Below, one piece after another: positions 1-64,000 of a stretch of 64,000 nucleotides of DNA. The translations under genes and the position numbers were made by a program. Below the pieces are notes generated by a model. It had not been told where the DNA came from. It saw only the letters and a program-made list of their open reading frames with translations, and searched no databases. The number at the start of each line of letters is the position of its first letter. Position 1 is the stretch's first letter. Source of the stretch: Paramecium tetraurelia (lineage: Eukaryota); the NCBI GenBank assembly GCA_000165425.1, contig CT868019.1:310001-374000 (forward strand), in the 5' to 3' direction.

Positions 1-2502
1 TATTCCAAAACTTTTATAGTATGTACTACCAGTAGCCATATTATTAATAAACCATGCTCCTCCAAATATTCTTTCAGCATATACCACATCAAATCCATTA
101 GTGTCTGCATTTAATTACAATGAACCTACAACAATGGATTCTGGTTTGATTCCATAATTACGTAATCCAACGATCAAATCAAATGCTGTTGATCCTGTAA
201 AATCTTTAAGCAAAATCATTCTTTGATTACTGTATATATCTGAATAAGTATGTGTTGTGCCAGTTCCTCTGTGACCATACCAAATACAATTATCAATAGA
301 GCATAACTTCTTACTAGTTGTAGATGTTCCTAGATCATCATTCTCTTCTTGCAGTTGCATTGAATCAATCAGAACAGTTTCAACAGATCCGTCCAAAAAT
401 ATACCAACATGTTCATTTGATTATGTAACCTATCCTAGCAATCGTAGAAATGTCGGAATTTTTTCACCCTTATTTTATCCAGTTATCGTACCAGCTCCTG
501 ATCCAGCTGTGATGTAATTCACATATGAGGCAGATAATGTTTTTGAGTCTGTCCCTATGACGTAACCATGAATTAACTATTAACTCACTAGAGTAGCCAT
601 TGATTCTGAAGAACCAGTTGGAGCCTAATAGAATGCTACTATAAAGTCTAACAAAGTATCCGAAGGGTATAAGGATGGATACTTTTATATTTCAGCAATA
701 AAACCAAATCCCTTGCCTCCGTTGAGCAGTTGAGTACATGAGTTATAATTCTTGGAGCATTTCATTGATAAATAAACATCATTGTCATTATATTATTTTA
801 ATGACGAAGTACACTAGGTACATGCACTTGATTATTCTAATGAGACTGTGGCTTCATCATATTTGATGTTTTTTTTATTAAATAGCACTTTCATAAATAA
901 TTCTGGTTATTGTCCTGCACTGCAATAGGAATATGAAGATGAGCACATTTAATTTGGTAATACTTTGAGATAGAAAATGATTCTCTGTGATCCAGTCTTC
1001 AAACCAACGGTTCTTGTGTTGCCAATAGAATATGCTGTTGCAAATGTTGCTGTGCTATCTCCAAAGGCTACAAAATTGTACCCCCAATTGGTTAGACCTT
1101 AGGCAGCAGGATCAATAAATTCCTAACTTGTTTGCACTTTGAGATTTTTACCTGTTGGTCCAGCTAATACGTAGGTTTTATAAGGTTTTGTATCTCTTGT
1201 AACTGATTTTATCGTTACTCTTGCAAAATTAGTTTATGTGGATGTTGCTGTTGAAGTGAATGCACATTTGAATGTCACAAAATAATTGAAATTGTCTTTT
1301 AGAGAAGTAACATGTTTGCAGTAGATTTATTATTCAGTTTTCCTGAAATAGCATTTTACAGCTGAACCTAAATTATGGGCTATTGATGCCTGTAAGACAG
1401 CATCTGCATCTCCTGTGGTAATAGTTATCAGTTGTTCTGAGGCAGGAGTAGGAGAACTAAGTGAGAATTAAACCTTCACACTATTGAATGGATAACCCAC
1501 AGAGCCAGTGGCTGGTTTATACAGAGTTATCAATTGATCATCCATAGGAATGCCCCAAAGTAAAAAAATATCGACAGTTAGTGACAATTTGGTAAGCTTA
1601 ATTTGATCTTTCTTGACACCGTATTCAAGATAGCCATTTCCAACTATGGAGTAGACAGTAATGGGAGTAGATTAAGTAGCACTGAATAATATTTTACTAT
1701 TTTCAATTTTTGTAGTAATAGTTGATGAGAGTTTTTCTTTTGCCAGATCAATACTGCATTGAATACTCATTATATTAGTTGATGCTATTGTACAAGAACA
1801 ACCACTGGAAATTTCACATTCAGTTATTTCATCCATCATCAAAAATTAATAGTTAGAGTCTATTTCAATGATGAATTAAGACTTTTGACCAATAGAAACA
1901 GTTGGTGTAATTGTAATAGTAACAAGTTAAGACAGGCCTATTTTGGCTGGTTCATAGGAGAGATCCAATTTTAAGGATTAAGGGGGCAAGGCTTAGAGTG
2001 CCATTTAAGCGAATGCTGGATTTTCATCATAAACTATAGATTAGGAATGCATAGAGGAGACACTCCAGAATTTAACTGGATTTTTATAACCTGGTGTTTG
2101 AACACTGGGATTGTTTGAGTGGAGGATAATGACATACCAAGTTTTGGGTCTGATAATTTGATTAAAAGTGAAATAATAGGTGTTATCGGTGTTTCCTTGA
2201 CTTTAAGCGTCTGCTAGATCCTCAAAATTAATGGTATTATCTTCTCCCAATTAACCCAGATCCCAGTCTCCAAATTATCCATCAGATGAAGTTGTAATAG
2301 TTTATAGTTTGGCCTGAATGGAACCAATGTTGAGTGGGAAGGGGAATTGAATTTTGAGATACTCGTCTGCATCTAATCCATTCTCAAGAGCAAATTGAAG
2401 TCGAAATTGTAAAGCTTTAGTGGCTATAGGGTTGGTAATGGTGAGACCACCAGAGTAAATGTGTCCGGCTTGGACATAAAAAAGTAGCAAAATAATTATC
2501 AT
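1..2502 (-). CDS. Large secreted/surface protein, partial (3' end lies beyond the left edge of the window)
   Basis: ATG at 2502 gives MIIILLLFYVQAGHIYSGG (signal-peptide-like). Track ORFs 2302..2502 and 115..396 are in the same frame and join when TAA/TAG=Gln. The protein is Ser/Thr-rich with scattered Cys. Confidence 0.8.
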
Positions 2503-2535
2503 TTATAATAATATGCTTCAATTATTGTGAGAGTC

Positions 2536-3309
2536 ATGCAATATATTTAACAACTTGATCTCTCTCGTTACATTCCTGGAGGAGAGGCTCTTAAAACGCC
2601 ATGTAACCAGAATAAGCCGGATAAAGTGAAACTATGGGAATTGGGCAAATTAAGATGCGTATCATACTGTTTCCAGTTCACAGGAAGGATGGCACGCGAA
2701 CAAAGATTCAACATGTTTTGCACCTTCTTCAGATCCAAGTTACATGTACTTCATTCTAAACTAGCCTCTGATATGCATTGTCGTAACTTCATCAAAGAGA
2801 TGCTTGATACTACAATCTCCATATTTCTACTAATTGTCAGATACGAGTGTGGTGACGAACTCTATCAAGAAATGAGGAGGTACTTCAAAATCCTAATTGA
2901 TGCTATCGACTATCTGGTTACTCATGACTCTGTTGAACAAGTGACAGAAATCATCACATCAGAGGACTTCCATAAAATTGTATTCTATCTCAAACTGCTC
3001 AACCTGATGCGGAACATAAAACAACGCAAGAAATTCTTAGAACATTACCCTCATGCTGCTATCAAAGCCATTCAACAAAGTTATCTCTACAATGTCATCA
3101 TAAATGGTCCAGTCAAACACATCAAGTATCGCTTTGCAGTTGCCAACCAAGATTACGCCAAATATGGATTGCAATTCAATATTTAGAGCTTCAATAAAGT
3201 AGTAAACAAATAAAAGGCAGCCGAGATCTGTTGGCAAACCTTGTATGATCTCAACATTGCAGCTGTAATCAAGGAGGGAATATGGGATGATTTAAAATTG
3301 TATTTATGA
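2536..3309 (+). CDS. Hypothetical protein (~257 aa, no intron needed)
   Basis: ATG 2536 (MQYIQQLDLSRYIPGG) is in frame with track ORF 2626..3186 and reads through TAG/TAA to TGA at 3307-3309 (...IWDDLKLYL*). No family recognised. Confidence 0.8.
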
Positions 3310-3319
3310 CATTTATATA

Positions 3320-3633
3320 TCAACAATTACCCACACGATCTCTTGGGATGATCTTCAATTCTGAACCATGTTTCAAAAACACATTGCCCGATGTCTATTG
3401 AAGTGACACTCCTGTCCCTGCATTTGTTATTATGGCACTTGTTGCTGGATTCACTTTAAACTATTCTTTATTATGTGATTCCAATACCTCTTCAGCCACA
3501 TATTTGACAACCGCACTAAATGGAGCTTCCTAAGGCACGCTATTGTCATTAACAATTATAAGTACGATACTGTTCTGAAGGCCAAATTTGGGTCTGAAGT
3601 ATTTACTATCTTGAAAGTCACCTTATTTTACAT
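3320..3633 (-). CDS. UFM1: Ubiquitin-fold modifier 1
   Basis: With two tiny introns (26 nt at ~3540-3565; 27 nt at 3461-3487) it translates to [86 protein letters not shown], the UFM1 signature ending in PRDRVG-xC. Absent from the ORF track. Confidence 0.97.
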
Positions 3634-3646
3634 ATAATTTATATTA

Positions 3647-4401
<755 letters not shown>

Positions 4402-4444
4402 AATTTTATAATAATTAGTTGGTAAAATTATTTTATCATTAATA

Positions 4445-5256
4445 ATGGATACTAAGGCATACTCAGAAATCTCTGAGAAGGCATTGATTACTGAGTTGTA
4501 TAGAAGATATCGTTGTCAAGAGGAAGGATTGAAGAAACGTATTGTATTGCTGGGGATGCCTGGAGCAGGTGAGTATAGAGTTTTATATTTATAGGAAAGG
4601 GTACGCATTCAGCAAAAATGCTGGCCCGTTTTTGTATGTGCCATCTATCGACAGGAGACCTTCTTAGGGAAGAAGTCAGATCTGGCAGTGATTTTGGAAA
4701 GCGTCTCAAGGGGATTATGGATAGAGGGGAGTTAATTGAGGATGAAGTTATGTGTAATTTAATCAAGTACCAGTTAGCCAAGTATTTATTAACTGTTATT
4801 TAGGCCTGCATGTGCAAATGGAGCTATTTTGGATGGCTTCCCAAGAACCATACCTCAAGCTTAGAAATTAGATGAAATTTTAAAATAGAGTGGATAATAG
4901 ATCGATCAAGCTATCTTCATGAACGTCAGAGAAGATACTGTTATCGATCGTTTGGGAGGTAGATGGACCCATCTAGCCTCTGGAAGAACATACAATTACA
5001 AGTTCAATCCTCCAAAATAATACGGAAAAGACGATATTACAGGAGAGGATTTAATACAGAGAGAAGACGACAAAGAGAGCACTATCAGGAACAGATTAAG
5101 AGTGTATTAGAGCAAAACATCTCCAATTGTCGAATATTACAGATAGTATACATTGATATCTATTATTATAGGAGAAGCATTTTGCATGAGATCAATGCAG
5201 AAAGATAAGTGGATTAAATTTGGAGAGAAATCAAGAACATTGTTAAATAGAAATGA
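4445..5256 (+). CDS. Adenylate kinase (AK2-like, long LID without Zn cysteines)
   Basis: P-loop GMPGAGKGT is split by a tiny intron. Also HLSTGDLLR, LDGFPRT and LID RWTHLASGRTYNYKFNPPK...DDITGEDLIQREDD; TGA at 5254-5256. Confidence 0.95.
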
Positions 5257-5371
5257 TTAGTGTATTTTAAATCTTAAATATAATTGAATTAAAGCAAATC
5301 TTATATATTATTTTCTAATAATACGTACTTTCATTTATATTTACTTTGTGTTTAATAAAAATAATATAATA

Positions 5372-8026
5372 ATGCTGATATTATTAATTATTACTGTAAC
5401 AACTGGACGGCTCATTACTAATCTAAATAAGGGATGGAATTTCAGAAGATCTGATAATAGCACTTGGTATCCTGCGAATGTTCCATCCACTGTTCATATG
5501 GATTTAATGGACAATAAACTAATAGACGATCCTTACTTTGGTAATGTGTTTTATTGATAAATGCAGAGGACAATTTGTTGAGTATGTATGAGTTGGAATT
5601 GGAGGAATGGGAATATAAGTTGGAATTCACAAATAAGGAATTCGATTATGACATTAATGAGTTGGTATTTGAAGGAATCGACACTCATGCTGATGTGTAT
5701 CTAAATGATATCCAAGTATATTTATGCGGAGTAATAGGAAGATATTAAAAGCCAATAATCAACACAGAACTTGGAGAGTGATGATCTAAAATTTATAGGC
5801 TTAAAACACCCTTAGAATATACTTTCATTCTGCTGCCAAACACGATCTGATGAAGTAGTTATAAGATAGTCCACTCAACTTACCTTACAATTATACATAT
5901 TCGAGGAAGGCAGCCTATCATTATGGATGGGATTGGGGACCAAGAATTGTAACTTGTGGCATATGGAAAGATGTTTATCTTGATTAATATGATTATGGAA
6001 GAATTGTGAGCATGCATGCCAAAGCACTTAAAATATATGAGAAAAGTGTTGTTATCGAAATTAATATCGAAACTTTCTTAATAAACGTTGGTACTTACAC
6101 TATCGAAGTACAATTCAAGGGATTGGATGAAATTACAATCAACAATCAATACCCTTTAAATGTTGTGAACACCAAATTCTTATATAATATGACGGATATA
6201 TAATTGTGGTGGCCAATTGGATAAGGCGAACAAAAATTGTACTAATTGTAGGCATATTTGATTAAAAATGAATCATATGTCGATTATTTGAAAATTACCA
6301 CAGGCTTTCGAGTTGCACAGTGGATTCAAGAAAAGGATGGAGATAACACTTAGACCTTTAAATTTAGAATCAATGGAAGAGTATATAATCTAAATATTAA
6401 AAAAGGATGTGTATTTGAAAGGTGCCAATTACATACCACCAGAAATGTTTTTACCTCGAGCCTTGAAGAATTCAACAATATATGAGAGAATATTTTAGGA
6501 TTCAATAGATGCTGGTTATAACGGTTTAAGATTTTGGGGGGGAGGATAATTTGAATATGACATCTTTTATGAACTTGCTGATAAATATGGGATCATCATT
6601 TGGCATGATCTTATGTTTGCTTGTGCCATGTATCCAGGAACTGATGATTTTATTGCCAATGTTTAGGCAGAAATAAAAGATAATGTCAAAAGACTAAGAA
6701 TACATCCCTCTATTGTTTTATGGAATGGAAATAACGAGGTAGAAATAGGATGGAGAGAATGGGGTTGGAAGGCGAAGAGAAAGGAATCAGAGATTTAGAT
6801 GCTTCAGATATGGTACAATACATTGTTTTTGTAAGCTATCCCAAATGTTCTTAATGAAATACATCCAGAAATGTAAATTACTTTTATATTCTAGATATTA
6901 TTGGCCTACATCTCCATCTACTTCTGTTAATGATGTAGAGCGTTTAGGATTTGGAGACATTCATTACTGGGGAGTCTGGGCAGCTAAGCATTAAATTGAG
7001 AATTATACTAAATTCATAGGCAGATTCAATAGTGAGTATGGCATGTAAGCCATGATTGATGTCAATAATTTTAAGAAGGCCGTCCCCAAACAGTATGATT
7101 TGAACTTCGATTCCCCAGTGTTTCAGATTCATGAAAGACATGTAAGAGGGATTCCATTAATCAAAGAATACTTAAAAAACTATACTAACTATAATAGTTA
7201 TTCCCATTCCTTTTTACAATTAACCTATTTCTCTTAAATTATCCAACATTTAGCTTTGCAAACTGCCATTACATCCTTAAGATCTGCCAAACCATACAAT
7301 ATGGGTACCTTCTATTGGCAAATTAATGATGTATGGCCGGTGATTTCTTGGGCCTCGGTAGATTACTATGGTTGCTGGAAAGGAGGACATTATGCTGCAA
7401 AGAAGTTCCACTCAGATCCAGCTCTTTCAGCTATTTAAAATGAAGATCAGATCCAAGTCTACTTAATAAATGATAATGCTATTAATTACTCTGGAAATGT
7501 GACTTTAGAGTTGAGACAATATAATGGTTTTATTGTTAAGTCATGGGAATATAAGTTTCAAGAGATCTCTTAAAATGCTTCTAAGAGACTTTTGAATTAT
7601 TATATTCAAAATTACAACTAAACATACAGATCCTTATATTTGTAGATGAAGTAAGTTTTCTATCAAAATAATAGTTTTTATTGTGATCAAAAAAATTGTG
7701 ATTATCGTGGAGTGTACAATTTTGGCAGACCTAAAGAATGGCAGCTCTAAAAACCAGATATTTCTTATACTTTAAAAGGTAATACAATTACTTTTATATC
7801 TAAATCATTGGCTAAATATGTTTATATATATAGTAATTCGGAATGCATCAATCTCTCCGACAATTTCTTTGATTTATCCCCTGATGTTCCTTATATGGTA
7901 ATTATGAAGGAATCCAAAAAGTTTAGTTTCTTCAGTTATTATGATATATTGGTTACTGCAATCAATAATGAGCTTCTGTTATTGAATGAAGGAATGGCAG
8001 CACTTATTTTGTATATGATTTTATGA
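5372..8026 (+). CDS. Beta-mannosidase, glycoside hydrolase family 2, with signal peptide
   Basis: Motifs VPSTVHMDL, FEGIDTHADVYLND, RKAAYHYGWDWGP, GANYIPP, IWGGG, HPSIVLWNGNNE (acid/base), SEYGMQ (nucleophile) and YWQINDVWP. Several tiny introns; hydrophobic C-terminus. Confidence 0.95.
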
Positions 8027-8217
8027 TTAACATTAGATCTGAAAGTGATTGAGACATTCTTTTATATTAAATAAATAAAAATGATTGATATCTTAATTAA
8101 TTGTTTTTTAACTTTTCATTTGATTGTTTTTCTAAGTAAATCTTCTAATTCTTACAACGGATGTCCAAAGATTCTTTTATTAAATTATTTTATCTAAAAC
8201 TTATTTTATTCTTAATA

Positions 8218-9011
8218 ATGGATTCTCTCAATAGTAAGGATGATAAGTGTACAACCATGACTGACAGTGCTTAAATGAAATCATTTATCTTAAATAAAAA
8301 TATCAATATCAAAGAAAAGTCTAAATTTGTGAAGATTACTCCTCAAAATATACTTAAAATCTCATCAATGCATCAACTTAAAAAATAATTAACGCTGACT
8401 TTGCCAACTGATAGATCAAGTAATTTGTCAAGGGAGAACGAATAATTTAATGATAAGTTTTTGGTAGAGAATATAGAAAAAAAATAGTAATAACTTAAGA
8501 ATAAGACCTCTCGATTTAAAAATCTTTTAAATGGGAGAAGAATTAAAACATCAGGAGATCACTTTTAGGATTATAAAGAAGAATATAAAAAGGTTGTGGA
8601 AACTGGTTATAATGAAATAGAAGAGAATTTCCAATTGTAAATTATTATAAATATGTATATGTTAGTTGCTAAGCTTCCTTGCATGAATAAAGATAGAATT
8701 TAATGAATGCAGAAATAGAGTTGCAAGAAAACCAAAAAGAACTAGAGTTACTTTAAGATCAAATTAGTACCTTAAAAGAAGCAATTTTTTTAACTTAAGG
8801 TTAAAGTAAAAAGTCATTAAATGACATTTTGTTTAGAAACCGGTTGAGATAAAACAAGGAAAGAAAATTGACTTAAGAACTATTAGAATTTGTCAATCAT
8901 CTTTCTATTTAATATGATTATCACATTTCTTCTTTGAAAGAATATTTATAAAGTTTCAAAACAGAATTAAGTGAAATATTAATTGAAAATGAATACACAG
9001 AGAAATCTTGA
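8218..9011 (+). CDS. Hypothetical protein with coiled-coil C-terminal half
   Basis: MDSLNSKDDKCTT... is open in the ciliate code with one 29-nt intron (~8637-8665) to TGA at 9009-9011. An in-frame upstream ATG at 8161 is an alternative start. Confidence 0.65.
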
Positions 9012-9203
9012 TTTATTTGAAATCTTTATTTTTTCAATGATTAAAATAAGATTTATATAGTAGTGACTATTGCTTCAATCTCTATTTCATATAATTTTTT
9101 TCAGTATCACCAAATGCTAAGCTTCTTCATATAACCAATATATTAATTTGGTTTAAAAAATTACAATAACTTAGAATAGAATACAATTATAATTTCTATA
9201 TGA

Positions 9204-12200
9204 TCAAGCAACGAATTATTAGACTTCGTCATCATTAGTATACTAGGCTACAACTACAGAACTTTTAGATTTCTTTAATTTTTGAAGACTCCTCTTGGCA
9301 TTTTGTTGAATTAAAACAGCAGCCATATATTGACCACTATCAAATTCAGTTTCTAAATTAGAAACAGGAGAAAAGGCTTTTTCAATCAATGGCTGAAGTT
9401 TCATCTTAATAATGTCTTTGGAGATTTCAAAACTAAAAATTAAATTAATTTTTACTTCGATATAAATCCACTTGATTCTAAGAAATCTTGAGCTGCACAA
9501 ATTAGTGCTTGATGGTAAAAATACATATTCTTGCCATTCAAATTATATACAGGTAAGTTCAATTAAGCCATGCGAATTCTCTATTGGGCTGCTGAATATT
9601 TCAATTTGGACCACTAAAATATAAAAGAACACAATTACTCCTAAAGGTTGTGGTAATGCAATCATAAATTATGTGAAATATTTACATTGCATAAAACCAG
9701 TAGCATTCTTGTCATAATCCTTCCACTATTGTTGAAAGTTCTCTACATCTAGCTTTTTAATAGGAGCATTTTCCTCCTTGCTTGTATTTTAAAATCCCTA
9801 TTAATTAATAATTAAGAAGACTTACTTCTATAATGATAGCAACAAATAAGTTCAACATAATCAAAGAAACTATGATCATAAATATAATCATTAATAATAT
9901 TCCCCCAACATTTCCACATCCCATAAAGCCATATTCAGCATAATTAGCATAATCATTAAAATCAAAACAAATATCATTTGGCTATGCAGTTCTAGCCGTA
10001 TCCATCATTACTAAATTCCAATCTTCTCCAGTCGAACATTTAAATAATGTAAATAAACTAACTCCAAAAGAACTGAAATTAGAATTACCTGTAACTCCTT
10101 CACCTCTTTTTACATAGGGGAATAAATTCATAAAAACAACAGCGAATATAAATAACATTATTCCTAACAGACCACCAACACTCACCAATCCAGGTAAGGT
10201 TACCAAGAATGTGCCAAATATAATTCTTAAATTCTTAGCACTCTTTATAAGTCTTAACACTCTGAAAATTCTGAATGTTCTTAAAATAGATGTGGCTGTA
10301 CCAACATTACTCAAGACATTACTCTACTCCAATATTACACCTAGAATTGTGAGAAGCACAACTGTGAAATCGAAAACATTCCAACCTGATGTGAAATAAA
10401 ACTTTCTATAAACTATTAACTTCAGTATTGCCTCTATTGAAAAAATAGCCAAAAATATCCAATTCAAAATTTAAATCGCATCTGTTAATTCTTAGGGAGA
10501 TCTTAAATATTAGATCATCATAACGCAAGTGTTCAAAATTATAACACTCAAAATAAATATCTCAAATTTATCAGAAGATATAATATCATTGAGTTATCTA
10601 ACAGTCTTGTGTTTTGAGATTTTGAATTTCTCGATTGGAACACTTGAATAAATCTTTTGTTGTATTTCATACCATTCTAATTCCTATTTACTTAAATCCC
10701 TCATCTAGCTTAACCTGTCTTTTTCACTTTAAAAAGCTTCAACTATAACTCCTGCAAATAAATTGATTATAAAAAAGGAACCAACAATTATAAAAAATAC
10801 AAAATATAATGCCCATGCATATGCATTATTTTCCTATGGATTAAGATCAATGCCTCTGCTATCAATTCCATCAGACATTAAATTAATCCATCCTTCAGTT
10901 GTTGATATTACAAATAGAGTAATCATGGCATTCAACACATTATCGAAATTGAAATTTTTATTTGACCAAGATCCCCCTTTATCAAAACATTCTAATTTAT
11001 CATTTACATCCTCTACATCACAATGGTAATAAGCCCCTTTAAATTAAGTTACTCCAAATATCCCAAACAATAAAAAGAAAATCAGACAAACCAAAGCAAT
11101 ATTCATCATCTAAGATAAACTGTTGAATAAAGCATTGATAGACATTTTTAAATCCTCATTTCTAACTATCAATCTCAGAGGTCTTAGTACTCTAATGACT
11201 CTTAAAATTTTGATCTTTGAAAATGTTTATGCTTGACTTTCATCAAAGGCTAAGGATGAAAAAATGATAACAACAAGATCTAAAATATTCCCTGGGGATC
11301 TAATATAACTATCTGGTCCATTTAATATGAATCCCTTGCTTATTATTTTTAGTGCAGCTTCACAAATGAACAAGGCTGTAATTATTTCGTCAATTACATT
11401 CAAAGTTATATTATTAGATGACGAGAGTGGATCATCCAATGCCAATAAAATACTTGAGATTATGATAATAGTTAAAATAAAGAATTCAAAATACTTATGA
11501 TTTATTAATTTGCTAACTCTAATTCTAATTTTATTTTAAGGTGGAAATATAAACAAGGATACTCCTTCCAGCTAAGACTAATTTATGGTGCTATTAAAAA
11601 CTATTGCCGATGCCATGAATTATGATGATATATTCTTAAATCTTGTAGCCGAATTGTTGTTTGTTTATTGGTTAGATGCAGATTTAATCACTTAAAAGGA
11701 TTATTACACCTACTCTGGTGACACTTGATTTACTTTAATACTTTAATGATTTTCTGCCATTGATTAATCATGTCTACTTGATTGAAGATTATTGTTTTCT
11801 TCTATAGATTAACTCTATTCTACATTGGCCTCATGAAAATTATTAATCAAAATAGCAATGAATAGCTTCAATAGAATGAAGTTTCCAAATATAATTACTA
11901 CCACAAAATAAATGACTGGATATATTGATTCTAAGTCATACATAAAAGTATAGGCAATCGTATTCCAAGACTCATTAGTCAGCAACATAAATACTACCAA
12001 CATTGAAGACAAATAATTATTAAAGTTGTATCTGTATGGTGTTTTGTATGCAAATAATTCCATCCCCAAAAGAGCTGCAACAGACATAAATAACAATAAT
12101 AGAATAATAAAATAAGCAATGCCACCTACTGTTGCTGCAATAGCAGATAATAATTTTCTAAAACTGCTCCATGTACGTGCTAATTTAAATAATCTAAATA

Positions 12201-14108
12201 ATCTTAATGTTCTAAATGCCTAGATAGCTGAGAAACTACCTCCACTTGAATTATTGCCTGCACTACTAAGTATCCATTCAATCAATGATAGAATGACTAT
12301 TACAGCATCAAAGATATTCATTGAATCCTTTAAATAATTAGTATCGAATGCTATTAGTTTCAAAGTCATTTCAATTGTGAAAATTACTGTGAATACTTAG
12401 TTTGCTATATCCAAAATATCACTTTCAGTTTTAGTAATAGGATATCTGTCTAAAGACAAAGTAATTGTATTTAAAATGATAATGGAAGTTATAAAGGCCA
12501 AAAAATACTTATTTTCTATGATGACAATTAAAATTAATTGAAATTACCTAAACTTAGATTATTTTAATTTGAAACTTCTTTTCTTTGATTATCTGCGTGA
12601 CTATTAAATTTGTTCAAGAGTGTTGCTCTTGGAAATTTACTATTACAATTATTGTTCACCATTGTTTTAATTATCTGGAATTTTAATTTGATTTAATTCA
12701 TTCAAATTTTATGGTATTTCTTCGTTTATTTATTATTCATGCTCTTATTGTTGATTTTACGTCTAATTTCCATTTACAATATTGCCGGTCAATGCAATTG
12801 GATCCTATTATTGTTCTCCTTCTCCTTCTTCTGCATTCTATTCCAACTCTTCCTCTTCATTATCCTCTTATTGTTGGGATGAAGCTGATGCCTATGAATT
12901 CTTAATACTCGACCTCATTTAAGCAGCCATAAAACTATCATTGATGACAGCCAAAATTAAATTAACTACAAAGAAGGATCCCAAAAAAATTAGCAATAAG
13001 AAATAAATGTAAACTATGGCTGTTGATAATGCTTCTTAGTAAATAAAAATTAACTTGGTCCAACCTTCTGTTGTTAAAGCTTAAAATATAGTGAAAGTAG
13101 CTGAAATAATATTATTGAAATTTGTATAGCCATAATTAAAGGTTTCATCATCTGATTCCTACTATGGTAGATTATAAGTATTTGGATTCCCACAATATGT
13201 TCCATCAGGACAATTTGAGGAATCCTAGCATAATTTCGTGTAGTTTGAGGCTACCCATTCATTTCCCACAGGATGTTCTGTCATTCTACATCTGTTTTCT
13301 AATGCACCCATAAATATTTGCAATCCTAATATTCCAAAAAGGATTATGATAAATAGTAAAAAAATAACAACATTACCCAAAGCAGGCAAAGAATCCAATA
13401 ATGTTATTATTAGAACTTTCATCTGCTTCAATGAGTTTATCGATCTTAGTGGTCTCATTATTCTAATGATTCGAATTGCTGATACTCTGGCAGAAATGAA
13501 AAGTGATATGATTCCTGTTATTACTACAATAAAATCTATAAAGTTCCACCCATCTCTTAAGTACGTTTATTTGTCTAGTAAAAACCCCATGGCTATCATT
13601 TTCAAAAGGAACTCTATTATGAATATTGCTGTAAATATGTATTCGAAACTGTCTGTCCAACTATTTGGTGCTTCTGAATCTGTCTCTCTCCAGCTGTAGT
13701 CTTATGTTGCCAATAAAATCGAATTCAAAAAGATGACGGTGATGATGAACCTATCAAACCAGCTAATATGAAATTTAACTTATAATTACATCCACTCAAT
13801 CATCCAAATTGCCCATAACCTAATTTTGTTCTCAGCATCGAATAAATTCAATGACTTTCTTGTATACTAAAGATAATAACCATCTACATACTGACAATAG
13901 TTTCCCATGCACACTAAATTCTACTAAATCGCCAGGATCATCCTTGCTTTGTCCAATCACCTAATTTTTATATGATCAACTTTTTACATGATTCACTAAA
14001 CTTGATAGGTGAATGAGTCTCTTTTAGTTCTATTAAGGCTAGCTCTGCGTTGCGGCTTCATTTTGAACTTCTAGTTATGCTGAAATGTATTATACCTTAA
14101 TCACTCAT
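9204..14108 (-). CDS. Voltage-gated calcium channel alpha1 subunit (4x6TM, EEEE selectivity filter)
   Basis: Four S4 segments (e.g. [25 protein letters not shown]). Pore loops LTTEGW (DI), LTNESW (DII), STTEGW (DIII), STGEDW (DIV). C-terminal IQ-like [11 protein letters not shown]. Start inferred through tiny introns at the 5' end. Confidence 0.93.
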
Positions 14109-14177
14109 AATTTTATAATAAATGCTTGCAACTATTTATAATAGAACTCAACTAAAATTTTATAAACCAAATCAAAA

Positions 14178-15731
14178 TCAGTTCTTTTGTAAATTTTGGA
14201 ATAAATTACATCCAGTTTGAGTATTTAAACTAAAATTAAACAGCCCACCTACTTAATTCTACTGGACTTGTTCTTTTGGTTATTAAGTAGGGAGGTTATT
14301 ACCAAATAAGGAGGTTCCTATGTTAGGTTATGGCAAAATTGGAACACTCTATGTGGGTTAAGATTATTGTAAAAACAAATTTTATTTATTATTATTAGAT
14401 TAATCTTCATTTATAATGGGTGTTGTTGTTGAATTTCCAAATAATCCAGCACTATTATTATTTAACAAGCTGTCAAATAATCCTCCCTTTGAATTTGTTT
14501 AAGCACTAGAGTTGATTCCAAATGTGAAACTTGAAGGGAATAAATTTTTGTTGACACTTGAGCCGTTTTAATTATCTTAATTTTATTAATCAAGACTGAG
14601 ATCAGGAATTTAAGTTATATTAGAAGGTTGAGTTTAATTTTATTAAAATAAAGAGATTTACTATTATTATGATCTTACTAATTATGGTTATTATAATTCT
14701 TAAGGTTAAGGTTATGCCTATTATAATAATTATTATTATTACTATTACTATTAATTATTTACAATTTATAAGCTATTATTTGATGTCTATGCTTGAAGTT
14801 AAGGTATTTGATTTAATTAAAATGTTATGACATCATTTGTATTATTTGTCTTTTATTTTTAAAATAATAGATTATTATTTTATTATGGTGATAATAATTT
14901 TGAACCTTTAGGGGATGGATATTTTGATTGTTCATATTCATTAGGTTTTTATTAAAACAATAACTTACCAAAAATATTATTTTCAGATGGTCCATTAAAT
15001 TAATTTTGCTATTCTTTTGTCTATTCATAAGTATTTTACACCTGTATTGGAAATTATAATTAAACATTTGTATTCTCTGCTAAGCCTTAAGCCTCTTATA
15101 TCTATTCAGCTTGAGTAATAACACTTGTGATGCAATTATCAGATTCTTTCTTAAAATCTTAGATTTCTGGGACTTCTTTTAAGTTTGAAGATTCAAACTA
15201 TGTTAATTTTTTGTCAGAAACCTTGTTGCTAGAATTTTGGAGAATTTATTTCGGGCTATCCAGAGGGAAAGAATCATCACTATTGATCTTTGAGTTTTTT
15301 CTAAATCTTTTTGCTTCTTGGTTCTATTTTGTAAAAGAGAAATCCTTGTTACTTTCATTTAATTTTCCATCCTTTTTACTAAGAACAGGTAACATATCAA
15401 ATTATTTTGTATTTTCAATATAAGTTTTCTCTAGAAAATTTTCTTACTTTACTATCTCTAATATTGTTTTCCTTCTTCTATATGAATTTATATCAAAATC
15501 ATCTGAACTTGAATCTGCATCCTCTGTATAAATTGGTTTTATTATTGCTTTTTTGTCTTCGTTCACTTTTATTTTTTTATATGGAGCCACATTCATAATG
15601 AGATATTCAGATTCTTAATCAATTAAGTTCTACAAGTAATTTTATCTCTATCTTTCTCTATATTTTTTTATTAATAGATAAACATTCCAACCAAAGAAAC
15701 TAAACATTGTTGCAGTTAAGGTGAATTCCAT
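14178..15731 (-). CDS. Protein with an N-terminal transmembrane segment and a C-terminal FG/Q/N-rich region (Pom121-like nucleoporin candidate)
   Basis: Continuous ORF MEFTLTATMFSFFGWNVYLLIKKYRERQR..., then basic clusters (YRRRKT, AKRFRKNSK), a Q/N-rich linker and the motifs NIFG, FTFG, GGLFD, GLFG, SLFG, GGLFN. Confidence 0.7.
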
Positions 15732-16285
15732 TTTATATAAATATAATAATAATTTAAAAATTTTATTGATAAAAAATAAGAATCAAATGTTAGTCCACTT
15801 TTTACTCTCTAGTTATCCCTCCTTCTATTCATATTTATCACCCATACTTGCTGCTTTTGAAAAATATCTCTAAATGCATATTCGAAATTATGCAATATAT
15901 GCATGATTTAAATTAGAATTCCTTAGAACACATATCCTTTTGAAATTACACTTTATTTATGAATGAAATATTTATTTCATTAAAAGTATACCTCCATCTT
16001 AAATTTGATTCTCATTTTATTAAAAATAGTAGGTATTACTTTTAAAATTATAAAATTCATATATATATATATTTATTAAAATTCTTTAACTTTCAATTTT
16101 CTTCTTTTAAATTAATCAATATAAATTTATACTTTATTTGATATTGGTTCTACAATTTGATTTCATTAGTGAGAAATGTTTATTTAATGCATTTACGTTA
16201 TATAACTATTAAATTAACTTTTTATTAATCAATAAATATATAAAATTATGTAAGATCTATATTTGTAATTAGATTTATATCGAAA

Positions 16286-18255
16286 TCAATATTAGCTTAT
16301 TTAACTAATTTCTAGTTAAACATTTAATTATCTACTTAATGAGGCAGAATTCAATTTATCTCTATTGGAAACTGAACTTAAGTCATCATTCACTTTAGCT
16401 ATTACATCTTCATTTTTGGAAAGATTTTCAAACAAATTTACTAAATCTTCATCTAAAAATTCAAGTAGTTAATGATCTGTATATGTTTTGTCCTTTTTAT
16501 TTTTAAGTTTTTTATAACTAGAAAAAGCTGACTCTAATTTAAGTTTCATAGGCATTTCATCTTCAAGCATAAATAAATATTATTTTTATTATTCCAAAGC
16601 TTTAATTTTATCGGATACCTTTCTATTAAATAAATCAGCTGGAATTATAGGTTTAGGGATACAATTAAATATATTTAACTATTCATTTGAGAAAAGCACA
16701 TATTTTAACTTATCAAATTCATAGATTTTACTTATTATCAATGCCACATCTAATTTTTATTAACATTTAGTTTTTGCATATCTAATTTATTATTTAACCT
16801 TTCTTTTACAACAAAATGCGACTAATAATATATCAATTATTCCTAAATTTAATTGCTATTTGGATTGCGTTAAATATTTCTAAATTTCAGATTAATTTCT
16901 TCTATTTGAATGTAATTTATTTGGTTTCCTTCTTTTCTGATTTTAATTAATAACATCATATTATTATTAAGAAGATTCTTTGTAAATAGTTTAGCTTTTG
17001 CTTATGTCGCTTAATGATTCTTCTTTTATTTCATCTTTAAATAATTAAGATCTCTCATTGATTTCAAATCTGAATAGTTTATTAACAAGATGCACATTCA
17101 TTAAAGTTATTACTATTGGAGTAACAAATATCTTAAACAATAGAACTGCAACATTCCAAAATCCTCCTATTTTTCCCAGAATTGCCTAAATTTTGATATA
17201 ATTTCTTTAATAAGTAGATTATTTTCCATCCAAATAAATAAAATGGTTAATTAAAAATATATTATTGTAAGTAGATGATTCCTCTCTCCATTAATTTTAA
17301 ATTAAACCAAAAAATGAATTTCGATTTTCCTAAACAATTCCATCATCAGTAATTATTTAAACTTATTTTAGAGTTTAATAGATTGATCTTGATGTTTTTA
17401 GGGAGAATGAAGCTTATTGCATGCTTTGGATTTGTGAAAAAGGCTATTGGAACTCATTCAATTATAATAAATTATCACTCAAATGAATACCATAATATCC
17501 TGCTTTTGCTAAATCCTGAATTTCTTCAATAGGAGCACATTCATTATAGGTTGTCGTGTTGTGACATATTTGGACCTATATTTGAAGATATTAAAACTCC
17601 ATAGCTTGCAATACTCCCTATAACTTCTAAAATATTTATTTTTAATTCTTACTGGTGGATTCGCTTCCCAGGCCTCATTCTGTAAGCATTGAACTGTTCC
17701 TAATTAAAGTTTTCCAAAATACTCTTTTTAGCTTTCAGTAACTGCATGATTAACTGTACAAGCTTCGATTGGATATTCTTAGCATCTAAATAATGTAACA
17801 TGTCATACTATTAAATAACTTATGTAGTATTATCTGTTTTATTAAAAATCCTCTCTCTTTTACATGTATTTACAGAAATGCTAAAATACCTCTTGACATT
17901 CTTAAATGGTTAAGTGTTTAATCCAGATAAAGTTACTGCAATTGTAAAATTTTTATTCATCAAGGGAATTTCCTAAGAATATATTATAAAAACTTACACT
18001 ACTTTCTAGAAGTTAAGAATCATATTGGATTACATTTGGGTCACTGCGATTAAATAACTTTTCAAGTTCAATCCATAAATACAAAAGACAAAATCCAAAA
18101 ATGATTAGTGTGGAAAAAGCTCCGAAGCTTGTAGAAAATCTTTCTTTTTTTAATATTGTGAACATGGGTAGTTATCCAAATATATCAAATTACATCTACA
18201 GAGCATTGAATACAGCTCTATATGAAGAAATATTAGACTTCTAATATTTTAGCAT
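16286..18255 (-). CDS. Ciliate two-transmembrane protein with a large Cys-containing ectodomain
   Basis: FDIFGQLPMF...KKRFSTSFGAFSTLIIFGFCLLYLW (TM1), then DPNVI, ectodomain ICHNTTTYNECAPIEEI, and YQRNYIKIQAILGKIGGFWNVAVLLF (TM2). Several tiny introns; TGA at 16286-16288. Confidence 0.8.
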
Positions 18256-19260
18256 TATTACAAATTAATTGTTATTTATCAGAGCTTAAAAAGAAATAAG
18301 TAACAATAAATGATTAAATTATTCAAAAGAAAGATAAGAATCTAAAATAATATTGACATAATTATATTAAGATATAAGTTGGAATTATTGTATTTTCTTC
18401 AAATAGTAGTTAGATAATCTATAATTAAGTTATTAAAAAGATATTCTCTAAAAAAATGGGTACTATTCACACTATACCATTCTTTATAGTTTTTTGTGCT
18501 TACCTTATTAGAATTAAATCAATTTATTATATATTATATAATTATAAACAATATAAATTATCTTAAAAATCCAATAAGCCTATTGATAAAATTGATTCAT
18601 GATTGAGATTACCTTTAGTAATAATAAAAAAAGTCTTATCGGATGATGTATACAGGAAGTTTAGATCTTTTTTGATTAAACCCACTATAGGAATCACTTC
18701 AGCAATTAACTACTAAGCCTCAAATAACTCTAAAATAAGAATAATCTTAAATTAGAGTTCATTATTATTGTATTTCAAAAACTCTAATATCTAGATACAC
18801 TCTTTTGCTACTAGTTAATAAGAATTTTAATGTAATTAAGATAAATCTTAAAATTTTATAAAATTTATAATTTTCTGAGTTAGGCAGATAATTGATATTT
18901 GGGAAAAAATATACTCATGAGAGTTCTGTTTAAAAAAACCATAAAATTAAGCATGTGATGCTCAAAAAAACATAATGAAATATAATTTTTTTGATACCTA
19001 ATCATACAATATTCTTTAGTATTATTAATATCAATTAATATATTGAAATTAAATTGCAAAGTTAGTATAATAAGGAGTAATGGTAAAGTTAAAATATGAT
19101 GATAAAATTCTACATGGATTATAAAGCCATTTTATTATATTAAAAAATTAAGTGTTTTTAGGATTAGAGTAAGCCATTGTAAACTCAATTTTGAGGTATA
19201 TATTTTTATGCTGATTTTAATAATTGAACTTTGTAGAGGGGGTAAACTGGCAGGGATAGT

Positions 19261-19386
19261 GAGAGAGGTGAAAGGCGAGAAGGTGAGAAGGTGAAATAGT
19301 AATAATATGTTATAATTAATAATTATTTTGGGGGGTATGTGACAAGATTTAATTGATTTAATTTGCTCTAGAAAAAGGTGAAATAA
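19261..19386 (+). promoter_or_regulatory. Cluster of AGG(T/C)GA purine-rich repeats upstream of actin
   Basis: AGGTGA at 19266, 19281, 19289 and 19376 and AGGCGA at 19273, in otherwise very AT-rich intergenic DNA 50-165 nt before the actin ATG. Function is inferred only from position. Confidence 0.35.
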
Positions 19387-19429
19387 TTGTCATCATAATC
19401 AATAATATCTTTTATTTATCTGTAAACAC

Positions 19430-20612
19430 ATGTCTGAAGAACACCCAGCAGTCGTTATTGATAATGGATCAGGATAATGCAAAGCCGGTATTGCAGGAGA
19501 TGATGCTCCAAGATGCTGCTTCCCCGCAGTTGTTGGAAGACCCAAACATCAAGGAATCATGGTTGGTATGGACAGCAAGGAAGCCTACGTCGGTGATGAG
19601 GCTTAAGCCAAGAGAGGTGTTTTGGCCCTCAAGTACCCAATTGATAATGGTATTGTCAATAATTGGGATGGTATAGAATGTGTTTTATAAATCATGTAGA
19701 TATGGAAAGAATTTGGCATCATGCCTTCTTCAATGAATTGAGAGTTACCCCAGAAGACCACCCAGCTCTTTTGACTGAAGCTCCAATGAATCCAAAGGCA
19801 AACAGAGAAAAGATGACATAAATCTTATTCGAAACATTCAACGTGCCATCATTCTACGTTGCTATTCAAGCCGTGCTCTCACTCTATGCTTCAGGAAGAA
19901 CAACTGGTATCGTCGTAGATTCTGGAGATGGTGTCTCACACACAGTCCCAATCTATGAAGGTTATGCCCTTCCACATGCTGTTCTCAGAATCGACTTGGC
20001 AGGAAGAGCCTGCACCCAATATTTGGTTAACATCTTGAATGAATTGGGTGTTTCATTCACATCATCAGCTGAAATGGAAATTGTTAGAGACATGAAAGAG
20101 AAATTGTGCTATGTTGCTCTTGACTATGAAGAGGAAATGAAGAAATACAAAGAGAGTGCTGCCAACAACAGACCCTATGAATTACCAGACGGAAACGTTG
20201 TTGTCATCTAAAATCAAAGATTCAGATGTCCTGAATTGCTCTTCAAACCAAACTTCATTGGTCTTGAAGTCGCAGGTATCCACGAATTAACATTCAAATC
20301 AATTATGAAGTGCGATATCGATGTCAGAAAGGATCTGTAAGAAATTTAAATTTATGTCTTAGTTATGGAAATGTTGTCATGTCCGGAGGTACAACAATGT
20401 TCCCAGGAATCCCAGAAAGATTGAGCAAAGAATTAACATCCCTTGCCCCATCATCAATGAAAATCAAAGTCGTTGCCCCACCTGAAAGAAAATTCTCAGT
20501 CTGGATCGGTGGATCAATCTTATCATCATTGTCAACATTCCAAGCCATGTGGATCACAAGAAGCGAATACGACGAAAGCGGTCCAACCATTGTTCACAGA
20601 AAGTGTTTCTGA
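19430..20612 (+). CDS. ACT1: Actin (conventional, actin-1 type)
   Basis: [28 protein letters not shown]...IVHRKCF*. Two tiny introns (~19671-19699, ~20337-20362). Confidence 0.97.
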
Positions 20613-20906
20613 GAGATAAAAATATTAATAATCAATATAAATATCATTTTATCAATGCTCTTCCTATTTTTATCTGTTCATTTGAATTCCTCAATCAATC
20701 CTATTAAAACTTTATATTCATTTAAATTTATTCTATAGTTCCTCAACTATCTATTTAATAAATACCAAATCAATTTATTATTACATCTCTACATCATGAT
20801 AGGATATCAATTACAATTATTAAAGGAATCCTTTCGAATTAATATACAAAATTTTTAGAATATTACTGAATTTAATAATACACTTTTATATTCTATAAAT
20901 TATTTT

Positions 20907-21470
20907 ATGTCTTAGTTTTTATGTAATTCATAAGAACAGGATTCTGATTAATTTAATAAACTCTCACTTAATAATAATCCGAATGAAATAGTAAATAATA
21001 GAAAAAGAATCTAAACATACATTATTTCTAAGCTCAAAAAATCATCAGATTCAAACCTGTTTGTATCAGAAACTTCAGTTAAAAGAGAAACTACTGGCAA
21101 AAGACTATTCACTTAGCAAATATTCTAGGAAATAAAAGATTATATGATTGTATTAGGTATCTTGAACAAAATAGATAGCCAATATTGGTCTAATTACTAT
21201 ACGTTTATGTTTATTATTTATAAAACAAAAATTATGGTTATTTTAACTTCAATTATTATAATAACCATGTTTATTATCGTACGTTAAGTCATGGCATACA
21301 TACTATAAATTCAATTAATTAAAATCAAGTAGAATATTTTGTACCCTTACATAGTGAATATCATTTCAATATTTTAACTTACTAAAAAATTTATAATAAT
21401 TTAATAATTGTTCCTTCTAAATAACTATTTATTACCTATTGTCATATATTATATAGATTAATAATCTTGA
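20907..21470 (+). CDS. Possible hypothetical ORF or relic
   Basis: MSQFLCNSQEQDSDQ... is open for ~188 codons in the ciliate code. The 3' half is low-complexity and AT-rich and overlaps the end of the opposite-strand gene. Confidence 0.3.
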
Positions 21471-23238
21471 TCAGATCATTCGATGTCACAAATGTAATTT
21501 TGAACAAGCTCTTAAATTTTATTTTTAATTCTCCAATAACTTTCTAAAAGGATTGTAAGAATTCAGTGTAATAAAATATAAATAGTTATAATTTGAATTA
21601 TTATTCTCTTATATCCTATAAAGAAGATAGTAAAACTATTAAAATATATAATCAAAATCATAAGATGGAATGTAAATTTTGTAAAATTTTTGAAAACCTT
21701 GTACAAATATCTTAAAGCCATTCCTAATGTTTTTCTATAATGTTTTGAAAATTTTATCTATCATGAAGCCCGTAGATAAGGGATTACTATAGATCAATAT
21801 TGTCATCAGTTATGATTGAGATGTCCTACTATTTGCTTATTTTTATTCTTCTCTAAAATAGTTCAGTCGAACTTTCATCATATTATTTTAATTCAGAAAA
21901 GTAATCTTAAAATAAAATTTATAAAATCCCCAAAATAGAGAGAATCATAAACTTACAAAGCATCTTGTGATTTATATTTTGATAAACCATATGATTTGAG
22001 CTTTCAATCAAATGCTATAGCAGCAATCTGAAAATGAAATATTCACCTATGATCAATTTTTCTTAATAATTTCCAATTTTAACAGAACTTTTTGTATAAA
22101 ACTTAGTCCTTTTAGCTACAAATACAGGAGCTTTATTGTTTTAGCTTTTAAATAATGATAAAAATAAAGAAGTTTAAATTAATTCTGGAATTTTATCCTT
22201 TTCTGTAAATTTTTCCATATTTTTTAAAATTTAAATTGTTAATAAAACGAATTAATGTTATCTATTTTAAATAGAACTGTCACTATTTGGATTAATGGAA
22301 TTTTCATTCGATTATTAAATAAATTAATTTGTCGAAAATGATTTAATTAGTGGATCTATAATTTGAGATACCCATTTTTTAATTATTAATTTGCAAATAA
22401 GTACGTTTTAATTGCCTATAGTTTAAAGACATTTTGTATACTTCTAACGAATTTATTTCAATTCTTAGATTTTTTGATTTCTTTTTTGCCTTTTAATAAT
22501 TATAAATAAATACCTATAATTTTTCGTCCATCTAATATAAGCTAGGATTAATAAAAAACAGACTTTTAAGCGAGAAATGTTTATTTTATATCTTTGTTTT
22601 CTAAGTTGAAGTTTATTTTCTTAGAATGTGGGTTTTTTGTAGTTCACAGGTATATGTAAGTATGAAAATTTTTCTGATTAATTTTACAATTCTATGGAAT
22701 TTGAATTCTTTGCTTCTAGTATTTTCTAGTAGTCTGCCTATAAGAAATAGAGTCAGATTAATTGTCATATTTAGGAGAATACTAATATTCATATGATTCG
22801 ACTCTTCTTGTTTCAATTCCGTTTCGAAATTGAGAATCTTAAAATTCTGAGCCTGTTGATACATTTTATTTTGATTTAGCAACTGGAGGCAGCAAATGAT
22901 TTTAACACAATTTCCAGAGCTTAGATAATTCTTTTGATTATTCGTTAATTTTTTGACTTAAAAATTCAGTACGCTGCTTTAAACTTGAATTCTCTAATTC
23001 TTGCAATTTTGACTTCATGAGTTAGTGTTAAGATTGTCTAGACTTAATTATATTTTTACTCACTACTTTATGAGAGATAACTGTCAGTTAACACGTCTTT
23101 TCCTTGTTAGATTTAATCTAATAAGATTGGCTGGTTTCTAAGTTTCAAAATATAAGGTTAATTATAAAGAGCATTTTAAGGTCTATTTATTAGTGCATTT
23201 TTGTCTGTAATATGCAGATTAAACTGTCCTGGATACAT
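21442..23238 (-). CDS. Hypothetical protein, FVAKRT-motif paralogue A
   Basis: MYPGQFNLH..., a 22-nt intron, a coiled coil, then SLFLSLFKSQNNKAPVFVAKRTKFY...EKLIIGEYFIFRLL. Confidence 0.7.
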
Positions 23239-23329
23239 TAATTAGAGTATAAATTTGATGATGTAATTAAAAAAATTATTAACAATAAAAATTGAAATAC
23301 TATATCTAATCATATTTATTCGTGTATGT

Positions 23330-24854
23330 TCATAATAATTTTATGGAAAATCTTGCTTATGTTTTAAATCCAATCCATCTGCTGTTAAAACAAAATTTCA
23401 AATTACGATCGATCTTACAACCCTAAAATCAGTAGCTCATTTTCATCTATTTACTCTTCCAAAATCATTAACGCTTTTAAATTTTCATCTAAAACAATCT
23501 TTCTTTAATACAATTCCACATTAATTTATTTAACCAATTTAATATCTTCAAAATAGTCCATGTATAGGATTTAAATAAAACTTGCTATGATAGTAACAAA
23601 AAATTTAGTTAGCTTTTCATGGATTCGATTATGATATTTGATATTATTAAATATAATCAACATATTCTGTATAATAAGGCGAAACAATAAGTATTCTCCA
23701 ATTATCATCTTTTCTTATGGACTGGATATTTTAATACTGTTTTTCAAATAAAAATTGGTTCTTTTAGCTACAAATAATGGTGCTTTAGAATTTTAAGATA
23801 AAAACAATGACAAATACATCAAATTGACAATTAATTTTGGTAACACATTCATTTAAGTCATTTTTTCAAGTCTAATAAAGTAATCTAAAGTTAATTTTAA
23901 TATTAGTCCTTGTCTATAAATAATATTATCATGTGAACTAGGATCGTAATCTTTAGTTTGGCAATGCTTTAAGAATTCAGGTCTACAGAGTTCATAGATG
24001 AATTCATCAAAAACATTTTCTACCCATTAATAAAGTTGTAATTTTATTTGATCTTCATTAATTAATAAGATTTTCTATTTTGTAAACTAGAATTTCTCTC
24101 TAATTTATTTTAATTTTTTTGCTTATTCAATTCTTTTTACTCTAAACTCTTTGCTCCATCTAACATAAGCAAGTACAACCAAAAAGATTACCTTTAGTCT
24201 CGTGACATATTTCTTAGGTTTTTAAGGAATTGTTATTTTTTTAATTTTAAACTCATAGTCGTTTGAATTATCTCTTATGGTAGATTAAGGTATAACTTTG
24301 ATAGTATTTTCTGATTGTTTCTCCATTTTCTCCATTCTCTCTATTTTTTCGATTCTCTCCATACTCTCTAGTTGATTTTCTTTTAAATAATTTCTGAATT
24401 TATTTGTCTCAGCTATTAAATGATGCTATTTTATTTAGGAGATAATTGATTCATTATTTATGATTTATTAAGCAATTTGGTTTTAGTATTAGCCATTCAA
24501 TGCTGGTAATTTCTATTTTGTTACTAGTTTGAAGGTGTTTTCTACATCATGCTAGATTTTTTCTACCTATTATTGAAGCACTTCATTCTGGAATTTCAGT
24601 TGCCTATTTTAAATTTCTAACAATTAATGTCTAAGTAATTCGTTTTGAGTATCCATGACTTATTGCAGTTTTCCTTAATATTCAAGTTGGGATTGAGCTA
24701 AAAGGCTTTTCCTTAGATCATTTTCAAATGAGGATGAATAATGTTCTCTATTGCTTTTTATTGAAAGGCTATTGCTTCTAGATGAAATTTAATATCGTTT
24801 GTGTAAAGATGATCGATTATTTTACCATAAATACTATGGTTTATTAGGATTCAT
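23330..24854 (-). CDS. Hypothetical protein, FVAKRT-motif paralogue B
   Basis: MNPNKPQYLW...; KVIFLVVLAYVRWSK; LSLFLSQNSKAPLFVAKRTNFY...EKMIIGEYLLFRLI. The 3' end is approximate. Confidence 0.7.
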
Positions 24855-24911
24855 GTTTGCATCTAATACTTTTTATTATAAAAACAGCATATATATAAAT
24901 AAATATAATTA

Positions 24912-26450
24912 TCAAATATTATTTTAAGATGCTAAATTGGTTACACAATTTCCGAATAAAGTTGAAATATCTTAATACCACTTCTAATTTTATTTTATTA
25001 AGTTTTCATAAAATTCGAAATTATTCAAACCTTAAATAATATTCTCATTTTATTCAATAACTTCATCCTCTGTAATATTTAGATCTTAATATTTATTTTT
25101 ACTTACATTTAATTTTTTCTAAATAATTTTGGATATATTTGGTTAATACCTTTGCATTTCCTTAAAGTGATTCATAAAGAGAATTTATATCAAACTGCAA
25201 ATAGATACAAGCTAAAATTTCGATTCAGCTAGATGATGATCATTTATGCATACTATCTAATTGGACTATTATATTATTTTCTCAATTATAAATGAAAAGA
25301 ATATGTAATCACAAATAACAAGTATTTATTCATTTTTAATTTATTTTGTCCTTATTCTTTTGGCCACAAATAAGCTACCCTTTTTATTGATTTATAAGAT
25401 ATGGTATTAGGCTAATAATAAAATTTCTTTGTTGAAATTAAGTGCTTTTGTCATCTCAAATAGATTCTGAAAAAATAATTACGAAAAATTCATTATCCAT
25501 TGTTTGCGCTTCAATATAAATTTCTTATCATTTGGGTTTTAAGTTTATTTAAAGTGTTAACTAAAACTACTCGATTAAATAGTTTGTAATAAATTTTGCA
25601 TTAATTTTTCAAACCATTCAATTTTTATTTCTTCAATTTTTTCTTAATTTAAGGCATCCACTCTTGCTCTTAAATCCTTTATATTTTGTATAAATTTAAC
25701 TTTTTTTTATCTCAAACGTTTAATTAATCTAAATATAAATATACATATTAAGCCCCACTATTTAAATATATTTTAAGGCTATTATATTTTCTTTTCATAC
25801 TCTTCCTTAGCTAATTGATAAGGTTTGTCGAATCTGCTTTAAAAGAAATTAATATAGTTAGGAATTTATCTACCTTATCTGCTTCCCATATGAGAATAAG
25901 TATTTTTTGAATCAACAGATATTCTAAAATCTAAGACCTAATTGCAATCAATCATTTTATTTTTTGATGTAACAGGGATTTCTTCTTCTAATAAATTAAA
26001 GTGCTGATATCTTTGATTTTTAATGTTGAAGGTTATTGACCTTTCTCGATTACTGGCTTCATCTTTAAATGTACTATTTATTTGTTTCTAGTTCACAGTT
26101 GAGAATTAGTTAAACTGATAATTTAGTTCATTGAAGTTTTTCTGAGGTTTTATTTTTGCAGCATTTACAATTACAGAATGTCTTTATCCAACAAATAGAT
26201 CTCTTTCTTTTTGGTTGACTCGTTCTTTGAGAAATAATTTATTTTAAATTTCTTTTTCTATCTGATTAGATTATTACTATAGTGATTTTCTTCTTTCTTG
26301 TTCTTTTTCAAAACTTCTTTTCATTATTTCACTTTCGATATATTTAGAAAGTTGAGGTAATTAGTTCTTTTAGTAATTTTTAATAGTTTGGCCAGGTTTA
26401 TACTCCTGCATTGGATTTCTATTGGTATTAAATAAATATGAATGAAACAT
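24912..26450 (-). CDS. Hypothetical protein, FVAKR-motif paralogue C
   Basis: MFHSYLFNTNRNPMQEY...; NKKGSLFVAKRIRTKQIKNEQILVICDYIFF; TGA at 24912-24914. Confidence 0.7.
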
Positions 26451-26805
26451 TCTCGCAGATAAAATATATTTTAATTTTTTTGTGGAACATAATTATATTT
26501 TAACTCATTTCTCACTATAATTATCCCAATTAAGTAAATAAATGGGATAAACTGAGTTGATTCAAATTTTTCTTTATTTATTTGAAGTCTATTCTTTTCA
26601 AAACTGTATCCCTGCTTAGAATAAACAAATTTTTTCTTGAATCAAAGTTGTACCTTAATTTCTCTATTTTTATTTCATTAAAATATACCATTCCTTCGAA
26701 GATTGCTACTAAAAGTCTAACAATTCAATCTGAATGATGCTGGCTAATTTTATTATTTTATTTTTTTAAAGATTGTATTTGACTATCAGCATTGTAAGTA
26801 ATTCA

Positions 26806-27291
26806 TGTAAATAATTCTCATAATCAAATAATCAATTCACTATTATATTGAAATTATAAATTTCTCAGAAACAAGCTTAAATTTTCCTTTTGAATTAGAT
26901 TGTATAACGCAACGACAGAAACTTGCAAAAGAAAATAACTTATAGTTTTTAGTTAATTAATCTCGATTAAGTAAGTTAAATATAATGATTATTATGCCCC
27001 TTCTTAAATAAGATTCAAGACCTCATTAATTTTGTAGATATTTTGATTTTGTTAAAGATTGTTGAATTTAGCTTAAATCCCTTTTTGGAAATAAAAGTTT
27101 TTTAGAATGAATAGTATTTAATTTATTTTATTCTGTTTTTAGTAGATTCTTCAAGACAACATTACATTTCAAAAATTATCAATAGATTATCATAATAGAA
27201 ATATATGCCTTTTAGAATATTAAACTCAATTAAAGATGAAAGAAGGAGATTGATAGAGTATATAATTCAATTGAAGGATGGAGAAATTTGA
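26806..27291 (+). CDS. Possible small hypothetical gene (5' structure unresolved)
   Basis: The 3' exons can be joined through tiny GT-AG introns (...IPFWKQKFFRMN..DSSRHNYISKIINRL...QLKDGEI*). The start and first exons are ambiguous. Confidence 0.3.
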
Positions 27292-27335
27292 AAATGATTT
27301 GATAACAAAATTGAATAAAAGTAATTGAATAACAA

Positions 27336-28973
27336 TCATATATCGTTTATTTTATGCTAGTATATATTTTAAACTACTTTTTTAAATTTTTTTGTTAGAT
27401 TAGAGTACCAACTTCGCCTTTCTAATACCAATCTTAATTAGTCGCTTTTAAAAGTTCCTTTAAAAAACTCTTCTATATCAGTTTGAATCGGAACTAAAAT
27501 CATTCCAAACTTATTTTTTCCTATTTGCATTTACTAATATTAAAATTAAGTATTAGGTTTTTTAACTTCTGGAATGTCAGAAAATGTAGTTATAAATAAT
27601 TATTGGAGAATACTAATAAAACCTCTGATCAAAAATTAGATATTTTAATCATCTGAATTGAAAATTTTTTTGTTTTCAGTAAGCAGGACTAAATTTGGGA
27701 TAAAATTATTCATAAGTACACACTCTGTAGCTATCATCGCCTTTTCTTTAGGTGTTATTTTAGAGTATTTGTTTTATAGGTAGTTAGTTCTTTTAGTTAC
27801 AAATATGTTATATGATTGTCTATATTCTACAAATTATTCTAAATAAGATTAATATCCAAGCTCCGGTAAAAAAGTTTGAGACTGTGTTGTGATTTCAAGG
27901 TTGGAAATAAGATGAGAGCATAAATTTAAAAAGTTAGTTATAGCTAAGTCTTTATAGAAATCTTCGAGATTGCTTTCCTATATTCTTAATAGAAATATTA
28001 CAATAAAATTCCATTATTTAAGTGTTTAAAATTTTAATACAGAAAGAACTTTAGTCAAGGATATCTGAGTCCATTGCTTTATTTTACTCTAGACCTATTT
28101 ATCCTTAAATTTAAAAATTTTGCTTAGTTGAAAATATAGCTACTAACTCTATAGCCATAATTTTTTCTTTGGTCTACGGCGTAATATATGAATATATTTT
28201 ACCTCACTAATATCATCATTCTAAATACAGCCCGAACAACCAAAAAATAGGTTTTAAATTTATTTGTTTTGATTTACAACTGAACTTAGTTTTAAGTATT
28301 CTAAAAGGTCTAAAAGATTTATTATTTTTTATCTTAGGATGCATCGTCCTCATCTTTTTTGAATACTTTTTATACTGAATTATTATTTTTCAGTATGAAT
28401 GACATATGTTCTTCCACATCATATGGATCTTCCTTTTCAGTTGTATAATCTAAAGTTTTTAAATTTTAATTTATTTGAAAAGAAGATTGCCGCTTTTTTG
28501 GAGAATGATTCAGGTAAAATTAATTCTATGAAAAATAGCTTTAGTTTGTGCAAAATCTTTTTTCAAGATTTTATTCAGTGGACTATTCATAAAGGAAATT
28601 GTGATAAAATCCTAGATTTTCATCACTAAGCTCTTAAAATTGAATAGATTATTGAGTATTTAGTTATATATCTTGAACTGCTGATATTTTACTTTCTTTT
28701 TGTGGTTAGATAAATTTCGTCATCTAAGATTCATTCAACACTTTCGCTTATTGTTCTGGACAACTTTCACCATTATATTTTCTGGATAAATGCACTGAAA
28801 GATTTAATGCATTATACTGATGAGGGAGAATAAAAGGAGGAAAGAATATATCAGGTTCATTCTAATTTATTTATTTTGGAACAAACTTGTCATCCTTAGC
28901 CAAACCTCTCTCAGCAGCACTTTAGAAATTAAATCTCGATCCTTTATAAGTTTATGGTTGTATTACTTTTCAT
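27336..28973 (-). CDS. Hypothetical protein, FVTKRT-motif paralogue D
   Basis: MKRSRFNFQ... (25-nt intron within codon 3); KFKTYFLVVRAVFRMM; NIFVTKRTNYL...EKAMIATECVLM; TGA at 27336-27338. Confidence 0.7.
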
Positions 28974-29164
28974 CTAATAATGCACTAGAGATTTTGATAA
29001 ATAAATTATTATATCAAAGTTATTCAATATGAAATGTTACCATTATCACTAAAGAATTAAAAAAATTATTAATATTTGTTTCGTTTTTATATAGTAGATG
29101 ATGTTATTCTAATCTAAGCTCGAAACAATATTATTATTTTCATAATAACTCAATTTTTGCAAAA

Positions 29165-30218
29165 ATGTAAAGACATAGTAATGAGACTAATCCAGTGGAA
29201 TTTGTGATTGATGCTTAGAGTTCGAAGGCACCAAGTTCCCAGGAATTCGAATTTGAGACATAATCCTTTACTAGCAAAGAGGATCTCCTAAATAATTAGA
29301 ATTTTAAACCATTCTTATAGGAAAGAGATTCCACGGGAAAATTGGTTGGAAAAGACAGAAAGTTACACTTTCTTAAAGGTTAATAAATAGTATTGTACAC
29401 ATCAGACTCTAAGAGACTTTAAGTAAAACTAAATTTATTGATATTAGTTTTCAACTACATCAATTTTAGGTCTCAATCCTAGAGCTGTAACAGCAGATGA
29501 TAGAAGAATGGCCAAACGAGAGCCACTTAAGAATTTTAAATTAAATTTGTAGGCTGATCAAGGCTTTATCAAATAGTTTAGAGAAATAACTAAACATATT
29601 AAACCATCATCCAAAATGAATAGTGGATTTTTAGGACCTCATCGAGATTATTATTATAAAACAGTATTTAGAAAATTCAATTAAACAAGACAAAAACTCC
29701 AGGTCCAGGCGTATATTAATCTCTTTATATTACAGCTTCGAATCCAATTGAATTTCCAAAGAGTCCACAAATAAGTAAGCCTGGTTAGCCAGTTTGTAGT
29801 AAGGACTTTTACGATTTCAATATGGTTCAGAAGAATATCTCTGGGCCTTCCTTTGTAAAAACTTAGAGTCGTGATAGTGCTTATTAAAGAGGAATTTTCG
29901 CTTAAATTGAAATAGAAAAAAGATAAACTTTGAAATAAAAACCAGAAGAATATGATGAATAAAGGATTGATAGAGAAATAGACTATTTATTGCAGCAATA
30001 ATAAAAATATGGAAAATAATGTATGAACATAATTGATTAATTAGCGTAACCAAATTTAGCTTGGCCAGTTCCTTTATAAAAAATCGAATTGCCAGAGAAA
30101 GTACATGGACAATGGACTAAGATGCTGTATTAATCTATTTATTAATAAAACTAGCGAACGCTATGGGTTTAAAAAGTAAACTGGAGGCAGATTAATAAAG
30201 AATACAACTGCTTTGTGA
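29165..30218 (+). CDS. Hypothetical protein with a PG-rich (TPGPGVY) motif, possibly ciliary microtubule-associated
   Basis: Open in the ciliate code with three tiny introns. Contains KTPGPGVYQ, resembling the SHIPPO/STPG PGPGxY repeat. Confidence 0.75.
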
Positions 30219-30225
30219 TTATAAT

Positions 30226-31787
30226 ATGTCGAAACAGTATTAATTAATATTTAAATATGACTGATAGAAAGGCCTGGAATTAAAAAGTATTATGATATCA
30301 ATAAATAAATGAATAGGAAGATATAGCCATTCTTCACTTAGTTAAGCAATATGGGATAAAAAAATGGACAACTGTGGCTGAAAAAATGAAAGAAATATAT
30401 GGGTTATTTGGTCGATCTGGGAAATAATGCAGAGAAAGGTATCATAATCATTTGGATCCATCAATAAACAAGGATCCTTGGAGTGAAAGTGAAGAGAAGA
30501 TAATATTTTTGGCACATAGAGAACATGGAAACAAATGGGTAATATTAGGAAATTTAAAGATTTTAAGGCAGAAATTGCAAAATTACTTCCAGGTAGAACA
30601 GATAATGCCATAAAAAATCATTTCTATTCAACCTTAAGAAGAAGTTTAAGACGTATAAATAAAATGATTGGTGACAAAAACAGTAATCTGCGTAAATAAA
30701 TATTTAGCAAAGAAAAGTGTACCCAATAGATCAAGGACATTAAGCCAGGTGTTTTGTCCAAGATCTTCATACTAGCTGAAAAAAATCCATCTGAACTTAA
30801 AGATGATCATATGAAAAAGTTATGCATAGCTTGCAAAGGCTTATAAGATTCCATTCTTGAATTTGCATAATCTAAGCAAAAATCATAGATCATTCAATTC
30901 AATGAAGAGAAATTCAAGCAATTGATAGAGAAAATTATGGATTTTAAGTATTACTCTGAAACTCTATATTAAGCGGACTTTATACTAAATAAAGAGAGAA
31001 TAAATTAAAATCAAGAAAATTAAATTTGAAGAAAAGAAAGAATATTGTTGAGGAGGATGATGATGAAGAGGATGATTCATATTCTAGTTTTTATAAAATT
31101 GAAGACAATAGTATTTAAATACCAATAAAGAGATCAATTCGATAAAGTTCAAGAAAAAAAATTGTAATAATTTCATACATATTGAATATAGAAATTCAAC
31201 GATGAAGATGAACTTGATATTATTATTAGGACTAAACAGGGTTCAGTCTTTAAAATAATTTATGATAGATTTTAATTTTAAACATATGAAAATGTATTCA
31301 ATCTACTTATTTAAAGGAATCTTCATAAGAATCTCAAAATGAATAAAATTCTAATTAGAATTTACAAAATAAAATTACTCAATTAACAATTTCTTCAAAT
31401 AAACTAAATTTTGAAAATACAAATTCTAAAGAATTAAAAAATGAAACAATTCATTTTGAGAATATTCATACTAGTAAGTCTAGTTTTACACCCTTAATTT
31501 TGATCAAACCATTACTTAATGTTGATCATTCAAACTTTGATCAATATTTAGAAAAGTTGAAACAAGATATTGGTTTTAATTATTATTTATAATTAGATGC
31601 AAATTCTTAAAAATATCTATAAGGAGAAGACCTTAATTTAGATATCAATATTGATTTTGCAGAAGCGACCAAAGATTTTACGAAATCATCAAGCTCTAAA
31701 TTTGGATACACTTCAAGTGCATTTAAAAAATACAAAAAAGATCTAGATTTAGATAATTTCTTTGTCACACCAAATAATTATTAATGA
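30226..31787 (+). CDS. R2R3 Myb DNA-binding protein
   Basis: [28 protein letters not shown]...[64 protein letters not shown]. Multiple tiny introns. Confidence 0.93.
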
Positions 31788-31806
31788 TAAATTTAATCAT
31801 GAAATT

Positions 31807-32481
31807 TCAAAATTATTTCCATGTATTCTAAAAGAAATCTACAAATATTAAAATTTATACATTAGAGTTCATTTTATTAAGTTTGGCTTCTTACTGATAA
31901 AGGATTCTTTATCAAAGGAGAATTCAAGAAGTTATTAGCTATCTAATCCATATTCACTGTCTTTGATGATTTATAACTATTTTAACTAACTTTCTAAGAT
32001 TGTGTTTATTTTATTTATTATTCGACTTTTGTACTGAGTTGGTTACTTTTATTTTTCAAATTTAACGATAAGAAATTTAAATCTTAATCTTAAATCGATA
32101 CATTCTTTTTGCACTTATTACTAGCTTATTCCTTTTTCTTCTGAATAGGTGAATATTATGATTAGATCAATGGACTTTTTGAAATTCTTAACTATTTATC
32201 CTCAGTAAATGTGAAATTCCCTATTCTAGGAGTTATTGACTATTAGATATTGATAACTTTTTCTTTTAAAGTTGCCATCTCTTTTCTTAGCTTTTATTGT
32301 TTGCAAGAGCCTAGTTATAAATTTTGAATATACTTGCAATAAGTTTTATCGTCTCAATCGATATATCCTAAGTTTTACTTTTCATAGCTGATATTCCGAT
32401 TATCACAAGGTATTTGACTAGTTTTTGTGTAAACATAAGATCATAGTCCTTTATAAATGAAGTTAATTCTTTGATATTCAT
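31807..32481 (-). CDS. Hypothetical protein
   Basis: MNIKELTSFIKDYD...IANNFLNSPL...; two tiny introns; TGA at 31807-31809. Confidence 0.65.
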
Positions 32482-32861
32482 TGTTAATTAATATTCTTCT
32501 AACAATTAATGAAACCAAAATTTTATCAATATGTGATCTATAAGTTAGAATTTAATAACATTTCTTTATTTGAGTTATAGCAATAGGACTATACTTCTTA
32601 ATATAAATTATTTTAAGAAATTAAGAAAAATGATTAACATTTATCATTCTGAAAAAAGAAAGTTCGTATTAATATAAAACATTTAAATAAAAAATCAATG
32701 GCAGTTCAAATTTTATAAGAATTTGATAATTTTGTACAAATCTAATACAAACTAACAATGGTCAGTAGTAACATTATTAGGTCATTAAAAGGTAAACCTA
32801 TTTAATATTTATTACGATATGATATTATAATTAAGATGAGATAATTAAATTTATTTGTCTA

Positions 32862-35150
32862 ATGAAATTGTTTAGCTTTTTAAAAAGAAAAACAAATAAT
32901 CTTCATCATATCACGTACTCAAATAATGATGAATATCATGGTATCTATAATGTGAAATAATATAGGGGAAATGAAAGAAAGCTTAAAACATGGAAAAGGA
33001 GTCTACAAATTTGATAATGGCAATAGGTATGAAGGTGAATGGTCTAAAAATCAAAAACATGGAAAAGGGAAGTATTATTATAGCAGTGGAGAATTATATA
33101 TTGGACAATGGAAAGAAAACAAGAAAAGTGGTCATGGCTAACATTTCGGATTACATGGCGATAGATATGTTGGATAATGGTCACATAACTACAAGCACGG
33201 TAAGGGAACAATTTTTTATGGAGATAATTCAATTTATTCTGGTAACTAAAATTTATAATTGTAAGGTGAATTTTAAGAAAATAAAAAAAATGGTCCCGGT
33301 TACTTCTACAGCTCCATAACAAAGGAGTTGAGCTTTTAAATGTTTGAGAATGACAAATTGCTTGAATAAAGTCCAGTTGAGAAAGTTCCAAGTGAATTTG
33401 AAAATGTGTTTTCTGCTTATTTAGTGCATGATAATCATATTAAACATCTTCAATCCTAATTAAATAAATCTGATGAAAATCACTTGATACAACAAGAGGC
33501 ACATGGATTTGAAACACTTCAAGCTTTAAATGAAACTGTTACTGTGAAGGGAAACAAAAAAAGTATTAAATTATTTATTTATATTAATTAGTGTAAGATT
33601 GGAATACAAATGATGTTTGTGTATGGTTGGAATGCTTAGGTTTATCCTAATATAAGGAAAATTTCTAGAAAAATCAAATGGTAGGAGAAATCCTACATAA
33701 TTTGACAGATAAGGAATTGAAAGAAGAATTAGGCATCCAGATACTTGGACATAGAAAACAAATCTTATAGTAGATTAATATGCACAAAAAATACTACATA
33801 AAAACGATGTCGAATTAAATATAAAAGACAGAAAGTGAAAATTCAGCTGATTAATCTTCGAAATATGATCAATTGTTTTCTATCATTCAAAAGATCGAGT
33901 CTACAACAACTTTAGGAAAGGAAACTAAGATTCCAAAGTAAAAGAAATAAAAGTAAAAATCTACTTAAGGATCTGAAGAAAAATAATCTTCTCCTTTATC
34001 TTAAAAAAAATAATCTCCAAAATAAGGTAATTAAGGTTAAATTATAAAAACAGAGGATAATTGTGATCTCAATAATTTTAATGTTGACAATTTGAATAGA
34101 TTAGATTCTTCAGGGGAAAGCTCTTTCTGTTCAATTGAAATTTAATAAACTCAGTTAAAGGCAGAGAATGTTTATCAGAAATTTTTAGATAAGGGTTACT
34201 ATAATGCTTAAGAACATAATTTGTAGTAGAAGCACTAAGAGAAAATAATGAGTTTATTGAAAGACTTAGGAATTAATGAAAAGTTATTAATCAATTTCTA
34301 AGAAATCAAATAAGGAACACAAATTGGAGAAGGAAATTTTGGAATAGTTTATAAAGGAAATTGGCTTGGATAGGATGTAGCCATCAAATCATATTGTTAG
34401 AAATAAGACCAATCTAAAAATAGATAAACTATGGCCGATTTTCTAAAGGAGGTCCAAGTTATCTCTGAATTGAGGCATCCAAATATTGTGCTCTATATGG
34501 GTGTTTGTATCAAAAAACACAACTTATATCTAATTACAGAGTATTATTTATTTAAATTTAGATATATGGAAAATGGAAGTTTGTATGATCATATTCATAA
34601 AAAAAAATCAAAAAATCTAAATTTTGTTCATATTATTGAGGATATAGCTCTAGGAATGTATAACCTCCATGGAAGAGGTATTATGCATTGTGACTTGAAA
34701 TCCTCGAATGTACTAATTGATTCAGATTGGAATGTTAAGCTTTGTGATTTTGGTTTATCAAGGATTAAGACCAAGAAAACAAAAAGTACAATTGGAACCT
34801 CTTATTAAATGGCTCCAGAAATAATGAGAGGAGAGCCATACACTGAAAAATCAGATGTCTTTTCTTTTGGAATGATTTTATGGGAAATTATGACTGGTAA
34901 AATTCCATATCAGAATTTATCCATAACTTAAATCATTGAAACTGTTGGTTGGGGACATAATCTTGTTGAAATTCCCTAACAAAGTAATCCTCCAGTTTTG
35001 GCAATTCTTGCTAAAGATTGTCTTTAAAAGGAACCATCTAAAAGACCTAATTTTGCAAGAATTGTTGAAATAATTTAATAAAGTAAAAATAATAAGTGTC
35101 AGAACAAAGATAAAGCTAAAAAATTATTGATCGACTTTTTATAAAATTGA
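32862..35150 (+). CDS. MORN-repeat / SAM / tyrosine-kinase-like (TKL) protein kinase
   Basis: MORN repeats (YEGEWSKNQKHGKGKY), SAM (WNTNDVCVWLECLGLSQYKENF...LGHRKQIL), kinase motifs GEGNFG, VAIK, HCDLKSSN, DFG, MAPE. The start could extend to ATG 32698 only through an atypical 44-nt intron. Confidence 0.9.
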
Positions 35151-36136
35151 AGTTTACATTTATAATATGTATTATAATTGATTGATTGAATTTTAAATTA
35201 AACTAATTCTTATACAATATTTACGCTTAGTTTTTTAATTTATTGATTATCAAAGGCTATTCTTTCACTGAAAATAATTGCTTTATCAAATTAAATAATT
35301 AAGTTCTATTGATCACTGAAATATTAATTTACTTATTTAAAATATCAAAATTAAATGTAACTCCAAAAATAGTGTTAGATTAAAGAAAACATTACATCAA
35401 CACAGTCATTTTGTTAAGAAAAGATTCAAAGAGGATTATTAAATTTTAATATTGTATATTTATTTTAATAAGCTTATTTAAACATTTACTTTAAAACATT
35501 CAATTTCTGAATAGAAATTGAATTGCTTTGAATTGTGTCACAATATATTTTTAAGCCATAAATATGTCTAGTTCTAATTTCGAGTGTAAAAATTAATAAT
35601 AAAGTATTTATTCAATGTTATCATAAGAAATTAAGTATTGCTTAAATTTAGATTAAGTTTAATTAATAAAGAAGTGTACATGGAAAATTAAATTTTTATC
35701 ACAATTTCTTAGAATTCACTATTAGAATTAGTAATTTTCTAAATAAATAATATTTTTAGATATTATGGAGGATGCGGATGAAATAATGTAGTTTTGGAAG
35801 GAAAATTTAATTAAATTCTAGAGAGAAAAATGAATGAAAACGATAAAATAATCATAAAAGAGCCGACATAATCTTATTACTTAGGAGTATTTTGTCTTTC
35901 GAATTATAATGAATAGGTGGTAAAGAACTGAAATTTGGAGGGAAATTAAATGAGTTTTTGAAATGAGGAGTTGTGGGGAGTGAGGAGAACTATGAGTAAT
36001 ATATGTATGAAAATTAAAGGGGGAATGAAGACATTATAAATTGAGTAATATTTCCATCTAATTTTTAGTTAGAAAATCTTGGAGAAATTAAAATTATCAA
36101 TTATATTCAATATTTTCATTTACAATATTATAATAA

Positions 36137-37618
36137 ATGAATAATGATAATACAAACAATGATGCAAATTACAATGAATTTGAACTTCAGCTTCAAAGAT
36201 TTTAATTTTCGCTCTATGCTTTCGGATTTAATTTTTATTTAGACAATCAGGAATTTAATAGAGGAGATTCCTTTGGTGAAGAGGATGATATAGTAAGAGG
36301 TTAGAGATTAGCCCAAAGAAGAGAAAGAAATTCGCCAAGGTAATATTTTGATTGAAGTGTAGGGAAAAATATTAAAATCTTTAAAAATATCTTCAAAAGC
36401 GCACAGAGCCTATACAAAATGATCATTTAGATTAGAGTTAACCTTACATCAAAGTTACTTGTCAAAGAAATACGAATGTGAATAATCAATATTTTATTAA
36501 CGAATTTGGGTAATTAAAATAAGGATTTTTATAGACTGATTGGCTCGCTAAAAAACACAAACTCAAAAGATATTTTGATCGGAAGATCTCATCGAAATTA
36601 AAATCAAGATCTCATTCCTAATGATATAAGTAGAATTGAAATAACATTTTGATTAGTATTACCAGAAGATCGAGTAATTTCAAGGATTCATTGTAAAATA
36701 GTTTGCAAAGACTACTTTAGAAAGGATTAAATACTGGACTAAGGATATCAATTTGCATTAATGCACATCAACCTGCCAAAAATGATCAAGCATAAAATAA
36801 GTTAATTTTTAGAGTAAATTATATAATTTATAAAAGAGAACCAAGAAATGTTTACATCTAAGATTTAGGAAGTATATGTGGAACTTACTTGAGAGTATTC
36901 AGATCGGAGCCTTACTTATTATCTATTGATACTAAGTTCAGTATAGGTAGTGAGACCAACTTTAGTATTGTTTTGAATGAAACATATAAGCAAAATTTAA
37001 AAGAAGTAGATTAGGAATTTTACAGAACCTTGAAAAGATTAAGTTGTTTGAAATCATCATAGAGACATGAAATTTATTTTTAGGACAAACAGAAATAATA
37101 GGAATTTCAATAATTAGAGGAAGAAACAACAACCACCAATCCTAGAGAGTATTATTAAAAGTTAAAAGAATATAATGTTCCAATTTTAGGAATCAAATTT
37201 TCTGGTCAAGGTGTTGACTAAAATAAACAACATAACATCTTAATAGGCAAATAAAATTTAGATACAGATGATTTCTACATAGGGAGAGGAGCAGAAAATG
37301 CAATTAAGATAAATTAAAACACAATTTCTAGAAAATAATGTAGAATTAAATATTCAGTTAAGTAAATAGGTTTCTATATAATTTGTTAGACATCAATCTT
37401 GGGTAATTTCAGATGGGGCATTAGATAGAGATTCAGCTAATGGGACTTGGGTGAGCCTTTCAACCGTTGAGTAATCAGATATGAAGAAGGAATCTAATTA
37501 GATTATATTGAAACACAATTCTGAAATCAAAATAGGAGATTTCAACCTGAAAGTGGAATTAGTTAAGGGATAGAGGCGCAAATTTGGATAATAAATTAAA
37601 GAATTGCTGTCTGTTTGA
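36137..37618 (+). CDS. Tandem FHA-domain protein
   Basis: FHA1: GRS...ISRIHCKI...QDLGSICGTYL. FHA2: YIGRGAENAIKI...ISRKQCRI...SANGTWV. TGA at 37616-37618. Confidence 0.8.
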
Positions 37619-37715
37619 TTGATATATTTTATTAATTAAATAATAGTGACGCTATTTTTGTTATTCATAAAATTATATCTTTTTTAATCTCTAAATAAAT
37701 TTATTTATCATAATA

Positions 37716-38693
37716 ATGAGCAACGTTCCCAATTCACAACATCCACCTTAAGCTCCATAACAAGGTGCACCATACTAACCAAATCACTTCTAACCTGGAT
37801 TTGCTCCTTAATATGCCCCCGCTCCAGTGGCTTATGGTCCCCCTCTTACTTCATCACCATTGAGATATTCTCAACCTCTTTATTAGCCATCTGTTGTAGC
37901 ATAGCCAGTATATGCCCCATAAGTTGTCTAACAACCTGTGTATGCTCCCCCTGTGGTTCAACAACCAGTCTATGCTCCACCAGTTGTTTAACAACCAGTT
38001 GTCACTCAATCTGTTGTTGCTCAACCAGTTGTTGCTCAACCCGTCGTTGCTGCATAACCAATCAAAGGAGAAAGCAGAATCGAATATGTTCCATATGAAA
38101 AGACTGTTTTGGAATATGAAGAAGTCAGACAAAAAATTCAAGTTCCAAGAGAAAGATATGTGACTGATTATTATGCAGTTGAGTACTAAACAGAATATGT
38201 TCCATAAGTATTCCAAGAAAAATTCACAGGTATTTATTAATAATATCATCATTAGAATACGTCCCAGTAGATAGATATTAAGAAAGAGTTGAATACTATC
38301 CAGTCGAAAGATAGGTTGTTCATTAATAGGTCCAACCAGTTGTTTAACAACCAGTCTAAGTTGTTTAACAACCAGTATCAGTTGTCTAATAGCCAGTCCA
38401 ATATGTTTAATAACCAGTTGTCTAATAACCAGTCTAATATGTTTAATAACCAGTCGTCTAATAACCTTTGGTTCAATCAATCCCAGTCTAGACTGTTCGT
38501 CCACCAGTTTATGCTCCAGGATCATTACCTTTAGGCCAAACTGTATCACCAAGATTACCCCCTCAAGCTTAAGTATTATTTATCACAATTAAATTAGACC
38601 AAACCTACCGGTTAACCATAAGCATAACAAAAATAACCACAATAATAATAGAAACCAAAGAGCTTTTTGGACAGATTATTCGACAGAGATTGA
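37716..38693 (+). CDS. Epiplasmin (cortical membrane-skeleton protein)
   Basis: PVQ-rich repeats (QQPVYAPPVV, QQPVQYV) flank the central domain KGESRIEYVPYEKTVLEYEEVRQKIQVPRERYVTDYYAVEYQTEYVPQV...EYVPVDRYQERVEYYPVERQVV; C-terminus KSFLDRLFDRD*. Confidence 0.92.
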
Positions 38694-40045
38694 TATGGAT
38701 TATTTTATTAAGATAAATATATCAAATCAAATTTTGAATTTTCTAGATTCCTCAATCCATCTTAAAATTTCTCCATTCAATAAAATAATTCTGTAATGAA
38801 TTTTGATTTTCTCCTTTACACAAGGAAGAAGGGCATTGATAACACCAATAATAACAACCATAGCATAGTAACCTCCTCTTTATTAAATATCCTATCCTCT
38901 TTTTATAATCTATCACTCAAATGTAAGAAAAAAGAGGACTTCCAAATAATCAATATATCATATCAACATTCCGCTAATCATTAGAATTCTTGGTTTTTCT
39001 GCCACCCAGTTATGTCTGAGGATCAAATTTTCGTATCTTTTACAAGTTTCTAATACTATACAAATTCTTAAAATTGAAAAAAGATTATTTCTAATTTGGG
39101 TTGATGAAGTTCTAGCATAACCATAACTAAAATTAGTAATTATCTTCTATAGAAATAAAAAGACTTCCATTCAAAAATTAGATTTAATTTAAAAAGAATT
39201 GATCATGATATAAGATTTTATATATAACCTTGCATAATTCAAACCCATAATTATTCTTTAAGTGTTCTTAATGTATAAATCCATTACTTATTTTATTCTA
39301 ATTGTTTAAAAGATAATACTAATGCTTTTATATTGAAGGGTAATGCTTCTATGAATTAAAATTTATTATTTACAAAATTCTGGATATTTTCAGATCGGAA
39401 TGACTTTCATTTATTACAAAATCTTAAAGATGTATAATTTTCTGGTTAACTAATAATCTTCTTTATAAACTAATGGTGACAGTAAATATAGTTAGAAGGA
39501 AGTATAAAAAGTATAGTGTGAATTTTTTAAAAAGAATAAAATGGCTAAATTTGAGTTATTTCAAAGATTGACAAAACATTCCATTAAGTAAATGAAAAGA
39601 AAACCTATAACTAAAAAGATTGAATGAAGAAAAAATTTCGAAGTAAATTTATTTAAATAAAATAGTAAATATTATTTTTTGATTAATCAATAATTATTAT
39701 TATTTAAATGAAATGAAAATTTTATCTCTGTGAAACCTCAAAATACTATTAATTATCTTTTTATATTAGAATCAGATTATTTGATAAAATTATATGATTA
39801 ATATTTAATAAATTAATGTATAAACAAGTATGTAGCATCTCAGGAAAAGTGAATTATGAATACTTCTTTTTAGATACTAGAAGAGAATATTAAATCAAAG
39901 AAATAATGTCTCTAAGAAAAATCAATTGAGTTGTTTCGTAATTTATATTTTTCTTGAAGTAATTATTAAGTTGAATTTATAAGAAGAAAGCTATCTAAAG
40001 CATGATATTAGTATGAAGTTACTTTATATTAATAAAAAATGAAAG

Positions 40046-40552
40046 TCATTAATCATCTTTACTTTTGTTAACTTATTCTTGAGCTTATCGAAGGATATAA
40101 TTTTCTTACTCTAATTTTTCTATTTTTTCTTGGAGCTATTTGTTTTACTCTAAAATATTTTCTAATTCAAAAAATTATTTTAATTAATCTTCCTATTTTC
40201 TTACAAGTTCCTTTAAATTTTGATTTTCTTAAGTTAGCTTTTTTATTTCTTATTGTTGCTCATACCCTGTTTTAAATAAAATTTTGGCAGGGCTTTCAGA
40301 AGTCTGTATTCTTTATATACTATTAGGATGATAGTAGTTATTTGCAGTTGAAATTAATTTTTGTTTATCCAGAACCTAATTTGGAGTTGAAAGCTAAAAT
40401 TCTCTTTTTTTAAGTCTAAAATCGGTCTGAGGTGAATTGGAATTATTTTATCCAGTTGATAATTGGGACACATGATGTTTCTAAGTTGGAGTTAGTAAAT
40501 TAGTAGTTATCTTATAATTTTAAGGTGAGACTAAAGGACTTTTTGATCTCAT
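40046..40552 (-). CDS. Small coiled-coil hypothetical protein
   Basis: MRSKSPLVSPQ...EIKKLTQENQNLKELVRKQ...NKSKDDQ*; no intron needed. Confidence 0.65.
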
Positions 40553-40786
40553 TATAATTAATTCTAAATAAAAATTTATTTTACTTTAAAACATCAAAAA
40601 TATTAGAAATAAAAAATTACGTTAATGAATTTTGAATTACTGTGATGTTTGTTTTCTAATGACGATAATCAAGGAAAAATATCAAATCATATTTGAATTG
40701 ATAAGTATTGTTTAGTGTTATCTAAGTTAAAGATGAAAAACAAGAGATGATTGATATATAAATTATTGTTACAAATAAGAAGGATT

Positions 40787-41728
40787 TCATTTCCCGACTA
40801 TTTCTACTTTAGCTCCTAACGTTTTAACAATACAACAAAAATACAATTCCCTTTTATCATTTAGTAATACTACTGAATAACCTTCTTCAGGTTTCTAAAA
40901 TTATATTAAATTTTTACTTAAACTTTTATCCAAGTGACTCTTTTGATGGTTGGCTCATAAGTCACTTAAATAACATCTCTTTCACCGAATTTAAAACCTT
41001 TGGTCTTCCAATTATATTCATCTTGTTCTGTATTTATAGTGTCTATTGTTAAAAATCATGTTACATGAATCTTAAAAGCAAACAAAAGCTCCATTGTTAA
41101 CTTAATTCAACTAAGGTCTAAAATTTTTTGTTTTTAAAATCTATAAATCACAAATTCCAACTCCAATATCGCCTACAAATTTTGGAAACCTGAATTATAT
41201 TGTACTAGTTTCTATTGAATTCAGTTATTAATCAGTTAGAGCAAAGCAATAATGAGTTTAACTTTGAGTTTATTCAATCATAATTTCTTCATTTATTTAT
41301 ATGCTTTGAAATTTGTTAGTAAGATCAAATTTGTATAAGGATTATGAATATATCGGGATGATTCTAAGATCCATTTATAATGTCTCTTAAATTTATTATT
41401 CCCATAATTTCAAAGTCTTTTAAATCCTTGTCACTAATTGATCACTAAACCTTGGGAAATATTCATTGTTTTTCTGATAGGAAATTTTATTCCAAATTTG
41501 AGCTATCTCTTGCACTTCATCATCATTTAGTGTAGAATTATCATTTTCAATAATATTTTGACAAATTGAATCAAGTTCATCCCTTTGAGAAAGCTCATAA
41601 ATTATAGTTTCTATTTAATTTTCGAGTTTTTCGAGTTAAACTAGAACACTCGATTTAAAATTAGAGTAAATTGATCGTACTTCTTGAATTTTTAGATATA
41701 TTGCAAAGTTATCTTTATTTGTAAACAT
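40787..41728 (-). CDS. Hypothetical protein with a C-terminal SPRY/B30.2-like beta domain
   Basis: MFTNKDNF...; C-terminal IGVGICDL...GFKFGERDVIQVTYEP...LYFCCIVKTLGAKVEIVGK* follows a SPRY-like pattern. Confidence 0.65.
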
Positions 41729-42174
41729 TTAAATAAAAATATTAAAAAATATTACAATAAAATTATGCTTTCTTTATATTTAAATACAATAAAATCAAAT
41801 AATGTGATAAATACTGTTTGCTCAAATCGATTTTTACATATAACAATCATTTCAACTCAAGTTTTACTGTCTAAAATGTATAATTATCTTTTTCATATCA
41901 TTATTAATCTATTTACCAAGATGAAATCAAATGAAAATTATTTAATAATGTTTAAATAATCAAAATATAAATCGGCTTCACATTTTATGGAAATGCTTTT
42001 GTTTATTTAAAGTTTATTAAGTATAGAAATAAAAGTAAAATAAATAGAGTGATTTTAAGATTTTAACATTTTTATACAATCTATATTTATATTACCTAAC
42101 ATAATCTGACGGAAATTCAATATGATAATGTTTCTTGAGTGGAAAAAATCTGATATTTATTAAGAAATAATTTT

Positions 42175-45100
42175 ATGGATTAGAAGAAAATTGATCCTCT
42201 GATTTTGGAAGCCTTGACCAATCCAGACCCTGACATTCAATATATGAGAGCTGAAGAACTCACAAATGAGTTGACAACATATTATGGAAAACCAGAATAA
42301 GGGATGGAAGATGAAAAGAATCAAAAGTTAATTAATAATTGCTATAGAGTATTTTATTAGCATTTATCATCTCAATATAGAGAAATTCAAGGTATTGGAA
42401 TCGAATTATTTATAATAGGAAATGCAATTAGATAATTTTAAAGATTGGCTCCTTTGATGAGATCAAGGGAAGTATCATATATTTCTCTAGAATTATTGAA
42501 GTCGTCTATAGAAGGAATGAGTGATGTAAGAGAAAATTATCACATTTGCCTTCAAGAAATAGTAGAAAAGATTTCAAGTCAAGTTATCAGCTTAGAAGAA
42601 GTTTAAGAAACAATTATATAAAGTAAATCTAATTATAGATAATAGAATTGGATGAATTGAAAGTAAATGTTAAGAAGTTGTAGGTGTCAAATTAAATAGT
42701 CCATCAAGAAATCTAGAAAAATGTTGAAATATAGGCTGAACTCCTTAAGATTTTAAGTTTAATAATGTCTAGATGGCCCAAATTATACTATAAAGACTTT
42801 GGAGATTTATTATTGGATAATATCACAAACTCAAATGAATTGTCAATAAGAAAAAATTCATGCGTATGTCTCGGTCATTTGGGAGCATGCCTAAATCAAG
42901 AAAGTCTAAATCATTTAATCCAATAAAGTATATAATCAAAATATATGCAATAATAGAAATACTTCCATTTACAAAGGAATTAAAATTTGATTAACAAAAT
43001 TTCACTAAAATTCTTTACTTAAATTAGAGTTTGAATTATTTAGCAAAGAGTTCTGGAAAATATTTTGATAAAACCTTAGTGGAATAGATTTTTTATAGAT
43101 ACATTTAGACACAAAATGAACATAGTAAAATAGATTTAGACAATATTAATTAATATGCTGAGATATTAGAAATTTAATTGCTTACAATAAATTACTTACT
43201 ATCAAATTATTATGCACGTTCATTTGACCTCTAATTAATTGAGTAAATAACACCTTTGATTGATTTTGATCCCTTAGGAGTAGCAACAATCGAAGAAGAA
43301 AATGCATATGAAGATGATTATTATGCTGATGAAAGTAAATTTGTATAATAAATTCATTAGCCTCTGATTCAACATGGAGAGTAAGAAGATGTGCATTATA
43401 TACATTCTAAGAGTTATTGAAGATTCAACCATAACTCTATAAACTAATTCTGTCGGCTCTGTTTGGACCAAATCAGATCATTATGAAAAGGATGAATGAA
43501 AAAAATCCAGAAATTAAATTATCTATTATTTAATTTTTGATTGGTTTGGTTTAAGCATCTGCTATTATAAAGGAGGATATAAATATAATGGAAGTTGAAT
43601 AATTATCTTTGATCAAGCAAAGATCTATCCCAGCCTCTATCTCACTTATTGAATTGGTAGAATAGTTATTGGAATAAATTTAATCTATCTTTAAAGACTC
43701 TTAGGAACAATAGTCTTTAAAATCAGAAACCACAAAATTATTATTAGCAATTGGGCAATATTTCCACTCCCAAATTTAGACATCACATTCATGTTTTTCA
43801 AAAATTGTTGAAATCATCAATGAATCAATTACTGGTTCTTCTATGCATTATTCTAATGAATAAAAAGTAATTCTATATCTATATAATATTAGCTTGCTTC
43901 TATTTTAACAATGAAAACTATACTTAAAATTACAGAGTCAGCAGAATTTTAAGTGTAAATTTTGCAGCAAATGGTTTTGATACTTCTTGAAGCAGTCAAT
44001 TAAAAGTATATCAGAATTCAGGTTGAAGGTTATAATACCTTAGAAAAGATAATTGAAGTGTTTAAATTGAACTTTGAAGAGGTAACATTCTCATAGTCTT
44101 TGGCATAAATCAAATAAAATCTGATCACAAAAATATTGATCGATAATTTAGATCAAGAGATCAAGTAAAGCTTATTTTCACTTGCAGCTACACTCTTCAA
44201 AAACTTTGGATCAATATTTTCAAAAGCAGAAGTTGAATAATTAGCTTAAATCTCTTTGGTCAGATTATAAATTGAAGCCCTAACTAACAATATCATCAAT
44301 CTTGTCTAATATTTCAAAAATCTAAATGACCCTAAAGTGTTAATTTCAAATATTGCTAATTAACTTTAGAGAAATGATAAGGCTTAAACATATAATACTT
44401 TAATTCAGTTAATCCAAAACAATAAAGTTGATCAATAGTTAGCAGTTGATATCCTAAACAGGTTCAAATAGATCACAATAGAAAACTATGATTTGTAAAT
44501 TTAGACTTTACAAGTATTGATTAAAGTTACAGGCATCAAATTACCTGAATAACTTATAAGGGAGTCAGTTAAAATTGGATTGTATCAAACAAAAATAAAG
44601 AGTGAAATTGAAGATTACTTCCATTTAATAAATTAACCTTAGATAATTGAATAGGAAGTTTCCAGACAACTAGGAAAGGAAGAATTATATCCTGCTGGAT
44701 AAATATATTGCTAGATATTAAAAAACGTTCCAGGCTCACTCAGTTCTTTATATTCTTCAATAGGCACTAACAGATAGTTAAAATTATCAACTTTAAGATT
44801 CTTGCATAAATATTAAAAAGACTAAAAAGCAATAGAGATTTTATGCAAATTAATCAAGGATAATTAGGACTCTGATTTAGCTGCTATTGTAATAGGATCA
44901 GCTATTTCTGATATTCAATAAATATAAAATTTGATTGAATAAAATCCTAATTAATACTAGTTTTATCAAGCATTAAAGGAATTCACAGAAATTAATACTA
45001 TTTCTAATCCTGCAAATATTGCTAGTTATATTTTGAATTAGGTTAATGGAAAAGATAAAACAATATCCACCATATGTGGTGACATTTTGGGTGGTTTAGT

Positions 45101-45857
45101 AAAGTAGAATTATAAATCTTTAGAACAAATTTTGTTTGAGAGTCTTAAAAGTCCTTCTTAGAATGTCAGATTTTCTTGCATTCAAAGTCTAAAATATTCC
45201 AATCAATGGGCCAGCAAATCTTAAATCCTATTTGAGATGTTGTAAAATGAAAAGGACATTCAAATACTAACTGCAATCATCAAAGCACTCACCTAAAACA
45301 TATAACATATTAAATTAATCAATTTAACTTAATATTTAACATTTACTTTAAGGAGATATGAGGAAAAAGAATTAAATTTTGGTAATTTTGTTGAGAAAAG
45401 GGATGATGCTAAGGATCTAAGATCTCTGTCCTTTGATTTATTAGAATTATTCATAGATAAATACAATCTTGAAATGAAACCAATTTTAGTAGAAGTCTTT
45501 GATAAATTTGGTAAGAGTTATCTTAATATTTCATAGTTGAGGATAAATATGACGAAACTAGAATACCCAGATTAAGAATTATCTAGAAGATCGTTAAAAA
45601 GGATCCTGTGATATTGGGTCAATATTATGAAATTTTAATCAAAACTTTCGAACCTATTCTTAAGACATTGATTTAAAATTTACAAAAATAAGATTAAGTA
45701 AAATATTTTGAAATAATATAAGAATTTAGATAAAGAAAAAGAAAAAATCAGATTAATAGTCTAGATACTATAAGGACTAAGGTAAAATTCCAAAGAAGTA
45801 GATGAAATTTACAGAAAATACGTAACTAAATAAATTTAGGATTTTGTATGCTAATGA
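42175..45857 (+). CDS. CAND1: Cullin-associated NEDD8-dissociated protein 1 homologue (HEAT repeats), divergent
   Basis: N-terminus LEALTNPDPDIQYMRAEELTNEL (cf. LEKMTSSDKDFRFMATNDL). Acidic loop FDP...EDDYYADE..DSTWRVRRCA. C-terminal hairpin KELNFGNFVEKRDDAKDLR (cf. EVEMGPFKHTVDDGLDIR). Confidence 0.85.
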
Positions 45858-45936
45858 GAATGAAAATTTTATTAAAAAAAAGCCAGTCAAATAAGTTATT
45901 TTAATTAGTAATATAATTTCAATAATATCTGTGATT

Positions 45937-46967
45937 TCATTATTCCTCCCATGAAATTCGTTTCCCTTTTTACCAAAGTCCATATTTTCCTTTCTTGTTA
46001 ATAGAAAAATATCCTCGACCGTGTTATTTACCGTTTTCCCACTCTCCTTCATATTTCCTTCCATCTCCCCAGTCATAAATGCCAAAACCCTTATTATAAA
46101 CTATTGAATAAGATTTACATGCTTTTTATCATTGAAGTATAATCCTTCATATCTTCTACCATCTGGCCAAGTATATATACCTCTGCCATGCATATTACCA
46201 AAATAAAAATCTCCTTCGTACTTTCTTCCATCTGCCCAAATTAAAATTCCCTTTCCTGATATTTTATTTTGAAACCAATCCCCTTCGTATTTTTAGCCAT
46301 TGTTCCAATTATATTTACCTTGGCCATGTTTATAAGAATTCTAAAAATAGCCTTCATATAAAGAGCCATCAGGCCATATTTCGATACCATATCCATGTTG
46401 CTTATCATTGAACCATTCCCCCTCATATTTTGGACCAGCAACATGTTAATAGACTCCATATCCATTCGACATGTCATTTTCCCATTCTCCTTCATAAATA
46501 TCCCCATTAACGTGTGTAAATTTACCTCTTCCATTGGCTTTATTATGTTTCCATTCCCCCTCATATTTAGCACCATCTGGCCAAATTTGGATTCCATATC
46601 CATCCCTTGAATTTCCTCTCCATTCACCTGTATAAGTGGCTCCTCCAGGGAATCTAGCTTTAAGAATTTTATACGTAAAAGTAGGTTTTTCAATTCTGGG
46701 TTTGTCATCTTGATTTATTGTGATTCCGCTTTCCACAGTATCTGTTTCTAAGGCACAAAGTATTTTATGATCAGCTGCTTTAGTACGCTCTCTGTAACTC
46801 CTCCAGTATTTTTAGATTACAATAGCCATTTTACTTTTTATTAACCAAGTCTTCTCAGTTTTAGAAGGACCTGTAGGAATTGAAATACATTCCTAATTGA
46901 TTCATAAGATTACTTAAATATCATTCCCTCTCTTATCACAATTACATTGAGAACACTGAGAACCCAT
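45937..46967 (-). CDS. Acylated IQ + MORN-repeat protein
   Basis: [10 protein letters not shown] (N-myristoylation/palmitoylation-like), IQ motif [12 protein letters not shown], then about 9 MORN repeats ([16 protein letters not shown] etc.). Confidence 0.9.
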
Positions 46968-47034
46968 TTAAAAATATAATTATATTTGACATTACTTTCA
47001 TTTGAACAATTTATTTTAATAAAATATAACGATT

Positions 47035-48175
47035 ATGTTAGCTGACAAAACCAGTGCTTATGTGAATTAAAGTTCTGTTTAAGCTAAATAGCCAAGCAAA
47101 AGAGTGGTAATGTGTATTTATCATTCTAGCAACTTGACATTCAATATGTTGCATAAACCTTCGAAAAAACTCAATCCATTAATAATCTCCAAGATATGTT
47201 CCCAGATAGCAAATCCACCGATTTAAGACATTCAATTACAACTGAAGAAAGTGAAATTGAGAAATTATCTCAAGCCTATGCAGATAAATACTATTATGAG
47301 ATGAAATTCGAGTAATACTAAAATTTGCTTACATAATAATAAGGCACAATCACCAAGCTATTGAATGAAAAAAAGGAACTGCTTGGGAGATTAGAATCTG
47401 CTAAAAGTAATGAAAAAGAAATTAGTCTGTTGTAATAATTAGAGGTTAAATTTCTTGAAAGCCAAAAAGAGAAACAATAGTTACAAATAGAATGTTAATA
47501 ATATAAATATTAAGTTGAATAACTGCTTGCTGCTAATAATGAATTACAATAATCCTTTCAATCCTTACATAATTAATTTGTTGAATACAAAGATAAATAG
47601 GATAAGTACTCAATTAAACAATAAGAATTAATTGATAAATTAACTGATGATATTGGAAACAAAAAATATTTACAAGAAATTCATTCCCAAATGAAAACAA
47701 TCAAATAATAAAACAATCAACTTTCTTAATAATTATCTTCATAGGAACATAATTTCAAACTCAAACTGTAAGAAATACAAGAGAAGTATGTTATACAAAA
47801 CAATGAATTGTAATAAGACTGTGAATCTCAACTTGAGTAAAAGGAAGAAGAATTGCATTTACTAAAAATGGGACTTGAAAAACAAAAATCAGAAACTCAA
47901 AAACTATTGAATGAAAATATATCTCTATAAAGCCATATTTAATAATTGACATAGAAGTATAAAATTTAATTTATCCTAGTTACCAAGATGATATATAAGC
48001 TTAAGCATCACTACTTTCAGATTAAGTGGCAGAATACAAAATAGTTATATAAAATCTTGAAAACCAATTATATCAAATGAACCTTGAAATAAAACAAAGA
48101 GATCGATCTTCTTCGAAGGATAGCATTATGAATTCAAGATTGATTTCCAATTATATTAGCAGATGTAAGCAATGA
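47035..48175 (+). CDS. Coiled-coil hypothetical protein
   Basis: MLADKTSAY...; long E/K/Q-rich heptads; two tiny introns; TGA at 48173-48175. Confidence 0.7.
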
Positions 48176-48372
48176 AAATCAAGGTCTATTCTATTGATAT
48201 TTTATTTTTTAGATAAATCCTAAAGATTTATCAAAATCAAAGACTATTTTTATTAATTTATATAAGCAGCTCTAATTTATAATAAATTTATTAAATGTAT
48301 TTCTATAGAATTTGTATCACCTCATTTTTAATAGAATTACCATATATCCATTTTCATTATTTAAATTATCTA

Positions 48373-49406
48373 ATGAATATCTTTTTAAATGGCTAAAACA
48401 CTCCAATAATGGAATCCACTACATTTTCTGAACTACTTTAACGTCTAGGGATCACTGATTATAGCAAAGTTATTATTTACAGAAATGATTCACAATTAAT
48501 ATTATAGAATTATAACTGCTAAGTCAAAGGCTTTTTATATGCTAATGATAGGATCTCAATACAGGTTAATAATGATATGATCCCAATGCAGGCTAATGTT
48601 CCTTATAGGCCAATAATTAATACAACTCCAAATTTTTATAGTTCTGAACAGAATCAAACCCAAAATCCGTAACACAGGGCAACAAATGCATAATTTCCAA
48701 TTAATAACTCATAGGGATTAAACCCTTCATTTAATTAATAATTCAATTTTCCATAAGGCTAATAACAAAAATTTTAATAATTCAACCAACAACCCTCCCA
48801 GCAATATAATCAAACATTAAACTAACAATAAAACTAACAATTTAGTCAACAATTTAGCCAACCATTTAATCAAACATTAAACCCACCAACAAACCCAACA
48901 CCTTAATATTAATAGCCAAAAATTTAAACAAGTGGAACTTTTTAAAATAATTTTCAACCTTAACCTTAAACATAAAAAATTGATTTTCCAGTAAATAATA
49001 ATGTAGAGGAGGATGTTTTTTCAACATAATTTTAAAATTAAACTTATGATCAATAAAGATAAAATTATTTGAATAACAAAATGAATAATCCAGGAGAGTA
49101 CAAGTAATTAAATTGTGTTATTTTAGTTTATGTCGCGATATTGATGGTTTTAAATTCACTCTCGATAATTATGGTGATGTATTAATAATTGAAAAAGCTG
49201 ATTAATCATTATAGTTACGAATAACTAGTGCATATAAAATGAATAAGGGTAAACGTTAATCGACTCCTTTAAGTACAAACGAGTTTGAATCTAATGTACG
49301 AATGGAACTCAATTATACTCGAGTGGCATTAATTCAAAACAAAGACATATTGGCTGTGTAATTCAACACTGGTGACAAAATATTTATCAACTTGCACATG
49401 GAGTGA
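48373..49406 (+). CDS. Hypothetical protein: ThiS/ubiquitin-like N-terminal domain, Q/N/P-rich linker, beta-rich C-terminal domain
   Basis: MNIFLNGQNTPIMESTTFSELLQRLGITDYSKVIIYRND...LYANDRISIQ, then NQQF-rich low complexity, a 23-nt intron and a ~95-aa C-terminal domain. An in-frame upstream ATG lies at 48295. Confidence 0.7.
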
Positions 49407-49469
49407 GATATAATGTTAGATTTTAATAATTATTGATTTTCTTTTTTTATCCATAAATTATTATAAAAA

Positions 49470-50358
49470 ATGACTTGTTGTTAAAAAAGTGCTTCCTTAA
49501 TTTTGATCAGAGATGATTTTAAAGTCTTGATGTTAAAAAGAAGCAATGAAATTTCATTTGGAGGATCCTTTGTTTTTCCGGGAGGGATTCTAGAAGAAAC
49601 AGATTATAAAATAGCTCTAGCAGATTCATAATTAATTTAGCAAAATCAATAAAGATACTATTGCTCTCTTAATCAAGATTGGTATGATGCATCATTGATT
49701 GCTGCTATAAGAGAAACCACTGAAGAAACTAATATATAGTTAGAATATAAATAATTATATTCCAAGATCAAGCCATTCATGAGGATAGTCACTCCTCAGA
49801 TGATGGAAAAAAGATATGACACTTAGTTTTTTGTTTTAAATTTAAACAATTACGATCAATTAGAAATCAATAAGACTGAGAGCGCCAGTTATGAATGGGA
49901 TAATCCTGTTGGATTTTTATAAAAATTCATTAATAGCTAGATATACTTATAACCACCAATATTCTTGTAGTTGCTAATACTAAATTAATTAGGAAGTTAT
50001 TAAAATATCATTAGTTACATTGATTCAGGAGATTAATAAAAACATGCCCATCCCCATATTTTCTAATTTAGTAAGTATTATTACTAGTTTTTAATAAGGC
50101 TATAAAGGAGCATTTAATTATCCTGATCCAAATTTCAATTTATAAAAGTTGCTGGAAGCTGAATAAACAGACTATTTAAAAAAAGAATTCAAAACCAGAT
50201 ATACTCAAATGGAGAGGTCAGATTTTAGATTTGAATTTGAGGCAAACTTAAAGAGTTTGACTGGGTTTATAGGAAAGTTTAAGAATTCACCATTAGCATT
50301 GTTGGATGGCCAAATTATAAATAATGGCCAATTCATACAAAATAAGGCAAGGTTATGA
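49470..50358 (+). CDS. Nudix hydrolase, NUDT19-like (acyl-CoA diphosphatase), with C-terminal PTS1
   Basis: SASLILIR..KVLMLKRS...FVFPGG...AAIRETTEETNI (split Nudix box); VTPQMMEKRYDTQFF; ends in ...NKARL*. Confidence 0.88.
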
Positions 50359-50404
50359 GATTAAAATATAAAATGAATTAATTAATGATATTTGTATTGT
50401 ATAA

Positions 50405-53400
50405 TCACTAAAATTGGAAAGTTTGTTAAGCTTTTGGTTTAGACTATCGTTAAACACTACCCGAATTAATATTAATTCTGTTGTTGTCTCGCAACACATC
50501 ATGTTACACAGCAGGACTTTATGCTTTAGTTTAGATTAAAGGATTATCTTTTTATACAGCATAGAATTTTTGTTTCATAACTAATAAATCTTTTTCCAAT
50601 AGTTTAATATTTAAGGTTTTTTCCTTCTTAATCTTTATTCCTCTGTTAAATTTCTTATTTGCAATCCTAAAATTATAAATTAGTCTTACAATCAACTCCT
50701 AAATAAGTAATTACACAGATTAGATGATCTTGTCTCCATCGCTGCCTTTGATTGTTGAAAATTTATTTTTAACTCCACTTAAATTCAAAATTTAATTAAG
50801 TTTAGTCATCTCATTATTGAGTCTCTAATTTTCAACTATCAATTTTTGCTATGATAATCTAACAACATAAATACCATATCTAATTTAGATGTATTATATT
50901 AATTATCTGAATCAGTGTTTTTTCTTGTCTATTATTATTACTATAATAGTTTATTTTTTTCTTCAATTTCCTTCTATAATTATTCTGATAAGTATAGTTT
51001 TTCTTATTTCAAACAAGAATTTCTCTTGTTTTATAGTATTTAAGTATCGTATTTTTTATGAAGGATTATTATGCCCTCCAAGTTAAGCAATATCTTTTTG
51101 CATCTCTTCAATTTACTTATAGAGCATAGATCTTTCATTGTTCGATTTGGTTAATTTTTCATGTTACTCTTGTAATTCCTTCTTTAATTTACCATTCTCA
51201 TCTTCTAAAGCGTGCATTTGCATCAGTGCTTGATCTTTTTGGTCTTTCATTTATTCATTTTCATCTTCTCGTTCTTAATTTTAGGACTATTAAGATAAAT
51301 CTAACAATTACTAATATAGCATTATGTTCAGCCTCTAATTTTAGATACTAATCCTTGATATCATTAATTTCCTTCTCTTATTACTTACAAAACTCCTTTG
51401 CTCTATCATGAACATTTTTCAGTGTCTCTTCGTTCTACAAGAGAGCTTACTCTAATTGTACAATAATCTTTAAATATAATAATAAATTATACTTATTATT
51501 TTTTATCGATCTTCTGTTTTAACTCATTGTTTTCTTTTGAAACTTTTTCAGCAATATGACTATATTGTTCTCTTATTTAGGACTCTTATTTCATTTAAGA
51601 TTCTAATCTAGTGAATTGATCCTTTAAGAGATTGTATTTATCTTATTATTCACTGACTTAGATGTTTTATAAGTCATTTTATTTTTGGATTGATTGATAT
51701 TTATGCACATTTTCCTAAATCTAATAACTACTTTCTTCTAATTGATTTTTCAATTAAATGTTGGCATTTTCAAGACCTTAGATTATTTTCTAATAATAAA
51801 TAATAATATTACTGTAAACTTATTTTAATCAGACTTTAATTTATCTTTGAGCTATTGAATGTCTTTTTGAGTTTACTGATTTACATCCTCTTTTGTTTCA
51901 AATGCACATTATAATCCATTTACTTATTTATTTAACTATTCAATTTATTGATCCTTCTATTATAATTACTTCTAGTGAATATCCAATTAATCTACTAACT
52001 CTTAAACTTCCTTTTTGTGTTAATCTTCATACTTTTTTAAATGCAGAGAATATTGTTTAATTTCTAATTCTAATTACTTAGTTAATTTCTTAACGATTGA
52101 TTTATTTTCATCAACTTGAGATTATTTTTAATCCAATTCAACTCTCATCTAATCTATTTCTTCATGTTATGAATCAATATGTTGATTTAATTATGATATT
52201 TCCTTTTTGAGTTAGGAATTATCCTTAGAGGTTAATTCTAATTATTGTTGTAGGTTTGTATTTAGATGATTTAATTATAACTTTAATTAATCTACCTATT
52301 GTTCTTTTTATTGCAAATCATTTAGACTAGCATTTAATCGTTATTCAAGTTTGTGGATCTCCTTTTACTTATCATTGATTTAGAGTTTTAAGATGTTGTT
52401 ATCAATTTCCATTTAATCTGTTTCCTTCTTCCAAATTTCAGAACTTTTATCAAGAATCTGATTTTATTTATTAAATTCTTATTGCATGAATTCTAATTCT
52501 GAATCTTTTTCATTGATGTTATTAGTCAAACATTGAATTTGAGATTATAATGAATTAAATTTAATTGACCATTCATTACATTATTGTTCTAATTGGTTTA
52601 TCGTTTATTTAAACTTATTTGATTCACATTCAACCTCCTTTATTTTATCATTTAAAGCTGTTTTTTCATTAGTCAATTATTCGATTGTTCTTATCTTAAT
52701 TTATAATTTTTAAGTCATATCTTACAATTTACCTTACTATTAAATTTCCATTGTGTTTCTGCTTTATTAGTTCTCATTCTCTATCGAGACTATTTTTTAT
52801 TATAACTATTGTATTTCCTTTGACTAGCTCTCTATTTTGGACTTATGCTATAACAAATCTCTTTTCAATTCGGAATTAACTTAGTCCTTTTGTTCCAACC
52901 TAGCTTACAAAGAGATGTAGAGTTCATGAACTTGGTTATAATGATCCGATGTTTCTTGAATTACAGCCTGCTTACTTTCTAATTGCTTTTACAATAAGTC
53001 TACACTGGACATCTGCTCTTTTTGAATATCTTCAAACTCTAATTTCTATGTTTCTATAATGCTCTCCAAATGCGAAGCCCTTTACGTTTCATTTTGCAAT
53101 TTTTAATTTAACAACTATAAAGTTTATCAAATAAATTACATTTATTTAGAATTCCTATGAAGACTACAATTCAGAAATTTAATTATCTTTTTCTTTAATT
53201 ATGCAATTCAATTAATGGATCTAAAAGTTGTAAATAATATATTACTTCTTAATTCAAAATGCCTAAATCACAATCATTTTTTGCACTCAATTGCGATAAG
53301 AACAATTCAAAATCCTTTTTCTATTGTTTCAATTAATCTTAGTAATTCTTCTCTAAGTCTGAATTTTAAATTTATTAATTTTATTAAAATACAATCATTT

Positions 53401-56203
53401 CTTCCTAATAATTTTATTAAGTTTATTAAAGCTATAATTAAGTATTTAAAAGCTCCTAATTTTTTTACCTTAATTCTTGAACCAAACCATCTTTTTCCTA
53501 TTAAATTTCATTCTTAGTCTTCGATAAGAGAGTATTCTCTTATTATAACAATTAGTTATCATTTTATACTTATTATAGTTAAGTAAATAATTCCAATTCT
53601 GAACTCTCCAATTTGCACACTGATAACCTTAACTAGTCTTAAACTACCCCTAATTCATTTTAATAATTAGAACATTTTTATTTTAGATTTTCATTTTCAG
53701 ATTCTAATTCTTAAATTTCTTTCTCATTTTATTGAAGTTTAGTTTTTTAATCACTTAAATCATTTTTAAATTAAGTCATATTACTTTCATAAAATGCTAG
53801 TTATTATTTTAGTTCTTAAATTGTAATATCATTGTCAACAATTATTTAATTAATTTATCTTAGTTTTTCTTCATTTTCTGTTAACTCTTAAACAAGCTAC
53901 GTATTTTAGTTTTTTTCATTTAGAATTTATTATTTGAATTCTTAATTTTATTAATTGAGCTATTGATAATTATTAGCTTATAATTGATTTTAATCCTTCA
54001 ATTGAATTATTTATTCTTCAAATTAAGATATCTATTACTTAAATTCATCTTAGAACTATTAAATATTTGTTTATGATTGTTCATAATTAATTTCAATCTC
54101 CTATTTTTGAGTTACAATTTATTAGTTTTCAACCTTCAATTATTAAATAACCTACTCTGAGTTATTTAATATTTCTTCTAATTCTTAATTTGAATTTTTG
54201 AGTTCTTAATTCAGGTCACTAATTCTGCTTTTTAAATCTAAAATTTATTTATCTCTAACATCAATGATTTAATCGTTTTCATTAAATGTAATTCCATTTT
54301 CAGCTAATTTTTGTAGAATTGTTTTTTCAATCTCTTTGATTTAATCTTCCATTTATACTAATTTTTATGTTTACTCTGATAACAACTTCTCTTTATATTC
54401 TGATTATGTTTCAAGTTCTTTAAATTTATCTAAAGTGACATATTATGAATTAAATTAAGTATCTATTTGCTATTGAAATTGTCTTCTTTCATTCAAAGAG
54501 TTCTATCAAATAAATACATAAAATACTTAAACAGTTTCAACTATTTCTTTTAGTAAATTGAGATTTGTATCTACTTATACCTAAACCTTGGATACTGTTT
54601 ATGTAGCTCCTTACTGCTCTTTTAAAGTTAGGTTTTCGTAAAAAGTTTTCATAACTAAACCTTGACATTGCAAGGCATATGCTAATTATTATTAAATTTA
54701 TTGTTGTATTTCATCTGCTGATTGATTTAGTTTTAATTTTTATATTTATTCGTTCTGCAACTTAATAACAAATTTTAACTATTGCTCTAACTATTATCCT
54801 AATTAGAAGCCTTCTTTTAATTATTTAATTCCATTCAAATATTTTTCAATTTCTAAAAATAATGCAGTTTCACTTTCTGTTGATTATTCTAAATAGCACT
54901 TCAAGATTTCTTCAAGCTTAATGTACTTTTAATCATTAATCATCAGGCTTTCCAATTCTAAAGATTGTAAAACTAGATAATAATATGAAATTGAATACAT
55001 TGTTCATTAATTTGGGATTATTATTATTTCTATTCAAATTTCTTTGGTGATTCCCATTTCTGTTATTGAGTAACACTTTTGGCAAGTTCTTATTTGAGTC
55101 TTTTGATTTCATTTTTCAGACTCTCTAAATTACCACTTTCATCTTCGTTGATCCTTGCTTTGTTTTTAACTTATTTAACTCTTTTAGAAAACAGAAGAGT
55201 CGACAAGGTTTCTTGATAGAATTGTTGAGATTATTAAATATTGGCAATTAGATGAGTTCTTGAATTGCCTCCCAAAGAATCCTTGAGTAGAAATGTCAAT
55301 TTAGAGTCTCTATAATGTACATAGGATTGATTGTCTTCAACAAGAGAATTGATTACATTGCCCAAGATGTGTAAACTTTTATTTATATTGCAACCTTCTC
55401 TCAACCTCTCTCCTTAAACTTAAGATTGCTTCTACCTTTCACTACCAGCCAGATCTACAAAATGAAATCTCGAAAATCTATGATTGATGACCTAGGTCTG
55501 AGATGACTATCTTCTTGATTCAAGTTATATAGTAAACACACTGTGTGATCTTGATGATTCTATGTTCATCTAAGTGGATGATATGTGTCTATTAAGACTC
55601 CCTCTCTGGAGTACTTCCAATGATTCAGTCACATTTGTACAAACTTCTTCGCTTAACTATTCTACATACACACCCTTTTTGAGATCTTCTCTCAATTATA
55701 AGTTTCCTAACTAGGGATTTAAAAGATCTATTATATGTTCATTATAGATTTCCAAATAACTGCATTTGACTAAATATTCTACATATTCTGAGGAGTCCTC
55801 CTAAATGCAATTAAAAAGAAAATCAATCACTCTTGGTAATAAGCCTGGCTGCTTCTATGTACCCATCATTGTGTATGTTTTACCACTTCCAGTTTATCCA
55901 TAGACAAACACACATCCATTATAACCATCTAGACAATTGATTGCTTATTATTTTCCCACTATATTAAATATGTCTTCTTAGGTTGAGTCTTGTTAAGCTA
56001 CGTAATCAAAATAGAAATATTTCTAGTCTTGCTGTTATTATTGATTGCCCTCAATAATAATAGTATTTTTTAAATTGGAATCCAACTTAATACATGATCT
56101 TCCATCTTCTAGTAAAGGTCTTTGATAATTCATAAAGGGATGCTTACTTAATTCTAATAGAAACTTGAATATTGTCTCGTTCCGCCTTAAATTTATCTGT
56201 CAT
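50405..56203 (-). CDS. Kinesin with N-terminal motor and very long coiled-coil tail (kinesin-12/KIF15-like)
   Basis: [66 protein letters not shown], followed by more than 1300 aa of coiled coil. Confidence 0.92.
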
Positions 56204-56244
56204 TTTTCAATTTTTAAATTTGAAATTATTATAATAAATAACAA

Positions 56245-58124
56245 TCAGGAAATTATTGCTGTTGTAAGGCTTGTATTATCATGGTAAACGTAATTGTAAT
56301 CCTGAGAATTTTTGTTCCGAAATAGCAAAAGGGAACAGTTCCTTTAGCAATTTGAATTGCTAACTTCATTTTCAATGTAACTACTTTCTAGTAAACTTGA
56401 TTACTAATTACTAAAAGATTATATAACTTTTACTTAAATCCCCTGTATTTTTTGCTAAGTCTCTCAAAGGTAGTTCTATTATAATACATATTCTTAAACT
56501 ATGTGCATAGTAAATGGCTCAATAACACAAAAAACATCAAGGTTATTAATAATTCCAAGACTATATACTCAATCTAAACGCCTTTGGAAAGGCTCAAGTA
56601 CTTTCTGAGGTCGGTTAGAGACTTAAATAAAAAATCAAATGTATCCCAGTAACCTAAGTTTGAGGAGAGTATTCCAATATAAGATTATTTCCAAATAATA
56701 TTGATGAACAATACAATTGAAACAAACAATTGAAATCCAATTGTTAAGAAAGTGATCCAGATAAACATCATGAATGCAAAATGGTTTTTTGCCCCTATGC
56801 AATTATTTATCCATGGGCAGTGATGATCATAGACCATAATACATCTATTACAGAAATCACAATGACGACTTCTTTTGGCCTTAAGTGTTTCGCATTCTGC
56901 ACAAATTTCCAATTTCTTGGGATTATTCTGTAGAATCTAATAAAATATTTGACCTTCTTTTTTATATTGGACTTGATACCCAGGATCAGAATTAATGATG
57001 TAGACAAATAAACAGATTTGAAATATGTCTAAAAGGATTTATATGTAACCAAACACATTATTTCCCAATGTGAAAAGAATTTAGTAGATTAGATTGAGTA
57101 TTAACATGAAAATGAAAGCGTACATTTATAATCTAGTCTTTTGATTCTATATACGGATATTAATATAATAATACAATCCTCGGTTTATTTTTCTATCCAA
57201 ATAGATTGTTGCATTTGATATCCCCTTCCTAGTATTCCATGATCATTTAGCTGATAGTTAAGAATTCATTTTATTCAGACAATTCATAAGCAGTCTTCCC
57301 CTACTTATTTTTTAATCTTGTTTTGGCATTATAAAGCAGTAACTTTCTAGTGATTTTGTATTCTCCACTAATGGCTGAGACATGCAAAGGAGTGCAACCA
57401 TAAATATTCTTAGTGTTAATTTTACAACCCCAAGCTAGAAGCAAAGCAGCACATTATTCACTACCTTAGTAACTGGCTTAATGCAAAGCAGTGCTATAAT
57501 CATTATCTGTTATATCAATATTAACGTGCGCGATTTTAACTAAATAGTATAACATAATAGGTTAATCTGATTATGACGCTATGTGGAGAGTTGTTTGTCC
57601 TTGCCTGGTTTTGGCATCCAATTTGATTCCTAGTTTGAGAATTGCATCAAGAATTGCTATATTGCCTTTTTGAGTGGCTAGATGCATGCATTGATTTCCA
57701 GATTCATTTTATTGAGTGACCCATTATTTGGTATCAGACTCACTAGAATTGCTTAATGAATTGTTACCCAAATGATTTTAAGGAATATTTTAATAAGTCT
57801 GTAAAAAGGTTGGTGTGATCTTTCCAAACAGCATGCATGAGCAAGGTATTTTTTTTTTCATCAGCGATTTTTTGAATATTGATTGGTTGCATTTGGCTAA
57901 AGGAATCATTGTCATTAATTCCAAGGAGATACCTGACTCCCTTGAGATCTCCATTTTTGACTTTGGTGTACAAATCTTCATAAATTCTCTGAATGTCAGA
58001 GGCTTAATCCTATTTGTAGAATGTGGATTAATACGTTCACAAAAGTAGCCTATGACAATCCGAAACCATGAGGATCCCTGTTTATGTTGGTGGAAGGATC
58101 TTCTGATTATAAAAGAGGCTGCAT
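56245..58124 (-). CDS. Ankyrin-repeat DHHC palmitoyltransferase (Akr1/ZDHHC17-like)
   Basis: Ankyrin repeats (GQTTLHIAS, GCTPLHVSA), TM segments, and CAECETLKAKRSRHCDFCNRCIMVYDHHCPWINNCIG. Confidence 0.93.
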
Positions 58125-58349
58125 TATAAATTAATTAATTAATCGATGCTTTTTATATGAGATTATTTAGCAATTAAAGAGTGCATATTTAATTTGAATA
58201 TATTTAAGTGAAATATTTATGATCGATAATTCATTAATAAAATTAAATAATATAATGATGATCACTTCGTCCGTGTTTTTGATTGTTTATGATATACACT
58301 TGTCACTACTCTGAAAATAATCTATATCTATCTATATATATATAATTAA

Positions 58350-59844
58350 ATGTTAAGAAGATTAACTGCGTCAGTCCCAATAGTCCACAAATTGTACTTC
58401 ACTTTCTCCGTCAATGAAGGTAATCGAATGTTGCTAATCAGAATACAAGATCTAAATCCTCAATCGACTCAAACAAATTAAACATTCCGATTCTCACAAA
58501 GACATCGTCTCCAATGGTTACGTTGAAAATCTATCCATTGACCAAGGTATTCCAATGACCAAGTACTTTAGATGGAAGAGTCATCATTGATCTCAAATTG
58601 GACTAAGATTACAGAAAGATGAAGGCTCTTTGCTCAGATGCCCTTAAGCAATTCGAATGGATTAAGAATTTGGATATTCGCATGGCCCCAAAAAAAGAGA
58701 ATGTATTTACCCAAGCCAATACTCAGAAAAGAGGCAATCTCTAAAATGTGAAGAAGATCATTGCAGTCTCTAGTTGCAAAGGAGGAGTGGGTAAAAGCAC
58801 AATTGCATTGAACCTTACTTTTTCCTTGTAAAAATTAGGCTTCAATGTGGGAATATTTGATGCTGACGTATATGGTCCATCTCTCCCTACCTTAATTGGC
58901 AAAGAGAAATAGTAATTATATGCTCCAGAAGACAAACCTAAAGAAATACTTCCCATAGAATTCAACGGTGTTAAAACCATGAGTTATGGTTATGCAAGTG
59001 GCAATTAAAAAGCCATCATCAGAGGTCCTATGGTTAGCAGCATCGTTGTTTAACTAGTACAACAAACTCAATGGCAAAATCTAGATTATTTGGTTGTCGA
59101 TATGCCACCAGGAACAGGAGACATACAAATAAGTTTATGTTAAGAATTAAATTTCGATGGAGCAGTAATTGTTACAACTCCCCAGAGATTAAGTTTTATA
59201 GATGTTGTAAAGGGAATAGAGATGTTTGATGTCCTAAAAGTGCCAACCCTAAGTGTGGTTGAAAATATGGCTGAATATGTCTGTCCAGATTGCAATCATG
59301 TTCATAGGCCATTCGGATAAGGCTATATGAACATGCTACAAAAATAATTTGGTATTGCCACAGCAGTCTCTATTCCCTTATATGGAGATATTTCTAAATA
59401 TTCAGATTTGGGAAGTCCTGTAGTACTGACATTGCCTGAAGATCACACCATCAATAATATTTATAGACAATTAGCCAATAATGTTGTTCATGAGTTAAGC
59501 AGAAGCGATTTGACTAAGACTCCTACTGTCAGATATGATACAGGCAAAAGAGTGATCATTATTAGGGATTTCGATGGCAAAGAAAAACCTATAAAATCAG
59601 TTGAACTTAGATCTAAATGCAATTGTGCTTTATGTGTGGATGAATTTACTGGAAGAAGATTAAATTAAGTAATATTCATTCACAACTTATTTAGAATCAA
59701 TAACTAGATCAGGAAGTCTATCCATACAAGATTGAACCTAAAGGAAACTATGCTGTTGCAATCGTTTGGTCTGATGGTCATCGTTCTTCAATATATCCCT
59801 ATAAAAGATTATGGAGTGATGAGATTATTGAACATAAATCATGA
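58350..59844 (+). CDS. HCF101: HCF101-type Mrp/NBP35 Fe-S scaffold ATPase (DUF59 - P-loop - DUF971), putative mitochondrial presequence
   Basis: MLRRLTAS N-terminus; [12 protein letters not shown] (DUF59-like); [38 protein letters not shown]-terminal [17 protein letters not shown]...[19 protein letters not shown] (DUF971/GBBH-N-like). Confidence 0.9.
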
Positions 59845-59882
59845 TAATTATATATATTAAAATAAGCGTATAATAAAGGTTG

Positions 59883-61238
59883 TCAATTAATGTATTATTC
59901 TAAGGTTTCTTTTAATACATTTTATTGTTCTAAGCTTAATTGATGAGCCTTTGCAAATCCTTTTATTACTTGTTCTATGTCATCTCCTTCTCTAATACAA
60001 ATTCTAGCTTTCCTATTTTTTGAAATCCTTATATCCACATTCAGTAACATATTCTTTGGATTGGAGACTCGTTTACTTAAATCAAATGGTTCAGGCACAG
60101 TTTAATGAGGCCTATTTTGAATATTGGTTTGTTCCATAGAATAGAAGTTTTCTTTTTCATGTTTCATCTGTCTTGCCTTGGTCATTCTCTCTAAAATTGC
60201 AGATTCTCCTTTCACAGGCTTAAATGAATATCTCTATTTATTTGTTAATTTTGGTTTAAAGGTACATTCCATTAACTCTTCTTCATCCCTTTATTTATTC
60301 AAATTGTCCTTCAACTTTTACTTATGCATTTTAATTGCTTCAGCATTTTAATACAACCTATTAAATGTACTTACATTGTCTTGTCTTTTTGTTTAATTCG
60401 ATGTCAATTAAGGCTTAAATAGACATTCTGGATCATCTTGTATATAGGATTCCAACTATCTTTTCTTCTCCTACAATACTTTAGAATGCTCATATAGCAC
60501 TTCAAATCTATTTATTGTATCTGATAAGTGGGTGTCAAATTATTGTCTTTGTTTCCCATTATTTTAACTATTATTATTATTCCAAGACTCCTTTTTTGAT
60601 GAGGATTGTCCTCTTGATCCAGTTGAAAACCTCACATTTAATAATTTAAATTTATTAGTCAATCTAAACATCAATTCTTATAACTCTTCAAAATTTATCA
60701 CCTATTTTGGTATATTCTAATCTTCTAATTCAACATTTATAACATCTGTTAATAGTACTATTGATTAGGTTTGTGTTAATTATTTTTCCAATAATATCAC
60801 AAGAATATTAAATACAAATCCAATAAATGCACTTTCTAAATCTAATCCTAATGTTAATAATTTCCATAAGTCAATTGACACATGATCATTTTTTGTTGAT
60901 ATCCCTAAATCAACTAGCACATTACAAAATCTTTCATAGTCCAATTACTCTTCAATTTAATGACGATTCAGTACTGTATTAATTTGGGTTTCTAATTTCT
61001 TCAAAAGGATTTTTTAGGAGTTATAGTCAATCTTAACTTTATTTGCTTATTATTTAATTTCTTCATTCTTCTCTTCTTGTTTTTAATTGATTCTTTGCTA
61101 TTTTTCTATTGCTTTATTATATAGTGAAGAAAAATGATCTTGTTGAATTTATCCACTGATTTCATAAGCATTCAAACTATCACAATTTCTCAAATATTAA
61201 GATTAATCGCCAGATTCAATATTTTAATCATCAATCAT
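59883..61238 (-). CDS. Hypothetical protein with ECxFKP repeats
   Basis: MIDDQNIESG...; ECLFKP and ECTFKPKL motifs; C-terminus LLNVDIRISKNRKARICIREGDD...FAKAHQL. Confidence 0.75.
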
Positions 61239-62124
61239 GTTCGTTAATTTAATAAATATAAAAATTATTATTACTTTCCAAATAATACTTATAATATTAG
61301 TCCAAATTTTCATTAAATTCAATTAAACAACTCGGTTCTAACTTAACTTTGAGATTTTCTCATGCTACATTTTTATTTTAATCAAATTTAAAATACATTT
61401 ATTATTAATCCAGATTATTTCTTTTTTCTATACCTATTAACTTATAAATGGGAGTATTTGTCTACAATTTAGTTAACTATCTTTTATTCCTACTTTAAAA
61501 CACCTTTCTATTCCATAATGATTTAGTAATGTATGATACAAATTTGTACTTAAATCATATATATTTCTATCTAAAAAACACAGAAACATAGTGAATAGAT
61601 TATTGTAATTCAATTTTTGATAAATATTTGTAATGAATTAATAATAGTATATATTAAAATAAACTATAAATTTTTTAATCAATGACTACTTTCATTTTAA
61701 ACGTTCTATTTTAAAATAGACAATTTATTATCTGATTTTAATTGCGTTATTAGAATACTATTATTTATTTTTAAAGTTTAGCTAAAAGTATAATATATTT
61801 GTTGAATTATGATAGTAGAATAAAACAAAGTTTATTTGACTTAATTCTATCTAAATAATCGATGATAAGGATCCTAAACTCAAATTATTTTGTAGTTCAA
61901 GTAGATTATAAGAATATAGAAAATAGGCATTTTAGAAATAAATCTATTTGAATTAAAGAATTTTATATAATTTAGACATAAATCCATTTCTATTTTAAAT
62001 AAAGGTTGTTAAAATGTTAGTGGAGATTTCAATCGCTTAAATTGCTACTCCAATTAACAATGAAGTTCAATTAATTATTATACTTGCACTATCATTAGAT
62101 ATTGATAAATTTATTTAAATTAAC

Positions 62125-63161
62125 ATGACAGATGGTTTTATGAGAGCCTCAAAATCGTTTATGCTACAAAACGGTAGCAAATAAGATCTCTGCTCTGTTG
62201 ATGTGTCTTTAGACCCATTCCGACTAATAAGACCTATAGCAGCTGTTTAAACTTCTTTTGAAAAAATTATGCATTATTAGTCTACTGATTAGCCTTATTC
62301 CCCCAATCCTTATTGTATTAAATTTCTGTGTTATTTTTGTAGATATTCAATATTCTAATGATGGGCAGGAGGTGTGCAACATAATGAATAGTCAAAATAG
62401 ATGCCTATTCAATAATTCATTAGAAGGTAAATTGTGGTTACAAAAGCCCACAGATATCTAACTATCACAGGTAAAGCAATCTACCAGTGCTCAGCCATTA
62501 AATGTATCGCCTTTAGCATCTTAACTTCCGCATGTTGAACAAGCGCAGTAGAAACATGTTAAATCTATAAAAGAAGAAAAGCACTTTTTAAAAGAGCAGC
62601 TTAAATTCTTTAAAGAAGATTCTATATAGAGTGAGGAAGTACTGAATGCAGAGGAAAGCAGTATTTGCTAAAAACCCAAAAAAAAGAACAATCTAAGGGG
62701 CAAGCGACATAAGCATACAAGTGATAGTTCTGAATCCTTTAGAATCAGTAGAAAGAAAAAAACATCTAAGGTGAACGATACAAAAAACATTACAAAAAAT
62801 TACTCAAAAGCCATAATTTCATACATTTTCAACAATCCTGAGTTAGTTTAAAAAATAATGTCTAAACATAGATATGACGATTTCATTAATTTCTTAAAAA
62901 ATAAAAAAAATCAAATGACCAATATAAAATAACTTAGAGACTTATGGGTGGATGGTGGCAAAAATTCTGAGTTTAATCGAGTCTTTAGAATTATAAGGTA
63001 ATATAAATTTACTATTAAGTTAACAATTTTTAAAATCTCAAGCTGTCTCTTATGTTTATAACTCTAGAATTTCAAATACTTAATGGCATTTGAAATATAG
63101 ATTCAACCTACTCAGAGCACTTAGAGAGCCAGAAAACTTCAAATTCATTAAAGATATCTGA
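62125..63161 (+). CDS. Ciliate-family hypothetical protein (basic NLS-like stretch, C-terminal KNIxKNxxKA domain)
   Basis: MTDGFMRASK..., two tiny introns; DTKNITKNYSKAIISYI...NIKQLRDLW...YVYNSRI...HLKYRFNLLRALREPENFKFIKDI*. Confidence 0.8.
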
Positions 63162-64000
63162 CATAAATTTGATAATATTTATTAAAATTGTAAACTAGTC
63201 CAAATTTATTGATAAGAAAAAGTAATTTTCCAAACTATTTCTTTTAAAATAAAACATTGTATGATCATGATAAATGCAACAATTATAAAATAATCAATAA
63301 GTATATTCGAAGTAATTATTAAAAATCACTAATAATCACTGAATAGAAAATTGCATAATTCGCCGATTGAAAATAAACTCTATAAAAATATTATAAAAAT
63401 CTGTATATTTAAAATTATACATCTAGTTAATTATTTACTATGCCACATTAATCTCTTAAACTAACTATGCAAATAATTTAGCAAGCCTCAACTATATACT
63501 TTTCATCCTTAAATGAATGAATGTAAAATAAGTTCTTGAGTTATTTTGGGATATAAATTAATCAATAATGAAAGTGATTCCTTACATTATATATATGAAT
63601 TAATTCAATAAGCCTATTACTTTATTAAGATTAAAAATGTCAAACTAAAATGTTTTATTATCTTATCCTATAAAGTAAATGAACATAGAAGGAATTTTCC
63701 ATATGGTTATTCAAAAGAAGAAAATGTCCACAAAAATAAATCACTTATATCTTTGATCTGTGTATATTTTCTAACATCTAGAATGAATAATTGACTCATA
63801 AATACTAGAAGAATTATTAGAATAGATAACTCAATTTATGGCTTAAAAATAAACATTTCTTTTGCTTATGGATTAGTATCATTCATACTTAACTTATTGT
63901 ATTCCTTAAGTATTCCTAGAAATAATTAAGTGAATATTTTCTACTTTCAACCTATTTAAGAGATAAATTAATTTTTTTTAAAGTTCCATTTTTGATATGG

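Follow-up and report, generated by a model that had tools for sequence, protein, structure and literature searches.

A Paramecium protein with a putative N-terminal membrane anchor and an FG-like tail: a candidate analogue of POM121-type nucleoporins

The locus and its reading frame

The window, by which we mean the whole 64-kb stretch analysed here of DNA from Paramecium tetraurelia, a member of the aurelia complex, carries on its minus strand, at 14178..15731, one unbroken ORF of 517 codons that ends in a TGA stop (14178-14180) in the ORF listing made under NCBI table 6. As many as 68 of these codons are TAA or TAG, which the ciliate nuclear code reads as Gln. A four-repeat voltage-gated cation channel (9712-13941, minus strand) lies downstream and an unannotated ORF of 438 aa (16286-17602, minus strand) upstream, with a SAM-kinase and a NUBPL/ParA-type ATPase found farther away; none of these neighbours is related to the gene.

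Length counts for little as proof of a gene at this locus, because the DNA is AT-rich (local G+C about 25% around the gene), because TGA is the sole stop, and because an ORF of 471 aa overlaps the study gene in a different frame of the same strand (14105..15520); another, of 258 aa, is open on the plus strand. Since long ORFs come cheaply under the ciliate code, gene status rests on homologues instead. Annotated proteins of four other Paramecium species are colinear with the predicted product from end to end. In addition, a codon-usage model trained on Pfam-supported ORFs from the same window gave the study-gene frame the top score among the six frames in each of the three gene parts tested, and this frame holds no TGA, while the two remaining frames of its strand hold 2 and 22. 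The spurious ORFs nearby could be taken to favour the view that 14178..15731 is itself a non-functional, chance open frame. That view must however account for an orthologue 84-85% identical and paralogues 53-57% identical in four other Paramecium species, for a patterned conservation in which the N-terminus is near-invariant and the linkers are free, and for the codon usage just described. Homologues and codon usage together effectively refute it, and we consider it scarcely conceivable. The ORF is a real Paramecium gene.

The ORF listing, the codon usage and the colinear orthologues all describe a complete, intronless coding sequence. Eight GTA...TAG strings of 21-33 nt inside the ORF were tested as introns. 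Six of the eight have lengths that are not a multiple of three and would shift the frame. The two in-frame candidates cover part of a poly-Q linker (around codons 324-330) and a conserved QVGGLFNF, and both were rejected, as the annotated orthologue P0002 aligns across them. The gene is taken as intronless on these two grounds.

Relatives and the two clades

A protein search with the 517-aa sequence returned four matches, all four from Paramecium. Exhaustive phmmer searching of 1.84 billion representatives (E<=1e-3) also gave four, every one a family member or an N-terminal fragment of one: two full-length Paramecium proteins and two unnamed fragments of 61 and 39 aa. A profile of the N-terminus, run against proteins of 332-2000 aa, returned eight proteins, again all from Paramecium (P. 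tetraurelia, P. octaurelia, P. pentaurelia and P. sonneborni). Metagenome scans with the N-terminal profile and with fragment P0007 produced 250 and 590 pattern-matching stretches, respectively, and no confirmed relative. By the protein, profile and exhaustive phmmer searches, then, the family was found only in Paramecium. Pfam returned nothing significant, in keeping with the preliminary description of this DNA, made from the letters and their translations, which had called the protein too divergent for simple annotation. The public records of the retrieved relatives carry no functional names; two paralogues, P0004 and P0009, are labelled 'Transmembrane protein' in UniRef. The literature searched yielded nothing on the paralogue gene ids GSPATT00024319001 and GSPATT00039411001.

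The closest relative listed is a P. octaurelia protein with 84-85% identity, and no identical record appeared among the matches listed. Other P. tetraurelia/P. octaurelia pairs of the family have diverged about as far (86% and 90% identity). In a maximum-likelihood tree, the ten full-length proteins fall into two deep clades, both supported at 100/100. The first, referred to here as the window-protein clade, comprises the window protein paired with P0002, a second pair, P0004/P0005, that shares 53-56% identity with them, and also P0003. Its sister clade, made up of P0006, P0009, P0010, P0011 and P0012, is only 26-32% identical to it. Each clade contains two P. octaurelia proteins, which implies that the splits are older than the species. 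Whole-genome duplications are a feature of the genus, and the splits probably reflect them.

Despite this distance, a recurrent set of positions is invariant in all ten proteins. These are F13 G14 W15 N16, Y18 and L20 in the hydrophobic N-terminal segment, parts of the basic flank that follows it, L36-I37 and L44-I45, the islands TxLxxV...F and DFSFTxQNQ farther along, and, at the C-terminal end, the pattern GG..N......G..L...L (G495, G496, N499, G507, L510 and L514). Shared in this way are the anchor, a basic PYKKxK motif, the stalk islands and the C-terminal end, which argues that both clades are homologous over their whole length. The difference between the clades is the tail. Members of the window-protein clade have 3-6 FG, 8-10 LF and 2-5 GLF per protein, whereas those of the sister clade have 0-1 FG, 0-1 LF and no GLF.

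Anchor, stalk, linker and tail

Residues 3-21 (15669..15725, minus strand), with the sequence FTLTATMFSFFGWNVYLLI, give the best 19-residue Kyte-Doolittle mean of the protein, 1.37; the next best beyond the N-terminus is 0.31. The protein appears to possess this one candidate membrane segment, of moderate hydrophobicity only, and the segment is probably a signal-anchor or TM helix. It scores 1.33-1.65 in the paralogues. Nothing but Met-Glu precedes it, so that no Lys or Arg stands before the anchor, and five of the eight residues after it are Lys or Arg; this basic flank, KKYRERQR, occupies residues 22-29 (15645..15668, minus strand). The preliminary description had pointed to an N-terminal hydrophobic segment followed by basic residues, and the stretch that it quoted, FSFFGWNVYLLIKKYRERQR, is present as quoted at residues 10-29. 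The positive-inside rule is well established, and since the basic flank lies only on the C-terminal side of the anchor, the rule predicts a cytoplasmic or nucleoplasmic position for all that follows.

The three NLS-like clusters named in the same description are likewise all present, although they are not equivalent in their conservation. YKKIK (residues 51-55) is part of the K-K-x-K motif PYKKIK at residues 50-55 (15567..15584, minus strand), in which P50, Y51, K52, K53 and K55 are invariant across both deep clades; the sister-clade version reads PYKKRK. PYKKxK is thus kept in 10/10 full-length relatives although the clades are so dissimilar overall, and it is the sole NLS-like motif common to all ten members. 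It sits just past the end of a predicted helix and is separated from the membrane segment by no more than some 30 residues. The classical NLS pattern is K-K/R-x-K/R, which the motif fits, and from this fit we infer that it may serve as an NLS. The other two clusters, YRRRKT (residues 84-89; 15465..15482, minus strand) and KRFRKNSK (residues 141-148; 15288..15311, minus strand), are kept in the window-protein clade only. The sister clade has QERIQT in place of the former and lacks the latter.

Beyond the anchor, the protein is divided by composition into three parts. A charged stalk of 34-38% K/R/D/E spans residues 22-215 (15087..15668, minus strand) and bears the conserved islands NLIDQES, TILExVxQExF and DFSFTxQNQ. 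It is followed by a linker rich in Gln and Asn, residues 216-389 (14565..15086, minus strand), with 43% Q+N and 11% charged residues, and then by a tail rich in S/T/G/P/N/Q, residues 390-517 (14181..14564, minus strand), of which 34% is S/T/G/P and only 7% is charged. Charge therefore falls from 34-38% over residues 22-215 to 7-11% over residues 216-517, where Q+N stands at 30-43%. An AlphaFold2 run from the ten-sequence family alignment returned one helix, residues 4-47, which contains most of the hydrophobic segment and has a pLDDT of 54-71 by 10-residue blocks, together with a short helix at residues 508-516 of low confidence. In all, 436 of the 517 residues, including most of the stalk, fall short of a pLDDT of 50, and the model accordingly offers no folded domain. 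Apart from its N-terminal helix, the protein is predicted to be intrinsically disordered, so that the disordered Q/N-rich linker of the preliminary description is matched by both the composition and the model. A LIR- or FFAT-like reading of the string SSSDDFDIN was rejected, its aromatic position being unconserved (N in P0004 and P0005).

The series of C-terminal FG-type motifs described earlier was found in full. NIFG (residues 252-255; 14967-14978, minus strand) lies in the linker, and the tail contains FTFG (402-405), GGLF (416-419 and again 495-498), GLFG (429-432) and SLFG (474-477), as well as NLF, GGLFNF and NLFQN. The protein ends in GGLFNFSLNTQTGCNLFQNLQKN (residues 495-517; 14181..14249, minus strand), which can be aligned with the sister-clade end, GGGGLNSKVSVPSGNLLSLLLNN. 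To judge whether such motifs exceed chance, counts were compared with those in 20000 composition-preserving shuffles. The whole protein contains five FG where 0.99 are expected (P=0.002). Residues 240-517 contain four (NIFG, FTFG, GLFG and SLFG) where 0.81 are expected (P=0.0055), as well as three GLF, and the combined FG+GLF total of seven was matched in 0/20000 shuffles. Equally, Leu precedes 10 of the 16 Phe residues in this region, compared with an expectation of 1.74, and this too was matched in none of the 20000. Density is nevertheless low, at four FG and about ten LF in 278 residues.

The preliminary description had made its reading depend in part on whether the FG motifs are conserved in orthologues, and they are so in one half of the family. 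Within the five proteins of the window-protein clade, whose subgroups are 53-62% identical, NIFG, FTFG, GGLF, S/TLFG, GGLFN and the xLFxNL at the very end vary little or not at all; the sister clade, as noted, has all but dispensed with them. In the five-sequence alignment of the window-protein clade, 10 of the 16 tail Phe residues are invariant versus 80 of 262 residues of other kinds (one-sided Fisher test, P=0.011), and in the ten-sequence alignment the figures are 9/16 versus 79/262 (P=0.032). Tail Phe residues of the sister clade, by comparison, enjoy no preferential conservation (7/20 versus 85/253, P=0.54). This pattern indicates that the xLF(G/Q/N/D) motifs of the window-protein clade are under selection. 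A disordered, low-charge (7-11%) domain with conserved Phe motifs, as is characteristic of FG nucleoporins, therefore occurs in the window-protein clade only.

Comparison with nucleoporins and possible location

Searches directed at known nucleoporin families gave no sequence link. None of the ten family members matches POM121 (Pfam PF15229) in hmmscan, even at E<=10. Nucleoporin_FG (PF13634) does not match the window protein, and its one hit among the ten members, at E=5.3, is meaningless. A PDB profile search had no match at E<=10, and a search with the tail by itself returned no FG-nucleoporin look-alikes, both of its two matches being family members. No Tetrahymena protein was returned by the exhaustive phmmer search or by the N-terminal profile search over 332-2000 aa, and a sequence relationship to Tetrahymena proteins is not supported by these searches. 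What stands of the proposed POM121-type nucleoporin is the layout, in which a putative TM segment, basic residues, NLS-like motifs and a disordered FG region follow one another; a sequence relationship to POM121 does not. This POM121-type architecture is itself real and under selection. We regard the protein as a candidate analogue of POM121 and of Tetrahymena TtPom121, not as a member of their family.

An expression peak in early conjugation is typical of Tetrahymena nucleoporins. TtPom121 (TTHERM_00312730), a MAC-specific pore-membrane nucleoporin of 129 kDa, was discovered by a TM-domain search combined with an expression-profile filter (Iwamoto et al. 2017, PMC5450191). It has an N-terminal TM, C-terminal FG repeats and a MAC-specific NLS within the N-terminal part, and it was localised to MAC pores with a C-terminal GFP fusion and also by immuno-EM, whereas a tag placed beside the TM led to its mislocalisation (PMC5450191). 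As far as the available text of that report goes, the assignment was made by architecture and localisation, with no POM121 sequence homology reported, and ciliate nucleoporins are described as often rich in FX repeats but poor in classical FG repeats (PMC5450191). Compared by description only, the Paramecium protein resembles TtPom121 in its single putative N-terminal TM, the NLS-like motif near it, its predicted disorder, its C-terminal FG/FX motifs and its ciliate origin. It differs in being less than half the size at 517 aa and in being known from sequence, whereas TtPom121 has been placed at the pore by GFP and immuno-EM. Its likeness to vertebrate POM121 is one of part order: a putative membrane segment at the N-terminus, a bulk that would lie towards the pore, basic motifs of NLS-like form and an FG-like region at the C-terminus. 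It is however shorter, has far fewer FG motifs, and has a GLFG/xLF flavour that is not that of POM121. By sequence, POM121 is regarded as animal-specific in the text consulted (PMC6411479).

In flavour, the tail is closer to a different group of nucleoporins. Cohesive FG domains of the GLFG type are found in yeast Nup100/116 and vertebrate Nup98, and a charged stalk joined to a cohesive tail is the pattern of such domains. Like the GLFG-type domains of Tetrahymena MacNup98A/B and Nup308, the Paramecium tail has low-charge spacers rich in N/Q/S/T/G and carries GLFG, SLFG and GGLF. The differences are that it has about ten motifs, many of them LFQ, LFN or LFD instead of LFG; that it is, by prediction, membrane-anchored; that it lacks the Nup98 autoproteolytic domain and any other folded domain; and that the searches detected no similarity between them. 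GLFG marks MAC-type nucleoporins in Tetrahymena, and GLFG versus NIFN separates the MAC from the MIC paralogues of Nup98 and Nup214, according to the parts of the two reports that treat these proteins (PMC5450191, PMC5824931).

The anchor, taken by itself, would suit other membranes as well. Mitochondrial outer-membrane anchors of the Tom20/Tom70 type lie at the extreme N-terminus, are moderately hydrophobic, have a basic C-terminal flank and leave most of the polypeptide cytosolic. The segment described here begins two residues from the N-terminus, is moderately hydrophobic throughout the family, and has a basic flank and then the bulk of the protein after it, which is the same signature. Furthermore, the sole near-match in Pfam was COX14, a mitochondrial single-pass protein, although at a non-significant E of 0.33-1.8 and in only two of the ten members. 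The family could thus consist of signal-anchored, disordered proteins of the mitochondrial outer membrane, the peroxisome, the bulk ER or a cortical compartment, with the aromatic motifs acting as short linear motifs for partners outside nuclear transport and PYKKxK serving either as a piece of the basic flank used for targeting or as a binding site of another kind. The sister clade, in dispensing with FG/LF motifs, agrees with such a location, and Q/N-rich disordered proteins are common in this genome, as the other Q-rich ORFs of the window illustrate. Set against this, Tom20/Tom70-type proteins have folded TPR receptor domains, whereas ours is predicted to be disordered, bears FG-like and NLS-like motifs and has no detected similarity to them. 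The LF/FG enrichment, the low charge, the GGLF, GLFG and SLFG contexts and the conserved Phe residues are most familiar from FG nucleoporins, and the best-conserved soluble motif has the form of a classical NLS. On balance we find a location at another membrane a serious rival, if somewhat doubtful. If the protein does reside away from pores, FG-like cohesive tails would be in use outside the pore.

A second alternative arises from what the two clades share. In the sister clade the anchor, PYKKRK and the C-terminal end persist without FG/LF motifs, and this implies that the core function of the family needs no FG motifs. Anchor and PYKKxK, invariant in both clades irrespective of FG content, might then be a shared envelope-targeting module to which divergent tails are attached. 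The proteins would be non-pore residents of the inner nuclear membrane, imported by means of the NLS, and their tails would tether chromatin, the nucleoskeleton or condensates. We judge this unlikely: neither the Pfam scan nor the AlphaFold2 model contains a chromatin-binding or other folded domain, and there would be no explanation for the FG-like character of the tail.

The reading that we put forward, tentatively, is a pore-membrane FG nucleoporin-like role, in which the protein would be analogous in function to both vertebrate POM121 and TtPom121 but a sequence homologue of neither. It is proposed because of the layout, the non-random and selected LF/FG motifs, the invariant PYKKxK and the precedent of TtPom121. 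It is weakened by the missing sequence link to any nucleoporin, the low FG density, the size of the protein, the FG-less sister clade, the moderate anchor and the nearness of PYKKxK to the membrane; we therefore hold it to be quite possible while stopping short of calling it probable. Under this proposal, the N-terminal helix would insert into the ER/nuclear-envelope membrane with Met-Glu alone on the lumenal side, leaving about 495 residues exposed to the cytoplasm or nucleoplasm. Importin-alpha would read PYKKxK, and the protein would be drawn to the pore or to the inner nuclear membrane, or kept there. Distance between tail and membrane would be provided by the charged stalk, and the GLFG-like tail would enter the pore's cohesive FG meshwork and bind transport receptors. 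No Paramecium Pom121-type protein or membrane FG nucleoporin was found described in the literature searched. If located at pores, the protein would be the first candidate pore-membrane FG protein for Paramecium, and the TM-NLS-FG design would be seen to recur without sequence homology.

Ciliates maintain, within a single cytoplasm, two nuclei that differ in function, and in Tetrahymena nucleus-specific nucleoporins are part of the difference. These include Pom121 and Pom82, which have been proposed to seed different pores (PMC5450191). Pom82 (TTHERM_00375160), specific to the MIC, is likewise a single-pass protein with FG repeats from a ciliate with nuclear dimorphism, but its polarity is reversed, with a C-terminal TM, N-terminal FG repeats and a central coiled coil, and it was not found by our searches. 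Its authors report that no protein of Pom82 architecture had been found in Paramecium (PMC5824931). The preliminary description had raised the idea that the window protein might distinguish MAC from MIC pores, and such specificity is at present speculation. One may go further and suppose that the two clades are Paramecium's own nucleus-specific pore-membrane pair, arisen independently of Tetrahymena Pom121/Pom82 and divided between MAC and MIC pores or those of the developing MAC, but we think this decidedly improbable. An ancestral gene with the anchor, PYKKxK and the C-terminal end motif would have split into the two deep clades. The window-protein clade would have gained or kept its GLFG-like tail of xLF(G/Q/N) motifs, a flavour that in Tetrahymena belongs to the MAC, and the sister clade would have come to combine PYKKRK with a tail devoid of FG/LF motifs, both then helping to assemble compositionally different pores in one cytoplasm. 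If the family is at pores, clades with and without FG motifs would amount to a natural experiment on tail flavour versus nuclear specificity.

The shared C-terminal peptide

All five sister-clade proteins (P0006, P0009, P0010, P0011 and P0012) terminate in an invariant motif, NDFSFYLQLL-GGGG(G)-(F/L)N-x-K-(V/I)-(S/T)-VPSGNLL-x-(L/I)-LLNN, which can be aligned with GGLFNFSLNTQTGCNLFQNLQKN of the window protein, the 517-residue product with a POM121-like layout. Given this alignment, every member of the family may use the conserved peptide at its C-terminus for binding or for membrane contact.

A cation channel and a tandem pair

Immediately downstream of the window protein's gene is an ORF of 1409 residues (9712-13941, minus strand). 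Four stretches of this ORF match the Ion_trans repeat (PF00520, E=5e-216), which identifies it as a four-domain, Ca/Na-type voltage-gated cation channel. Its C-terminal residues look like intron read-through or an unspliced end. Two adjoining minus-strand ORFs, of 526 residues (23310-24890) and 512 residues (24912-26450), have no match in Pfam. An LFVAKR motif and a hydrophobic segment are common to both, and their 25% identity across 317 residues (E=9e-19) marks them as diverged tandem paralogues.

ATPase and Q-rich ORFs

The plus-strand ORF at 58619-61090 starts with a P-loop ATPase domain of the NUBPL/ParA iron-sulfur-transfer type (PF10609, residues 43-289, E=7e-85), past which it continues as low-complexity read-through, so the true gene probably ends or is spliced near residue 350. 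Two adjoining, strongly Q-rich ORFs on the minus strand (51750-53012 and 53171-54352), carrying 53 and 72 reassigned Gln codons (TAA/TAG), respectively, look like coiled coils and may be exons of a single long coiled-coil gene; their Pfam matches are all weak and sub-threshold (Lebercilin, RIMB1_N).
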